Source: Bacteriovoracaceae bacterium (lineage in GTDB: Bacteria > Bdellovibrionota > Bacteriovoracia > Bacteriovoracales > Bacteriovoracaceae). From it: a DNA stretch of 64,000 nt. The stretch lies in NCBI GenBank assembly GCA_048270185.1, contig JBLWTJ010000001.1:256001-320000 (forward strand). The letters are read 5' to 3'. Numbering within the stretch: the first letter of the stretch is position 1; each line of letters opens with the position of its first letter. Both the position numbers and the translations under genes were made by a program. Shown here in pieces: positions 1-64,000 of the stretch. The notes beneath the pieces are model-generated. The model had not been told where the DNA came from, did not search any database, and saw only the letters and a program-made list of their open reading frames with translations.

Positions 1-993
1 AGACTTAAATTCAGTTGGAAAGCGCCAGTCCTTTGGTGGACGGCATTTGCGCTTATCAAATTGATTCTTGTAGTAGCGTCTGATGTACCCTTTATCTGTT
101 AGCATTTCAAATTGCTCAAGAAGAATGTGCAGTTTTAATACTTTACCGATATCACCGTTCTTAGTGCGGATATATGAATGTTCACCAGGTAAGAATTCTC
201 TCTTATTTGAGTAAACATCATCTTCATATTTTATACAACATTTTACTTGGCCACAGACACCGTTAATCTTTGCTGGAATAAGTGCAAGGTTTTGGTTCTT
301 GGCCATTTTTATTGAAACATTTCCATAATTAGTTAGGAAGTATGAACAACAAGTTTGTAATCCACAAGCACCAGTTGCACCAAGGGCCGCAGCGCGATCC
401 CTAACTGAGATTTGGCGTAACTCAATTCTCATCTTAATTTCAGCAACAAGGTCTTTAACTAAGTTTCTAAAGTCGACTCTTTCAGGGGCCGTGAAATAGA
501 AGACGGCCTTTTTCCCAAATTGAATAAACTCAACGTGAGTTAAATTCATATTTAGATTGTATTTTTCAATGAGGCGAAGACATATAACTTCGGCTTCATT
601 TTCTTTTTTCATGTAACTTTTTTGTTCGTCGATATCTTCTTGTGTGGCAACTTTTGAGATCGAGCGAATAGGGAGCATCGACTTATCAAATTCTACTTCA
701 TAAGGAAAAGAGTTGATATAACCAACAGTCATCCCACGGTCACTCATGGCAATTACTTTTTGTCCGTAAGAAAACTTTCTCTTACCTAAGAGAAATGGCT
801 GACTTTTAGCGTTTCCAGGAAAGCGTACTCTAACCATTGTAAGAATTTGGCCGTCTTCGTACTTTCCATCTTGGTCTTTTGCTAATTTATCATCGTGTTT
901 TGTGAATTTATTTGCTTTCTTATCCGCATCAGACTTTCCTTGTGGATTCTCTGAACTAGGAGTTGAATTATTTACTTCTTCATTATTTGTCAT
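1..993 (-). CDS. PSP1-domain / RicT (YaaT)-family Fe-S protein; 3' end runs off the window
   Basis: Not in the ORF track; translated by hand. ATG at 993, open to position 1. Motifs FYFTAPERVDFRNLVKDL, RIELRQISVRD, GACGLQTCC, MAKNQNL, KINGVCGQVKCC. Follows holB, as Bacillus yaaT does. Confidence 0.9.
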   Translation of the reverse strand, partial: MTNNEEVNNSTPSSENPQGKSDADKKANKFTKHDDKLAKDQDGKYEDGQILTMVRVRFPGNAKSQPFLLGKRKFSYGQKVIAMSDRGMTVGYINSFPYEVEFDKSMLPIRSISKVATQEDIDEQKSYMKKENEAEVICLRLIEKYNLNMNLTHVEFIQFGKKAVFYFTAPERVDFRNLVKDLVAEIKMRIELRQISVRDRAAALGATGACGLQTCCSYFLTNYGNVSIKMAKNQNLALIPAKINGVCGQVKCCIKYEDDVYSNKREFLPGEHSYIRTKNGDIGKVLKLHILLEQFEMLTDKGYIRRYYKNQFDKRKCRPPKDWRFPTEFKS

Positions 994-1063
994 TAATTTA
1001 CCATTAAAATTTAATTAGCTTAGATTGTCGTCTTATTAACACTTTATGTCTAGTGCCAATGCA

Positions 1064-1891
1064 TTACATTATGATGCTTAAAAGTCGAGCTAATCTGGAT
1101 TTTGCCGCCCCGTTAAAGGGAATCTCATAGGTTGCCTTACTGATTGCATCAAGGCATTGTTGGGTCTTTCTCATATCAGGATTACTTATTTGAGAAAGAT
1201 AAGAGGCCACTGCTTGGTGTATTAATGCCTCGCGAGTTGGTTGTTCTTTGATGAGATCATGGAGATCATCAAGTTTTAATTGTTCACGACTTGCTGTGCT
1301 TAGGACCTCAACAAGTTCCTGGTCATCAATGAAGGCCGTGACAAACTGGTTAAAATTATCTGTTTTCTCTTGTTTTCTCGCAGCATCGATAGGGGTTATA
1401 TTGATTCTAATAGTTCTAGAATCAATTGTTTCTAAACTCTTTTCATCATTAGACTTTAAAAAAATAAAGATATGTCCTTCTGGTGGCTCTTCTAAGGTCT
1501 TTAATAGTTTATTGGCAAGAATTGTTGTGATTTTCTGAGATTGATCAAAAATAGAAAATGAGTACTTTAATTGCGACGGTTTGAATCGAATAAAGTTAAA
1601 GAAGCTCTCTATTGCTGGGTCAGCTACCTTATAGGTCTTCTCTTTAGTTTGGATAAAGAGTATATCTGAAACATTTCCGTCTTCCACAGATTTCTTGGCC
1701 AGCTCATTATTGTGCCCAAGTTCTTTTGAAACAATATTTACAAGGAAGTCTTTCGTCCAATTCTCAAGAATCTCTCTCTTTTGAGTAGGAGAGTATTGGC
1801 CACTTATTTCAAGTGTGTAGAAATGGGCCAGCGACTTATCATCATAGCGTTTTGATAATGCCTGAAAGGCTAAATCTCGACTCTTATCCAT
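1064..1891 (-). CDS. holB: DNA polymerase III delta' subunit-like protein (divergent)
   Basis: ANKLLKTLEEPP and ETIDSR motifs; overlaps the tmk stop; tmk-holB synteny. Confidence 0.75.
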   Translation of the reverse strand: MDKSRDLAFQALSKRYDDKSLAHFYTLEISGQYSPTQKREILENWTKDFLVNIVSKELGHNNELAKKSVEDGNVSDILFIQTKEKTYKVADPAIESFFNFIRFKPSQLKYSFSIFDQSQKITTILANKLLKTLEEPPEGHIFIFLKSNDEKSLETIDSRTIRINITPIDAARKQEKTDNFNQFVTAFIDDQELVEVLSTASREQLKLDDLHDLIKEQPTREALIHQAVASYLSQISNPDMRKTQQCLDAISKATYEIPFNGAAKSRLARLLSIIM

Positions 1892-2567
1892 TAATAACTG
1901 TTTCTACTTCTTGAATTAGACGATTCGTTACACTTTCAAGGCTTCCTGCACCGTCAATTTTTACGATACGATTAGGAAAGATATCAGCGCAGTAGTCATA
2001 ACCTTCAATAAGAGACTGATGAAAACTATTATCTCTTGATTCAAAGTAATCTTTAGGCATATTTCTTAATTGTTGTCTCTCAAGAGATTTTTCTAGATCA
2101 ATTCTTAGGTAGAATGTCTTATGAGGAACAATATTTAGTGGAAATTGCGAGTGGATTTTTAGGATATACTCTGGCCCTAGTCGTCTTGCCACTCCCTGGT
2201 ACGCAATTGAGCTATCGATAAAGCGATCACAGATAACAATTGTATTTGGAGTTTCTAGTTCTTTTAAAATAAGATCATGGAGATTTTGTGCTCTAGCACT
2301 CGCAAATAAGTGCGCTTCGGCCGCTGGATGAAGATCTGTTTGCGAAGTTAGAATGGCCTGTCTTAGCTTCTCTCCAAATGGTGTCCCACCTGGTTCTCTA
2401 ATAACAATAACATTAAAGCCTTTATCTTCAAGATAGTTTTTTACTTTTACTATTTGTGTTGATTTTCCTGAGCCTTCAATCCCTTCAAAGCTAAAGAAGA
2501 ATGATCCAGGGAAGGCCGCTTGACGAAAGTACTTAGTCAATTCTGTGATAGTTGTTGTGTTTTCCAT
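1884..2567 (-). CDS. tmk: Thymidylate (dTMP) kinase
   Basis: FEGIEGSGKST P-loop, REPGGT, CDRFIDSSIAYQG. Confidence 0.97.
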   Translation of the reverse strand: MENTTTITELTKYFRQAAFPGSFFFSFEGIEGSGKSTQIVKVKNYLEDKGFNVIVIREPGGTPFGEKLRQAILTSQTDLHPAAEAHLFASARAQNLHDLILKELETPNTIVICDRFIDSSIAYQGVARRLGPEYILKIHSQFPLNIVPHKTFYLRIDLEKSLERQQLRNMPKDYFESRDNSFHQSLIEGYDYCADIFPNRIVKIDGAGSLESVTNRLIQEVETVING

Positions 2568-2625
2568 ACCTTGAAAGTATCACAACAAGTTAATTGTTGA
2601 CTACAAATTCTTTAATCTTTGATGA

Positions 2626-3861
2626 CTAAAATTCATCACCTTCGACAACATCTTCTGGAGAGAATTCATCTTGTTGTAATCTGCCTTCAAGATCTCCTGC
2701 AGCAGGTGAGCGATCTAGGTAGTCATCAACAATTTCACGGGCCGCATCAAGTTCATCGTAATTCTCAAGCTGTTCGTCCTGTGGGTCAAATGTCTCTTTT
2801 GATACTCTTTGGCGAATTGGGTCAAGCTCTAGTGCCTCTGTATTATCATCAAAGATAACTTCTGGTGGGAGTTCGGCCGTTTCAATATGGCCATCATCCA
2901 TAAACCTTGCTTCATTTAAGAACTCTGCATCTTTAATTGGCTCCTGACTACGAGTAATCTTTCTTGGCGCTGGTGTTGGAGTTCTCTTTGGCCTTGGAGA
3001 GACTTTCTTAGGCTGACCTTGAAAATCCTCAGGTGTTTCTTGTTTTGCCATCTGTGTTGGGCGTGGTTTAGCTTTTGTTACTTTAGATCGCTTAGTGCTT
3101 GCTACACTTCGATCTTGTTTTCCTGAAAGCTTATTGTAAGTGAAGAAAACTCCAGCAATTAACATAAAGCTCATAGCAAAGGCTGTCATTTTAACAGTGA
3201 TAGCACTATCTGTTTTTTGACTTGGATTAAAATCATCAATTTGAGCTTTATTTGGGTTAAGCTTCTGATTTCCAATATAGGCCAAGTCATAAATAAATTC
3301 TTTATCTTGTGAATTTTTCTTTGATAGGGCCATTGCCTTATCTGCATCGAGTGTTGAATTTTGAAAGATATGTCCTTGAGGTGAGTCAGGTAATTGCTCA
3401 TTTGAGCGAGTACGGCGATCAAAGATTTCAAATTCATGAATTGATCCCCAGCTTTGACCTGCATCGATTGAGATAAAGTCAGTATAAATAACCTCAAGCT
3501 TATCAAGCTTGGCCATGATTTCTTGACTTGAATATGGCCCGTCTTTCTTATTATTTTTAAGAAGATAGAATTGATCATCTTCATCAATTTGGAATTCTTT
3601 TATAATTTCAGGCTTTCTTCTTTGAAAGAGTGGATGAGTTGTAATTTGTGTCCAATCGCCACCAGCTAGGCATTTTACAGAAACACCTTCTTTAAAAAGA
3701 GTGTAGTCTTCAATGAATTCTTTGAGATCTTCTTGCCAAAAAGGACCAAGTTCTTTGCTATTATCTTTAATATAATAGACTTCTTCTGGAGCATACATTC
3801 CCCCAGACACTTGTTCTTTTGTCAGTAAGTACTCTTTAATATTCTTTCTACTACCGGCCAT
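2626..3861 (-). CDS. Membrane protein with two GYF_2 (DUF4339)-like domains, one TM helix and a low-complexity acidic tail
   Basis: YYIKDNSKELGPF and FYLLKNNKKDGPYS...W repeats; TM segment AFAMSFMLIAGVFFTY. Confidence 0.6.
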   Translation of the reverse strand: MAGSRKNIKEYLLTKEQVSGGMYAPEEVYYIKDNSKELGPFWQEDLKEFIEDYTLFKEGVSVKCLAGGDWTQITTHPLFQRRKPEIIKEFQIDEDDQFYLLKNNKKDGPYSSQEIMAKLDKLEVIYTDFISIDAGQSWGSIHEFEIFDRRTRSNEQLPDSPQGHIFQNSTLDADKAMALSKKNSQDKEFIYDLAYIGNQKLNPNKAQIDDFNPSQKTDSAITVKMTAFAMSFMLIAGVFFTYNKLSGKQDRSVASTKRSKVTKAKPRPTQMAKQETPEDFQGQPKKVSPRPKRTPTPAPRKITRSQEPIKDAEFLNEARFMDDGHIETAELPPEVIFDDNTEALELDPIRQRVSKETFDPQDEQLENYDELDAAREIVDDYLDRSPAAGDLEGRLQQDEFSPEDVVEGDEF

Positions 3862-3903
3862 AATTCCCTAAACCCTGATTGAATTAATCACTTTCTATAG
3901 TAG

Positions 3904-3930
3904 TTATCGGAAATATTTGCCCTTAGTTTA
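3904..3930 (-). promoter_or_regulatory. sigma28 (FliA)-like promoter of the GYF_2 gene
   Basis: Minus strand TAAA-N15-TCCGATAA versus consensus TAAA-N15-GCCGATAA. Confidence 0.65.
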
Positions 3931-3943
3931 ATAAAATATAAAC

Positions 3944-3971
3944 AAAAAAGCCGACTACTGGAGTCGGCTTT
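3944..3971 (-). terminator. Intrinsic terminator
   Basis: AAAGCCGACT-actgg-AGTCGGCTTT hairpin with U tract on the minus strand, downstream of 3999..4862. Confidence 0.8.
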
Positions 3972-3998
3972 GTAAGTATCTAAATATTGAGAATTTTA

Positions 3999-4862
3999 TT
4001 AGAAAATTGGGAAGAACGCTGAAACGATTAGTTGAGCATTCTTAAGTGTATCATTTGCAAAATCATCGTCATTGTCTCTGAAGTCAATTGGCTCAAGAGC
4101 AAGTGATGCTGAAAGAGAAACTGCTGAGAAAGAGTATCCGATCTCTGGAGAAACTGAAATTGATTCTGCTTCTGCATTACCTTTTCTTCTGTTTTGAGCA
4201 TAGTACTCGATAGTAAGCGCTGTATAGAGCTTATCGTTTACATAATATGTTGGAGCTACTGCTGCATAATAGTTTGAAAGAAATTTTGATGAACCTGTAT
4301 TTCTAATATAGTTTTCATAGAAAGCATAAGTTCCAATTTTAAACTTATCAGTAATTTTCTTACCACCAATTAGGTAAAGACGGTTTTTAGCGTCATATCC
4401 TGATCCATTTCTTGTATCAACTGGATAGTAGTAAAGACGGTTTTGTACATATAGGTCAAATCCGTGTTTCTCTTCTGTTAGGATATTCTTAACGTAAAGT
4501 CTTGCTTGTGTTGAAGCGTATTGTTGGTGAACTGTACGACTTCCGTCTTTGTTTTCTTGAGCGTCTGTGAAGTCAGTTTGCCAAGATGGTACAAGTTTTA
4601 CAGCAAAGTTTTTGTTGATATTGTAACCAATATATAAGTAGTTATAGAAACTATATCCATTGATCGACTTAGTAAAAGAGTTCGAACCCTCTGCAAGGTA
4701 TTGCATATTAAATGGTGAGTCTTTAAGTTGCTCATACCAAGACTTACTTACTGATGTCTCTGTTGTGTTAGTAGTTGATGAAGATGGCACTGAAGACGTT
4801 GAAGTCGCGGCCATTACACTTACTGTTGCGAATGCGAGCAAAGCTCCCTTAATAATTCCCAT
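3999..4862 (-). CDS. Putative outer-membrane beta-barrel protein
   Basis: Signal peptide, Ser/Thr-rich linker, aromatic-rich alternating strands, C-terminal Phe; GGGAGA RBS. Confidence 0.65.
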   Translation of the reverse strand: MGIIKGALLAFATVSVMAATSTSSVPSSSTTNTTETSVSKSWYEQLKDSPFNMQYLAEGSNSFTKSINGYSFYNYLYIGYNINKNFAVKLVPSWQTDFTDAQENKDGSRTVHQQYASTQARLYVKNILTEEKHGFDLYVQNRLYYYPVDTRNGSGYDAKNRLYLIGGKKITDKFKIGTYAFYENYIRNTGSSKFLSNYYAAVAPTYYVNDKLYTALTIEYYAQNRRKGNAEAESISVSPEIGYSFSAVSLSASLALEPIDFRDNDDDFANDTLKNAQLIVSAFFPIF

Positions 4863-5073
4863 TTAAATTCTCCCTCTTTCTTTTTTATAGGAGATGATAT
4901 TCGAATTATTTTTATTGATTTGCAACATATGATTGTTTAAGGAGTTAATTTTATCTGCTAATGTAAGAAAAAGTCAGTTTATAACTGCGAAAATTAAGAT
5001 TTTGTTATATTTAGGTGTCATGTCGGCCTTATTTTGTCTTCTAATTAGGGCCAAAGCTATCTATAATGAATCT

Positions 5074-6417
5074 ATGTTATTGATTTTTCTTATTCAATCC
5101 ATTTTGAGAATTTGTCTTTATCCGTTCTTCGTATTGGCCTATATTGTAAGAATTCCGTTTTTTTACGAGCGAATAGCCTTTGAAAGAAGAAATTATCGAG
5201 AGGAAGGGGCCAGGCCATTTGCTCGCGTCGGAAAGAAGGCCGATTGTCTTTTTCACTTCTCAAGTGAGGGTGAGTTCGAACAGATTAGGCCTTTGGCCGA
5301 TGAAATGATCTCTCTTGGTAAGAATATTGAGTTTATCTTCACTTCACCAAGTGTTGAGACAAAAGTTTGTGAGTACTACAGATCAAATAAAGAAAGAGTC
5401 CGTTATTTAAGGCTTCCAATTCTTATCTACTTTCCACTTTTGTCACGCCAAAATGTTATCGCATGGTCTAGTGCTAATAAAATGATGATGGTTCGTTATG
5501 ACTTTTTTCCTGAGTTGATATATTTAGGAACAAAAATGAAGGAATTTATCCTATTTTCTGCGACAATTAAGAACTCTAAGTCTCAGAAGATATCAATTGC
5601 AAAGAAGTTTATCTACAATCAATTTAACCGTATTATTTGTGCTTCTAACAAGGATTTCGAGCAATTTAGTGCCCTTGCCTCACAAGGAGAATTTTCACTA
5701 GAACATACTCGATTTGATCCTCCAATAGAACTTAGAATGTTACAAATTAACTCTCGTCAAAATTCTTTTAGAAAACATAAATTCTATGAAGAATTTAATT
5801 CTCTCATTTCACTATATCGTTATGAGAAGAGAATCTGCCTTGCTCAGCTTTGGCCTATTGAACTTGATATCTTTAAGGATCAAGATTTAGTCAAACTTAT
5901 CACTGGCCGTGATCTCTTTGTCTTCGTGGCACCACATAAATTGAGTCAAGAAAGTGTCGACACGTTTATAAATTCTATTACAGAGAGTTGCCCACAGCTT
6001 GTCCTCTATCACTTAAGTCAAGAGACTCTCGATAATGGAGAGATGGACAAGCTTATTGAAGACTTTCAAATGTCTCCTGGGATTATTCTTTGTACTGTTA
6101 AAGGTGTACTGTGTGAACTCTATCCATACTTTGAGAAAGTCTTTGTGGGTGGCGGTCATGGTAAAGGTGTTCATTCTCTACTTGAGCCATATGTTGCTGG
6201 GGCAAGTATTTATTGTGGCCCAAATATTCACAGATCAACTGAGTATGATACAATCATAAATAACGGCCAAGAGGTCACAATTCTAAATAATTTTGAAAAT
6301 GTTATGGCCAAATTTATTAGTCCGGTTTCAAATAGAATTGATAATAAAGTACTAGCACAAATGCTTAAAGAGAGTGAGTTATCTAAGAAGAAACTCATTC
6401 AATCACTAACGAAGTAA
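5074..6417 (+). CDS. waaA: Kdo transferase (WaaA/KdtA)-like glycosyltransferase
   Basis: LFHFSSEGE (cf. WxHxxSVGE) and FVGGGHGKGVHSLLEP (cf. FVGGS..GGHNxLEP); N-terminal TM anchor. ATG 5074 preferred over TTG 4933. Confidence 0.75.
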   Translation: MLLIFLIQSILRICLYPFFVLAYIVRIPFFYERIAFERRNYREEGARPFARVGKKADCLFHFSSEGEFEQIRPLADEMISLGKNIEFIFTSPSVETKVCEYYRSNKERVRYLRLPILIYFPLLSRQNVIAWSSANKMMMVRYDFFPELIYLGTKMKEFILFSATIKNSKSQKISIAKKFIYNQFNRIICASNKDFEQFSALASQGEFSLEHTRFDPPIELRMLQINSRQNSFRKHKFYEEFNSLISLYRYEKRICLAQLWPIELDIFKDQDLVKLITGRDLFVFVAPHKLSQESVDTFINSITESCPQLVLYHLSQETLDNGEMDKLIEDFQMSPGIILCTVKGVLCELYPYFEKVFVGGGHGKGVHSLLEPYVAGASIYCGPNIHRSTEYDTIINNGQEVTILNNFENVMAKFISPVSNRIDNKVLAQMLKESELSKKKLIQSLTK

Positions 6418-6418
6418 T

Positions 6419-7768
6419 ATGAATAAAACAATCGATACATTAGTCATTGGAAATAATATAACAAGCTTTTTAACATCTTCTCAGATCTTAAAAAGTGGAC
6501 AGAAAGCGATCTATTTAAGAGATAAGCGAATCAAGTCAAGTGATCCTTACTTTATGTTCTTTGGCCCTTTAGACTTATCATTTATAAAAACATGGGTAAG
6601 TGATCTTGAAATGGCCGAGGATATATTTAACGAAGACTCATTCGTTCTATCTCCATTTAGTATTATAATAAATGGTAAGCGTACAATGTGTGCAGGGGCC
6701 AGTCCTTACTTGAACTTCATGCAAGTTTGTCGACATTATCCATCTTTACATAATAAATTTCTACAAATTCTAGCTTCTGAAGATGTTGATCATGCTAAGT
6801 TTGATTCAGATTTTCTTGCTTGTGCAAAAAGGCTAGGAGAGTCCTTTTGTCGTTATAAAACAATTCATCAAATATCTGTTTCTACTTTCAAGGCCGACCT
6901 GCCTAAGTATATTTATGATATTTATACGGTCTTTAAAGAAGAAGTTAAGAATAATCGCGAACTACATCAGTTTATCTGCACTCTAAGATGTGTTTATACT
7001 CATGGATTAGAGCTAACTCTTTCAGACCTTGAGCTCATGTACTACTTTATATCTGTCTTATCTCCACGCTATCACTTTCTTTGGAGTCCTGCTAAGGAAA
7101 CACAGGTTAATGAAACGATTAATTCTCTTGGTGGATCTACCTATGACGATATTATTGAAGAGTTTAGCTTTTCTAATAATAGACCTTGGGCAACACAATT
7201 ATCTTCATTTTCAGGTGTGATATCACCTGCAAAAATTGCTATTTTTAGTTCGAATGTAGCAAAACTTGGAATCTCACATAATCTTGAAAGCCTATATCGA
7301 TGTATAAAACTTCGTTTTAAATGCCAGGATGATCTTGTTTCTGGAATCTACTATATTTTTAATGATGATTCATTTGGTGGTGACATAGCTTTTATTAGAA
7401 AGGAAGTCATTGTCGTTGACTCTCTTGATGGAAAACAGACCCTTGCTAATATTAAAGTTTATAAAAAGTATAATGACTGTTTAAAGCTAGATTTTTGCCA
7501 AGATGAACTTGAAGCTATGTTAAAAGAGAGTCATATTATTGAGAAAGACGATCAATTAATGACTGGTGTAATGACTGATGAAGTCTGTGTTCTTAGAAAT
7601 CATGGTATGATAAACTCTGGAGCTAAGATTAACTTAAAGTTTCGAAATAGTGATGGACCTAAAGCTTCTTGTGTTAAAGGAGTATACTATCAAGGACCAC
7701 TTAAGAAGAATGAATTAGCAATTACTCAAACATTAATTGAAGCTCGTGAATTTAAAACCTTTATATAA
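6419..7768 (+). CDS. Hypothetical protein, possibly a degenerate FAD/Rossmann-fold protein
   Basis: N-terminal DTLVIGNNITS resembles a decayed GxGxxG; 1-nt gap after waaA. Confidence 0.55.
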   Translation: MNKTIDTLVIGNNITSFLTSSQILKSGQKAIYLRDKRIKSSDPYFMFFGPLDLSFIKTWVSDLEMAEDIFNEDSFVLSPFSIIINGKRTMCAGASPYLNFMQVCRHYPSLHNKFLQILASEDVDHAKFDSDFLACAKRLGESFCRYKTIHQISVSTFKADLPKYIYDIYTVFKEEVKNNRELHQFICTLRCVYTHGLELTLSDLELMYYFISVLSPRYHFLWSPAKETQVNETINSLGGSTYDDIIEEFSFSNNRPWATQLSSFSGVISPAKIAIFSSNVAKLGISHNLESLYRCIKLRFKCQDDLVSGIYYIFNDDSFGGDIAFIRKEVIVVDSLDGKQTLANIKVYKKYNDCLKLDFCQDELEAMLKESHIIEKDDQLMTGVMTDEVCVLRNHGMINSGAKINLKFRNSDGPKASCVKGVYYQGPLKKNELAITQTLIEAREFKTFI

Positions 7769-7777
7769 GGATGGCCC

Positions 7778-8002
7778 ATGAAAGTTAGGGATTCTGGACA
7801 AGTTGTTGTTGAATATCTCCTGCTTATAGTAGCGGTCGTCTCAATCATGTTTGGGGTCTTTGAAATATTAAAAACTCGAATTTCCGCCGACCCAAATGCT
7901 TGCCGAAATGGAAGTATAAACCCTCTTTGTTACCTCCAGACTCTCGGTCTTGAGAGCAATACTGACGTCAGATCTAACAAGTTTCGCAATTATAAGCTAT
8001 AA
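7778..8002 (+). CDS. Flp/TadE-like type IVb prepilin
   Basis: Class III signal SG|QVVVEYLLLIVAVV with Glu5/Tyr6, a hydrophobic helix and a Cys pair; AGGA RBS. Confidence 0.75.
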   Translation: MKVRDSGQVVVEYLLLIVAVVSIMFGVFEILKTRISADPNACRNGSINPLCYLQTLGLESNTDVRSNKFRNYKL

Positions 8003-8154
8003 TTGACACTTGTAACTCATTAAATTTACTCATGTTTTCTTGGAAATCTGAAATTATTTCATCAGTGTTCGTTTTTGCAGAGAATAATCTCGCTACGTGT
8101 TATAAGAATTTGTAACTCTATTTAAATAAAATTAAAAGAGAAAGGGAGAACATC

Positions 8155-9186
8155 ATGAAAACAACAATGATTAACTCGGCCGTATTGGCAGCACTGCTTT
8201 TTTCAAGTGCAGCTGGTTATGCGCAACAGGAAGATCCGTTACTAAGTGAAACTGATCAAGTTGTTCATACAGATGAAATCAATATCGACGGCTTCTACAA
8301 GAAGAAAAAGAAAAAGTCACAGGCGGATAAGATTCAAGCACTACGTCGTCAGCTCGAAGAAAAACATGAGCAGATGATGAGAAAGAATGTTGAAGATATG
8401 CGTCTACAAGAAGAGAAGCGCATTGCTAATAAGATTCAAAAGGCCCTTGAAGGTCAACTTAAGGCAATGGATGAAATCAATACTCAACAAGCAGCTCCTG
8501 TTAAAACTGTAGCAGTTGCTCCGGCAGCACCGCTGGAAGCTGGGCTTGAGAATAAGATCTCTCTTGAAACTGGCTATACAAATATTACTGGTGCTCAAAA
8601 AGAGTGGACTGCTGGATTTAATTTCAAAGGTTCAATGGAGACAAAAGTGAGCGATCACTTCTCTGCTGGTATCAGTGTTGGTTATATGAGTATCAATATC
8701 AAAGGAAATGACCTTTACGGTTATGGAAATAGTTATGGGTACGGGTATGGATATTATGGTTATAATAACAACTATAATGCTTATAATAATCAATCAACTA
8801 ATGATGAAATCTCTTATGGAGAGTTCAATTTTGGTGCATTTGGTAAGTTTTATTTCTCACGTGCTTCAAAGATTAAGCCATTCTTAAGTTTTGGTACAGG
8901 TCTTCATTTTGGAAATTTCACAATTGAAAACCCAATCAATACTTATAATGAAACTGATTTAGGTTATAAGTATCTAAGTGGTAGTGCATCACTTGGTGCG
9001 GAAGTAAATTTCGCAAAAGAATTTAGTGCTTCGATTGCTCTTACTTATGAGAAGAATATCATGGCGCTAGGTGAAGAAGCTCAGTACGATGGTTCTTACA
9101 ATAGCCAGGTTCTTAATGACCAAGCTAAGAACCTTGAAGGTGCTAGCTCATTTGCAATTGGAGCAGGAGTTTCATTCCTATTCTAG
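8155..9186 (+). CDS. Outer-membrane beta-barrel protein with N-terminal coiled coil
   Basis: Signal peptide (GYA), helical K/E/Q-rich region, IKPFLSFGTG strand, C-terminal GAGVSFLF. Confidence 0.7.
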   Translation: MKTTMINSAVLAALLFSSAAGYAQQEDPLLSETDQVVHTDEINIDGFYKKKKKKSQADKIQALRRQLEEKHEQMMRKNVEDMRLQEEKRIANKIQKALEGQLKAMDEINTQQAAPVKTVAVAPAAPLEAGLENKISLETGYTNITGAQKEWTAGFNFKGSMETKVSDHFSAGISVGYMSINIKGNDLYGYGNSYGYGYGYYGYNNNYNAYNNQSTNDEISYGEFNFGAFGKFYFSRASKIKPFLSFGTGLHFGNFTIENPINTYNETDLGYKYLSGSASLGAEVNFAKEFSASIALTYEKNIMALGEEAQYDGSYNSQVLNDQAKNLEGASSFAIGAGVSFLF

Positions 9187-9223
9187 TTAAGAATTAATTA
9201 ATTATTTAAACAATGTTCTCATT

Positions 9224-9257
9224 AAAGGCCCGTCTCATCATTGGACGGGCCTTTTTT
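9224..9257 (+). terminator. Intrinsic terminator
   Basis: AAAGGCCCGTC...GACGGGCCTTTTTT. Confidence 0.85.
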
Positions 9258-9329
9258 ACTTTTCATAATCCCTCAATATCCATACAATATTACCAAGTTA
9301 ATTTAATATCTAAAGAAAGGACTCAATAG

Positions 9330-10622
9330 ATGATGGAACCAGTCTACATTGTTGAGGGTGTCAGAACTCCTCACGCAAAATCCGGAACAATTATTAAAGA
9401 TATTCAAGCTCCATACCTTGGTGCTTATCTTGTTCGTCACTTAATGGATGGAACTAATATCGGCGATGATCAAGTTGATGAAGTAATTTTCGGAAATACG
9501 GGAACTCCTGCAAAATATCCAAATATAGGGCGTGTTATTGCTCTAGAAGCAGGTCTTCATAAGAAAACTTCTGGTTACTCTGTTCACCGCAATTGTGCTT
9601 CTGGCTTAGAAGCTGCTTCTCAAGCATTTTTAAAGGTTGCAAGCGGACGTTGTGACGTTGTTGTTGCTGGTGGTGTTGAGTCAATGTCAAATATGCCTCT
9701 AATTTATGGGAAGCAAATGACTGAGCTTTTTGCAAAGCTTATGAAGGCAAAGACAGCTGGTGACAAGCTAAAAGTACTATCAAGCTTTAAACCTGCATAT
9801 CTTTCTCCAATTATTGCAATTGAACAAGGTTTAACAGACCCTTTCTGTGGCCTTAATATGGGACAGACGGCCGAGCTTCTTGCTCGTGAGCTAGGTATCT
9901 CGAGACTAGAGCAAGATGAGTATGCAAATAACTCTCACCATAAAGCAATTAAGGCAATTGAAGAAGGTCGCTTTGCAGACGAAATTGTTCCACTGATCTA
10001 CGGTGATAAATTAGATAAGTTATTAATGAATGATAATGGGCCAAGAAAAGAGTCTTCAGTTGAAGGTCTTGGAAAAATGAAGCCTTACTTCGATCGTAAG
10101 TCTGGGACAGTTACTGTTGGTAATAGTTGTCCAATTACAGACGGTGGTTCAGCAATCCTTTTCTGTAGTGAATCGGCCGTAAAGAAATATAACCTTGAGC
10201 CAATGGCAAGAGTTGTTGATTATCACTTCCATGGTTTAGAGCCAGAGAGAATGGGGATGGGTCCTCTTCTTGCAATGGATGGTGTCTTTAGAAGATCAAA
10301 TATGACTCTTGATCAAATGGATCTTGTGGAAATTAATGAAGCGTTTGCTGCTCAAATCATTGCTGTGAAGAAAGCATTCACTGATCAAAAGGTTGCTGAC
10401 AAGTTTGGTATCGATAAGCTTTGGGGAGAAATTCCTGATGAGAAATTAAATGTTAATGGTGGAGCTATCGCTCTTGGACACCCGGTTGGATCGACTGGAT
10501 CACGCCTTATTGTAACTCTTGCTCATGAGCTTAAGAAGAGAAAGGCTGGATATGGTGTTGCTTCACTATGTATCGGTGGTGGCCAAGGTGGTGCCATGAT
10601 TATTGAGAACTTACAAAAGTAA
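9330..10622 (+). CDS. fadI: 3-ketoacyl-CoA thiolase (FadI type)
   Basis: RNCASG, NEAF, GHPVG and CIGGGQG motifs; upstream of the FadJ-like gene. Confidence 0.88.
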   Translation: MMEPVYIVEGVRTPHAKSGTIIKDIQAPYLGAYLVRHLMDGTNIGDDQVDEVIFGNTGTPAKYPNIGRVIALEAGLHKKTSGYSVHRNCASGLEAASQAFLKVASGRCDVVVAGGVESMSNMPLIYGKQMTELFAKLMKAKTAGDKLKVLSSFKPAYLSPIIAIEQGLTDPFCGLNMGQTAELLARELGISRLEQDEYANNSHHKAIKAIEEGRFADEIVPLIYGDKLDKLLMNDNGPRKESSVEGLGKMKPYFDRKSGTVTVGNSCPITDGGSAILFCSESAVKKYNLEPMARVVDYHFHGLEPERMGMGPLLAMDGVFRRSNMTLDQMDLVEINEAFAAQIIAVKKAFTDQKVADKFGIDKLWGEIPDEKLNVNGGAIALGHPVGSTGSRLIVTLAHELKKRKAGYGVASLCIGGGQGGAMIIENLQK

Positions 10623-10640
10623 TTAGGATTAGGATAAACC

Positions 10641-12758
10641 ATGACATATAAAAGAATTAGTTTTGAAATTAAAGAAAAGAGAGCCTACATTGGTTTTGGT
10701 TATAATTGCCAGGCATCAATGACTGTTCTAGATGAAGAAACTCTAAGAGAACTTCAAGATATTGTTGAAGATCTTCATACAAAGGAAAAGGAATTAGATG
10801 GTGCCATCTTCTTTTCTCATAAGGATCGTTGTTTCCTTGCTGGTGCCGATATTAAATTATTCGATACAATGCATACTGCTGCCGATGGGCAAGCTGGTGC
10901 AGAAGCAGGACAAACAATCTTTAATCGTGTTGAAGATTTAAAAATGCCAACTGTTGTCTGTATCAGTGGAGTTTGTCTTGGTGGTGGACTTGAGTTTTCA
11001 CTTGCTTGTAAATCAAGAATTGTAAGTGATGATAAATCAACTGCTATTGGACTACCTGAAGTTAAGCTTGGACTTATTCCTGGTTTTGGTGGGACGTTCA
11101 GGCTTCCTAAAGCAGTAGGTCTTCCAACAGCACTTGATATGATTCTCTCTGGTAAATCTCTAAATGGTAAGAAGGCCAAGAAGGTTGGGCTTGCAGATGA
11201 AGTTTACGCTAAAGAGAGACTCCTTGATTTAGCACCAAATCATTTTAAGAAGAAAGTTGATAAGCGCGGATTCATGGATAAGATGCAAGACGCAGCAACA
11301 GATAATGTTTTTACTAAGAAAATTATTTTTCAAAAAGCTCGTGAGTCTGTTTTAAAGAAAACGAAAGGTTTCTACCAAGCTCCACTTAAAATCCTTGATG
11401 TAATGGAAGCAGGGGTTATGAAGGGACGTTCATCTTATTTAACAACAGAAGCGCAAGCTTTTGGAGAGTTATGTATCGGTGAACAATCAAAGAATCTTCG
11501 CCATATTTTCTTCCTAATGGAGGGATCAAAGAAGATGGACGATGCTAAAGGCGTTGGGCGCAAGCTTGGCCGTGGTGCTTGTCTAGGTGCTGGTACGATG
11601 GGGGGCGGTATCGCTTGGCTTATGGCAAAGAATGATATGTACCCAATTATGAAAGACCTTAATCAACATGGATTAGAACTTGGGCTTAAGCAAGCTTCAT
11701 CAAATTTTGCAGGAGCTGTTAAGCGTCGTCGTATGTCAAAGGACGATTTTGAGCGCAAGATGCGATCAATTAGCGCTCAAACTGACTACAGAGGTTTTGA
11801 GCATACTGATCTTGTTATTGAAGCAGTTATTGAGAATATGGATATTAAAAAGAAGGTATTTGCCGAGACTGAAACAAAAGTTCGTCCTGATACAATCTTA
11901 ACTTCAAATACTTCATCTCTATCAATCCAAGAGATGTCGACAGCACTACAAGATAGTTCTCGTTTTGCAGGTCTTCACTTCTTTAATCCAGTCCACATGA
12001 TGCCACTTGTAGAGATCATTACTCACGACGGAGTTTCAGATGAAACAGTTGAGTCTCTTTATAACTGGGTTGTAAAAGTTAAAAAGACACCAGTTGTTGT
12101 TAAAGATGGACCAGGTTTTCTAGTAAACAGAATTCTAATGCCATATATGAATGAAGCTGGATTCTTATTAGAAGAAGGTGTTTCGATTAAAGATATTGAT
12201 GATGCTTGCCTAAATTTTGGAATGCCAATGGGTCCATTTAGACTTCTTGATGAAGTAGGTATTGATGTCGGAGATAAAGTTTCAAAGATTATCTTTGATG
12301 GCCTAGGGCCACGTCTTGCTTCAAATGGTATTGGTAAGCAGATGCTTGAAAAAGAATTCTTTGGTAAGAAAAATGCTAAAGGATTCTACCTATATGATGA
12401 AAAAGGTAAAGTTACTGGGCCTAATCAAGAGGCCTGGAATATGCTACCAAAAGCAACAAAGAAAATGAGTGAGACAGAAATCCAGATGAGAATTTTCTTA
12501 CCAATGATTAACGAAGCTGCCACAACTCTTGAAGACAAGATTGTTTCTAAGGCTAAAGATGTTGATTTAGGTCTTATTTTTGGAATTGGTTTTCCTCCAT
12601 TTAGAGGTGGACTTCTGAAATATGCTGACACTCAAGGTATTTCTCGTCTTAGAGATGAAATGCTTAAGCTTGCAGAAAGTACAAATAAAGATCGCTACAC
12701 ACCTTGTGAACTTATTAATAAGCTTGCAAGTGACAACGCAAAGTTCTACGAACTTTAA
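10641..12758 (+). CDS. fadJ: Fatty acid oxidation complex alpha subunit (enoyl-CoA hydratase / 3-hydroxyacyl-CoA dehydrogenase)
   Basis: AGADI, GGGLE, PEVKLGLIPGFGGT, GAGTMGGGIA, SNTSSL, GLHFFNP, PGFLVNR. Confidence 0.9.
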   Translation: MTYKRISFEIKEKRAYIGFGYNCQASMTVLDEETLRELQDIVEDLHTKEKELDGAIFFSHKDRCFLAGADIKLFDTMHTAADGQAGAEAGQTIFNRVEDLKMPTVVCISGVCLGGGLEFSLACKSRIVSDDKSTAIGLPEVKLGLIPGFGGTFRLPKAVGLPTALDMILSGKSLNGKKAKKVGLADEVYAKERLLDLAPNHFKKKVDKRGFMDKMQDAATDNVFTKKIIFQKARESVLKKTKGFYQAPLKILDVMEAGVMKGRSSYLTTEAQAFGELCIGEQSKNLRHIFFLMEGSKKMDDAKGVGRKLGRGACLGAGTMGGGIAWLMAKNDMYPIMKDLNQHGLELGLKQASSNFAGAVKRRRMSKDDFERKMRSISAQTDYRGFEHTDLVIEAVIENMDIKKKVFAETETKVRPDTILTSNTSSLSIQEMSTALQDSSRFAGLHFFNPVHMMPLVEIITHDGVSDETVESLYNWVVKVKKTPVVVKDGPGFLVNRILMPYMNEAGFLLEEGVSIKDIDDACLNFGMPMGPFRLLDEVGIDVGDKVSKIIFDGLGPRLASNGIGKQMLEKEFFGKKNAKGFYLYDEKGKVTGPNQEAWNMLPKATKKMSETEIQMRIFLPMINEAATTLEDKIVSKAKDVDLGLIFGIGFPPFRGGLLKYADTQGISRLRDEMLKLAESTNKDRYTPCELINKLASDNAKFYEL

Positions 12759-12773
12759 TCTTGTCGATAGCAG

Positions 12774-13940
12774 ATGTTTGTAAGCTTCTTTAAATTTTTT
12801 TTAAGTTATTTATTTAAGGCAAAGACTCGTCAAAGGCTATTAATTATGGCCTTGGCGAGTCTTGTTATTTCAAGCTTCTGTTTGTTAAGTGTTCAGTCTG
12901 TTTTAAAAGGTCTCCAGTCTAATCGAATAGAAAGAGGGAAGTTAACGCTTGGACGCTTTATTATTGATTATGATCAAGGTGAGAAATCAGTAGAAGAGAC
13001 GCAAGAATTTTTAAACTCTAAAGATCTTGAATATGGATTTGAATATGAACTAGAAGGTTTGATTAGACTTGAAGGTTATTTGGCTCCAGTTATTTTTCAT
13101 GGTGTCCTAGATTCTGTAAGTAATAAGCTACCTAAGGGACTAAATCGCTGGCCTACTCGTAATGAGATTCTTCTCTCTCCATATCTTGCTCGTAAAATCT
13201 ATGCAGGCATTGATGATAAGATTATGCTAGTTTCGCCAGCTCATACTGATACTTTCTTTGGTGAGCTTCCTCGCTTTAAGACTCTAATGATCCAAGGCTT
13301 CACTGATTCAATGGATCCTGATATCGATGAAATTCATGCATGGGGACATGCTTATACTGCTTTCTCGATTGTAAAAACTCGTAAGTATAATAAGATAAGA
13401 ATTTATAGCGAATTGAGTCCGCTTTTATTAAATGAAGTTAAATCTTTCTTTGGTAGTGGTGTTTATTCATGGGAAGAGCTTAATCAAAATCTCGTCTATG
13501 CTCTCGCTCTTGAAAATAACGTTGTACTCTTTTTATTTCTTGCCACAATTCTCTTAGTCACTTTTTCTATTATATCAGGCCTAAGTATTTTCTATGCTCG
13601 TGTTAGAAATGATTTTGCATCATTTTGGATTTTAGGAATGAGCATGAATCAAATCAAAAAGTATGGTGGGCTCAATATTGCAATCATTACAATTATTGCA
13701 ATTATATTTGGAAACCTGCTAAGCTTTGTAACTCTTAAGCTCTTTGCGAGCTTTTCGCCAGTTATCATGCCGGCAATGTTTGTAGATCGTTCACTTCCTG
13801 TAAGATTTGAATTATCTTCGTTCTTTTTTTCATTCATTATCCCTACATTTATTACGGTGGTCTTCACACTATTTTCAAATTGGCGTTTCTTTAAAGATAA
13901 CGGCAGCTTTATTGGCTTTGTTAAAAAAGTTGGAATGTAG
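12774..13940 (+). CDS. LolC/E (FtsX/MacB)-family ABC permease
   Basis: TM1, large periplasmic loop, SWEELNQNLVYALALE, three C-terminal TMs and LPV motif. No LolD in the window. Confidence 0.75.
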   Translation: MFVSFFKFFLSYLFKAKTRQRLLIMALASLVISSFCLLSVQSVLKGLQSNRIERGKLTLGRFIIDYDQGEKSVEETQEFLNSKDLEYGFEYELEGLIRLEGYLAPVIFHGVLDSVSNKLPKGLNRWPTRNEILLSPYLARKIYAGIDDKIMLVSPAHTDTFFGELPRFKTLMIQGFTDSMDPDIDEIHAWGHAYTAFSIVKTRKYNKIRIYSELSPLLLNEVKSFFGSGVYSWEELNQNLVYALALENNVVLFLFLATILLVTFSIISGLSIFYARVRNDFASFWILGMSMNQIKKYGGLNIAIITIIAIIFGNLLSFVTLKLFASFSPVIMPAMFVDRSLPVRFELSSFFFSFIIPTFITVVFTLFSNWRFFKDNGSFIGFVKKVGM

Positions 13941-14057
13941 GCCAAAGCCTCTAATTCTTGGCTGAGCTATAAATTGTTGCTTTATGTAAGTTATTGATTT
14001 TATTTGCTTCAATATTAAATGTTTATGTAAAGTTCAATTGTTGACGATAATAGATAT

Positions 14058-17000
14058 ATGAGGGGATTTTATTGTCAATTATTTATAGTTACACTTGCTC
14101 TCTTGCCGTGGCCTACCCTGGCCTCTAGCAAATGTATGCCTTCAGTTGATAGTCCAATAAGTGACTATGCTGCAAACCCTGATAGTTTTCTTATCTCTCA
14201 ACGCTTTCTAGGTTGTCTTGATCCTAATGAACTTAGAAATCTTGGGATAAATTCTCCGACTCTTTTAACTAAGGATCAGGTTATTGAATACTATATGCCT
14301 CAATTTTCTTTCAATGATGATGATAAGAAGGCCCAGAACTATATTAGAACACGTACCTATATCAATGCTAAGAATACATCATTCTTTGAGCGAATGGGGG
14401 GAGCGAATTTTAAACTTGAAAACTTACTAGATACGTTAAATGGTGCATCGATAAATAAGACAGATTGTGGCTGTATGCCACAAAACGACCTTGATAGACT
14501 CTATTTTTCTGCAATTGATGAAAAATTAAAACATGTTAAAAGAAGGTTTCGAAGACATTCAAGGAGATTGGTATCTAAGCAGTATGAGCAGTTGGCCCAT
14601 GATTTTTTATCGATAAGTTCACTCGTGTCCCAAAAGCTTATTAAGCCCGAAACTGCACAAAACCTTTTTGCACAATGTACTATTAGTAAAATGACTGAAA
14701 GAATAAAAGAAAAGCAAGATATGTCAGATGAATTAAAGTCTTGTATGGATGAGCTTGGAGATGAGCCTTTAAAAACATTAATTGGCGATCGAATCTTAGG
14801 GCGGTTTCAGTCAGTAGTAGAAAATAAACCTATGGGCTCATGCATGCCATATCGAGCTTATCTTGATATTACTATGAGCTCTAGTATTGATGAGGCCATT
14901 CCATTTGTTTCAAACCATAAGGCAAATCGACAAAGACGTGCAATTCTAACAAATATATCAAATGGTGTTGTTGGCAATAATAATAACCTACAGAATGCTC
15001 AGCGCTATTCTAGGCAAGTTAACCAATCAATTTTCACTCGTTATCTTAGTAGTGATGACTATATTCATTATCAAATTGAACCGGCCATGGCCCATATTCA
15101 ACCTGTTGCAGCGACTTTAAATAAATTGCGCGAAAAAATTCCTGATCACTTAATTCAGAAAATGATTAGACTGCCCAAGGATTCCCATGCATTGAGCCCT
15201 GGTATGAGTGAGATGATTGATAAGGTTCTAGCACTTCCTGAGTTTCAGGAAGCGATTAAAGCTGGAGTTATTGATATTGGCGATCGAAGTCTACGTTATA
15301 TTGTCGCAGACAAGGTTAATGAAATTATTGCTAATCCTGATTCATGTAGTAGTACTTTTTGTGGTGCCAATATGTTATCTAGTTTAACTAATCTCGTTAG
15401 GGGGAACCCTCCACAAGATGATAGTATTACAAAGTATGTAGCAGAATTAAAATCAAGCTTTCTTAATAAAATTGTTCGTAGTGAAGATTTAATGGATAAG
15501 ATTGTGGCCGGGACAATTGAGAAGTGTGAGGCCCTTGCAGATCCTGAGGTATTTACACAGTTGGCCTGCCCATTTGCAGCTAATCGACCTGAAGTTTTTG
15601 TGACAAGTGGCCGTGAGGATTCAAGTCTACTTAAGATTGCTCGTGCTCCTGCGGGGTGTCTTGAGAAAGAAGAGAATGACCATAAAAGCTATGAAAATAA
15701 AAAGCTAGATTCCGATATCGTTAATAAATTAAGACATTTTGACACAAGGGCCGGCTTTGCTCCAAATATATGTAGTAATGATTTATTTGCAATCCCTAAA
15801 GAGTTTAATGAAGCATTTTGTCGTGATATAGACAATGTTTCTTGTGTTAAAGGTGAGGATTGCCAGGAAAAAACGCAAGATTTAATTTCTAAAAGCTTTA
15901 ATAGTGCTGTTTCTAATTCTAAAGAATTAATTTCTAATCTTAAAAACCAATTTAATGATTGTTCAAATGAGAATGTAAGAGGATGTTCTTATATTAAGCG
16001 TATGGAAAATATTTTAGCTAAAGAGCCAATTAACCTAGAGGATTTAAATGAAGAGGCAAGGAGCCTTTATGTTTCCTTGGCCGAAGATAATAGCTTCTTA
16101 AATCCACCTTCTGCAGATCTAATCGATATCTCATCAAACTTGTTAATGGTTACAGGTTCTTTGAGGAGATTGGAAGAGCATAAAACGATAAAAGAAAATG
16201 AACGTACTGAAATATATCGAAATCGTGACGAAGAAGATGATGAAGTAAAGGTTAGTCAGATTATGGTTTCTGGTAACGTACAAGAAGTCGATAAAATAAT
16301 TAAATCAATTTCAAAGAGTGGAGATATTAGTCGATCGATAAAAGAGTATGAAGCTCATGTTAGTAATGTTGTTGTGCCCGTCGTAGGTGATAATGTTGTT
16401 GAACCTCAGGTTGTAACACCAAATAATATTTCTTCAAAAAATTATGATGTTCAACAATCAAGTGACAAATTAAAGAATAATGCATTCACCCCACAAAAGG
16501 ATATTTTTAAGCACAATGAGAAAGACAGTCAATATTCGTCACATGGTGTTTCTCAACAAATTACGACATCTTCTTATGAAGATAAGAAATCAAATACAAT
16601 GAATCAAAAAAATAATACAAGATCAACTGGAGCGGGTTCAGTTGAAAATGGTGGATTCAATGTAGATTTGGCCGATTCTTTTGATCCTGAAATCGCACAA
16701 AGAATAAAAGAGGTTCATGATCTAAAGTCAACTCTTGATCAACTACAGAATGACTTTACAAAAAAACCAGTTAATCATGGAAATAACATAAATAAAATAA
16801 ATAAAAAGAAGAATGAAGTCGCATCCAACTCTCAATCAACATATAGTAATACTTCAAACTCTAATAATGCAATTAGACCTTCTTCAGGTCAGTATCGCAA
16901 AAGTTTAAATCGTCCAAATAAGTCACAAAATATTAATTCAAACAATACTGCGACAAGTTCCGGTGTTGAAAATACCTCATATAATCCAAGTTCCACTAGC

Positions 17001-17657
17001 GCTAGTGGCCGCTCAACAGTAGCTTCAGGCGCAGGTGTTTCAATGGGATCGGGGGACTCTAAAGCATCTGCTGGAGGCGGTTCTGCCCTTAAGGGAGGAA
17101 GAAAAGAGGGACGATCGATTGCTAGTGTTGAAGATAGTGAAGTTACAAATGAAGATAATATTGTATTTGCTAGTGGAGAATTGCCAATGCTCTTTAACGA
17201 AAGTGCCTTCCAAGCAAATTTTACTAATATACTAGGCTACCCTGGAGTTTTAGGTCATCGAATTAAGACTCTTGAAGTAAAAGTTAATACATCAGGAGAA
17301 AAGAGGTATCTCTTAAATACATATGATTTTAAACCCAGTGATTCTTTAAAAAAGTATCTATTAATAAGTGATGTGAATGCACAGAGAAGTGAAATCGCTA
17401 AAAACTTTAACAAATTATATGAGCTAAGAAGCGATAAAGAAAAGAAGATTCAATACCTTTACGATATTGGAGATGAGGATTCATTATCTCAGATACCACT
17501 TTATCGAAAGAAAATTTCAAATATTAATAATGTCCTCACAAGATCGATAAGTAGTGTGGAGTTAGTAAGCAGTGAAGAAATAAAAAACTCTAAGAATATT
17601 AGTTCCTATCTCAAGAATATGAAGTCCAATTCTGATATTATGAGTCTTTTCCGCTAG
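14058..17657 (+). CDS. Large secreted Cys-rich hypothetical protein with Ser/Asn/Gly low-complexity region
   Basis: 1199-aa ORF, signal peptide (TLA|S), many scattered Cys. Confidence 0.8.
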   Translation: MRGFYCQLFIVTLALLPWPTLASSKCMPSVDSPISDYAANPDSFLISQRFLGCLDPNELRNLGINSPTLLTKDQVIEYYMPQFSFNDDDKKAQNYIRTRTYINAKNTSFFERMGGANFKLENLLDTLNGASINKTDCGCMPQNDLDRLYFSAIDEKLKHVKRRFRRHSRRLVSKQYEQLAHDFLSISSLVSQKLIKPETAQNLFAQCTISKMTERIKEKQDMSDELKSCMDELGDEPLKTLIGDRILGRFQSVVENKPMGSCMPYRAYLDITMSSSIDEAIPFVSNHKANRQRRAILTNISNGVVGNNNNLQNAQRYSRQVNQSIFTRYLSSDDYIHYQIEPAMAHIQPVAATLNKLREKIPDHLIQKMIRLPKDSHALSPGMSEMIDKVLALPEFQEAIKAGVIDIGDRSLRYIVADKVNEIIANPDSCSSTFCGANMLSSLTNLVRGNPPQDDSITKYVAELKSSFLNKIVRSEDLMDKIVAGTIEKCEALADPEVFTQLACPFAANRPEVFVTSGREDSSLLKIARAPAGCLEKEENDHKSYENKKLDSDIVNKLRHFDTRAGFAPNICSNDLFAIPKEFNEAFCRDIDNVSCVKGEDCQEKTQDLISKSFNSAVSNSKELISNLKNQFNDCSNENVRGCSYIKRMENILAKEPINLEDLNEEARSLYVSLAEDNSFLNPPSADLIDISSNLLMVTGSLRRLEEHKTIKENERTEIYRNRDEEDDEVKVSQIMVSGNVQEVDKIIKSISKSGDISRSIKEYEAHVSNVVVPVVGDNVVEPQVVTPNNISSKNYDVQQSSDKLKNNAFTPQKDIFKHNEKDSQYSSHGVSQQITTSSYEDKKSNTMNQKNNTRSTGAGSVENGGFNVDLADSFDPEIAQRIKEVHDLKSTLDQLQNDFTKKPVNHGNNINKINKKKNEVASNSQSTYSNTSNSNNAIRPSSGQYRKSLNRPNKSQNINSNNTATSSGVENTSYNPSSTSASGRSTVASGAGVSMGSGDSKASAGGGSALKGGRKEGRSIASVEDSEVTNEDNIVFASGELPMLFNESAFQANFTNILGYPGVLGHRIKTLEVKVNTSGEKRYLLNTYDFKPSDSLKKYLLISDVNAQRSEIAKNFNKLYELRSDKEKKIQYLYDIGDEDSLSQIPLYRKKISNINNVLTRSISSVELVSSEEIKNSKNISSYLKNMKSNSDIMSLFR

Positions 17658-17660
17658 GTT

Positions 17661-18467
17661 ATGAAAGCAATATTAATGTCCCTGTTGATAGGGAGCGTTC
17701 TACAGCTAAGTTCTCATTCTCAAAGTATAGTTGGTATTAAATCCACCGATAAAATAAAAAGCATTCGTATAAAAGCTATTTTCAAAATTGATGTCTTTAA
17801 AGATAATGAAGTTATTTCACGAGGAACTGCTTTTGCTATTAATAAGAAAGGCCAATTAGTTACGGCCAAACATATTATCGAAGAATATTTAAAGCACCAT
17901 AAATCGATTGGCCCTTCATATCGTATTGAGGTAATGGCCTATAATGGTAGAAAGTTCAGTCTGAATGCTATTGATAAGAATTGTGATACAAGTAAACTCA
18001 ACTTAGATCTATGTATTCTTGAGTTAGGTGTTGAGGCAAAGTATTATATCCCAATTAATGAAGGTCGAGAACCTTTGCGAGGCATTTACATTGATCCTTT
18101 TTCGGATACAAATTCTCATCATCGCTTCTTTACATTTGGAAACCCTGCTGAAGGTTATTTTAGGTACCTCGAGTATCGTCTGATTCGTTATCATAATGAA
18201 CCCAAATTAACGATAAGAGGCAGCTATCAGAGTACAAGTTATAATCATATGACGCCATTGCTGGATTTAACAGAGTATCCTTATATGAAAAGCACCAAAG
18301 GATACAGCGGTGCTCCACTTATCGATTCCCGCGGCCGCCTCGTTGGTGTCTTATCTCAGTCATGGGAGAGGCTTGCATCTGATAAATATGTAGGTCAACA
18401 TAAGAGCTCTATAGCGATCCCGTTCAGTTATATTAGTAAGTTTTACTTGAAGTACACATCTCAGTAA
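17661..18467 (+). CDS. Secreted trypsin-like (S1) serine protease
   Basis: GTAFAI, VTAKH, DLCIL, GYSGAPL catalytic triad. Confidence 0.85.
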   Translation: MKAILMSLLIGSVLQLSSHSQSIVGIKSTDKIKSIRIKAIFKIDVFKDNEVISRGTAFAINKKGQLVTAKHIIEEYLKHHKSIGPSYRIEVMAYNGRKFSLNAIDKNCDTSKLNLDLCILELGVEAKYYIPINEGREPLRGIYIDPFSDTNSHHRFFTFGNPAEGYFRYLEYRLIRYHNEPKLTIRGSYQSTSYNHMTPLLDLTEYPYMKSTKGYSGAPLIDSRGRLVGVLSQSWERLASDKYVGQHKSSIAIPFSYISKFYLKYTSQ

Positions 18468-18519
18468 TTGTTCTCATTTTGTATTTATTATCTTAAATCG
18501 TTTACGTTATAATTATTAG

Positions 18520-19641
18520 ATGAAAACCTTATTGATCTTTTTATTCTTATCCCTACTAACAGGTTGTAATGTTATGACAAATATATCTTCAGTTATTATG
18601 CCAACGCTTGGAAAATACCCAAGTGAAGAAGATCAGCAAAATTTTATTGAATCGAAACAGTTTAATTCAGTCAAGATGCGTTTTGAAAACCGTCGACCTG
18701 AAATTACAAATCAGATGCCAATTAAAAAGAAAGGCTTTGGAATAGGAAAAATGATTGAGTTCTTAGGCAAGGGTAATGGCCGCTATCCAAAGAAGCCTCT
18801 TCCAATAGTTAGGCCAGATTTAGCAAGTTTTATAGAGAAATCTGATATGATTAAGTCCATTTGGTTTGGTCATTCAACGATTATGCTAAATGTTGATGGA
18901 AAGATTGTTCTTATCGATCCTATCTTTTCAAGTTCATCATCACCTGTAACTTTTTTCGTAAAACGTTTTCAGTCTCCCGTTCTACAGTTGGATGAGTTAC
19001 CTGAGATTGATTATATTATCCTGTCCCACGACCACTATGATCATCTTGACATGGAAACAGTGAAATTCTTTGCGCAAAAGAAAAATGTTAAATTTGTTGC
19101 ACCACTTGGAGTCGGATCGCATTTGAAAAAATGGGGTGTACCACAAGAGCGTATTACAGAAAAAGATTGGTGGGAGAGTGCCCATTTTGAAGATATTACA
19201 TTTACTGCGACTCCTGCTCAACACTTCTCTGGACGCGACGGCGCACATGAGAATATGACTCTTTGGGCATCATGGGTTATAGAGTCAAAGAACCAAAAGG
19301 TCTACTTCAGTGGAGATACTGGTTACGATACTCACTTTAAAGAAATTGCTGATCGTCTCGGTCCATTTGATGTGGCCTTTATGGAGTCTGGTCAATACAA
19401 CCCAGACTGGTTTGCTGTTCACCTGTTACCTGATGAATGGCCAAAGGCCTATGCCGATATTAATGCCAAGTACTACTTTCCGATCCACTGGGGTGCGTTT
19501 TCACTGGCCTTTCATACTTGGGAAGATCCAATTGTAAGACTTCAAGAATTTGCAGAGCAAGGTAAGTTAAAACTTATGGCACCAAAGCTAGGGGAGATAA
19601 TTTCATTTGAAGAAGAATATGTAACAAAGAAATGGTGGTAA
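18520..19641 (+). CDS. MBL-fold metallo-hydrolase lipoprotein (RomA / NAPE-PLD-like)
   Basis: Lipobox LTGC; WFGHST, SHDHYDHLD, PAQHFSGR, FSGDTGY, PIHWGAF. Confidence 0.9.
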   Translation: MKTLLIFLFLSLLTGCNVMTNISSVIMPTLGKYPSEEDQQNFIESKQFNSVKMRFENRRPEITNQMPIKKKGFGIGKMIEFLGKGNGRYPKKPLPIVRPDLASFIEKSDMIKSIWFGHSTIMLNVDGKIVLIDPIFSSSSSPVTFFVKRFQSPVLQLDELPEIDYIILSHDHYDHLDMETVKFFAQKKNVKFVAPLGVGSHLKKWGVPQERITEKDWWESAHFEDITFTATPAQHFSGRDGAHENMTLWASWVIESKNQKVYFSGDTGYDTHFKEIADRLGPFDVAFMESGQYNPDWFAVHLLPDEWPKAYADINAKYYFPIHWGAFSLAFHTWEDPIVRLQEFAEQGKLKLMAPKLGEIISFEEEYVTKKWW

Positions 19642-19676
19642 ATAAAAAAGGACCTTTAAAAGGTCCTTTTTTTATT
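19641..19676. terminator. Bidirectional intrinsic terminator
   Basis: AATAAAAAAGGACCTTT-A-AAAGGTCCTTTTTTTATT between convergent genes. Confidence 0.85.
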
Positions 19677-19732
19677 CATTGCATCCCGCCCTCGGCTCCG
19701 GCCGCTGCCTCTCGCCTAAAGTATCCAGGAAG

Positions 19733-22099
19733 TTATTTGACTTTAAATCCAGCAAGGGCCGCAAAAGCGTTGTTCTTTAAAGGTGCATCGTTTTGCTTTG
19801 GCATTTTTGGTTGACCGCCACGTGGTTTACTCTGGCGAGGGCCTCCTGTTGGACGCTCATAAGTTTTTGCTTCTTCTGCACCATCTGATTTAAGTGAAAG
19901 TGCAATACGCTTGCGGTCCATATCAACATCAAGAACTACTGCTGATACTTCTTGACCAACCTTTAAAACATCTAGCGCATTATCGACAAAGTGATCGGCC
20001 ATCTGACTGACGTGGACTAGACCATTTTCTTTGATACCAATATCAACAAAGGCTCCAAATTGAGTGATATTTTTTACAATACCTGGATAGCGCTCACCAA
20101 TCTTTACATCTTTTATTTCGCGAACATCTTTTCTAAACTCAGTTGTCTTAAATTCTGTACGTGGATCCTGAGATGGAGCAGTTAGTGATTTATAAATATC
20201 GTTAAGTGTGAACTCACCTAATTTTTCAATAAGTTCTTTGTCTGATTTAAGTTGATTTGCAACAGCATTATCTGTTGTTAGCTGCTCAAGAGTGTAACCC
20301 TTTGATTGTGCCCAGTTCTCTAGCATTTCGTAACTTTCTGGGTGGATAAATGTTGCATCTAGTGGATTGGTCCCATTATAGACTCTTAAGAAGCCCGCTG
20401 CTTGTTGGAAGATTTTATCTGTGAAGCGTGAAACCTTCAAAATATCTGCACGTTGCTTAAAGAGTCCGTTCTTATCTCTGTGTTTAACAATATTTCCTGC
20501 TACTGTTGGCCCAATACCTGAAATGAATGAAAGAAGTGGCGCTGAGGCAGTGTTTAAGTCTACACCTACAAAGTTAACACAACTTTCGACCACTCCATCA
20601 AGAGACTTCTTAAGTCTTACTTGATTTACATCGTGCTGGTATTGACCAACACCTATTGACTTAGGATCAATCTTTACTAGTTCTGCAAGTGGGTCTTGGA
20701 AACGACGGCCAATAGAGATTGCTCCTCTTACTGTTGCGTCTTTATCTGGGAATTCTTTCTTCGCAATTGGTGATGCCGAATAGATTGAAGCACCATCTTC
20801 TGAAATCATTGTTGCTTTAACTTTTCCATCTCTTACTGCAGTAATATTGTCTTCAACAAATTGAAGTGTCTCACGTCCGAAAGTACCGTTACCAATAGCA
20901 ATATACTCGACATTGAATTGTTCAATCATGGCATTAAGAATCGTTGCCGACTCGCGAACTTGATTTCTTGGTGGGTGAGGATAGACAACAGTATCAACGA
21001 CAAATTTACCTGTGTTGTCGACAACCACTGTCTTACAACCCGTCACAACACCTGGGTCAAGAGCAAGGACTGTCTTAGGGCCTAGATAAGGCTGAAGTAA
21101 TAAGTTTTTAAGGTTAACTCCAAAGACATCAATAGCTGATTCATCTGAAAGCTTCTTTAATTCTCCTTTGATCTCAAGATCAAGAGAAGAGTGAATATAA
21201 TTCTTATAAGCCTTTGAGGCACAGTCAACAAGGGCCTTGTAGCTTGTCACAGAAGTGTCTGAGAAGTGCTTAGAAAGAATCATATTATTTGCATAATCTT
21301 CATCAAAGACAATTTCAACTTTTAAGATTTTTTCTGTCTGAGCACGTCGGATTGCTAAGAATCTGTGAGCTGCTTTTGGGTCTCTGAGATCAGATACTTT
21401 TTGTTCATATTCAAAGTAGTCTTTGTATTTTTGCCAGTCTTTGATTTCTTCGTATCCTTTTCGCGGTGAAGATTTAATTTGAGCTTGTGCCCAGTAATCT
21501 TTACGAAGATTTTCTTTCAGTTCTGTATCATGAGCGATCTCTTCAATAATAATATCGCAGGCACCTTTTAAGACATCTTCAAACGTTGCTATCTTCTTGT
21601 CTTTGTTTATGAATTTAAGGGCCTCTTTTGCAAGCTCTGGCATTGGAAGCTTTGATTCCTTCATAAGGATTGCAAATGGTTCAAGCCCTGCTTCTTTTGC
21701 AATTTGGGCCTTCGTCTTTCTCTTTGACTTAAATGGCGCATAGATATCTTCTAGTTGGTTGATATTAGTTGCGGCCTTGATTTTCTTTTCAATTTCAGGA
21801 GTCATCATCTCTTGTTTCGTGATGGCCTCTAAAATAAAAGCACGACGTTTTTCACGCTCAATATATTCATCATATTTTTCTTGAATTAAACGAATTTGCT
21901 CTTCGTCCAATCCACCAGTTTTATCTTTACGGTAACGAGTGATGAAAGGAACAGTACAGTCTTCAACGAGAAGCATGGCAAGTACTGCCATAATTTGTTT
22001 TGCTGTGATGTCTGTGTTGTCTACACAGAATAGGACTGCGTTTTGATCAATGATATCCATTGGGTTCTTTGTGGCTTTTTCAGTCGTCTCTGATGACAT
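19733..22099 (-). CDS. tex: Tex-family RNA-binding transcription accessory protein (S1 domain)
   Basis: TVPFITRYRKDKTGGLDE, LDPG..GCK, AIGNGT, GASIYSAS, GVGQYQHD, C-terminal S1 (FGAFVDIG..GLVHVSQ). Confidence 0.95.
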   Translation of the reverse strand: MSSETTEKATKNPMDIIDQNAVLFCVDNTDITAKQIMAVLAMLLVEDCTVPFITRYRKDKTGGLDEEQIRLIQEKYDEYIEREKRRAFILEAITKQEMMTPEIEKKIKAATNINQLEDIYAPFKSKRKTKAQIAKEAGLEPFAILMKESKLPMPELAKEALKFINKDKKIATFEDVLKGACDIIIEEIAHDTELKENLRKDYWAQAQIKSSPRKGYEEIKDWQKYKDYFEYEQKVSDLRDPKAAHRFLAIRRAQTEKILKVEIVFDEDYANNMILSKHFSDTSVTSYKALVDCASKAYKNYIHSSLDLEIKGELKKLSDESAIDVFGVNLKNLLLQPYLGPKTVLALDPGVVTGCKTVVVDNTGKFVVDTVVYPHPPRNQVRESATILNAMIEQFNVEYIAIGNGTFGRETLQFVEDNITAVRDGKVKATMISEDGASIYSASPIAKKEFPDKDATVRGAISIGRRFQDPLAELVKIDPKSIGVGQYQHDVNQVRLKKSLDGVVESCVNFVGVDLNTASAPLLSFISGIGPTVAGNIVKHRDKNGLFKQRADILKVSRFTDKIFQQAAGFLRVYNGTNPLDATFIHPESYEMLENWAQSKGYTLEQLTTDNAVANQLKSDKELIEKLGEFTLNDIYKSLTAPSQDPRTEFKTTEFRKDVREIKDVKIGERYPGIVKNITQFGAFVDIGIKENGLVHVSQMADHFVDNALDVLKVGQEVSAVVLDVDMDRKRIALSLKSDGAEEAKTYERPTGGPRQSKPRGGQPKMPKQNDAPLKNNAFAALAGFKVK

Positions 22100-22219
22100 T
22101 ATAATTACTCCATTAACTAAATTTGAATTAAAATTGTAATGCGATTAAAATTGGTCTGACAATTAAAAGTTGAGTAAATCCGGCTGGTTAACTTAAAAAT
22201 ATTGATGTAAGAAGTTATT

Positions 22220-23188
22220 ATGAAAAGAAATTACGACTATATGATCGTTGGAGATGGAATAGCTGCTCGCAGCATTTGTTATTTTCTAACAAAGAAATAC
22301 CCAAAGGCCGCAATAGGTCAGATTGCAGATGATATTTCATATCCATCTTGCTCTCTTAAGACAACAAGTGTTGTTTCTCTGGGCCTCTTCGAGGAAGGCA
22401 TCTCAAAGCTTGGAGATATTCTCTTTAACGCTCATATCTTCTTTAATGACTTTGTTAAAAAAAATAATCCAAACGGTATCTATCCAGCTAAGCAGTACTA
22501 TCTGCCTCCTAATATCAAAGAAGATCCGCTAAAATTTAAGCAATTTGAGGCCAGGTATGGCAGTCATTTTGTTGATTTTAAAGGCAATCAATGTGTGGCC
22601 AAAGATGCTTTTCTTATCAACCCTTCTGATTTCATGGATTGGCTTAAATCCCATTACAGTAATGAGATTGAGTTTATGAATGGGAGAGTTTCAAATGTAT
22701 CTTGTGGGCTTTTACAAACAAGCTTAGGAGAGTTAAGAGCTAATAAGATCATCTTAGCAACCTCGGCCTACACTAGTTTATTTTTTAAAGATAAATCACT
22801 TCCAGAAGGCAAACCAGTTAAAGGTACATATTATTTTTGGGATAATATTGATTTTGATGAAGATTTCGTTCTAAGTCATGGCCACTATAATCTCATTTAC
22901 CGAAGAAATGATAAAAGACTTCTCTTTGGTGCTAACTCAATTGAGGGACTTAATCACTTGCATACAACAAATGAAGTGGAAGAGGAGTTTGAATTCTTTA
23001 AAACTTTAATTCCACAGCTTAAAAGTTTTGGTGTACCAAGTGTTGAGACTGGTATACGCCACAAAGGTAAGAGACGAACGCCATTTATGGGTGAGGTAAG
23101 TGAAGGCATTTATGCTCTAAACGCACTTTATAAGAACGGATGGAGCGCTGGGATTAGCTTAGCAAAAGATCTAGTGGAGTTGTTGTAA
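22220..23188 (+). CDS. FAD-dependent oxidoreductase (DAO / glycine oxidase-like)
   Basis: IVGDGIAA dinucleotide motif, PVKG, GIR, LYKNG. Confidence 0.75.
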   Translation: MKRNYDYMIVGDGIAARSICYFLTKKYPKAAIGQIADDISYPSCSLKTTSVVSLGLFEEGISKLGDILFNAHIFFNDFVKKNNPNGIYPAKQYYLPPNIKEDPLKFKQFEARYGSHFVDFKGNQCVAKDAFLINPSDFMDWLKSHYSNEIEFMNGRVSNVSCGLLQTSLGELRANKIILATSAYTSLFFKDKSLPEGKPVKGTYYFWDNIDFDEDFVLSHGHYNLIYRRNDKRLLFGANSIEGLNHLHTTNEVEEEFEFFKTLIPQLKSFGVPSVETGIRHKGKRRTPFMGEVSEGIYALNALYKNGWSAGISLAKDLVELL

Positions 23189-23923
23189 TTCTGGCTTTGC
23201 AGCTTTAATTTCTTCAAGAACAAAATCCCATAGCTTTGATCTTAGGGCAAGTGACTCAAGGGCCACATCGAGGGCCTCTTTGCTCTTTTGGTCATCGCTA
23301 CATAGTTGTTCCAGAAGCTTTCCTGCGAGATCTCCGTGTTCATCACCATCTAATTCGATATGTCTTTTAAGGTAATGCTTAAAGTATGGAGCATCGATTT
23401 GTTTTTCATCTAAGACTTTTACAAATGGTGTGAATAAATCAGGAATTAGATTTTCTCTTCCATAGAAGAAGGCTGAGGCCACTTGCCAAGGGCCAGTATT
23501 AGTGACTAGATTTAGATTAAAGGCCGTAAATGTTGAAACCTCATGTGGAAGGTTTTCAAATGAAAGATCCTTTAGAAAATTCTCCATAGGGCCAGTATCG
23601 GCACCTACTTCTTTCATTGCATTAAGATACATTGTGAAATGATCGATATGACCACCGTTGATATCTTCATCACTTTCTTCACCTAAGACAATCTCATTGA
23701 TAAATCGTACAGCGTTCTTGTCGTATTTTGAAGGCATCCAAGGAGTTGTCACACACGTTACTTCCCTTTGTAGTCCTTTTAGAAGAGACATGAAATCCCA
23801 AACGGCAAAGACATGCCATTTCATAAGAATTTTTACATCTTCAATATCGTTGATATTTGAATAAAGAGGGTGATTACATAGCTCATTATGAGCAGCTTGA
23901 ATTTGTGATGTTAGCGCCTTCAT
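23171..23923 (-). CDS. DUF3050-family heme-oxygenase-like protein
   Basis: HVFAVWDFMSLLK, INEIVLGEESD, FFYGRE, YLKRHIELDGDEHG. Confidence 0.9.
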   Translation of the reverse strand: MKALTSQIQAAHNELCNHPLYSNINDIEDVKILMKWHVFAVWDFMSLLKGLQREVTCVTTPWMPSKYDKNAVRFINEIVLGEESDEDINGGHIDHFTMYLNAMKEVGADTGPMENFLKDLSFENLPHEVSTFTAFNLNLVTNTGPWQVASAFFYGRENLIPDLFTPFVKVLDEKQIDAPYFKHYLKRHIELDGDEHGDLAGKLLEQLCSDDQKSKEALDVALESLALRSKLWDFVLEEIKAAKPELQQLH

Positions 23924-23975
23924 AGGCGCTAACTATAGCGCAAAATTCACTTCTTAAAAAGCTGATTTCACCGAA

Positions 23976-25598
23976 TTATTTATGGAATAAATGGTGGAAA
24001 TCAGGTTTATATAGCTTTCTGCGCCGCCCGTTTCGATTTCTTCGGCCACCGCTATTAAGCTTTTGGTTATAGCGTCTATCTTCAATATATTTTGTATATA
24101 TTTTCGCATCACTCTCGCGATAATCTTCTAGGAGAGTGAACATTTCATTGAATGATAGAATTTTTTCATTTTCCTTCTCAGCTGCTGCTATTTTATCATA
24201 GAGCTTTTCTCCAACTTGATCGAGTACCACAAAGAGATCGATTTGTTTTGAGCCAAGATTCAATGGAAACTTATGTTCGAGATCGATTCCTGAAATGACT
24301 TCGACTATCGATCGCGTGACACTTGTTCTTCTGGCAAGCCAAGCAAAGTCATTTCCTAATTTTGTTCCAAGGCTTGGGTCAAACTCATATTTTTCTTTTT
24401 CCATCCATTCAAAAATCTTTGAAAGAATAGCGTCTTTATATCGAGTGTCTTTCAGTTTTGTTGGATTTCTCCATTCGGCCACTAGATCAAAGCGTGAATC
24501 GAACTGAATTTCTCCTGGTCCAAATGTTTTAAAAGTTGAGATATTCTTCTTAGTAACTTTTAGGCCAAAGTCTTGTAAGAATGAAAGTAGGGCAGGATTA
24601 AAGCTCGTCTTATATTCTGGAATATTCATCTGTCTGCCATTAATCTTTTTAGATGCTTCGTTGTAGCCATGATAGATTACTTCTGAACAAAAGATTTCAC
24701 TGTCATCTTGATAGTCCATTGCAAAGTCATATGGAATATTCTTCTTTTTCTTTGTCGTATGATTTTTAAATCTCTCATACATTTCTTTACCTGCAGCATG
24801 TGCTAGTTTTTCGTCTTTTAAACGAAAGACAACTGTACGGGCATTTTTTTGGTCAAGGTGAACTTGAAAAGGAGCTGCCACATTTCCAATTTCAATATGG
24901 GCCTCTGATGTAAAAAGCTCTCCCGTTTTCTCATTTTTGTAAACAAGTGTAAGGTGTGAAAATTGATGATCATCATCGCCAATTCTTGCGATGGCCGCAC
25001 TTGAGTAAGCATTGCCTCTTGAGAGAATGATGTCGCCTGACTTTAAGTCCTTTACACCATTAAAGTCATATTTTGGATTAACCATAAAGTGGATAGGGGT
25101 TGGCCCGTCAAAGTTTAGGGTCGTAAAATCTTTAGGTCTTGAATCTAAGCTTTGTGATTCATAGTAAGATTCAATAAAGTAATCCTCAAGGTAGCGAAGA
25201 GATCTAAAAATATCCTTAACGCCTTTTAAGCATTGTGCTTCAACGACAGATAATTCTTTCTCTGAACTATTTAAGCCTTTTAGCTGTTCTTTTAGATCAA
25301 GTCTTATATTGAAAGAAGCATTAACAAAATCTTGCATTTGATATTTAGAAAATTCAGCAAAATCAATATCATCTGATTTTATGGCAAAGAGTTCACGGTA
25401 GTATTTTTGAGTCTTTGAAACACATTCTTGGGGGGATTTTACTCCTTTAGAAACTTGCTCGTGCATTTCATGCATGAGGGCCTCAAAACCCGATTCCCTA
25501 AGAGAGCTTGGCATACGATATCGTTGTTCACTTTGACAGCTGGCCAATTGAGTTAATAATAGGAGTCCAGAAGTCCACGTAAGTACTTGTTTTTTCAT
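23976..25598 (-). CDS. Lipoprotein with YiiX/YebB-like permuted papain (NlpC/P60) amidase domain
   Basis: Lipobox LASC; GDIILSR, FSH (His), PYDF, IFCSEV (Cys). Confidence 0.8.
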   Translation of the reverse strand: MKKQVLTWTSGLLLLTQLASCQSEQRYRMPSSLRESGFEALMHEMHEQVSKGVKSPQECVSKTQKYYRELFAIKSDDIDFAEFSKYQMQDFVNASFNIRLDLKEQLKGLNSSEKELSVVEAQCLKGVKDIFRSLRYLEDYFIESYYESQSLDSRPKDFTTLNFDGPTPIHFMVNPKYDFNGVKDLKSGDIILSRGNAYSSAAIARIGDDDHQFSHLTLVYKNEKTGELFTSEAHIEIGNVAAPFQVHLDQKNARTVVFRLKDEKLAHAAGKEMYERFKNHTTKKKKNIPYDFAMDYQDDSEIFCSEVIYHGYNEASKKINGRQMNIPEYKTSFNPALLSFLQDFGLKVTKKNISTFKTFGPGEIQFDSRFDLVAEWRNPTKLKDTRYKDAILSKIFEWMEKEKYEFDPSLGTKLGNDFAWLARRTSVTRSIVEVISGIDLEHKFPLNLGSKQIDLFVVLDQVGEKLYDKIAAAEKENEKILSFNEMFTLLEDYRESDAKIYTKYIEDRRYNQKLNSGGRRNRNGRRRKLYKPDFHHLFHK

Positions 25599-25647
25599 CT
25601 ATCCCTCTAAAATACTAAATAAATTTCGCGTTTCACTCAATAAAATT

Positions 25648-25675
25648 TTATCGGATTTTACCTTTTAAAACTTAA
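25648..25675 (-). promoter_or_regulatory. sigma28-like promoter
   Basis: Minus strand TTAAG-N15-TCCGATAA; a second CCCGATAA at 25682-25689. Confidence 0.6.
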
Positions 25676-25706
25676 GTATTATTATCGGGTTTACGAGATA
25701 GAATTT

Positions 25707-26234
25707 ATGACAAATAAGAGTGAAGAAGTACATTTTAGAATTTTAAATGCAGTGACTAAACTTGAAGTGGCCAAGGGGCATCTTAATTGGAAGATTGCTG
25801 AGGTTGCAAAAGAAGCCGACGTTACAAGATCGCTAATTTATTATTACTTAGGTAAAGAAAAAGACGTGATTTTAAAAGAGGCCGTAAAGTTTATGATTGC
25901 ACGAGTCTTTAACCTTTCGCAAGAGAGATCAGTTGGAATCAGAGAGCGAATAAAAATAGTTCGTAATCAAATTATCCAAATGCCTTATCTCTTGGCCCTC
26001 TATATGATTAATAAGGGTGCTGGAAATGAGATTTCAGATATTATTGTTGAAGCGGAGCAAGAGCTCTTTACACTTCTTGCAAAGAAATATCCTACTCTTG
26101 ATCCAAGAGAGCACCTAAGAATCTATTTGATGCAATTAGGGGTTTGTTTATACCGTGATATCGATGATGAAAGTCTCGACTATCTTTTTACTAAATATGA
26201 TGAAGACAATGTAATGCATAAAAAAAGCCTCTAA
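25707..26234 (+). CDS. TetR/AcrR-family transcriptional regulator
   Basis: HTH IAEVAKEADVTRSLIYYYLGKEK. Confidence 0.85.
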   Translation: MTNKSEEVHFRILNAVTKLEVAKGHLNWKIAEVAKEADVTRSLIYYYLGKEKDVILKEAVKFMIARVFNLSQERSVGIRERIKIVRNQIIQMPYLLALYMINKGAGNEISDIIVEAEQELFTLLAKKYPTLDPREHLRIYLMQLGVCLYRDIDDESLDYLFTKYDEDNVMHKKSL

Positions 26235-26250
26235 TTAAAGAGGCTTTTTT
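26220..26250. terminator. Bidirectional intrinsic terminator
   Basis: AAAAAAAGCCTCT-aatta-AAGAGGCTTTTTT between convergent genes. Confidence 0.85.
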
Positions 26251-26254
26251 ATTA

Positions 26255-29113
26255 TTAACAAAAGTCTACTGATGCGTGATTATACTCATCTGGTGGTAGT
26301 TCACAATCATCTTCAGAGAAGTTATGATCTCCACCGTTATTAATTGGATCAAATTTTTCAATCGTTCCAGGAATCGCCTGGTCATCAATTAAATCGTGGT
26401 TACTATCAAATGCTTCTTTATATGTTTTGTATGCTTCTAGCATATATACATCTGGTGATTGAGTTTTTCTCTCTTTCAGATTAAACATTGAACTTGAAGC
26501 CTTTGCTAGGAAGTCAGTGAACTTATAAAGTGTCTTTCTTCCTCTAAACATCATCGTATACTGGTTTTCAGTCATTCCAAGACGATCTCTTAGGATTGAG
26601 TTGAATTGGAATCCTTCTCCAGTGAAGTACCAAGTTTCTTCAAGTCTTTCTTTACCTTCTTTTGGCTTACAGATCTTGAAACGAACTGGATTATTTTCTG
26701 CAACATAAACAGTTACTGTCTGTGGCCCACCGTATGGGTTATATGTTGGTCTCTTTTCTTTTCTCCACTTTGAAGTTCCTTCAATCATGAAACATTGTTG
26801 AGTGATTGCTTCAAAGTTTAGAGTAATGGCCTCGGCATATAAGTCAATTGATTGACCTGAATCACTTCTGTTGTTTTCTCCATTTGAACGGTCTAGTGAC
26901 CATGTCGTAGACCAGTCGTAAGAAGCCGATACGCCAACTCCGCCACCAACTGGTGAAGCTTCACCAAATGGGATTTTAAAGTCTAGCTTTGCTCCAACTC
27001 CTGTTTTGTAACCATGAGAGAATCCAACTCTTCTATTCTCTGTAAAGTAAGTCCCAGTACCTGTCGACTTATTGATTCTAATTGTATTCGAATGGGCAAC
27101 TTTTGGAGCACTCGTAATATCGATGATATGACTTACTGGAGTGATCATCATGAAATCCCATGGGCGCTCAGTACACTTTTCCATATTGTAATCAGTGTAA
27201 GTTGTTCCAATTTTATACCATGGTGCTTTTTCTTCACTAAAGAAAGCAGCACATAGTTTTGCAAGTGTCGCTGCACCGTAATTATCTTCATATATTCCAG
27301 CAAATTCTTTTGCAGTTAGTTTGTTCTCATCACTTAATCTAAAGTTAAGTGCTTTGTCATCGTAGTTAATTGTTTCATCAAATGACTCGTGCTTGCTAAG
27401 TTCTTGCTCAAAAAGTTGCTTTGAATTCTTCTTGTAGCGTGGAGCAAGTTTTGCATCGATGATATCTTTCTTAGAAACTCCTTTAATATCTGCTGACATT
27501 TTCTCAAGGTAGTTTTCTAGCTGAACCATCTCAGTCATTTTTTCGTTAATCTTTGAATTCGTGTAATCAGTTTCATCAAAGTGATCTGTTACCTTCAGTT
27601 GTGTGTGAAGAACAGAACGGAATGATTTAGATGAAGCATGGAATGTACCAGCTGCCCATGCAGGTAGTGGTGCAGTTCTTGGATCATCTCCTTCTCTAAT
27701 GATTGGTGAAAGCTTAATGGCCGCATAAGTTCTTGTGTGAACATATGGAATGTCAACAAACTTAATAGGCATATCAATTCTTGCTTTAAGTAGGTTATTT
27801 TCAACTTCAACTTCACGAGAAGCGACTGAGATTAGCTTAAACTTGTGCTTATTCTCATTTGTTAAATCAATATCACCTTCAAGTGGAGCTAGGAAGTAAA
27901 CTTCAAGTTTTAGTTTACCTTGATAGAAAGGCTCTACTGGGTTTGTAGTATGTACATAGTTACCATAGTTAACTTTTGGATACATTTTGATAATGAATGA
28001 TTTCTCAATAACTAGATCAAGATTCTTGTTGATGTGAAAACCTTTTCTATTATCGTGACCTAGGAAGTTATAATCAACTTCGTCAACAAATAGACGAGCT
28101 CTTTGCTTGTTGTTATCTTCTTCACATTGACCTGTTCTTGAAACTTCAGCGAAGATCCAACCGTTATTTGACCATGGGTAGAGACAAAGTCCTCTTGTTA
28201 CCTTTGCATTCTTTAGTGTTTCATTTTGTACTTCAATTTCAAGGTTAAATGGAATACGACGAGTATTCGTATATCTTTCGTGTTCAAGATAGAATTTAAT
28301 TTCTGCACAACCTGATTCATCAAGTTGACCGTCTGTTGAGTCATACATTTCAGTTACGGCGTGCTCTTCTCCATTTCTTTGTTTTTCAAGGTTAATAAGT
28401 CTTGCTTTAACGAATTCATTTGATAGTGAACGTCCATCTGCCTTAAGGTTTAGACAACCATTAACAACAACTTTCTGGTCAATTACTAAATTATCATTTC
28501 TTGGATCAACAAGACCGAAACCTTTTGGTGTGATTTTTACATTTTTAACGTTAATCATTTCTTCACTTGAAAGCTTCTGAGCATTCAGTGAATTCTTTAG
28601 GTGGTAGTTATTTCCGTGGATAATGCTGTTTGCATATTGGTTAACAGCAAGCTTTAGGTCGTAGCTAATGCTTGGATTTGTTGCTAGTGACACTTTTCTT
28701 TCAAATGGTAGATATGTATTTGGAAGTGAGTAATCCATTGGCATTTGCTCATCCCAGAATATACAGCTATTTGCGTCAGCTCTTTTTTCTACAGTTTCAA
28801 AATTTGCACCTGTAACAAAGAAGCTATTATATTGTAGGCTTTTTCCAATTTTAGAATTTAGACATGCTTTAACATGGAAAGTCTTCTGATAAGCAATACG
28901 TGATTTCATTGTTGGCTTATCTTCACTAACACCTTCAACACTGAAACGTGAAACGCTGATAAGACCGTTTTCATTAGCAGAAGCCTTAAGCTGTCTTGCT
29001 AACATTTGCTTCTCATCATTAGATGTATCACTTCCACAACCAACAAGTGCTGTTAGTGTCAGTAGAATGATACTTAGACGTGATAGGTTTTTAGTGTTCT
29101 TACAAAATGTCAT
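26255..29113 (-). CDS. Large lipoprotein with a candidate beta-pore-forming (aerolysin/ETX-like) hairpin
   Basis: Lipobox LVGC; beta-rich; segment GVGAKLDFKIPFGEASPVGGGVGVSASYDWSTTWS. Start overlaps the upstream gene by 14 nt. Confidence 0.75.
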   Translation of the reverse strand: MTFCKNTKNLSRLSIILLTLTALVGCGSDTSNDEKQMLARQLKASANENGLISVSRFSVEGVSEDKPTMKSRIAYQKTFHVKACLNSKIGKSLQYNSFFVTGANFETVEKRADANSCIFWDEQMPMDYSLPNTYLPFERKVSLATNPSISYDLKLAVNQYANSIIHGNNYHLKNSLNAQKLSSEEMINVKNVKITPKGFGLVDPRNDNLVIDQKVVVNGCLNLKADGRSLSNEFVKARLINLEKQRNGEEHAVTEMYDSTDGQLDESGCAEIKFYLEHERYTNTRRIPFNLEIEVQNETLKNAKVTRGLCLYPWSNNGWIFAEVSRTGQCEEDNNKQRARLFVDEVDYNFLGHDNRKGFHINKNLDLVIEKSFIIKMYPKVNYGNYVHTTNPVEPFYQGKLKLEVYFLAPLEGDIDLTNENKHKFKLISVASREVEVENNLLKARIDMPIKFVDIPYVHTRTYAAIKLSPIIREGDDPRTAPLPAWAAGTFHASSKSFRSVLHTQLKVTDHFDETDYTNSKINEKMTEMVQLENYLEKMSADIKGVSKKDIIDAKLAPRYKKNSKQLFEQELSKHESFDETINYDDKALNFRLSDENKLTAKEFAGIYEDNYGAATLAKLCAAFFSEEKAPWYKIGTTYTDYNMEKCTERPWDFMMITPVSHIIDITSAPKVAHSNTIRINKSTGTGTYFTENRRVGFSHGYKTGVGAKLDFKIPFGEASPVGGGVGVSASYDWSTTWSLDRSNGENNRSDSGQSIDLYAEAITLNFEAITQQCFMIEGTSKWRKEKRPTYNPYGGPQTVTVYVAENNPVRFKICKPKEGKERLEETWYFTGEGFQFNSILRDRLGMTENQYTMMFRGRKTLYKFTDFLAKASSSMFNLKERKTQSPDVYMLEAYKTYKEAFDSNHDLIDDQAIPGTIEKFDPINNGGDHNFSEDDCELPPDEYNHASVDFC

Positions 29114-30284
29114 ATTCTTTCCTTAATGAGATGCTGTAAACTTGCTCATCGCTGTAACCATTGATTAGGTAAACTGAGTCTTCGTTTCCTATAACTGTGC
29201 GATTTGTATATTTAATATCTGCTGAAAATCCACCAAGGCCTGTCATCGCTAGACTTGCTTGGTAACCTTCGTAGTCATTTGATAAAGCATTAGCGCGATA
29301 GAATGCTGGTGCTGTATCCGCTTCGTTTCTAAAAGCAAGTGCTTCAAGAGAGATCTTTGATCCAGCAATTTTTGTTTCATAATTTGCACCATAAAGGTAT
29401 CCAGTATTCTTTCCTGTTGGTGCATCTTGGTTATTTACATATGAACCAAATACTTTCATCTTATCTTCACCGACTCTAAAGAGCACTCCAGCATTGGCGT
29501 ACATTCCTGTGTAGTCATAGTAGTAAAGACTTTGATCTGCTGCTGCACCTTTACTTACTGAGTTCCCCCAGTAGTAGTCGTTATCTGCTACATCGGCCGA
29601 AAGCTTAAAGTAACGATAGCTTCCAACTGCTGAGTATAATTTCATTCCACTTGTTAGGTATGTTAGATCGATACTTTCATTAAAGAAGCTTGGGCTTCCT
29701 GAATCATCGACATTAAAAGTTTCTTTTAAAATTCTGTTTTCTGGCCTTGCTTGTGTTGCTTGTAATCTTACATAAAGATTTCCAAATTTTTGGATAGCAA
29801 CTTCTCTAGCTCCAATAAATGAGTTTCCACCATTAATAAACGGTGAAATAAATTGTTGTGAGCTTGAATTATTTAAGGCACCAAAATTGATTTTTGCGAA
29901 ATTTAAAATCTTGTAGTTAAAGTAACCGTAATTATAAGTGAATTTTGGCTTAAACTCGGCCGCTCTTCCTTGCTCTTGTGTTGAAGAGTTACCTGACTGA
30001 TATTTGAATCCACCATCAAAGTCAAAGTCGAGTCCACTAGCAATGTTGGCCTCAAGATCGATATTGATATTAGTCTCAAAGCGAGAGAACTTATCAGTAT
30101 CAGAAGACATTGAGCTATACGAAGAGTCGATATTTAGATCGAGGTTCTTAATTCCAGCTTCTTTAAGGCCTTGGCGTACCACAGATGTCTGTGATGTAGA
30201 CGCTTTGCTTTGCCCAAGAACTGGAGTGGCCAGTAGTAAGCTCAGTAAAATTAAATGTTTAGTCGTTACTTTTTCGTTTTGCAT
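29100..30284 (-). CDS. Putative outer-membrane beta-barrel (porin-like) protein
   Basis: ATG 30284 with AGGAAAG RBS (ORF-track start 30353 is unlikely); signal peptide; alternating aromatic strands. Confidence 0.7.
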   Translation of the reverse strand: MQNEKVTTKHLILLSLLLATPVLGQSKASTSQTSVVRQGLKEAGIKNLDLNIDSSYSSMSSDTDKFSRFETNINIDLEANIASGLDFDFDGGFKYQSGNSSTQEQGRAAEFKPKFTYNYGYFNYKILNFAKINFGALNNSSSQQFISPFINGGNSFIGAREVAIQKFGNLYVRLQATQARPENRILKETFNVDDSGSPSFFNESIDLTYLTSGMKLYSAVGSYRYFKLSADVADNDYYWGNSVSKGAAADQSLYYYDYTGMYANAGVLFRVGEDKMKVFGSYVNNQDAPTGKNTGYLYGANYETKIAGSKISLEALAFRNEADTAPAFYRANALSNDYEGYQASLAMTGLGGFSADIKYTNRTVIGNEDSVYLINGYSDEQVYSISLRKEYDIL

Positions 30285-30316
30285 ATCTTTCCTATTTGGT
30301 ACGATGTTATTAGAGA

Positions 30317-30333
30317 TGCAGGAATGATGCCAG
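30317..30333 (-). promoter_or_regulatory. sigma54 -24/-12 promoter
   Basis: Minus strand CTGGCATCATTCCTGCA, GG-N10-GC, about 33 nt upstream of the ATG. Confidence 0.7.
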
Positions 30334-30421
30334 TTGTCATGGACAATGTTCACGGTGTCTAAATTTTAACCTACCGAAATAACGTTCATCATTGAATATT
30401 ATTGATGTTTAGAGAATACTC

Positions 30422-30442
30422 AGTGTTCATAATGTGAACACT
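30422..30442. promoter_or_regulatory. Inverted repeat; candidate enhancer (UAS) or operator
   Basis: AGTGTTCA-taatg-TGAACACT. Confidence 0.45.
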
Positions 30443-30455
30443 AAATAAAAAAGGA

Positions 30456-31022
30456 ATGAATAAAATGTCGACATTAGAAAGTCTAAAGAAGCGAAATTCG
30501 CAGTGTGAATTATGTGAAGGAACTCAGAATCTTGAAGCATATCAAGTTGAGGCCGCAAGTGGACTTGATCTTGAAGGAAATATTCTTATCTGTAGTGATT
30601 GTAAGAGTGCAATGGAAGATATTCAATCTTCAGCGAATCACTGGCGCTGCTTAAATGGTGCTATATGGAGTGAATATGCGGCCGTTAAGGTAGCAGCATA
30701 TCGAATCCTATGGGAAATCAAAGACTTAGGTTGGCCATCTGAATTATTAGACCAGATTTATCTAGAAGATAGTGAGCTAGCTATTGCTAAATCAACAATT
30801 AACGAAAGTGGAGTTGTCTGTCGTGATTCAAACGGAACTGAACTTATGGCCGGTGATAGTGTGACAATTATCAAGGACCTTAATGTTAAAGGTGGTGGAT
30901 TTACGGCCAAGCGTGGAACAACAGTTAAGAATATCGTTCTTACAGATGATCCTAAGTTAATTGAAGGACGTGTAAACGGAACAAAAATTGTTCTTGTTAG
31001 TGCTTATTTAAAGAAGTTGTAA
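30456..31022 (+). CDS. PhnA/YjdM-domain zinc-ribbon protein
   Basis: CELC...CSDC, HWRCL, DSNGTEL.AGDSVTIIKDLNVKG, KRGT.VKNI. Confidence 0.9.
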   Translation: MNKMSTLESLKKRNSQCELCEGTQNLEAYQVEAASGLDLEGNILICSDCKSAMEDIQSSANHWRCLNGAIWSEYAAVKVAAYRILWEIKDLGWPSELLDQIYLEDSELAIAKSTINESGVVCRDSNGTELMAGDSVTIIKDLNVKGGGFTAKRGTTVKNIVLTDDPKLIEGRVNGTKIVLVSAYLKKL

Positions 31023-31038
31023 TTGAAGTGGATGAAAA

Positions 31039-31115
31039 TGGTGCGAAAGGGCAGATTTGAACTGCCGACCTACGGGATATGAATCCGTCGCTCTAACCAA
31101 CTGAGCTACATTCGC
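31039..31115 (-). tRNA. tRNA with anticodon CAU, probably elongator tRNA-Met
   Basis: 77 nt with cloverleaf, D arm GCTC/GAGC, loop TT-CAT-AT, T arm GGCAG-TTCAAAT-CTGCC and encoded CCA. G1-C72 is paired, so it is not an initiator tRNA. Confidence 0.93.
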
Positions 31116-31133
31116 ACATTCAGAATAGATAGG

Positions 31134-31162
31134 ATATTAATGACTTGCGGGTTGCTTGTCAA
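31134..31162 (-). promoter_or_regulatory. sigma70 promoter of the tRNA
   Basis: TTGACA-N17-TAATAT. Confidence 0.75.
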
Positions 31163-31202
31163 TATCATATTTAACCAAAAATTAAATTTTTTAAAAAGTT
31201 TT

Positions 31203-32351
31203 ATGGTGAACACAGTTATTAAACAAAAAAAATATCACAAGGCCCTATGGAAGATGCAAAAGCATTTTGCTCTCTTTAATGAGGAAATGGGCCTTGATAT
31301 GAATTCTCCAATGGTTATAGCCATTAGTGGAGGAGTTGATTCTGTCGTTCTTCTTGATCTTCTTATCAGTATTGGTGTTAAGAATCTTCGCCTGCTTCAT
31401 ATTGACCATGGGACGCGTTCACAGATTACTGACGAAATTGCGATGCTACGTGATTTGGCCAACTCAAAAAATATTGAATTTCAAAGTATTAAAATTACTT
31501 TAAATGCTAATGCAAATTTTGAGGCCCAGGCCCGAAAGCTGCGTTATCAAGCTCTACTTGGAAACCTAAGAGAAGGAGAGTTGCTCTTAACAGGTCATCA
31601 TCTCGATGATTGTTTTGAATGGTCCCTTATGCAGCAACTTAAGTCTTCGGCAAAGTTGATTGATCTTGGGATCCCATATCGCAATGGGCGAATTTATAGA
31701 CCTTTATTTGCATTTTCTAAAAAACAAATCCTATCTTATGCGCAAATGAATGACCTTCACTGGTTTGAGGACCATACGAATCATAATTTAAAGTACGAGA
31801 GAAATTTTGTGAGAAATCTCGTTACACAAAAAATAGCAAAGAGATTTCCACAATATCTGAAGCACTACTGTGCAAGAATGAATAAACTTAAGAATTTAAA
31901 AGATATTAAAAATAATGTGGATCATAAAATCACAAAGCGCTCTTGGGGTATTGTCGTTAAACACAAAGGCCAGCTCACTCAAGCTATTGAAGAAGCAATA
32001 TTGTCTCAGAGTGTGGGTGTTAGAGGAAAAACGAGAGAACAATTTAATAAACTAAGTAATTTATTAAAGACGAAGGCCAGCATCGGGCCACTAAGTTTTT
32101 CAGGGGGCATCAAGGTTTATCTCTTTGGAGACTATTTGGCCGTGACAAAGAAATCTTGTGATATTTTATTTTCCAAAGAAGATGCGCAGATTCCTGATGC
32201 TATTCCTTTTCTTTCAAAACAAGACCGAGTGAAAGACTCGCTTAAGAAATGTCCTTTAAATAATGCATCGTTGAAAAAACTTTTTCCTCATCTTGCGGCC
32301 CCTGTTCATTATTCATGGCGTAAAGAGGGTAAAGTTTTAGTGTGGTTTTAA
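31203..32351 (+). CDS. tilS: tRNA(Ile)-lysidine synthase
   Basis: AISGGVDS PP-loop, HIDHG.R, EAQARKLRY, GHHLDD, RPL, EDHTN, ERNFVR; upstream of ftsH. Start codon uncertain. Confidence 0.88.
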   Translation: MVNTVIKQKKYHKALWKMQKHFALFNEEMGLDMNSPMVIAISGGVDSVVLLDLLISIGVKNLRLLHIDHGTRSQITDEIAMLRDLANSKNIEFQSIKITLNANANFEAQARKLRYQALLGNLREGELLLTGHHLDDCFEWSLMQQLKSSAKLIDLGIPYRNGRIYRPLFAFSKKQILSYAQMNDLHWFEDHTNHNLKYERNFVRNLVTQKIAKRFPQYLKHYCARMNKLKNLKDIKNNVDHKITKRSWGIVVKHKGQLTQAIEEAILSQSVGVRGKTREQFNKLSNLLKTKASIGPLSFSGGIKVYLFGDYLAVTKKSCDILFSKEDAQIPDAIPFLSKQDRVKDSLKKCPLNNASLKKLFPHLAAPVHYSWRKEGKVLVWF

Positions 32352-32360
32352 AATACTAGG

Positions 32361-32388
32361 CTTGACGTGGCCTAAAATGATACCATAT
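32361..32388 (+). promoter_or_regulatory. ftsH promoter (sigma32- or sigma70-like)
   Basis: CTTGAC-N14-TACCATAT. Confidence 0.45.
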
Positions 32389-32477
32389 TTAGGAGTATAG
32401 GGTTACAATAGAGCTTTATATTTTGAATACAATTGTGAACGGATACTTATTAAATAATTAAATTAAAAAGGATTTTA

Positions 32478-34394
32478 ATGAAAGGACAAAACAAAACTCT
32501 TCTTCTTTGGATCATCTTAATCCTCATGTTTGCGGCCATTGCAAAAATCTCTTCAGAAAGTCGCCAGGTTTATAAGCCTGTTACTTATCCTGATTTTGTA
32601 AGTGCTATTAAAGGTAAGCATGTTGAAAAAGTTGTTCTTAAAGGAAAAGATAAAATCTTAGGTAAGTTTAAGGACGGTTACGAGCAGGGTGCTTGGTTTG
32701 AAGCAACAGGGACAACTGGAGCTGAAACTTTTAAAATTTTAGAAAGTCACGGAATCTACCCTGAGTACGAAGCTGAAGAAAAACAAAATGTTTTCACGAC
32801 ATTCCTCCTACACTGGGGGCCAATGATCTTCTTATTCGTCATCGTAATATTCTTCTTAAGACAATTACAGTCTGGTGGAGGAAAGGCCATGAGCTTTGGG
32901 AAGTCAAAAGCTAGAATGCTATCTCCACATGATAAGAAAGTAACTTTCTCTGATGTATCAGGTGTTGAAGAAGCAAAAGAAGAACTAGAAGAAGTTGTCG
33001 ACTTCTTAAAAGATCCAAAAAAATATACTGGACTTGGTGGAAAGATTCCTAAAGGTGTAATCCTTGTGGGTCCTCCTGGTACAGGTAAGACACTTCTTGC
33101 AAGGGCCGTTGCTGGTGAAGCAGGCGTACCATTCTTTTCGATTTCAGGATCTGATTTCGTCGAAATGTTCGTAGGTGTTGGTGCTTCACGTGTGCGTGAC
33201 CTATTTGAACAAGGTAAGAAGAACGCTCCATGTATTATCTTTATTGATGAGATCGATGCTGTCGGACGCCACCGTGGACACGGTATGGGTGGAGGACACG
33301 ATGAACGTGAGCAAACTCTAAACCAACTTCTTGTTGAAATGGATGGTTTTGAATCAAATGAAGGTGTCATCCTAATTGCGGCAACAAATAGAATTGACGT
33401 TCTTGATAAGGCCCTTCTAAGACCAGGTCGTTTTGATCGTCGTGTAACTGTTGGACCTCCAGATGTTCGTGGACGTCTAGGGATTCTTAAAGTTCATACA
33501 AAGAAGACTCCACTTGATACAAATGTTGACCTTGAAGTAATTGCTAAGGGAACTCCAGGCTTTACTGGTGCTGACCTGGCAAACCTTGTAAACGAGGCCG
33601 CTCTCTTTGCAGCTCGCTTTGGTAAGAAAGTTCTTCAAATGATCGACTTTGAACAAGCAAAAGATAAGGTTCTAATGGGACCTGAAAGAAAGTCAATGGT
33701 ACTTTCAGATCTAGAAAAGAAAGTAACTGCATACCATGAAGCAGGTCACACGCTAGTAGGAATGAATCTTCCAAAGACAGATCCTATACACAAGGTATCA
33801 ATCATGCCACGTGGTGGAGCTCTAGGTGTAACTCAAACTCTTCCAAACGAAGATATGCATAATCTAACTCTTGAGAAGGCAGAAAATTTCATTGCTTTCC
33901 TTATGGGGGGGCGTGTTGCAGAAGAAATCGTTTTCAATGAAATTTCAAACGGTGCTTCAAATGATATTGAAAGAGCAACTCAACTTGCTTCAAGCATGGT
34001 TTGTTCTTGGGGTATGAGTTCAAAGATGGGACCTCGTAATTTCCATCAACCAGGAAATTCTCCATTTGGTTCAACGGCTCCAAGTGAAGGTGTTGGATAC
34101 TCTGAAGAGACAGCTCGTGAAATCGACAATGAAATCACTCGCTTCCTTGATGAAAATTACAAGCTAGCAAAGAAGATCCTAACTGATAACCGTGATGCAC
34201 TCAATAGAATTGCTGAAGGTCTTATTGTTTGGGAAACTCTCGATGCAAAACAAATTAAGGCCCTAATCGCTGGTGAAGATATTGGTGTTCCTATAATCGA
34301 AGAATCTAAATCGAATGATACTCTCGGTGGAGCTAGTGCAACTGAGCCTAAGGCAACAATTGCAAAACCAATTGATGACCCAAAACTAGCTTAG
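32478..34394 (+). CDS. ftsH: ATP-dependent zinc metalloprotease FtsH
   Basis: Two TMs, [27 protein letters not shown]. Confidence 0.98.
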
Positions 34395-34405
34395 TTAAAT
34401 CAATA

Positions 34406-35242
34406 ATGAAAAAAATCAAATACCTAGGGGTAGCTAATGCTACCCCTAATTCTTTCTCCGACGGCCATTTAAATCTCGACCCTAATTTTCAAAAGCGAAA
34501 ACTTAATAGCTTTTTAGAAGCTTCTTATGGGCTTGATCTAGGAGCTGAAAGTACAGCTCCATTCAATGATCCTATTAGTGAGAATACTGAATGGGAGCGT
34601 TTGGAGAAGTACGTTTTAGAGAATCTCGAGACGTTAAAGAAGTTTCATACCATCTCAATTGATACTTATCGTGCAACAACGATGAAGCGCTTTATGCAAG
34701 AATATGCAGCGTTATTCCAGGAAGTTGTTTGGAATGATGTTTCTGGTGTTGTTGATGCTTCTTGCATTCACTTACTGCAGAGTTACCCTCATTTAAAATA
34801 TATTCTATGCCATAATCTGGCCCCAGAAAGGTCTCTTGCTGGACTTCATATGAAGTATGCTAAAGAAAAATTAACGTCCATAGATATCGCAAAATTCTTC
34901 AAGCTAACTTTAGAAGAGCTATCTAATAATGGTGTTGAATTAAATCGAATCATTCTTGATCCATGTTTTGGTTTTTCAAAAACTCTTGAGCAAAATCTCG
35001 AAATACTAAAAACGATTAGTGATATTTTTGAAATTCATCCTCATTGGCTTATAGGAATATCTAAGAAATCATTCTTGCAATTTTTAGTTGATAGTGAAGG
35101 AAAGTCTAAGCAGGAGAAGATCGAGCTTAGTGAAGCCTATCATTGGCGTTATTTAAAAGAGCTTGAGGATAAGTTTTCCAATGTTGTTACATGTAAGTCA
35201 CTGTATTTTCGAGTCCATGAGATTGGAAATATTACAGCCTAA
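34406..35242 (+). CDS. folP: Dihydropteroate synthase
   Basis: NATPNSFSDG, LGAEST.P, SIDTY, NDVSG, LDPCFGF.K, GISKKSF, RVHE; ftsH-folP synteny. Confidence 0.9.
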   Translation: MKKIKYLGVANATPNSFSDGHLNLDPNFQKRKLNSFLEASYGLDLGAESTAPFNDPISENTEWERLEKYVLENLETLKKFHTISIDTYRATTMKRFMQEYAALFQEVVWNDVSGVVDASCIHLLQSYPHLKYILCHNLAPERSLAGLHMKYAKEKLTSIDIAKFFKLTLEELSNNGVELNRIILDPCFGFSKTLEQNLEILKTISDIFEIHPHWLIGISKKSFLQFLVDSEGKSKQEKIELSEAYHWRYLKELEDKFSNVVTCKSLYFRVHEIGNITA

Positions 35243-35296
35243 CTCGTTAAAATAAGATAAATCGACTATAAGTAAGGCTCAAATATTAGAGGGCCT

Positions 35297-36250
35297 ATGA
35301 ATCTATTTAAATTCTTATCACTTATTATTGTCTTAAATTTTACTGCACAGGCAAGCTTCATTACGTTGCCAGTTACTTCGTTGCCAGTAATGAGAAAGAT
35401 AGATTTTGATCTTAATAATATTGATAAGGCCATCTACGGTAGTCTTGATGTTAGGCCAGTTAATGCTAGTCTTAAGACTCCTATCGGTAAAAAGGCCCAT
35501 GCCACGGCCCTACTTGTTAATCGTTTCAGCTTAAATGAAGTTGTTGAAGATAAATTATTCGAACTGACAGGTGTGAATTTTGCAAAAGAGGCAAGATTAT
35601 GTGAAGGGGAGAATGACTTCTTAAGGCAAACTCAATTTGGAAAGTGTAGTGCAGTTCTTGTCGGCCCAAAACAACTTCTGACGGCCGCTCACTGTATTCG
35701 CAATATTCAGCTTGATTGTGATCGTAAAAGCTTCATCTTTGATGCACGCCAAGATCTAGGAACAGATAAGAGAACTCAATACTTTGTTAAGTCTCAAGTC
35801 TATCACTGTAGTAAGATTCTAGCCTATAATCAAAGCCGAGATGATACCTTTGACTATGCTCTGATTGAGCTTGACCGTAATGTTACAGGCGGTAGAGAGC
35901 CTGTTGAAGTTAAGAAGGATGAGCTTCAAAATGGAGATGAAGTCTATATGTTAGGGCATCCAAATGGATTCTTAGCTCAATATTCTTCAAATGGTTTTGT
36001 TCGCTCAGATGATGATCTATTTTATAATACAAATCTTGATGCCTTTGGCGGCAATAGTGGTGGACCAGTTTTCGATAAGAGTACGAATGAGCTAGTGGGA
36101 CTGCTTATTCGTGGCCATGATGATCTAAAGTGGGATACCGAAGCTCAATGTAATCGAGTTGTCTATTGTGAAGAAGATGAGTGTGATGGTGAGTCAGTCT
36201 TAAAAATTGGCCGCATTATTGACGATATCCAAAAGGCCCGTAATAATTAA
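35297..36250 (+). CDS. Secreted trypsin-like (S1) serine protease
   Basis: CSAVLV, LTAAHC, DYALIEL, GNSGGPV. Confidence 0.9.
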   Translation: MNLFKFLSLIIVLNFTAQASFITLPVTSLPVMRKIDFDLNNIDKAIYGSLDVRPVNASLKTPIGKKAHATALLVNRFSLNEVVEDKLFELTGVNFAKEARLCEGENDFLRQTQFGKCSAVLVGPKQLLTAAHCIRNIQLDCDRKSFIFDARQDLGTDKRTQYFVKSQVYHCSKILAYNQSRDDTFDYALIELDRNVTGGREPVEVKKDELQNGDEVYMLGHPNGFLAQYSSNGFVRSDDDLFYNTNLDAFGGNSGGPVFDKSTNELVGLLIRGHDDLKWDTEAQCNRVVYCEEDECDGESVLKIGRIIDDIQKARNN

Positions 36251-36253
36251 TAT

Positions 36254-36646
36254 ATGAAACTTGGCCATATCATTCTCTTTAGCTCAAATGCACATCTTAG
36301 TGCCGCTTTTCTAAGCGATGTCTTTGATCTAGAAATTGAACAAGCCTCTGACTCAATTGCTATCTTTAATGAAGATTTGCGTTTCCTAATTGTTGAGCGT
36401 CCAAAGCTTGCCCAGGTTGGAAATAATATTGTCTTTGACTTCATTGTCGATTCTTATGATGAACTGGTTGAACTTCAAAAGAAGGTCGAGTTTGTTAATT
36501 ATCGTCTTGAAAGCTCTGGTGAAAACCTACACATCTTAAATGAAGAAAAATCTCCTGAAATTCTTGAGCATGAAGGTGTGCAATTCTTCTTCCTTACAGA
36601 CCCTGACAACCGTCGCTGGAAAGTTACCCTACTTAATTCATTATAA
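36254..36646 (+). CDS. VOC/glyoxalase-family protein
   Basis: LGHIIL...F...VFDL and FFLTDPDNRRW. Confidence 0.65.
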   Translation: MKLGHIILFSSNAHLSAAFLSDVFDLEIEQASDSIAIFNEDLRFLIVERPKLAQVGNNIVFDFIVDSYDELVELQKKVEFVNYRLESSGENLHILNEEKSPEILEHEGVQFFFLTDPDNRRWKVTLLNSL

Positions 36647-36786
36647 TTAAAATTCACTCAAATTAGCTTTTAACTTAACTTTATTTAAGTCACAAAGATG
36701 ACACCTCTTTACTTGCAAATTGGCACTAGTGCTGGTCATTTTGACAGTGGCCTTGATGGATGTCGTTGATATCGCGACATGAACAG

Positions 36787-36803
36787 TTGGCACGAATCGT
36801 GCT
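36787..36803 (+). promoter_or_regulatory. sigma54 -24/-12 promoter
   Basis: TTGGCACGAATCGTGCT, GG-N10-GC. Confidence 0.75.
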
Positions 36804-36860
36804 TTATATATTAACAGATGCCGGCAGGATGCTAGCAGAACCCGAATAATTAACTCAAGG

Positions 36861-38243
36861 ATGAGTATGCGCTTTTTAGTACTTGCTTTGGCCGCTTTAA
36901 CAGCGGCCAATATTTCGGCCAACTTTATTATTAAGTATAAAGATGGATCAAGTGAAATATCGACAATCAATCCCACTTCAAAATTCTCAAGTTTTGCTCT
37001 TTCTGATGATGTTGAATACGTTGAAGAAGATACAAGACTCTTTGCTAACGCAGGCGAGTATAATGATACTTACTATAATAGTCAGTGGTATTTTCAAAAT
37101 TATCTATCAAATTCTTTCTATCATGCAAGAGAGCAGGCCGTGGCCGATGGAGCAAGAACAATTAATGTCGCTGTTATCGATACCGGAATAACTCCTCATG
37201 TTGATCTAAGCTCTTCTGTTGTCGGAGGCTATGATTTTATTTCTGAAAGCGCAAATGCACGCGACGGTAATGGCCGAGATAGCAATCCTAATGATGAAGG
37301 AGATTACTCCGATTCATCAAACTCGACATGGCATGGAACTCACGTTGCAGGAATTATAGCTGCTCGCTCTAACAATAATTATGGAATCGTTGGTGCCGCT
37401 AAGAATATAAATATAGTTCCTATTCGTGTTTTAGGAGCAACAGGTGGCCTAACCTCAGATATTGCTGATGCCGTTCGCTGGGCCGCAGGAGGTAATATTG
37501 CAGGTGTTCCTGCTAATTCTTACCCTGCACGTGTCATTAATATGTCATTAGGAGCACAGGGAAGTTGTAGTCGCTATATGCAAGAGTCAATAGACTTTGC
37601 TAAGTCACGAGGTGCTGTTGTTGTTGTTGCAACGGGAAATTCAAATGCAGATGCTTCTTATTTCACTCCTTCTAATTGTCGAGGTGTTTTAAGAGTTGGT
37701 GCAGTAACTGCAAGTCGCTCACGTTCTTCATACTCCAATTATGGTAGTATCGTCGATATTGCGGCCCCTGGAGATGGAATCATTTCAACAGTAAATAGTG
37801 GTTCAACAACCCAAGTGGCCGGCACAATAAAAAGTATGAATGGAACTTCCATGGCCGCCGGATTTATTTCGGCCACGGCCGCTATGATTTTTCAAGCTAA
37901 TCCAAGTCTATACCCTGATCAAGTTCGAAGTATTATGACTTCAACTACGGCCTCTTACTATTGCGATAAATCAGCTTGCTCACGTGGGGCCGTCGACCCA
38001 TATGAAGCAGTCGATCTTGCCTTTAGCACAACTGCCGATGCTAATTTTAGCTACAATGATCCGGTGCTTGTTGGTGGAACTGCGGCCTTAAATGGTGTTA
38101 ATACTGCCTCTAGTAGTGGGGGAGCTTGTGGGACAATAAGTGATGCTTCTAATAATGGACAGGGGGGAATGTTTGTTGGCCTTGCCCTTATCTTTGCCAT
38201 TGTATGTGCTCATCGTTTCAAATACGTTCGCGTTAATACTTAG
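36861..38243 (+). CDS. Secreted S8 subtilisin-like protease with C-terminal membrane-anchor/sorting tail
   Basis: VIDTG, HGTHVAG, GTSMAA triad; tail GGACGTI...GGMFVGLALIFAIVCAHRFK. Confidence 0.92.
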   Translation: MSMRFLVLALAALTAANISANFIIKYKDGSSEISTINPTSKFSSFALSDDVEYVEEDTRLFANAGEYNDTYYNSQWYFQNYLSNSFYHAREQAVADGARTINVAVIDTGITPHVDLSSSVVGGYDFISESANARDGNGRDSNPNDEGDYSDSSNSTWHGTHVAGIIAARSNNNYGIVGAAKNINIVPIRVLGATGGLTSDIADAVRWAAGGNIAGVPANSYPARVINMSLGAQGSCSRYMQESIDFAKSRGAVVVVATGNSNADASYFTPSNCRGVLRVGAVTASRSRSSYSNYGSIVDIAAPGDGIISTVNSGSTTQVAGTIKSMNGTSMAAGFISATAAMIFQANPSLYPDQVRSIMTSTTASYYCDKSACSRGAVDPYEAVDLAFSTTADANFSYNDPVLVGGTAALNGVNTASSSGGACGTISDASNNGQGGMFVGLALIFAIVCAHRFKYVRVNT

Positions 38244-38857
38244 GACGCCTTTAGAATCGAGCACTCAACTTCAATACCATCATCAAGAATTCGGCAATTA
38301 TCAACTTTGTAAATCATTTCTCGACTAGTATGTCCTTCAAGCTTAATAAGTGAGTTCTTGGGAATCTCTTCATTAGTATAAAGTTTCATATTTGTAGGAT
38401 TCTTTTCAACCACACGATATCCCTTTATTACATCACTTACTTCAAAGACTTCGATAATATCTTCGCTAATCGAGCGATCACCGTTAATAATCTTGTTGAT
38501 TTGATTTATAACAACATCAAAACCTTGTTGCTTTAAGACAAAGAGATCAACGCCTTTTCTCATTGCCTCTTCAATGACTATGCTATCATTCTCATTTGTC
38601 ACAAGCATGAAGCTTATACTCTTTCCTAATGTACTAATTTCATCAAATAACTCGATACCATCCATTTGTGGCATCATGTAGTCACAGACGATATATAATC
38701 TCTCATTTTCTTCTAATCTTGTGGTACGAACTTCTTCAATGGCCTTAAAAGGATTAGTGTGGAATTTAACGTGTGAATCAAAAGTATGCTCTAGACTTGT
38801 TGCAAGAAGCTTGGCTGTTTCATAGCAATCGTCGATAACAATGATGTGCTTTTTCAT
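38240..38857 (-). CDS. Response regulator (receiver plus unrecognised C-terminal domain)
   Basis: VIDD, CDYMMPQMDG, T and K receiver motifs. Confidence 0.85.
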   Translation of the reverse strand: MKKHIIVIDDCYETAKLLATSLEHTFDSHVKFHTNPFKAIEEVRTTRLEENERLYIVCDYMMPQMDGIELFDEISTLGKSISFMLVTNENDSIVIEEAMRKGVDLFVLKQQGFDVVINQINKIINGDRSISEDIIEVFEVSDVIKGYRVVEKNPTNMKLYTNEEIPKNSLIKLEGHTSREMIYKVDNCRILDDGIEVECSILKAS

Positions 38858-38944
38858 ATAGACAGTATAATTGAGTTAATTGGGAGTCTAGGGATAAGCT
38901 ATCTAAATTTTACTTAATTACCCTAAGGAACTCCCTTATAACGA

Positions 38945-39625
38945 TTACATACTCACTTCTTGAATCTTGTATCCTTCACCGTAGACACTTCTGATGATGA
39001 AGTTTGAGTTTTTAATTTTCTTTCTAATCGAGCTAATATAAGTATCAATCATACGATCGTTTACTTTGTGATTGTCTGGAGCTATATGATTGAGGATTTT
39101 TTCTCGTCCAAGTACACTTTGTTCATTCTTTAATAAGAGATGAATAATCTTAAATTCACTTGAGGTGAAATGAATCCTTTCCCCACGAATTTTAACTTCT
39201 TGAGAGGGGATATTAAGAGCAATATCTCGATAGTTTAAAATCTCAAGAGCATTTTCATTATTCACTGATTTTAGAGTTGTGTTAATAATGCTCTTGACTT
39301 CAGAAGGCTCAAATGGCTTTGAAATAAAGTTAATACCACCAAGCTGATAGCCCGTTACACGTGTATTGACATTATTCTTTGATGAAATAAAGACAATTGG
39401 TGTGTCCTTTAATTCCTCATTCATTTTTAATTGCGAGCAAATCTCAAATCCTGATTCATTTTGTAATAAGATATCGAGGAGAATTAAGTCAGGCTTTTCC
39501 TGCCATGCAAGCGCAATGGCCTCGTCCTGATTGCTGGCATCAATTACTGTATAGTTACTCTCAAGTAGAGCGCGTAATAGATCTCTTACGTCTTGGTCAT
39601 CGTCAATGATAAGAATTTTCTTCAT
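38945..39625 (-). CDS. OmpR/PhoB-family response regulator
   Basis: IDDD, LLDILL, SKPF, winged helix (RMIDTYISSIRKK, IRSVYGEGY). AAGGAG RBS favours start 39625. Confidence 0.92.
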   Translation of the reverse strand: MKKILIIDDDQDVRDLLRALLESNYTVIDASNQDEAIALAWQEKPDLILLDILLQNESGFEICSQLKMNEELKDTPIVFISSKNNVNTRVTGYQLGGINFISKPFEPSEVKSIINTTLKSVNNENALEILNYRDIALNIPSQEVKIRGERIHFTSSEFKIIHLLLKNEQSVLGREKILNHIAPDNHKVNDRMIDTYISSIRKKIKNSNFIIRSVYGEGYKIQEVSM

Positions 39626-39701
39626 GAAGATCTCCTTTATATTCATAATATAATGTATAAATATATTAAAAAATCTTCAGCTTAATAAATCTTAAAATAA
39701 A

Positions 39702-40676
39702 TTAAATTGGGCTCTTAAGCTCTTCACCTCGGCTATAACAGTCGATATTTGCATAGATTAAATCGGCCATATCCTGACGGGCCTTATTATTGGCCGAACC
39801 AATATGGGGAAGGATAAAGATATTTGAAAGAGTTCGAAGGGGAGAGTCTACTGATAAAGGCTCATTGCAAACGACATCAAGTCCAGCGCTTGCTTGTGTA
39901 TTTTCCTTAAAGAAATTATACATGGCCTTTTCATTAATAATTTCACCACGGGCCGTGTTAATAAGAAGAACATCCTTCTTCATCTGCTTAAATTCAAAAT
40001 CATTTAATAGCTCATGAGTACTAGTATTATAAGGACAGTGAATTGAAATGATATCGCTTTCTTTTAAAAGCGTTGCTAACTCAACATATGTTGCGTTAAC
40101 TTCCTTTTCAATGCTCTCTTTTCTATTAGGTCCAGTGTAGATAATTTCTTGATTAAAAGCACCTTTACACATTTTTGCAAATTGTGTTCCGATACGCCCT
40201 GCTCCAATAATCCCGTGTTTTAGGTTAAATAGTGATTTGCCAATAAATCCACATGGCTCCCACGTTAGCCATTCATTATTGACGACATTATTTCTTGCTG
40301 CTTCAATCTTTCTAGCGCTACAAAGCATCAATGCCAGGGCCAGCTCCGCTGTAGCCTCTGTTAGAACATTTGGTGTATTAGTTACTTCAATATCTAATTT
40401 TCGTGCCTTCTCAAGATCAATATTATTATAACCAACAGCATATTGGCAGATGAGCTTTAATTTAGGTAGTGACTCTAATAATTGTGCATCAATTTGATTA
40501 CTCAACATTGTTATAAGGACATCACAATCTGTGGCCCTTTCTTTTATGTCATTATTTGTTATAGTTCCTTTCTCACTGCGTTGCCAGACTTCAATCTTGT
40601 GCCCTTGTTCTTGTAGATTTTTAAAAATTTGGCCTGGTAAGTTTTCGGTGGCAAATATCTGCAGCTTTTTAGACAT
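39702..40676 (-). CDS. D-2-hydroxyacid dehydrogenase (glyoxylate/hydroxypyruvate reductase family)
   Basis: AVGYNNID, NTPNVL, GAGRIG, INTARG, LPHIGS. Confidence 0.92.
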   Translation of the reverse strand: MSKKLQIFATENLPGQIFKNLQEQGHKIEVWQRSEKGTITNNDIKERATDCDVLITMLSNQIDAQLLESLPKLKLICQYAVGYNNIDLEKARKLDIEVTNTPNVLTEATAELALALMLCSARKIEAARNNVVNNEWLTWEPCGFIGKSLFNLKHGIIGAGRIGTQFAKMCKGAFNQEIIYTGPNRKESIEKEVNATYVELATLLKESDIISIHCPYNTSTHELLNDFEFKQMKKDVLLINTARGEIINEKAMYNFFKENTQASAGLDVVCNEPLSVDSPLRTLSNIFILPHIGSANNKARQDMADLIYANIDCYSRGEELKSPI

Positions 40677-40790
40677 ATTTTTCCTTATTATGTAAGACGT
40701 TGTAAGCTTAGTTCATTTTACATCTGAGCAAAGCATTTTAAAATAGAATATAGTCTTAATTTTACAAGAATAATTTCATTGGAGGAAATT

Positions 40791-42155
40791 ATGAAAACAA
40801 TATCAAAACTATTGATGCTGGCACTGGCCGCTCAAATCTCTCATGCTGCTACAATTGCTATCATTGACTCTGGAACAGATATGCTTCACGAGGTAATAGC
40901 ACCAAAGGCATGGACTAATTATGTTGAAATTCCTGGAAATAATCGCGATGAAGATCGCAATGGTTACCAAGATGATATTCATGGTTGGAACTTTGCTGAA
41001 TCAAATAACCAAGTGATCGACTACTCATACTTAGGCACTCTAAATGATGACATTGTAAGATTCTTTGAGCTGCAAGAAAAATCGATGAGAGGAACAATTA
41101 CTCAAGAAGAACTCGACTGGATGAGAAGTATTCTTAAAGAAGAGGATTTCTTAAAACGTATTCAAATTTATGGTAATTTCATGCACGGAACTCACGTGGC
41201 CGGCATTAGTGCAGTCAAGTCTGATGATGCTAAAATTATGGCCGTTAAGCTTATTCCAACAGAAGTTAAACTTCCTGGACAAAAGCTTGATGAGAGTAAT
41301 GAATATAGTGAAGAAGGTGTGATCGACTTCTTAGTTAAGAAGGCCATTGATCAATTAGCAAAAGCTCAAACTGCAACATTTACTGAAATTGCATACTATA
41401 TTGATGGACACGGTGCTCGTGTTGCCAATGGTTCTTTTGGGACTGGTTTTCCTCAGGCCAAGATGATTGTTGAAACTGTTATGAAGACTTTCTCTAAGAA
41501 AGAGCCAAAACAAGAAACAGTTGAGCACTATGCTAAATACTTTATTAATGCTCTTGTAGCTAATTCAAAGGCGATGCTTGAAGCGGCTCCAAATACTCTC
41601 TTTGTATTTGCTGCTGGTAATGATGGTTCAAATAATGATATCTATCCAACTTCACCAACAAACGTTCAAGGTGATAATGAGATTTCAGTTGCTGCAACAA
41701 TTGACTTTGATAAATTAGCTCCATTCTCTAACTATGGTGAGAAAATGGTTGATCTTGCAGCTCCTGGTGTCGGGATTCTATCAAGTGCCCCTGGAAATAA
41801 ATATGTTAAAGTTTCTGGAACATCTCAGGCCGCTCCTTACGTTGCTGGTGTTGCAGGTAAGATTCTTGATATTAACCCAGAGCTTAGTGCAAAAGAAGTT
41901 AAGACAATTCTTATGAAGACTGTTGATAGTAAGAGTTTTCTTGCTGGTAAGGTTAAATCATCTGGTATTGTAAATATTGAAAGAGCAACCACTGCAGCTA
42001 ATCTAACTCTTAATATGTCATTAAATGAAGCAATTAGTGAGTCGATTAAGATTGTTGCTGACATGGAGTCTCCACGTATGGAAAAAGCAAGAACTAAGCC
42101 AGTTTATTTTGAGGGTCTAGTAGCTCCACTACCATCACCATTTACAATTAAGTAA
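40791..42155 (+). CDS. Secreted S8 subtilisin-like protease
   Basis: IIDSG, HGTHVAG, AAGND, GTSQAAP; GGAGG RBS before ATG 40791. Confidence 0.93.
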   Translation: MKTISKLLMLALAAQISHAATIAIIDSGTDMLHEVIAPKAWTNYVEIPGNNRDEDRNGYQDDIHGWNFAESNNQVIDYSYLGTLNDDIVRFFELQEKSMRGTITQEELDWMRSILKEEDFLKRIQIYGNFMHGTHVAGISAVKSDDAKIMAVKLIPTEVKLPGQKLDESNEYSEEGVIDFLVKKAIDQLAKAQTATFTEIAYYIDGHGARVANGSFGTGFPQAKMIVETVMKTFSKKEPKQETVEHYAKYFINALVANSKAMLEAAPNTLFVFAAGNDGSNNDIYPTSPTNVQGDNEISVAATIDFDKLAPFSNYGEKMVDLAAPGVGILSSAPGNKYVKVSGTSQAAPYVAGVAGKILDINPELSAKEVKTILMKTVDSKSFLAGKVKSSGIVNIERATTAANLTLNMSLNEAISESIKIVADMESPRMEKARTKPVYFEGLVAPLPSPFTIK

Positions 42156-42164
42156 GTACAAAAT

Positions 42165-42190
42165 AAAAAAGCCGCTTAAAGCGGCTTTTT
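42165..42190. terminator. Bidirectional intrinsic terminator
   Basis: AAAAAAGCCGCT-taa-AGCGGCTTTTT. Confidence 0.85.
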
Positions 42191-42195
42191 CTTTA

Positions 42196-43764
42196 TTATA
42201 ATGTTTTTTCTAATTCTTTAACTGTTCCTCTTCTCGCTGTTCCAAATTCTGGCCTGTCTGCCATTTTCTTTAAGGCATTCTTTTTAATCCCTTTCATGTA
42301 GATGACAAGACTTAATTGGTTTTCACGTTTAGGATCATTAACTTGATTGATATATGTTTGAACCAGATCAAATCCATACATGGCCGGCTTACCCATAACC
42401 ATATTAACATCCCATTCAATACCTTTCTTATTTTCAAATGGGTTTGCTTCATAAGCATATTGAATGAGCTCTGTGCACACAAAGCGCGAGTATGAATTTC
42501 CATCAAATGAATAATCATACTTTTTTCCAAGGCTTGCAAATGCTCTCTCAAGGGCCAGCGCTTTATCTTTAACTGAAAGATTTGGTCTAATAATCACTAG
42601 ATTGTCCCATGCCATTGATGGGCCTAGCTCCATAAAGACAACCCCTGGCTTTAGACCTTCGATTGTGACAAAAGGGCGTCCTTTTTCTTCACTTTCGCGG
42701 TAGTCTTCCATATAGTCTGAAAATTGTGTGTTCATATAGCTCATAAAATCATAACACTCAAGATTTAGATCCATACATTTTTGTGCATAGACTTGAGTTG
42801 TCTCTAGATCGTTTGAAAAGTATTCTTTAAATTTAGAATGCTTTCCAATGTAGAGAAGACCGTGGGTCCAATTCCCTTTAAAAACGAGATTTGATAATTT
42901 TCCGTAGCGCTGAATGGCACCAATATCACCTGGTAGAAATTCGGCCTCAGATACTCTCTTTAGCTCTTTTTCTTGTATTCTGTGCTTCATTGGAAGTGCT
43001 ACATAGCTAAATGATTTTAAGATAAATTCTTTAATATTATAAAAGATATTGTAACTTCCAGCGTTCCAGTCAGTATGTTTCTTTAGGTACTTGAATGTAC
43101 TAAGCTCTTCGAGTGACTCTTCAACTGCATTTTCAATCATCTCAAGCTCAGCGTCTTGTTTATTGTACTTTGCATATCTTCTAACTTCATGATCAAGAAG
43201 GCTAAAGTCTTTAATTGTAGGATTTGCAATAATGCTCAAGTGGTAACGGTTAACAGAAGGGGAGCTTGATCTTCCATTTGCCTGTCCGTGTGGACGATTA
43301 GAATCATAGGATTGATAATTTGTTTTTTTAAATAATTTTTCAAATTCTTTTGAGTCGTAACCAATATCTTCAAAATCATCAGAGAAGACGGAGATGAAAT
43401 TCTCTCCACTCATCATCAAATAATTCATCAACTGAAGTGATGTATTATATTTAGCTACTTGCATTCCCATTAACTCAACGGCGCGATCGTATTTCTTCTT
43501 TCGAATATTCTTTCTTATCTTTTTTATTTCTTCGTCATTCTTATGGAGAAGTTCTTGAAGGTTTTTAAAACTATTAAGGAGGTTGATACGCTCGTAGTGC
43601 TTGACGATATAGCGCGGAGAGTAGGTAGTTTTACTGGCAATTTCCTTAGAGCTTTCAACAAAACTCATCAGTTCACGATCAAGATCTTTTTGGTATTTCA
43701 GAGCATCAAGCTCAGCTGAAAAAACCGACATTGTAAGTAGAGATAGGCATAATAAACGTTTCAT
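42196..43764 (-). CDS. Secreted protein with YiiX/YebB-like permuted papain amidase domain
   Basis: Signal peptide; LPGDI, WTHGLLY (His), GKKYDYSF, FVCTELI (Cys). Confidence 0.8.
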   Translation of the reverse strand: MKRLLCLSLLTMSVFSAELDALKYQKDLDRELMSFVESSKEIASKTTYSPRYIVKHYERINLLNSFKNLQELLHKNDEEIKKIRKNIRKKKYDRAVELMGMQVAKYNTSLQLMNYLMMSGENFISVFSDDFEDIGYDSKEFEKLFKKTNYQSYDSNRPHGQANGRSSSPSVNRYHLSIIANPTIKDFSLLDHEVRRYAKYNKQDAELEMIENAVEESLEELSTFKYLKKHTDWNAGSYNIFYNIKEFILKSFSYVALPMKHRIQEKELKRVSEAEFLPGDIGAIQRYGKLSNLVFKGNWTHGLLYIGKHSKFKEYFSNDLETTQVYAQKCMDLNLECYDFMSYMNTQFSDYMEDYRESEEKGRPFVTIEGLKPGVVFMELGPSMAWDNLVIIRPNLSVKDKALALERAFASLGKKYDYSFDGNSYSRFVCTELIQYAYEANPFENKKGIEWDVNMVMGKPAMYGFDLVQTYINQVNDPKRENQLSLVIYMKGIKKNALKKMADRPEFGTARRGTVKELEKTL

Positions 43765-43778
43765 AATGCCAATATAAC

Positions 43779-43806
43779 AAAAAAAGGGCCCTATTTTGGG
43801 CCCTTT
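43779..43806 (-). terminator. Intrinsic terminator
   Basis: AAAGGGCCC-tatttt-GGGCCCTTT with A tract. Confidence 0.8.
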
Positions 43807-43833
43807 GGTAAAGCTTACATAGATAGAAAGTTT

Positions 43834-46005
43834 TTAGTCATTAAGGATTGTATTATGGCGATATTTCCCCGAAATCCAATTACTTAGATCACTCTTGTAG
43901 CCCTTAGAAAAGCGCCTATCACTAAGTCCTCCTGGAAGTACTGTGTAGACATCATGCTTAGTATGGTCTGTTACCATTTTCCATGACGGTACAAATGAAG
44001 TAGTGCGCCCATGTGCCTCATAAACGGCCCCTTGGCTAATTGTCGATCGATTTCCTGGTATCTCCACATTATCAACATCAAAGCCTAGCCAACTTGGTAG
44101 CATCCCATCAAAAAGGATATGCTTCATTTTATAGCGGTTAGTATCTCCCCAGCGACTAGTATTTGTATCACATCCATCAAGTGCCGCTAGAATATACTTC
44201 TCCTTGTCGGCATGATCTTTAAACCAAATATGGTCAATATCGTTTGTTAGAAAAATTCGATCAAAGAGACCGTAGAAGTCTGCAATGATTGATGTCTCAT
44301 CCATGCAGTAATTAGTTACACTCTCACCAAGTAGGTGATTACTGAAGAAGGACTTTAGAAGTGTTTTGTAAAAAGATTCAAATAGAGATGCAGTTTTATT
44401 ATCCACATCATAACTACGATTCCAAGCAAGAAGTTCTTTTCCAACTGGATGAGTTTCGAATACTTTATGAAAGACATTTATGTAAAGGTCGGCCTGCCTT
44501 GAGATAGTATCACCTTGCATCTCCTTGAATAATTCCATCGAATGATCTTTGTTCTCCATTAAGAGCTCTGTGATTCGATCCTTTCGGTAAGAGGCCATCG
44601 GCGCATTGATGGCCGTAGGGAATTGCTCATCTTGAATACGATTATTTGCTGTTGCGATAATTTTTTCTGGCGGATTCATAAAGTGATAAAGCTGGGCCCC
44701 GTCATAATAGCCTTGCCAGATATTCTGCTTGAAATAACCTTCAACAGGGTAGAGGCCAGAGAAAGCTCTCTTAGGTAATATTCCAGATTGGTGATAGCCA
44801 ATATTTCCTTTGGAATCAGATATAAGCCAATTACAGCTAATGGCAACTTGAGAGACACAAGCAAAAACTTCAGAGACATCTCGTGCCTTTAGTAAATCTG
44901 TAATTGCCTTGAGTGTCTTTGCCCCACCTCTTTGGCGACAAGACCAGGCCATTGATAGATAATGTCCGTCTGGAACTTCCTCAAGTTCACTATCTACTTC
45001 TAAAAAGCCTGCATGAGTTTCACGAAGAAAGAGTGTTACATCATCTTTCTTCTTTCTTTTAATAATGTCTCGGCGTGTTTTAAATTCAAAGAGATTTGAT
45101 TCAAAACGATACTTATTACCACGGACTTCTTCTATAAAGTGATCAACCATATCCATGAATCCATAGGTAAACGAGAATGCAGTATCATCTCCTCTTCCCA
45201 TTACAAATCCAGGAACTCCTGGCATCGTAATCCCAAAGAAGTTACCAAGGGTCGAAATATTGGCCTTCATTTCATACCAAATGGCCGGGAGTCGATTACA
45301 TTCAAGATGTGGATCACAAGCGTGAATGGCATGGCCTTTTATATTTGAAACCCAATTATTTGAAGCCTGAATTTTTGGTATGTATTTCAAGAATTTATAT
45401 GATTCTGGAATAAGGGGATTATAGACTTTTACTTTCTTTACAAGGTGTAACTCGCTATCTGAAATTGTATCAAGGGCACCTTTGGCAAGAGATATAACCT
45501 TTTCAACCTGATCACTTGCTTCATCTGCATTTTGTAGCAGTTGAATGATGAGCTTTTCAAGATCTTGCTGCCCTTGGGCCAGGCCTAGGAAGCTCATGGC
45601 CTTAATTGTAAGAATTGTATCATTTATTTGCCAGGGAGCAGGAGTATGTCCTAAAAGCTTGAACTCAAAGGGTGTTCCCTCTGAAATGGCCTTATTTATC
45701 CCTTCAATATAGATTTCGAGCAATTCCTTTGTTTCTTCGTCTAATTCAGCAACTTCAAGACGTGCAAAATAGTCAATTCCAAGCTCGCGCATATACTTAT
45801 CAATAGCAAATGTTTCGTCACTATCCTTAATACACTCACATAATCGTCCTTGGGCGATGAGTCTAAGCATTTCCATCTGCATAAATCGATCTTTAGCGTG
45901 ATAGTATCCTTGGGCGTGTAGAAAATTTTTGACGTCTTGGCATGAAATCTGTCGAGTGACATTATCCAATACCGATGTATTGTAGCTTAAATTAGGTTTT
46001 TCCAT
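43834..46005 (-). CDS. Penicillin acylase-family Ntn hydrolase (peptidase S45)
   Basis: QGYYHAKDRFMQM, ASNNW nucleophile, DPHL, P.IWYE, ATANN, LPGG.S. Confidence 0.9.
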   Translation of the reverse strand: MEKPNLSYNTSVLDNVTRQISCQDVKNFLHAQGYYHAKDRFMQMEMLRLIAQGRLCECIKDSDETFAIDKYMRELGIDYFARLEVAELDEETKELLEIYIEGINKAISEGTPFEFKLLGHTPAPWQINDTILTIKAMSFLGLAQGQQDLEKLIIQLLQNADEASDQVEKVISLAKGALDTISDSELHLVKKVKVYNPLIPESYKFLKYIPKIQASNNWVSNIKGHAIHACDPHLECNRLPAIWYEMKANISTLGNFFGITMPGVPGFVMGRGDDTAFSFTYGFMDMVDHFIEEVRGNKYRFESNLFEFKTRRDIIKRKKKDDVTLFLRETHAGFLEVDSELEEVPDGHYLSMAWSCRQRGGAKTLKAITDLLKARDVSEVFACVSQVAISCNWLISDSKGNIGYHQSGILPKRAFSGLYPVEGYFKQNIWQGYYDGAQLYHFMNPPEKIIATANNRIQDEQFPTAINAPMASYRKDRITELLMENKDHSMELFKEMQGDTISRQADLYINVFHKVFETHPVGKELLAWNRSYDVDNKTASLFESFYKTLLKSFFSNHLLGESVTNYCMDETSIIADFYGLFDRIFLTNDIDHIWFKDHADKEKYILAALDGCDTNTSRWGDTNRYKMKHILFDGMLPSWLGFDVDNVEIPGNRSTISQGAVYEAHGRTTSFVPSWKMVTDHTKHDVYTVLPGGLSDRRFSKGYKSDLSNWISGKYRHNTILND

Positions 46006-46091
46006 ATTATTATAATGACACGATTAGCGTTTCCTAAAAAGGGATTTTTTGCGATATAATATCTTACAATTTAAATTCAAGGATAATAAAA

Positions 46092-47423
46092 ATGACAAGT
46101 ATTGATCACTCTATCATACCTGATTTAGAGCACCGTAATTTTAGAAATGATGATTTTTGGCAGCAGATTCCTGCATGGTCAAATGTGACAAGAGGTGAGT
46201 TCTCAAACCACCTTTGGCAATTAAAGAATTCAATTCGTAAAATCAAACAAGTTAAAGAAGTACTAGGAGATCGTATCTCTAAAGAGTTCTATGAAGATCT
46301 TGAAAAAGGACAACATATTACTCCGATGAATATTCGTATTACTCCTTATGTTTTTGCTCTAATCGACTGGGATGATCCTGTAAATTGTCCACTAAGAAAG
46401 CAGTTTTTACCAATTGGTTCTCAGTTCCTAGAAGATCACCCTATGCACATGGCCGACTCTCTAAGTGAAGATGTTGATTCACCAGTGCCAATGTTAACTC
46501 ACCGCTATCCTGATAAAGTTCTCTTTTTACCACTAACAATTTGTCCTGTTTATTGTGCTTATTGTACACGCTCTCGTGTCATTGGTGGTTCAACTGAATC
46601 AGTAGAAAAAGAATCATACGGAGCAAACCAGAAACACTGGGATAATGTATTTGCTTATCTAGCAGCTCATCCAAAAGTTGAAGATGTTGTTATTTCAGGT
46701 GGTGACGCGTTTATGTTAAATGCGAAGCAGATTCAATACATCGGTGAAAATCTTTTAAAGATCCCTCACATCAGAAGAATTCGTTATGCAACTAAGGGGA
46801 TTGCAATCTTTCCTCAAAAAATTCTAACTGATGATGCGTGGATGGAGGCCCTTGTTAAAGTCAATAACCTTGCAAAAGGCTTTGGAAAGCAAATGGTTAT
46901 CCATACGCACTTTTCTTCTCCAGTTGAAATCACTAAATGGTCGCAAATGGCCATGGATAGACTCTTCAGTGAAGGTATACTTGTCCGCAATCAGGCCGTT
47001 CTACAAGAGGGCGTAAATAATCATGTTGATACAATGGTGCTATTAACTCGTAAGCTTGGTTATATGAATATCCAACCATACTACGTTTATATGCACGATA
47101 TGGTCCCTGGTTGTGAGCACTTTAGAACTACTCTTGGCGAAGGTGAAGAACTTGAAAAAGCAGTACGTGGAACAACGGCCGGATTCAATACTCCTACATT
47201 CGTTTGTGACCTTCCTGGCGGAGGTGGAAAACGCCACGTTGCCTCTTATGAATACTACGATCAAGAAAATGGGATCTCTGTTTGGCGTGCACCATATGTT
47301 AAACCAGACAAGTTATTCACATATTTTGATCCAATTCATAAATTGGCCCCTGATGCACAAGACAGGTGGAAGGATGCGGCCACACGCAAGGCCATGATCG
47401 ATGAAGCCATTTCAAAAGCATAA
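46092..47423 (+). CDS. KamA-family radical SAM/PLP aminomutase (lysine 2,3-aminomutase-like)
   Basis: HRYPDKVL, CPVYCAYCTR, SGGD, NQAVL.GVN, PYY, CDLPGGGGK. Confidence 0.92.
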   Translation: MTSIDHSIIPDLEHRNFRNDDFWQQIPAWSNVTRGEFSNHLWQLKNSIRKIKQVKEVLGDRISKEFYEDLEKGQHITPMNIRITPYVFALIDWDDPVNCPLRKQFLPIGSQFLEDHPMHMADSLSEDVDSPVPMLTHRYPDKVLFLPLTICPVYCAYCTRSRVIGGSTESVEKESYGANQKHWDNVFAYLAAHPKVEDVVISGGDAFMLNAKQIQYIGENLLKIPHIRRIRYATKGIAIFPQKILTDDAWMEALVKVNNLAKGFGKQMVIHTHFSSPVEITKWSQMAMDRLFSEGILVRNQAVLQEGVNNHVDTMVLLTRKLGYMNIQPYYVYMHDMVPGCEHFRTTLGEGEELEKAVRGTTAGFNTPTFVCDLPGGGGKRHVASYEYYDQENGISVWRAPYVKPDKLFTYFDPIHKLAPDAQDRWKDAATRKAMIDEAISKA

Positions 47424-47437
47424 CTAACTGAATTTAC

Positions 47438-47471
47438 GCTTATGTGTGTCCTAAGATTGGCACACATAAGC
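47438..47471. terminator. Stem-loop after the KamA-like gene (no U tract)
   Basis: GCTTATGTGTG...CACACATAAGC. Confidence 0.45.
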
Positions 47472-47519
47472 TATTAAAATCACAAAACACGATACAGATT
47501 TCAAATACTTAATTTCTAC

Positions 47520-47547
47520 TTGAGTAAAATTCTCTTTATTCCGATAA
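47520..47547 (+). promoter_or_regulatory. sigma28-like promoter
   Basis: TTGAG-N15-TCCGATAA. Confidence 0.5.
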
Positions 47548-47586
47548 AATATATATAATTTTAAGTTAATAAAAACAGAGGGATTT

Positions 47587-50500
47587 ATGCTCAGCCTAGT
47601 ACGTAAACTCATATTGCTAATGACCCTGACTTCTTTGCATGTCTTTGCGCAAGATTCAGATATCAGTAAGCTCATAAAAGAAGAGACGACAAAGCTTACG
47701 CAGATTATCTCGGCGTCAACGAAACTCGATGAAAAGGCGATTAAGAAATATATCAGCGAGAATTACGAGGGAACTAGTTCTGAGTACCAAGATCTTGTCA
47801 TCAGGGAATTAAAGAAAGTATCATCTGGGCGTCGTGCTGAAACTCTTGCAAAAATTCTCTTAACAGAAAGAAAATTTATAAAAGCAGGTGAGGCATGTTA
47901 TTCAGTTACAAATCAATGTCTTGGACAAATGGTCTGTGATTTTCCTCTTGCAAGTAATCCTGCTAGTGCATTTGAAAAATGTCTTACTCCAAAAGAGGAG
48001 AACCAAGCTTGTTCCCCTGAAGTTGATATTTGTTTAAGTGGAAGTTGTAAGAAGATCACACGCCTGACAGATATTAACACTTGTACGACTGAGAAGAATT
48101 CTTGTAAGAGAGATTCTGAATGTTGTTCAAACTCATGTGATAAAAAAACAAAAACATGTAATGCACAATTTACTTGTTCAAAATGCTTCAGCGTTGGACA
48201 GAAGCCAGGAAAAAAAGGAGAGTGTTGTGAGTCTCTCTTTAAGAACTCTCGAGGTGTATGTTCGCCAATTCTTCCGGCCTTCTCAAATATTTTTCAAATG
48301 CTTAATTGGATTATTCCTGAAGCAAATGCAGCAGAAAATAGCGCTGAACTAAAAGGGCAGGTTGAAGCAACTAAAACTAAGCTTCAGGCCTTATTAGAGT
48401 CAAATAATGTTAATTCATCAAAATCTCAAACTTATATAAACAGTATTTCAAGCTCAATTGAAACTTGTAATTCAAAACCTATTTCAACAAATTATGATCA
48501 TGGACAAAGAGATTATCCAAGAAAAGATTGTTTCGAGGCATTACAAGTAAGAATTGGTGCTGAATATAATCACCAAATCGCTGTTCAAGCAAAAGTTAAT
48601 GAAGCGACAAAATTACTTGATGATTATGAACCTATTGCTAGAGGAAATCCAAAACACCCTCAGCACACACAAGAAGCCTATGATCAATTTGAAGCGCCTT
48701 TTAAGCAGGCGATGACTAATTGTATAAACCGTCACTCAAGTCTAGGTACAAATCAAGATAGCCGATTAAGTGAAATTAATAAGTGTGTTGATGCAACTAA
48801 AGATAATATTAATGATGCTATAATTGAAGCAGACTACCTTCTAACTCTTAACGGAGGAGAGTCAACTGCTCCTGATTATAATCTTTTTAACGGTGCTCAA
48901 GCAGCTTCTCCTCTATTCAAAGATGTACAGATCTCTGATATGAGGGCCTGTCGTGTAAATCTGTTTGGAGATTATCTTGCAGCTCAGCCAAATTCATATT
49001 TTGAAATTATGATGATGATGTTTGCCATGGATTATACAACTGGTGGTAAAGATGAAGGTGACTACTTTCATATCAAGTCACAATATAATACAGAGAAACG
49101 TGCCTCTGGTAATATGACAGGAACTTCAAATCAAACTTACAATTGGAATGTTCAAACTAATGCAATGAGAGGATATGATTTAGAAAGATTTGATCCAGGA
49201 GTCGTTGGTAAGGGACGTGCCCTATGGGATGAATTTGATTATTCAGTTGGTGAAGGTGCATTAAATGAAATTACAAATTATCTAGCAAACCTGCCTGAGG
49301 AAGAAAGAAAAATATTTCTCCACCTTTACTATAATGGAAAAGTAGATGGTGCGACAAATGATAGAATTATTAATTACTATATGAAGCAAGATGATAGTTA
49401 TATAAGTAATTTTTCAGGCAATAACCCAAAGGCCGGAGCTGGACGATATAATATTCGCGATGTTGTTCGTTTTGAAGCGATTAAATATAAACATTCAATG
49501 TATAAGCTCTATTCAATACTAAAGAAGCGCAGTTTAGAAATGATGTGTCGTTGTGTTGATACAGTTGGCCCAATGGAGAAAGAAGGTTGGCTTGAGTCTG
49601 ATGTTGAAGCAAATTATCTCGCAAATTGTAATGGCCTTGGGAAGTACGATACTTTCGTCGTTGATAACGATAAGGAAGTATGTGATGAAAATGGCGCAAA
49701 TTGTAAGAAAGTAAGTGATAAAGACTATATCGATACAATAAAGCAAAAGCAGGCCGATGGGTTAGAAGAAGTAGGCGGGACAAGTGCAATTTCTGAAAAC
49801 TCTGTCGGAAAGAAAATTGTCAATAATGGTGATTATAATATTGTCGATCGCCAGAATGATTACTTTGTTAATACACTAGATCGCGTTACCTCATGTATAG
49901 GAAGTGGCGAGTGCTCTAAAACGTCTCGCTATAGCGAGTTTGTAAAACAAAATAAAGTATCTTTTACAGAAATTCGTAAAGAAACTGCTAAGGGTGATGG
50001 ACTTGATTTCTCACTTTTTCTTCGTGATATGACATTGATGAAAATAAAGGCAATCGAAGATGCTACACTTCAAAATATCAATCACGGAACAGCTCTATTT
50101 GAATACACTGTTCAATGGCTAAAAGAATATAATTTTACCTATTTAAAATATGAAGGTGAAAGATATACGAAATCTAAAAAGTGTCTCTATCCAGTATGTT
50201 TTATCTTAGAGAAATTAAAATTCCTAGGAAGCTTTATTAATAAACTTCTTGCTGCATCTGTTAATTTAAGCTCTCTTGGTTTCGTGATCGGTGGAGATTT
50301 TAATATTGATCTCGATCCACCTCGTGGACCTGAAAATATTTGTGGACCACGAACAAAGAGTAGGTGGAAGAAACTTGGTGTGACCATTGGGAAGAAGTAT
50401 AAGATTAAATGTATGAAATTTCATGCTCGTGCCAATGATGTTTGTAATAAGGTCTTTGCATCAGGATCTTGTACAAGAAACTCTTATGTTAAAAGGGAAG

Positions 50501-51813
50501 GAGGAGCAGCAATTCGTTTGATTGATCCATTTCTCCCTGATATGAGCTCTTTTTATAATACGTCATATTCATCAAAAACTAAGATTCCGTATAACTCTAC
50601 TGCAGATAGTGTACATAATTATCATGAATTAACAGATGATATTGCAAACTTCTATCGCTCACATGCTGCTGGTTACTTTATGTCGAGTTTAGTATCTGTG
50701 GATAATGGAAGTGATACTGAGAATGCAGACCGCGAACGTATGGCAAAGGACTTTGGTCAATATGCTTACCGTTTCCATTTCTTTGCACCAAAAGTGAGTA
50801 AACTTGATTACTATATTACTCCAGGTCTTATTCCATACTTTGAATTATTAATTTCAAAACTTAATAATTATATGGGGCAAAGCCTTGCGAACCTTTCAGC
50901 TTCTGCTGCCTATGCTCTGCAAATGCATAATTACTATTATAATGTAAATGAAGGCTTAAATGCTTCAACACAGATAGAGCGAAAAGAGACTCACCAAGGT
51001 ATTCCAAGTATTGTTCTAACAAATGATTTTGGTAAGTTTACAAATTGGCTCTCAGGCTTTAGTACTGCCGGAAATGGCTTTAATTCGTTACTAAGTGACG
51101 ATGGTTCAGCTAACTCGACTTTAAAGGGTAAGATTCGTGATGGTGTTGGCTCTGGGACAAATGCTATTTCACAGGTTTCAAAAGGTGTCTCAAAGCAGAT
51201 TGAACGAAATGAGCGTCGAATCGCCGATCGTAAACTTATGGCAGAAACCCTTGCTAAAAGAGGGAAAAGTGGTGACATGGATAGGCTACAAAAACTTGCT
51301 GATAAGAGAAGCAGTGAACATTCAAGTGTCCTATCTTCTCTGACTGATTCATTCATAAACTCGACTTTTGGTAAAGATAGTTCGGCAGCAAGAAGACGTG
51401 CCAGAAATGCTCAAGAAGATGAAGCGACTAAAGATAAGCTTGCTGGTCAACAAGAAGGACTTACACAAGAAGCAATCAATCCGGATGCTAATAAGTCATC
51501 TAGTAGTGCAGCTGCTAAGTCATCTTCACGAAATGGAGAAAAATCAAAAGAAGAAATTTCCGTTCTAACTTTTGATAATTTAGACGAAGCACAAGGCCTC
51601 TTTGATATGGATAATGAACAACTTGTTATGCTCGGTGATAAGAAGATGACTGCTGGCCAACTGAAAAATTATATTGCTGGCCTAAAGGATTCAGATAAGA
51701 AGCAAAATGATATTAGAAAGCAAGATGATCAATGGGAGAGGGATGGTGTTTCACTATTTCAGCTTATTTCAAAGCGCTATAAAATATCAGCATTTCCAAA
51801 AGTATTAAAATAA
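47587..51813 (+). CDS. Giant secreted Cys-rich hypothetical protein
   Basis: 1408 aa; signal peptide VFA|Q; N-terminal Cys-rich modules; GAGGG RBS. Confidence 0.85.
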   Translation: MLSLVRKLILLMTLTSLHVFAQDSDISKLIKEETTKLTQIISASTKLDEKAIKKYISENYEGTSSEYQDLVIRELKKVSSGRRAETLAKILLTERKFIKAGEACYSVTNQCLGQMVCDFPLASNPASAFEKCLTPKEENQACSPEVDICLSGSCKKITRLTDINTCTTEKNSCKRDSECCSNSCDKKTKTCNAQFTCSKCFSVGQKPGKKGECCESLFKNSRGVCSPILPAFSNIFQMLNWIIPEANAAENSAELKGQVEATKTKLQALLESNNVNSSKSQTYINSISSSIETCNSKPISTNYDHGQRDYPRKDCFEALQVRIGAEYNHQIAVQAKVNEATKLLDDYEPIARGNPKHPQHTQEAYDQFEAPFKQAMTNCINRHSSLGTNQDSRLSEINKCVDATKDNINDAIIEADYLLTLNGGESTAPDYNLFNGAQAASPLFKDVQISDMRACRVNLFGDYLAAQPNSYFEIMMMMFAMDYTTGGKDEGDYFHIKSQYNTEKRASGNMTGTSNQTYNWNVQTNAMRGYDLERFDPGVVGKGRALWDEFDYSVGEGALNEITNYLANLPEEERKIFLHLYYNGKVDGATNDRIINYYMKQDDSYISNFSGNNPKAGAGRYNIRDVVRFEAIKYKHSMYKLYSILKKRSLEMMCRCVDTVGPMEKEGWLESDVEANYLANCNGLGKYDTFVVDNDKEVCDENGANCKKVSDKDYIDTIKQKQADGLEEVGGTSAISENSVGKKIVNNGDYNIVDRQNDYFVNTLDRVTSCIGSGECSKTSRYSEFVKQNKVSFTEIRKETAKGDGLDFSLFLRDMTLMKIKAIEDATLQNINHGTALFEYTVQWLKEYNFTYLKYEGERYTKSKKCLYPVCFILEKLKFLGSFINKLLAASVNLSSLGFVIGGDFNIDLDPPRGPENICGPRTKSRWKKLGVTIGKKYKIKCMKFHARANDVCNKVFASGSCTRNSYVKREGGAAIRLIDPFLPDMSSFYNTSYSSKTKIPYNSTADSVHNYHELTDDIANFYRSHAAGYFMSSLVSVDNGSDTENADRERMAKDFGQYAYRFHFFAPKVSKLDYYITPGLIPYFELLISKLNNYMGQSLANLSASAAYALQMHNYYYNVNEGLNASTQIERKETHQGIPSIVLTNDFGKFTNWLSGFSTAGNGFNSLLSDDGSANSTLKGKIRDGVGSGTNAISQVSKGVSKQIERNERRIADRKLMAETLAKRGKSGDMDRLQKLADKRSSEHSSVLSSLTDSFINSTFGKDSSAARRRARNAQEDEATKDKLAGQQEGLTQEAINPDANKSSSSAAAKSSSRNGEKSKEEISVLTFDNLDEAQGLFDMDNEQLVMLGDKKMTAGQLKNYIAGLKDSDKKQNDIRKQDDQWERDGVSLFQLISKRYKISAFPKVLK

Positions 51814-51847
51814 AAAAAAAGGCCGGATTATTTAATGTCCGGCCTTT
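51812..51847. terminator. Bidirectional intrinsic terminator
   Basis: AAAGGCCGGA...TCCGGCCTTT. Confidence 0.8.
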
Positions 51848-51856
51848 ATATTTTAT

Positions 51857-53212
51857 CTATGATCCAGCGATCATTAAATTTGAAAAGAGAATCTTTGGTG
51901 TAAAGAATGAATTATCACTTGAAGATTCGATCTTATCTGAAATTAATTCAATTTCACTAAGCATCTTAAAGAAGTTTCCACTAACTGTAACATCCTTAAA
52001 ATAGCCTTCAATTTCTCCATTATTCCAAACACGTCCACTTACTCCGAGTGAGAACTCACCACTAATTGGACGAATTCCACTGTGAAGTCCTTGTGCCGTA
52101 AGGATTTCAACATAGCGACGAGAGTTAAAATCGTCTTGCGTATTTGATCCTGCTTCAATCAAGAAGTTTGAGGTCGTTGCAGAAAGCCCTGACTTGGCCC
52201 CTCTTGTTGCACAGAAGTTATTAGTGAGGCCAAGCTCTTTTGCTGTGGCACTATTGTGTAAGAATTGGACTAGCTTACCATTTTCAAGAAGTGTATTTAC
52301 TTGCTTTTTCTTTCCTTCACCGTCAAATGGGCACACACTATATCCCTTCGTAAAGAAAGGATCATCCTTAAATGTAAGTCTACTATCAGCTACCAGTTCT
52401 CCTAGTTTATCTTTCCAAGGATTTGACTTGTTGATTGCTGCTCTTGCACTAAAAAGTAACATAAAGCTTGAAAGAATATCGTCAAATAGGTCGATTTCAA
52501 AATTGACATCGTAATTACCTGTTTTGATTTGAGAAGCATCGATGAAATTATTAGCTACTTCGAGAGAGCCATTGATGACTTTGTCATAATCAAGATTTCT
52601 AAAATCTCTCTTTGTGTCGGCCAGGTAGTGCATGGCATTTTTATCGCCTTTTTTAATGAGGGCCGACGTATATGCAGTATATGATTTTGATTGATGTGTA
52701 CAAAGAACACCTTTAGAATTTCCGATGGCAAAGTTTGAAACACCTTCAGCTATACCGTTATAAGGTGCACTTTGACAGTTTGAATCACGCTTACGTACTT
52801 CACTTTCGAGAAAGAGTGATTTTTCAATCATCTCATTTGCATCCGGAGAATATTCAACGTTAACACTTGGGTTAGCATCATCTAGTGCTGTTCCTTCTTC
52901 TATTACCTGGTATTCATCAACTTTAGAGTACTTTGAATTTGCAAGGGCATTTTCTAGTGTTATCTTAATTGCTTCATCACTTAAGTCTTCAGTGAAGCTT
53001 ATTCCAACTCTTTGCTCACTGATAACTCGAACTCCAAGAGCACCAGTATTGGCCTTTTTATACTCACTAAGTTCACCTTGCTCTGCTTTTAAAGAAAAGG
53101 CTTCTGAGCCAGAAATAATAACATCAAGGTCTTTAATGCCTATGTCGCGGGCCATATCAAGAGTACGAGCTATATATTCTTTTTGCTGTTTTGTTTTATT
53201 ATTTGTGCTCAT
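51857..53212 (-). CDS. pmbA: TldE/PmbA metalloprotease partner
   Basis: DDP, PFDGEG, GLHSG..PISGEFS, VSGNFF; lacks HExxH; coupled to tldD. Confidence 0.88.
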   Translation of the reverse strand: MSTNNKTKQQKEYIARTLDMARDIGIKDLDVIISGSEAFSLKAEQGELSEYKKANTGALGVRVISEQRVGISFTEDLSDEAIKITLENALANSKYSKVDEYQVIEEGTALDDANPSVNVEYSPDANEMIEKSLFLESEVRKRDSNCQSAPYNGIAEGVSNFAIGNSKGVLCTHQSKSYTAYTSALIKKGDKNAMHYLADTKRDFRNLDYDKVINGSLEVANNFIDASQIKTGNYDVNFEIDLFDDILSSFMLLFSARAAINKSNPWKDKLGELVADSRLTFKDDPFFTKGYSVCPFDGEGKKKQVNTLLENGKLVQFLHNSATAKELGLTNNFCATRGAKSGLSATTSNFLIEAGSNTQDDFNSRRYVEILTAQGLHSGIRPISGEFSLGVSGRVWNNGEIEGYFKDVTVSGNFFKMLSEIELISDKIESSSDNSFFTPKILFSNLMIAGS

Positions 53213-54600
53213 TACTTACCTCCACCCACTAAAATTTCATCAACTTTTAGGGCCGGTTGACCTACTGTTGTATTGACTCCTCCTGATACTGATCCACAAA
53301 CACCAGCTGCAAAGTCTAGATTATCTGCAACCATTGAGATCTGCTTAAGAGTTTCAGGACCTGTTCCAATAAGAGTTGCACCTTTAACTGGATCACCGAT
53401 TTTTCCGTTTTTAATTTCATATCCCTCAATTACTGAGAAGTTAAATTCTCCTGTACCAGGACTAACGGAACCACCACCCATTTGTGCACAGTAAATACCA
53501 TGCTCTATTGACGAGATCATGTCTTCAAATTTATCTTTTCCTGCTTCAATATATGTATTTCTCATTCTTGAAGTTGGAGCATACTTATATGATTCACGAC
53601 GAGCAGATCCTGTTCTTTCAAAGCCAGTCTTCATGGCCCCAAGTTTATCAACCATAAAACTTGTCAGCTTCCCATCTTTAATCAGTTGAGTTTTTTGTGT
53701 CTTCATACCTTCATCATCAATATTGATCGATCCCCAGTAATTCTGATTTGTTCCATCATCAACGGCACTAACAACACTTGAAGCAATCATTTGATCCATC
53801 TTATCCCAGAAGACAGAGGCCTTCTTAGCAACAGAAGTAGTTTCAAGTAAGTGACCACAAGCTTCGTGGAAGATAACCCCACCAAATCCATTATCAATAA
53901 CAACAGGCATTTTTCCCGCTGGACATGGCTTGGCCTTAAGTTTTGTTAGTACTTCCTTGGCAAGCTTTTCTGAAATAAATTTTGGGTCTTGTCCTTCAAT
54001 GAATTCCCATCCAAGCATCGCTCCTGGTGAGTAGCCAGCACTATCTTGTATATTGCCGTCACTTGCAATACAAGCAGCTCTTAGGCGCACATAATTTCTT
54101 TCATCTGTAATATGAAGCCCTTCAGAATTAAAAATTTCAATTTCTTGAAAACGAAGATTCGTTCCAATAGGGACTTGTGTGATTTTATCACTGGCGGCTC
54201 TAGTGTATTCATCAATCTTCATAAGAAGAGGTATCTTCTGGTCAAGAGAAATATTATTTTGAAGTCCTGCTTGTACAAAGTGATTTTGAAGAGGCTTTTC
54301 ATAATTAAAGTTTGTAAGAGAATTTACTGGATCTCGTCGATCCTTTGCACTTAGAGAATTAACGATCTCTAAGAGTTCTTCTTTATTTGTTGAATTTGTA
54401 TAACCATAAAGTACTTTGGTTCCGTAGAACAGTCGGATACCAATTCCAAAATTGATTCCATTTTCTATATTATCAACTTTTGAATTCTTAATATCGATTG
54501 ATTCAAAACTTTGTCGATCGACAAAAACTTCTGCAAAGTCAGCTCCTCTTAAAAGAGCGAAGTCGATGACTTCTTTTGCAGTATTACTATCTAACATCAT
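53212..54600 (-). CDS. tldD: TldD metalloprotease
   Basis: FHEACGH, DDEG, RRESY..P.SRMRNT, G.CG, VGQP. Confidence 0.93.
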   Translation of the reverse strand: MMLDSNTAKEVIDFALLRGADFAEVFVDRQSFESIDIKNSKVDNIENGINFGIGIRLFYGTKVLYGYTNSTNKEELLEIVNSLSAKDRRDPVNSLTNFNYEKPLQNHFVQAGLQNNISLDQKIPLLMKIDEYTRAASDKITQVPIGTNLRFQEIEIFNSEGLHITDERNYVRLRAACIASDGNIQDSAGYSPGAMLGWEFIEGQDPKFISEKLAKEVLTKLKAKPCPAGKMPVVIDNGFGGVIFHEACGHLLETTSVAKKASVFWDKMDQMIASSVVSAVDDGTNQNYWGSINIDDEGMKTQKTQLIKDGKLTSFMVDKLGAMKTGFERTGSARRESYKYAPTSRMRNTYIEAGKDKFEDMISSIEHGIYCAQMGGGSVSPGTGEFNFSVIEGYEIKNGKIGDPVKGATLIGTGPETLKQISMVADNLDFAAGVCGSVSGGVNTTVGQPALKVDEILVGGGK

Positions 54601-54665
54601 ATATCCTCCAAATGTTGAGATATTTTAACAAATAAATGGATTGAATAAAAGGTAATAGGAGTTAT

Positions 54666-56006
54666 TTAGGCAGCTTCTTTTACTTCTTTGAGCTTATCCT
54701 GAACACGTTTTACTGAAGGGCCGTGTCGATCACTGCGATCTCCTGCACGGCGTGATGTCATTGATTCTAGACTTTCAAGAAGATCACTATGGCGAGAAGT
54801 TATCTCATCAAATTTTTCCTTATCGAGGCGATAGAGTTCACAATAACCAATGGCGCGAACATTGGCGTTTCGCTTTGTGTCGTATAAGAGGGCACTTTCA
54901 CCAAAGAATTGTCCTTCGTGAAGAGTGGCAACGACATTTCCATCGCTAAGGATGATTTCAACGCTTCCGTGACCGATAAGATACATCTCCTGGCCCGTTT
55001 CACCGATATTGATGATCGTTTGTCCAGGACCGTAGTACTTTTGCTCCAGTGCTCCGGCCACTTCTTTTAGACAACTTGCTGAAAGTTTTTTAAATATAGG
55101 CAGATTTCTAATGAGTTTAATATTCATGTAAATTGTTAACTCACCTTGAAGGGCCTGAGGTAGTTCATTGATGATCTTGTTATCATTTTCAGTTAGGCGC
55201 TTTGTTACAAGATGGTTGTAGTAACTAAAAACATTTTGCTGAAGTCGTTCCGGAACATTATAGTGTTTCATAAAACTAATTAAGTCTTGAACTTTCTCTC
55301 TGTTTTGTTGCTTATAGCGCTCACCATCTTGAACCATCTTTGTTACCGTACCGATAACAAAACCGTAAACACCAACACCAAGAATCATGATGACCATTGT
55401 AAAAAGTCGCCCTTGATTATTTGTCGGTGTGATATCTCCATAACCAATTGTTGTCAGTGTCGTTACTGTCCAATACATGGCCGTAATATAGTGAGTGAGT
55501 CGATCTTGAACAAGTGAAGCCTCAATTGGTGCGATCATAATCCAACACAGACTAATCCAGTGAACCGCAACCATAAAGACTGTGACAAGGGCCGTGAACT
55601 TAATAAATTTCGGAACAAAAGCAAGATTTGAAACGATTTCAAAAAGTCTCGCAACTCGAACAAGTCTAAATAGTCTAAAATAAGTAAAGGCGTGTAGGCC
55701 AAGAGAGTAGCTTAAAATATCATATGGAATTGAAGCAATACAATCAATCGCCATAAGAGCATACCATTTTCTCTTATGTGACTTACTTGAAAAGCTCATA
55801 TTCTGTGCTCTTTTCTTTTTAAGTCGCCAGATTAAATCGCCAACAAATACTGATGACACAAAGAAATCCGTAAATAATTGCCAAGATTGAATTTTGGTTT
55901 GAAAGACAAATGAGAATGGAGCTTCAATAGCTGTAAAAATCACGGCAATAAAGATTATTGCATTCCAGACGATTTCTTTTTTTGTGATTTGCTTATTGTT
56001 GATCAT
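54666..56006 (-). CDS. Cyclic-nucleotide-gated K+ channel (6TM, C-linker, cNBD)
   Basis: S4 RLFRLVRVARL, selectivity filter TTIGYGD, cNBD GQFFGESAL...RNANVRA. Confidence 0.92.
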   Translation of the reverse strand: MINNKQITKKEIVWNAIIFIAVIFTAIEAPFSFVFQTKIQSWQLFTDFFVSSVFVGDLIWRLKKKRAQNMSFSSKSHKRKWYALMAIDCIASIPYDILSYSLGLHAFTYFRLFRLVRVARLFEIVSNLAFVPKFIKFTALVTVFMVAVHWISLCWIMIAPIEASLVQDRLTHYITAMYWTVTTLTTIGYGDITPTNNQGRLFTMVIMILGVGVYGFVIGTVTKMVQDGERYKQQNREKVQDLISFMKHYNVPERLQQNVFSYYNHLVTKRLTENDNKIINELPQALQGELTIYMNIKLIRNLPIFKKLSASCLKEVAGALEQKYYGPGQTIINIGETGQEMYLIGHGSVEIILSDGNVVATLHEGQFFGESALLYDTKRNANVRAIGYCELYRLDKEKFDEITSRHSDLLESLESMTSRRAGDRSDRHGPSVKRVQDKLKEVKEAA

Positions 56007-56054
56007 TATTCTCTACTAATTGGACATGGCCCCATCTTCTATGTTCAATATTTT

Positions 56055-56081
56055 TAATCGGTTCATTTGTGAATTTCTTTA
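56055..56081 (-). promoter_or_regulatory. sigma28-like promoter
   Basis: Minus strand TAAA-N15-ACCGATTA. Confidence 0.55.
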
Positions 56082-56136
56082 ATGATTTTGCTAGGTTTTT
56101 TAATTGTTAAATTTTCGTCAACTAAACCGGTTTTCG

Positions 56137-56165
56137 TTGACCACAATTGGCCCAAATTTTAAAAT
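56137..56165 (+). promoter_or_regulatory. sigma70 promoter of htpX
   Basis: TTGACC-N17-TAAAAT. Confidence 0.65.
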
Positions 56166-56200
56166 GCAGTGGTAATTATTAATTTTTTTTTGGAGACTAA

Positions 56201-57091
56201 ATGCAACGTTTCTTTCTATTCTTTCTAACTAATATACTTGTTGTTGCAACAATTGGAGTTGTTCTTAACTTGTTAGGAATTCGTGGTTATATCACATCCC
56301 AGGGACTTAATTTTGAGGCCCTATTAATTATTTGCTCAATCTGGGGCTTTGGGGGCTCTTTTATTTCTTTGGCCCTATCCAAATTCTTTGCCAAGATGGC
56401 CTACCGAATGGAGAGAATTGAGCCTACCGATCCTGAGTTTGGTTGGGTTGCCGCAAGTGCTTATCAATATGCTCGTGCTTCAGGAATTTCAAATCCAGAA
56501 GTCTATGTATATCAATCAAATGAAGTAAATGCCTTTGCCACAGGCCCTAGTCGTAATAACTCAATGGTTGCAGTCTCGTATGGATTAATTCATTCAATGA
56601 ATCGCGACGAAGCCGAAGGTGTTATCGCCCATGAAGTGGCCCATATTGCCAATGGTGATATGGTGACAATGGCCCTTGTACAAGGTGTTGTGAATGCCTT
56701 TGTTATGGTTTTATCTCGTGTTGCGGCCTTTGCAATTTCAAATGCTATGAGAGGAGAAGATGAAGAAGGCCCTGGGATTGGCCCATTTGCCCATATGTTT
56801 CTAGTAATGGCCCTTGATATGTTATTTGGCCTTCTTGCTATGCCTGTAACAATGTGGTTCTCACGCTATCGTGAATATCGTGCTGATGCAGGAAGTGCAA
56901 GGCTTGCAGGACGAGAGAAAATGATTGCGGCCCTTGAGCGCTTAAAGACGAGTTCAATGATGATTGATAAAGGGGAGCCAAATCTTGCGGCCTTTAAAAT
57001 TTCATCTTCAGCTTCAATGGTTGAGCTTTTTAGTTCTCACCCTAGTTTAGAAAAGCGAATTCACGCTCTTCAGAGAAGTTCTAACATTTAA
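56201..57091 (+). CDS. htpX: Zinc metalloprotease HtpX
   Basis: NAFATG, HEVAHIANGDMVT, SRYREYRAD, SHP...KRI. Confidence 0.96.
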   Translation: MQRFFLFFLTNILVVATIGVVLNLLGIRGYITSQGLNFEALLIICSIWGFGGSFISLALSKFFAKMAYRMERIEPTDPEFGWVAASAYQYARASGISNPEVYVYQSNEVNAFATGPSRNNSMVAVSYGLIHSMNRDEAEGVIAHEVAHIANGDMVTMALVQGVVNAFVMVLSRVAAFAISNAMRGEDEEGPGIGPFAHMFLVMALDMLFGLLAMPVTMWFSRYREYRADAGSARLAGREKMIAALERLKTSSMMIDKGEPNLAAFKISSSASMVELFSSHPSLEKRIHALQRSSNI

Positions 57092-57157
57092 TAACAATTA
57101 TTGTTCCTTAGCTCCTCATGTCTCATAATTAAGTGTTAACACATGAGGAGTTAAATT

Positions 57158-58459
57158 ATGAAGAAGCTAATTCTAGGAGCAACGATGCTCCTAAGCCTTT
57201 CGATCCAGGCACATTCAAGCGGATCTAATCCATCTAAAGTTCTTACTATCAATGCTAAGTCAAATTATGCAAAGACACTAAAAATCCTACATAAAGAGGG
57301 CTTTGATGTACTTGGTGTCGATATCAAAAACGAACTTATAGATGTTGCCCTTACTAAAGAAGAATTCAATGATTTCAAATCTTATAACTTCCAAGTGTTA
57401 GAGGAGAGAAATGATGCCCTGACAGCTTCAATCGATGAGCGCTATATGAACTCACAAGAGGTTGCAAGCTTTATTGAAGAGTATGCAAAGAAGTATCCGG
57501 CCATTGCAAAGAAGATCAACCTTGGTGAAACGCTAGAAGGGCGAAATATCTTTGCCATGAAGATTTCAGATAATGTTGATTTAGATGAGGCAAGCGAGCC
57601 TTCTGTTTTATTTAATGGAATGCACCACTCACGAGAAATTATGACGGTCGAAGTGACGACAGATATAATTAAAGAGCTTTTAACAAAATATGGAAAAGAC
57701 GATAAGGTTACACATTGGGTTGATAGCAATGAAATCTATGTTCTTCCTATTGTAAATATTGATGGAAACGTCAAGGTTTGGGAAGGGGAGAATATGTGGC
57801 GTAAGAATGCACGAGGTGGATACGGAGTTGATATCAACCGAAACTATCCAACAAATTGGAATGCTTGTAATGGTTCAAGTGGATGGAAGTATTCTCAAAC
57901 ATATCGTGGAAGTGAAGCGGCCAGTGAGCCAGAGACAAATGTTCTTATGAATTTTGTTTCAATGATTAAGCCAGTCTTTAATATTTCATACCACGCTTAC
58001 TCTGAACTTGTTATTTACCCTTATGGTTGTAAGGGCCAAAGAACGGCCAATAAAGAAGTTGTCGAAGGAATTGGTAAAGAGCTTGGTGCAACTCTAAACT
58101 ACGTACCGGGGACTTCATGGGAAACTCTGTATTCAGTTGATGGCTCTGATATTGATTGGATGTATCAAGAGGAACAAGTTATTCCTTATGTTATCGAAGT
58201 AAGCCCTCGTTCAGATGGTTTTCAGCCTCCATATAGTAAGCGTGATGCAACTGTTGAGCTAAATCGTAAAGGTTGGCAATTACTACTTGATAAGTTAGAT
58301 GGCCCAATGGTTCGTGGTATCAAAAAGGACGCTAAGACGATTAAAGTAATTAGTGAAAATTTTGAAACGCAGTATCGTATCAATCCAGATGGAAGCTACT
58401 TTGTCGTTCTTCCAAAGGGATCAAAGATTCAAGATTTTGAAATATCTTTTAATAAGTAA
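57158..58459 (+). CDS. Secreted M14 zinc carboxypeptidase (carboxypeptidase T-like)
   Basis: HHSRE, WRKN, GVDINRNY, SEPET, SYHAY, IEV. Confidence 0.92.
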   Translation: MKKLILGATMLLSLSIQAHSSGSNPSKVLTINAKSNYAKTLKILHKEGFDVLGVDIKNELIDVALTKEEFNDFKSYNFQVLEERNDALTASIDERYMNSQEVASFIEEYAKKYPAIAKKINLGETLEGRNIFAMKISDNVDLDEASEPSVLFNGMHHSREIMTVEVTTDIIKELLTKYGKDDKVTHWVDSNEIYVLPIVNIDGNVKVWEGENMWRKNARGGYGVDINRNYPTNWNACNGSSGWKYSQTYRGSEAASEPETNVLMNFVSMIKPVFNISYHAYSELVIYPYGCKGQRTANKEVVEGIGKELGATLNYVPGTSWETLYSVDGSDIDWMYQEEQVIPYVIEVSPRSDGFQPPYSKRDATVELNRKGWQLLLDKLDGPMVRGIKKDAKTIKVISENFETQYRINPDGSYFVVLPKGSKIQDFEISFNK

Positions 58460-59543
58460 AAGCTTCTAAAATATTCATCCCCTTCTTCACATTGGAAGAA
58501 GGGGCATGATTAATCACAATACCATCTGTTGGTGCAAGAATAGGGGTAATGGCCTCTTCGAGCTTATTTAATTTATCAAAGTGATAGAGACTCATGATCT
58601 TTTCACCCTTTTTAAATTTAGCACCTGGGGCCTTGTGATATTCGATAAAGCCTGTCTTTGGTGCAAAGAAGCTCTTATAATTTTCTAGCTTACAGTAAAT
58701 TGCTTCATTCTTATGTGTTGCAATTTCTTGATCTTCAACAACACCTCTTCGAACTAGGTAATTATATATATTAATAGCGTCAGTGTGGCCTGCCTTTGAG
58801 TCAATTATCTCTTCACTTCCTAGCTCAAGAGTATAAGATTCAAAGTGATTTTGGCCTCCCATTACTTGATAGTATCTAACCCAAGGATAGAAGCTTGCTT
58901 CATCCATGGCACCACCAAACTCTGGAGGGATAATAAGATTAAATGGAAAGTTTAAATCTTGCATCTTTGTTTCAAGATAATCCGCTCCATAGAGATAGCG
59001 ACAACCAACTCCTGCAGTATGAAGATCTAAGACTATATCAGCATCGCTGGCAAGTTCTTGGAGCGTGATAAAGAGATTCTTATTCTCATCAATACCGTAT
59101 TTTTCATGGGCCTTACGGTACTCAGACACTTTATTCTTAAGAAGTTCTTTGTATCCATTAATATCTTTTGCTTCTTTGATTTCTTCATCGCTAATAGCAC
59201 CGTATCCTTCTTTTTGCGAAAAAAAGTTTAGATACATACGATTCCAATTATCGCCAGTTATAGGATTGAAGCGGCCATATGTGTAAGTTCCCATCTTATT
59301 TGAAGTTGCATAAGGGTTTGCATTGGGAACAAAAGTAATTTTCGAGTTGATCTTCTTATCTTCTAAGAGATTAACTAATTTTAAGATGGCCATATTCCCT
59401 TGTAACTCAGCACCATGTACATTGGCCTGAATATAGACGATAGGAGAGTCGGGCCTAATATGCTCTGGTGTGATTTCGAAAATATTGAGCAGATACTTTG
59501 CTTGATTCGTTTCATCGATCTCAATAACTTTCTTCTTTAGCAT
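58449..59543 (-). CDS. Succinylglutamate desuccinylase / aspartoacylase-family protein
   Basis: ANVHGAE, NWNR, LDLHT, TLELG; GGAG RBS favours start 59543. Confidence 0.88.
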   Translation of the reverse strand: MLKKKVIEIDETNQAKYLLNIFEITPEHIRPDSPIVYIQANVHGAELQGNMAILKLVNLLEDKKINSKITFVPNANPYATSNKMGTYTYGRFNPITGDNWNRMYLNFFSQKEGYGAISDEEIKEAKDINGYKELLKNKVSEYRKAHEKYGIDENKNLFITLQELASDADIVLDLHTAGVGCRYLYGADYLETKMQDLNFPFNLIIPPEFGGAMDEASFYPWVRYYQVMGGQNHFESYTLELGSEEIIDSKAGHTDAINIYNYLVRRGVVEDQEIATHKNEAIYCKLENYKSFFAPKTGFIEYHKAPGAKFKKGEKIMSLYHFDKLNKLEEAITPILAPTDGIVINHAPSSNVKKGMNILEAFTY

Positions 59544-59704
59544 AAGGGGCTCCATGTCTGATAATGCCATCTATTTAAGTCAGCGACTTTTCAATATTTT
59601 TAGTCTAACTCCCTAATTATACAACAAAAGCCGTAAGTTGTTTGAATTAATCAATAATTAAATAATAATTAAGTAATTCAGGGCTTTTGGACGATAAGGA
59701 TGTG

Positions 59705-62700
59705 ATGAAAAATTTAAAGAAATATTTGATTCTTATTCTCGGGCACTTCTTCCTATTAAGTGTTGGGGCCATGGGCCTTGAAAATAGGCAGTATAGTCTT
59801 GATCCAAATAGACAGGATCTAAATTTCATCAATCTACAATACTACTATAATTCAGTGGTTCTTTTTCAAGAGTCTTTTGAGACTGCAAGAAATAATAAAA
59901 AATTATATTCGACATTATCTTTCATTGATAATGCCTATGCTGATGCAACTTCAACTTGCTTTGTTGGCGGAAATGTTTCAAGTATTTCTGGCGGTAAGTG
60001 TGAAATCAAATCAAGTATTGCATGCGAGAAAAGTTTCTGGTCGGGTGACATTAAGAAAGTTCGTTGTAATCCTTCATTGTATGGCCCTGGTCAAGATGGG
60101 CGAGGGGCCTGTGTTGATGTGAGGAATGCATCAATGAATTGTCGTAATACACCTGGTGCTCTTACTACTCCACAAGCTGTTAAGGCCATAATGGAGAGTA
60201 AGAAGAAGCGTGAAGACTTTGACCAGCTTGCTGAAGAGATTGAAAAGTATTGTCAAGAAAGGCCATCTGATAAAGTTTGTATTGATCAAAAATCAAGAAT
60301 TTCTGATATTAGAAAGGGGATGGACGAAGCTCAGGCCAATCTTGAAAAAATGCAGAAGAATCAATCTCTAGGTACTTCAAAGGCAGTCGGTATTCTTGAT
60401 CGTTGTGAAAAAGATTACCGAGCTCAAAAAGAAGAAAATCTCTTTGGTTCATTCTTTATGAGTTCACGTAATATTGGAGATTCACTACTACAAACTGCTT
60501 GTTCAAATGATCAAGCAATTGAGAGTATGACAACTAATAGTTTAAATGACCTATCTAAAGGTTTTGATAAAATCTATAAGCATACTTCTCTTTCATCAAT
60601 GTTAAATGACGGCCTAAAGATAGGAAGCGAGTTATCGATGAAGAATTATATTCTTCATAAACTTAAGTCAGTTGGTGTAAATGATTCTGAAATCGATAAG
60701 GCCGCAAATGCGATTCTAGTAAAATCTCCAGAGTTTAAGAAAATGCCATATTCAAAGATCTTGGCCGATGCTGTTAGTGAATTTAAAGATGCTAAGTCAA
60801 AAGGTAAAATTAAAGCAACAGATAAGAAGAAATTAAGAGACGGCATCAACGATTTAATGACAAATATTAATGAACAATGTGATGCCATAAAAAAGAAATT
60901 CCCATGTGTGACTTCAAGTGGTTCCGGAATGTATGGAATGGCACTTCTTCCAAAGGGTGTCGAGTTATGTGCATCAATTCAAAGAAAACCTGAATATAAA
61001 GAATATATTGCAACTGAACAGGCAAAGTACAACCAATTACTACAGAACTTCTCTGATCGAGAGCCTGACTTTGCTAAGTATGTGGCCACAAAAGAATTTA
61101 GAAGCAAGTATCATGAGCCAACGAATTCTTTTGCTAAACAATGTAATGAATCACCACGTAAAATATTTGGTAAGTATGATCCTGCTTCAAGTTTAACAAC
61201 ATCTGATATTGCTGAACTTGATAAAGAAGTTTCGCAAGACATGCTTGCAGATCTAGAGGATCTCTCTGATAAGATTCCAAATGAAAGTAAAGATGTTGAT
61301 GATCTCGAAGATGATTTTACTGATCTTTTAAAATATCGTCCATATCTCGTCGGACAGGCCCTTAAAAATAATCGCATGTATCCAAAGCTTCAAGATATGC
61401 AGGCCCAGTTTCTATGTCGTCAAATGAGAGAAATTTATGAAAATGACGAAGATTGGCGAGTTGCTAATATGGCAATGGGTGGAGCTGGTATTCTTCTAAG
61501 TGGTGCTCTAATGGCAACAGGAATAGGATCACCGTTAGGAATTGCCTTATCTGCTGCTAGTGCAACACTAGTTGTTGGAGAAGGTATTTCGGGTGTTAGA
61601 ACACTACAAGATGGTCTTGAGCAACGAGACACTGCTGATGCAAAAAGGTCTCAAAACCTCTCTGATCAAGCAGAGCATACAGCTGATATTGAACAGGCCA
61701 ATAGTAAGATTACAGAAGGTAAGGTGCAAGTCGGTCTGGCCCTAGTCGCGGCCGGTGCTGAAGGGGCGGCCATTAGGCAAGGAATTAAGACAGTAAATCA
61801 AACGAGTCAGACAACGAGACGTGCTGCACTTGAGTTGATGCCTCCTTCTAGTTCGAATAAGGCCTTATCAGTTAATGTTAATTCTCCAAGAGGGGCCAAT
61901 GTCATCATCGATAATGCTACAGGACAAATAACAGATAGTAAGAAGATTCTTGATGCAGTTGATGAAGTTGTTGATAACGCAATTGATATAACTCCTGGTG
62001 CTGTTTCTATAATGAAGGCACCAAAGCCTGTGAATCTGCCTGTTGATTACGTAAAGTATGTGGATGAACTTGATACTCCTATTGATAATGTTATTGCATG
62101 GACAAAGCATGGAGAAAGGTTTGAAACTCTAAAAAGAGGAAAGCTTTTAGATGATGGCAGTGGTGTTATTATTGCAAATAATAGCTCTGATATTGATAAA
62201 TTTATCTCTAAAGGCCTAGGTATTCAATCTGAAGAAGGACTTATCCTAAAATTTGGAGATGATATTAGCGAAGCTAAGTTCGTATCTTCTAAGATTGATG
62301 ATGCGGGTAAGGCCTATAAAGTCGATAATGCTTTTGTCTTTACACCAAATAAAGTTGTTATTGATGATGTACCTGTTAGAAGTATGAATGATCTTGATGT
62401 GGCCTATGGCCATATTTCTAACCTGCCTCCATCTAGTAAGAATACTATCTATGCAAGTATTGATAGTAAAATAGCAAATGGCCAAAGACTTAATGATAAT
62501 GAATTAATGGTACTTGCGGCCCGCAAACAAATTATTAGACCAAATAGTAGTAATACTAAAAAGGCACAACTACTTGAGCTTATTAATAAACGTGATCCAG
62601 CTTTAGTTGATGAGTTAATAAGAGGCACTAGTGCCACTTCAATTGCTCGTCGTGAAGCGATGAAAGAAGCCCTAAAGAATGGTGATAATCTTCCGGCAGT

Positions 62701-64000
62701 TGTGAAGCCAAATCTTACGGCCGTTGTACCTGCAAAAGCACCTGCTTCAAGTGTGGCAGCGACCAAGGAGATTACAGGGGATAATTTACCGAAATTTATG
62801 CTCGATGCTGCTAGGCCAAAACCTAAGCCTAAGAGTGTTTTTGGTAAGTTCTATGACTACGGAACGAATACTGTTAAGGGAATAGTTAAGGGGTTTCCTT
62901 TGTTTAGTCATTATTTTTCTGCAACGAGAGATGATGCAACTCAGGCCAAGAAGCCAGAGTTAAAGGATTCTATTGTTCATCCAGCTATTAAGATTATGCT
63001 AGATCGTAGCAACTTAAGACTTAATGTTACGTTTCGTCCAGAGGTCATTAGTGAGTGTCAGTTAATAGAGAAGAAAGCATCTGAAAAAGAAGGAAAAGTT
63101 ATTACTGATCTTAAAAATAATCAACCAGCAAATCTTCCATTATATGATGAGGCTACAGAATATACTGTTGAGTGTAAGGAAGATGGCGGTGCTTTTTTAA
63201 TTGCTAACACTAAGAGTTTCCCATTTTACAATATTATTGGTGAAGCACATTTTACGATTCCTGGCACACAGAAGTATATTAAAATTGAAGAAGATAATTT
63301 AAAACTTACTATCACATATAGTAAAGCAGTAGAGAGCTGTAAGCTTGTTGAATTAAAAGTAAATGGTGAAACTGAAATTGTTAGTTCAGATATCGAAACA
63401 ATGGCATCTGGTAGCAGTTATCAATTATACAAGAAAGATTATAAATATGTTGTTGAAGTACATTGTAAGAGTAAAGAGGTTGATTTCGCTATCGCTAAAA
63501 CGCAGAATTTCAAAGGTTTTAAAATCGATGGAGACCCAGTCATCAATGTGGATAAGAATGAAGAAGAATCTGATATTGATATTAAGTTTGATGACTTAGA
63601 GTTTACGGTTACTTTCAGTAAGAAAGTTACGAGTTGTAAACTTGTTGAAGAAGTTATAACTAAGTCAGACAAAGATGCTGACAAAGTAGAGCTTAAGCAA
63701 TTACTAACTTTTACTTCTGGCGAGTCTAAAACTGTTGATCAAAGGGATGAAGACTATACTGTGATGGTACAATGTGAGGTAGAAGGAAAAACAGCTACTG
63801 CAACTGCTAGTAATTTTGATAAATTAGTTATTACTGGAGATGGACCAAAGCATACGATTAAAAAGAAAAAGAAATATGATCAGGATATTCTCATTAAACG
63901 TGATGGTGAGAGTCTCGACTTCAATATTATTTTTAGTGAGGAAGTTACTGAATGTCGCTACTTACAAGAAACAGAAGGTGAAGATAAGAAGAAAGAATAC
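59705..64000 (+). CDS. Giant secreted hypothetical protein (>1430 aa; 3' end runs off the window)
   Basis: Missing from the ORF track, consistent with no stop in the window. MKNLKKYLILILGHFFLLSVGA signal peptide. Translated by hand at the start, middle and end without stops. Confidence 0.85.
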   Translation, partial: MKNLKKYLILILGHFFLLSVGAMGLENRQYSLDPNRQDLNFINLQYYYNSVVLFQESFETARNNKKLYSTLSFIDNAYADATSTCFVGGNVSSISGGKCEIKSSIACEKSFWSGDIKKVRCNPSLYGPGQDGRGACVDVRNASMNCRNTPGALTTPQAVKAIMESKKKREDFDQLAEEIEKYCQERPSDKVCIDQKSRISDIRKGMDEAQANLEKMQKNQSLGTSKAVGILDRCEKDYRAQKEENLFGSFFMSSRNIGDSLLQTACSNDQAIESMTTNSLNDLSKGFDKIYKHTSLSSMLNDGLKIGSELSMKNYILHKLKSVGVNDSEIDKAANAILVKSPEFKKMPYSKILADAVSEFKDAKSKGKIKATDKKKLRDGINDLMTNINEQCDAIKKKFPCVTSSGSGMYGMALLPKGVELCASIQRKPEYKEYIATEQAKYNQLLQNFSDREPDFAKYVATKEFRSKYHEPTNSFAKQCNESPRKIFGKYDPASSLTTSDIAELDKEVSQDMLADLEDLSDKIPNESKDVDDLEDDFTDLLKYRPYLVGQALKNNRMYPKLQDMQAQFLCRQMREIYENDEDWRVANMAMGGAGILLSGALMATGIGSPLGIALSAASATLVVGEGISGVRTLQDGLEQRDTADAKRSQNLSDQAEHTADIEQANSKITEGKVQVGLALVAAGAEGAAIRQGIKTVNQTSQTTRRAALELMPPSSSNKALSVNVNSPRGANVIIDNATGQITDSKKILDAVDEVVDNAIDITPGAVSIMKAPKPVNLPVDYVKYVDELDTPIDNVIAWTKHGERFETLKRGKLLDDGSGVIIANNSSDIDKFISKGLGIQSEEGLILKFGDDISEAKFVSSKIDDAGKAYKVDNAFVFTPNKVVIDDVPVRSMNDLDVAYGHISNLPPSSKNTIYASIDSKIANGQRLNDNELMVLAARKQIIRPNSSNTKKAQLLELINKRDPALVDELIRGTSATSIARREAMKEALKNGDNLPAVVKPNLTAVVPAKAPASSVAATKEITGDNLPKFMLDAARPKPKPKSVFGKFYDYGTNTVKGIVKGFPLFSHYFSATRDDATQAKKPELKDSIVHPAIKIMLDRSNLRLNVTFRPEVISECQLIEKKASEKEGKVITDLKNNQPANLPLYDEATEYTVECKEDGGAFLIANTKSFPFYNIIGEAHFTIPGTQKYIKIEEDNLKLTITYSKAVESCKLVELKVNGETEIVSSDIETMASGSSYQLYKKDYKYVVEVHCKSKEVDFAIAKTQNFKGFKIDGDPVINVDKNEEESDIDIKFDDLEFTVTFSKKVTSCKLVEEVITKSDKDADKVELKQLLTFTSGESKTVDQRDEDYTVMVQCEVEGKTATATASNFDKLVITGDGPKHTIKKKKKYDQDILIKRDGESLDFNIIFSEEVTECRYLQETEGEDKKKEY

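Follow-up and report, generated by a model that had tools for sequence, protein, structure and literature searches.

The stretch of DNA analyzed here (the window; 64,000 nucleotides from a Bacteriovoracaceae bacterium) carries a gene for an outer-membrane beta-barrel directly followed by one for a large lipoprotein, and the question raised by this locus is whether the two proteins together make a pore that a predator could use against its prey. This bears on how Bdellovibrio-like predators alter the prey inner membrane yet keep that membrane intact, and the pair is a concrete candidate with homologues, Bd2381 (barrel) and Bd2382 (lipoprotein), in a genetically tractable strain, Bdellovibrio bacteriovorus HD100. 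All elements of the locus lie on the minus strand, and each part of the layout given in the original prediction, from the sigma54-type site through the two overlapping genes to the terminator, could be located (Table 1).

Table 1. Positions of the features of the locus within the window
Feature	Position	Strand	Basis or remark
Sigma54-type -24/-12 promoter-like site, TGGCATCATTCCTGCA	30317..30332	-	8/11 consensus positions
Outer-membrane beta-barrel gene, 394 aa, homologue of Bd2381	29100..30284	-	ATG at 30284
Translational-coupling cassette	29100..29126	-	last codons of barrel gene hold AGGA and lipoprotein start, 14 nt before stop end
Lipoprotein gene, 952 aa, homologue of Bd2382	26255..29113	-	14-nt overlap with barrel gene
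Lipobox LVGC (Cys26)	29036..29047	-	sequence
Three beta-rich N-terminal domains: d1 (residues ~50-170), d2 (~185-335), d3 (~336-505)	27599..28966	-	profile cross-matches
C-terminal hairpin-bearing domain, residues 610-880	26474..27286	-	conserved Cys, profile matches
Long antiparallel hairpin, residues ~663-772	26798..27127	-	co-variation register sums 1432-1438
Hydrophobic hairpin tip, residues ~702-738	27010-26900	-	two-faced residue pattern
Stem-loop with A and T runs at its sides	26221..26250	.	12-bp stem

The two genes are co-conserved. Among 401 genomes of the phylum, the hairpin domain was found in 159 and the barrel in 160; 149 of the 170 genomes with either gene hold both, and 231 have neither. 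An in-frame start at -14 was present in 21 of the 28 barrel genes found in loci L031 to L070, and the two genes, which overlap by 14 nt, are likely a single unit. The conserved coupling, the gene layout, the co-occurrence, and the hairpin residue pattern described below are direct observations.

An alternative GTG start at position 30353 of the barrel reading frame was rejected, since the longer frame would include the promoter-like site and relatives start at the ATG. Neither the barrel nor the lipoprotein matched a Pfam or NCBIfam family above the cut-off, and the barrel profile gave no meaningful match among PDB sequences. Structure prediction yielded a 16-stranded antiparallel outer-membrane porin-type fold with no plug domain, in which one short helix follows the signal peptide and the first strand begins at residue 45; the best-matching folds of this model are the small-solute porins OmpM1, OprB, and OprP, and such 16-stranded porins, together with Bdellovibrio PopA, are among the closest known systems. 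The original prediction likened the pair to Slam/T11SS cargo operons, a likeness that goes no further than a barrel gene adjoining a lipoprotein gene. In Slam, the barrel is 14-stranded and is preceded by an N-terminal TPR domain, whereas the barrel here is predicted to have 16 strands and no N-terminal domain; only about 20 residues separate its signal peptide from the first strand, which leaves no space for a TPR domain, and Pfam TPR was found in none of 33 barrel rows. Membership was therefore rejected. No known lipoprotein exporter has a 16-stranded porin fold, and if this barrel did carry its partner to the surface, it would possibly be a new lipoprotein export barrel.

Relatives of the lipoprotein (E ≤ 0.001) form 426 clusters at 50% identity, and at least 90% of 130 rows retain Cys26. 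Profile cross-matches identify d1 and d2 as repeats of each other, the number of repeats differs across the family, and domains d1 to d3 may serve as a stalk. In the C-terminal domain, the cysteines of the pairs C621-C647 and C774-C815 are conserved and both pairs co-vary; each pair may form a disulfide. A search for stand-alone hairpin domains returned eight proteins, and the five examined resemble C-terminal fragments or shortened versions of this lipoprotein family. Against plasmids, tblastn with three hairpin domains gave no real match.

The claim of a two-strand alternating hairpin had been made for residues 683 to 755 (27067-26849). In the single sequence this alternation is marginal (shuffle p of 0.32, 0.06, 0.25, and 0.02 for the four segments), but across the family the amphipathic pattern is clear and extends further than claimed. 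Alternation at the tip is seen in 207 of 208 distinct rows. Over all 208, G/S/T/N/D make up 67-73% of the residues at odd positions in each of the four segments, and hydrophobic residues make up 67-75% of those at even positions in the tip and 34-48% of those in the stem. Within residues 660 to 775, 16 of the 49 couplings with z > 3 fall inside the hairpin band, where about 4 are expected, although the band (456 of 5,778 pairs) was picked after the data were seen; strong couplings are concentrated on the small face (9/65 vs. 1/65). The predicted register is one antiparallel hairpin over residues ~663 to 772, with about 40 residues per arm and a hydrophobic belt at the tip only, so that the stem, as read from co-variation, is far longer than one bilayer. 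Its flanks are Ser/Thr-rich (S+T content of 0.21 vs. 0.14, with 114 of 130 rows showing the excess), and an amphipathic insertion-type hairpin with Ser/Thr-rich flanking strands is a trait of the aerolysin/ETX-MTX2 type.

This resemblance to beta-pore-forming stems stands, but the sequence tests do not establish membership in the aerolysin family. At E ≤ 0.1, none of 41 hairpin domains matched any Pfam family of the aerolysin clan, neither these domains nor the lipoprotein of the window matched PF03318, PF01117, or PF18063 above the cut-off, and the PF03318 profile was found neither in the organism's own genome nor in any of the 401 phylum genomes. A profile-profile check by HHalign gave a probability of 0.2%, no better than controls, with a shallow alignment of seven ETX/MTX2-type proteins as its target. 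In a reverse profile test, 4 of 191 exceeded the 99th percentile, which is no enrichment. On the other side, Atlas features of residues 640 to 880 matched the Aerolysin, BB_PF, and ETX_MTX2 clusters at 0.91-0.93, with 129-151 shared features, fewer than the 170 typical of true family matches, and with a tool that is uncalibrated for protein parts; in a whole-protein Atlas search, the best match was an uninformative 0.84. Of seven PDB sequence matches at E ≤ 10, four are to beta-pore formers, with the alignment on the hairpin, but these matches are weak (E of 0.023-1.5) and outer-membrane proteins score alike. The hairpin profile placed five of seven ETX/MTX2-type proteins in the top 9 of 2,770, at their Ser/Thr-rich hairpin region; the top decoy in this ranking resembles an ordinary barrel strand pair. 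Compared with aerolysin-fold proteins (ETX/MTX2 or Mpp, monalysin), which share the amphipathic hairpin and its flanks, the domain here ends a lipoprotein of about 950 residues, has conserved Cys pairs, and comes with a coupled barrel gene; the conserved "VPP" strand turn of the Mpp alignment has no visible counterpart.

The best PDB match of the hairpin domain is C2-II (E of 0.023, profile positions 68 to 149, which correspond to the hairpin), whereas the full-length lipoprotein profile did not match it at E ≤ 10. Binary-toxin B components of the C2-II and anthrax PA type likewise have a long stem with a hydrophobic tip, but the match is confined to the hairpin, their other domains (PA14, heptamerization, and receptor) are unmatched, and no A-component gene lies beside the pair in the loci examined. 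According to one report (PMC11169675), the Bacteroidota CDC-like toxins are pore-forming proteins that carry lipoprotein (SpII) signals and kill other bacteria, and the B. fragilis operon also contains a porin gene. These toxins have a CDC/MACPF fold, consist of two components, and come with an immunity lipoprotein. No Pfam CDC/MACPF domain was found in the lipoprotein or in the 41 hairpin domains, and co-variation gives one long hairpin only.

In HD100, Bd2381 and Bd2382 are listed on the predatosome sheet (PMC2797640), and Bd2382 reaches a maximum log2FC of +1.13 at 1 h (PMC12546842). Both show a modest rise, about two-fold or less, 30 to 60 min after prey contact, and both proteins were also measured in attack phase. 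Two genes assigned to Bd2381 and Bd2382 by gene order have Tn-seq fitness values of 1.05-1.78. A use against prey would fit the timing of expression, but Tn-seq shows no defect. A universal or essential killing factor was rejected, since most of the genomes surveyed lack both genes and insertions in the mapped genes cause no fitness loss; the absence of the lipoprotein from some complete genomes also speaks against a killing role. Our literature search found no paper naming Bd2381 or Bd2382 in its main text (PMC12034629 and PMC3526173 included); both appear as uncharacterized rows in two supplements.

We conclude that the pair is probably an undescribed, predator-associated, membrane-inserting beta-pore system, and we give roughly even chances to a cell-anchored pore in prey membranes assembled from lipoprotein hairpins. 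The lipoprotein would sit at the cell surface, likely held on the predator outer membrane by its lipid and the porin-like barrel, which may act as exit route or anchor, and d1 to d3 would be a spacer whose length differs between lineages. Copies would oligomerize, with residues ~678 to 757 as a beta-barrel stem, small polar face toward the lumen, and the hydrophobic tip likely enters the prey membrane. The target may lie in the prey envelope, with the inner membrane as the likeliest candidate in the first hour inside prey, where the pore would open an accessory and redundant route by which contents leak, nutrients are released, or enzymes are delivered. If so, the pair would provide a cell-anchored beta-pore former that targets bacteria and has a very long stem. 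The fullest version, a predator-specific tethered "stylet" whose lipoprotein stalk reaches the surface via its own barrel (a new lipoprotein surface-export route) and whose long-stemmed pore opens the prey membrane as a feeding or enzyme-delivery conduit, is a tentative proposal that we rather doubt.

The hairpin evidence suits any membrane-spanning barrel, and CsgG and FlgH are lipoproteins that form oligomeric beta-barrels in their own outer membrane. A conduit of this kind in the outer membrane of the predator itself, serving secretion or uptake and assembled together with the porin-like barrel, would agree with the retention of the lipid anchor in each of the 41 locus proteins (as judged by a loose Cys test), with the lack of an immunity-like third gene accompanying the pair in the loci examined, and with the presence of both proteins outside prey. 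We consider it unlikely: about 650 residues of repeat domains, varying in number, separate the lipid from the hairpin, the stem arms far exceed one bilayer with a hydrophobic belt at the tip only, and the nearest leads are secreted pore formers. Of similarly low probability is a surface adhesin or structural fiber anchored by the barrel, in which the hairpin would be fixed within an elongated soluble beta-fold or an inter-subunit sheet and never enter a membrane. The negative outcome of all significant family tests and the repeated beta-rich N-terminal domains speak for it, and dispensability and paralogue expansion (at most two tandem copies behind one barrel) suit redundant adhesins. Yet for about 80 residues one face of the hairpin keeps to small, polar side chains and bears the couplings, and the other is strongly hydrophobic at the tip only, a pattern that would lead one to expect a lumen and a lipid belt rather than a packed core.

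Less probable again is a solute porin used to feed inside prey, with the lipoprotein as its lid or as a partner that captures substrate, an arrangement for which the SusC/SusD and BtuB/BtuG pairs are loose parallels. The porin folds that best match the barrel model, the two complete genomes with a barrel and no lipoprotein (G152 and G223), and the rise of both proteins in early growth inside prey agree with it, but it leaves the conserved two-faced hairpin unexplained, and the 16-stranded barrel has no plug domain.

As for transcription, a lone -24/-12 site is weak evidence, since 935 sites in the genome score 8 or more; the site is kept in six of six own-genus loci (L001 to L006, window included), and the genome has one Sigma54_DBD gene. 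Phylum-wide control by sigma54 is not shown by these data: sites were found for 10 of 28 barrels, several of them intragenic or far upstream, and Bdellovibrio loci score poorly. One RNA run (X1) gave just five short contigs on the lipoprotein gene, which demonstrate neither expression nor co-transcription. The stem-loop at the end of the locus was absent from the output of a scanner; it folds at -15.4 kcal/mol (z of -4.2, 0 of 200 shuffles as good) and is likely a two-way terminator common to the lipoprotein gene and a convergent TetR-like gene.

The pair is a real, previously undescribed two-gene system of Bdellovibrionota. A sigma54-type site, a barrel gene, a 14-nt overlap, a 952-aa lipoprotein with an LVGC lipobox and a terminator had been claimed for the locus, and all were located, on the minus strand. 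The source genome holds one copy of each gene, the locus has a G+C content of 0.36, matching its surroundings, and the nearest named relatives are Halobacteriovorax (73 to 80% group) and Bacteriovorax hypothetical proteins. No relevant publication on these genes, or on such a pore former in these predators, was found in the mostly open-access literature searched, where table mentions could be missed.

Features of the barrel-lipoprotein locus in the window
Feature	Position	Strand	Remarks
sigma54-type site	30332-30317	minus	promoter-like motif
barrel gene	30284-29100	minus	394 aa
lipoprotein gene	29113-26255	minus	952 aa; lipobox LVGC; 14-nt overlap with barrel gene
stem-loop	26250-26221		3' of lipoprotein gene

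A TetR-like regulator gene (window 25707-26234, plus strand) converges on the operon, with its stop codon inside the shared stem-loop. Two genes downstream (23976-25598, minus strand) is encoded a 540-aa protein with a lipobox-like N terminus and a Peptidase_C92 domain (E 4.3e-8). The intergenic stretch 31057-31099, possibly a tRNA-like element, matches a contig of RNA run X1 that runs on into other sequence.

As a lone query the lipoprotein matched 75 of 401 sampled phylum genomes, and its profile search returned 426 clusters at 50% identity. The hairpin-domain profile matched 159 of the 401 genomes and the barrel profile 160; both genes were present in 149, the hairpin domain only in 10, the barrel only in 11 and neither in 231, counts in which related genomes are not independent. 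The co-conservation that the original prediction had put forward for checking was thus borne out. From the 75 genomes we fetched 40 loci containing 41 family proteins and 28 barrels. In these, 23 of the 28 barrels overlap a lipoprotein gene, and for 21 of the 28 (loci L031-L070) an in-frame start precedes the end of the barrel stop by exactly 14 nt and the ribosome-binding site of the lipoprotein gene is encoded in the barrel's last codons, so that the last strand is doubly constrained. In these loci and the window (29100-29126, minus strand) the codons concerned are L-R-K or L-E, then Y.

The two genes are located apart in some genomes. In one genome (G016) two loci (L101:4706-12640 and L102:4766-12514) each have a tandem pair of lipoproteins behind the barrel; a third locus (L103) has two 1500-aa forms in addition. 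Two complete genomes (L099:5122-6318 and L100:8118-9251) keep a barrel with an altered C terminus and lack the lipoprotein, the gap containing no remnant; they are natural comparators for phenotype. The hairpin domain was not found at E<=1 in five near-complete genomes of the source genome's own family, in a search run without a positive control. Downstream of the pair stand a gene we take to be Tex-like and an FAD oxidoreductase gene (window 19733-23188; also L031, L032, L033, L036, L039 and L041), and since several relatives share them the locus goes back a long way in this family. In Bdellovibrio-like genomes (L081 and upstream; L063, L064, L067, L070 and L103) the pair adjoins a heptosyltransferase gene and neighbouring LPS genes.

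The promoter-like site is retained in 6/6 own-genus loci. Sites scoring at least 8/11 lie near the start of 10/28 barrel genes and 12/18 lipoprotein genes without an overlapping barrel, against 21/232 control ORFs. Because several of these sites are implausibly placed, we limit the claim to this family of genomes, where sigma54 control of the pair is likely.

By profile, the lipoprotein begins with d1 and d2, which are homologous and contain Cys; d3, a third domain rich in beta structure, comes next, and a linker joins it to the C-terminal domain. The shortest relatives have about 690 aa (d1-d3-CTD) and the longest, with extra units, about 1750 aa; L062:4468-9705 encodes a 1746-aa form, and one family protein (P0078, 1221 aa) repeats d1/d2/d3 units without a match to the hairpin domain. 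Mean-field co-variation on a shallow alignment (240 rows, effective 175) gave couplings C621-C647 and C774-C815 and a single antiparallel register spanning about 663-772, with its midpoint near residue 717. The best anti-diagonal scored 6.7, against a background 99.9th percentile of 6.0, and a band of 456/5778 pairs, picked after looking at the data, contains 16/49 pairs with z>3. Among 208 distinct rows, odd positions from 679 to 757 are about 70% G/S/T/N/D, and hydrophobic residues make up 67-75% of even positions at the tip, falling to 34-48% along the stem. At the tip the difference is above zero in 207/208 rows and exceeds 0.3 in 184/208. Strong couplings number 9/65 on the small face versus 1/65 on the other. 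We read this two-faced pattern as a putative lumen face, lipid belt and extramembrane stem, and the hairpin probably forms a membrane barrel.

Comparison with known pore formers was mixed. In the Atlas comparison of protein clusters by features, residues 640-880 adjoin the Aerolysin, monalysin and ETX_MTX2 clusters (0.91-0.93; 129-151 shared features). The domain profile aligned on the hairpin with C2-II (E 0.023), Cry23Aa (0.23), monalysin (0.83) and a crystal protein (1.5), among seven PDB matches, two of the others being outer-membrane proteins and one a designed protein, and the hairpin profile ranked seven ETX/MTX2-type proteins 2, 3, 4, 8, 9, 40 and 259 of 2770. On the other side, 0/41 hairpin domains matched an aerolysin-clan Pfam family (one matched CEL_III_C, E 0.049), PF03318 was found in 0/401 phylum genomes, HHalign against ETX/MTX2-type proteins gave 0.2% (controls 0.1-1.1%), and in the reverse profile 4/191 members exceeded the 99th and 18/191 the 95th percentile of long proteins. 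Of the aerolysin/ETX-like hairpin originally predicted, a resemblance to beta-pore-forming stems holds up: the protein likely acts as a long-stemmed beta-pore former would, but we do not assign it to the aerolysin family. A tethered pore aimed at prey is an even call, and the full reading, a conduit plus a new exporter, seems doubtful.

In Bdellovibrio bacteriovorus HD100, the model predator, the proteins of locus L081 (identical to CAE80200.1 and CAE80201.1) are matched by the barrel profile and by each of the four lipoprotein profiles; as this lipoprotein is a longer form, we term it a homologue. Because the neighbours are Q6MKK8 and Q6MKK5, the pair would be Q6MKK7 and Q6MKK6, named Bd2381 and Bd2382 in a published supplement. 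Neither gene name occurs in the main text of PMC12034629 or PMC3526173 (term search). In PMC2797640, Bd2381 and Bd2382 both appear on the 'up in Bd, not in HI' sheet, with values, as tabulated, of 1.56/1.36 and 1.60/1.36. In the expression data of PMC12546842, Bd2382 has log2 values of +0.98, +1.07 and +1.13 at 30, 45 and 60 min and about zero by 4 h; for Bd2381 the values are +0.57 to +0.59, marked there as imputed, with -0.6 reached at 5-7 h. Fitness values in PMC6561027 across four conditions were 1.05-1.21 (RS08020) and 1.52-1.78 (RS08025), against its defect cut-off of 0.1; if our mapping of the pair by gene order is right, predation on two laboratory prey does not need it. In HD100 the pair comes after the gliding cluster Bd2368-2377, whose expression pattern differs.
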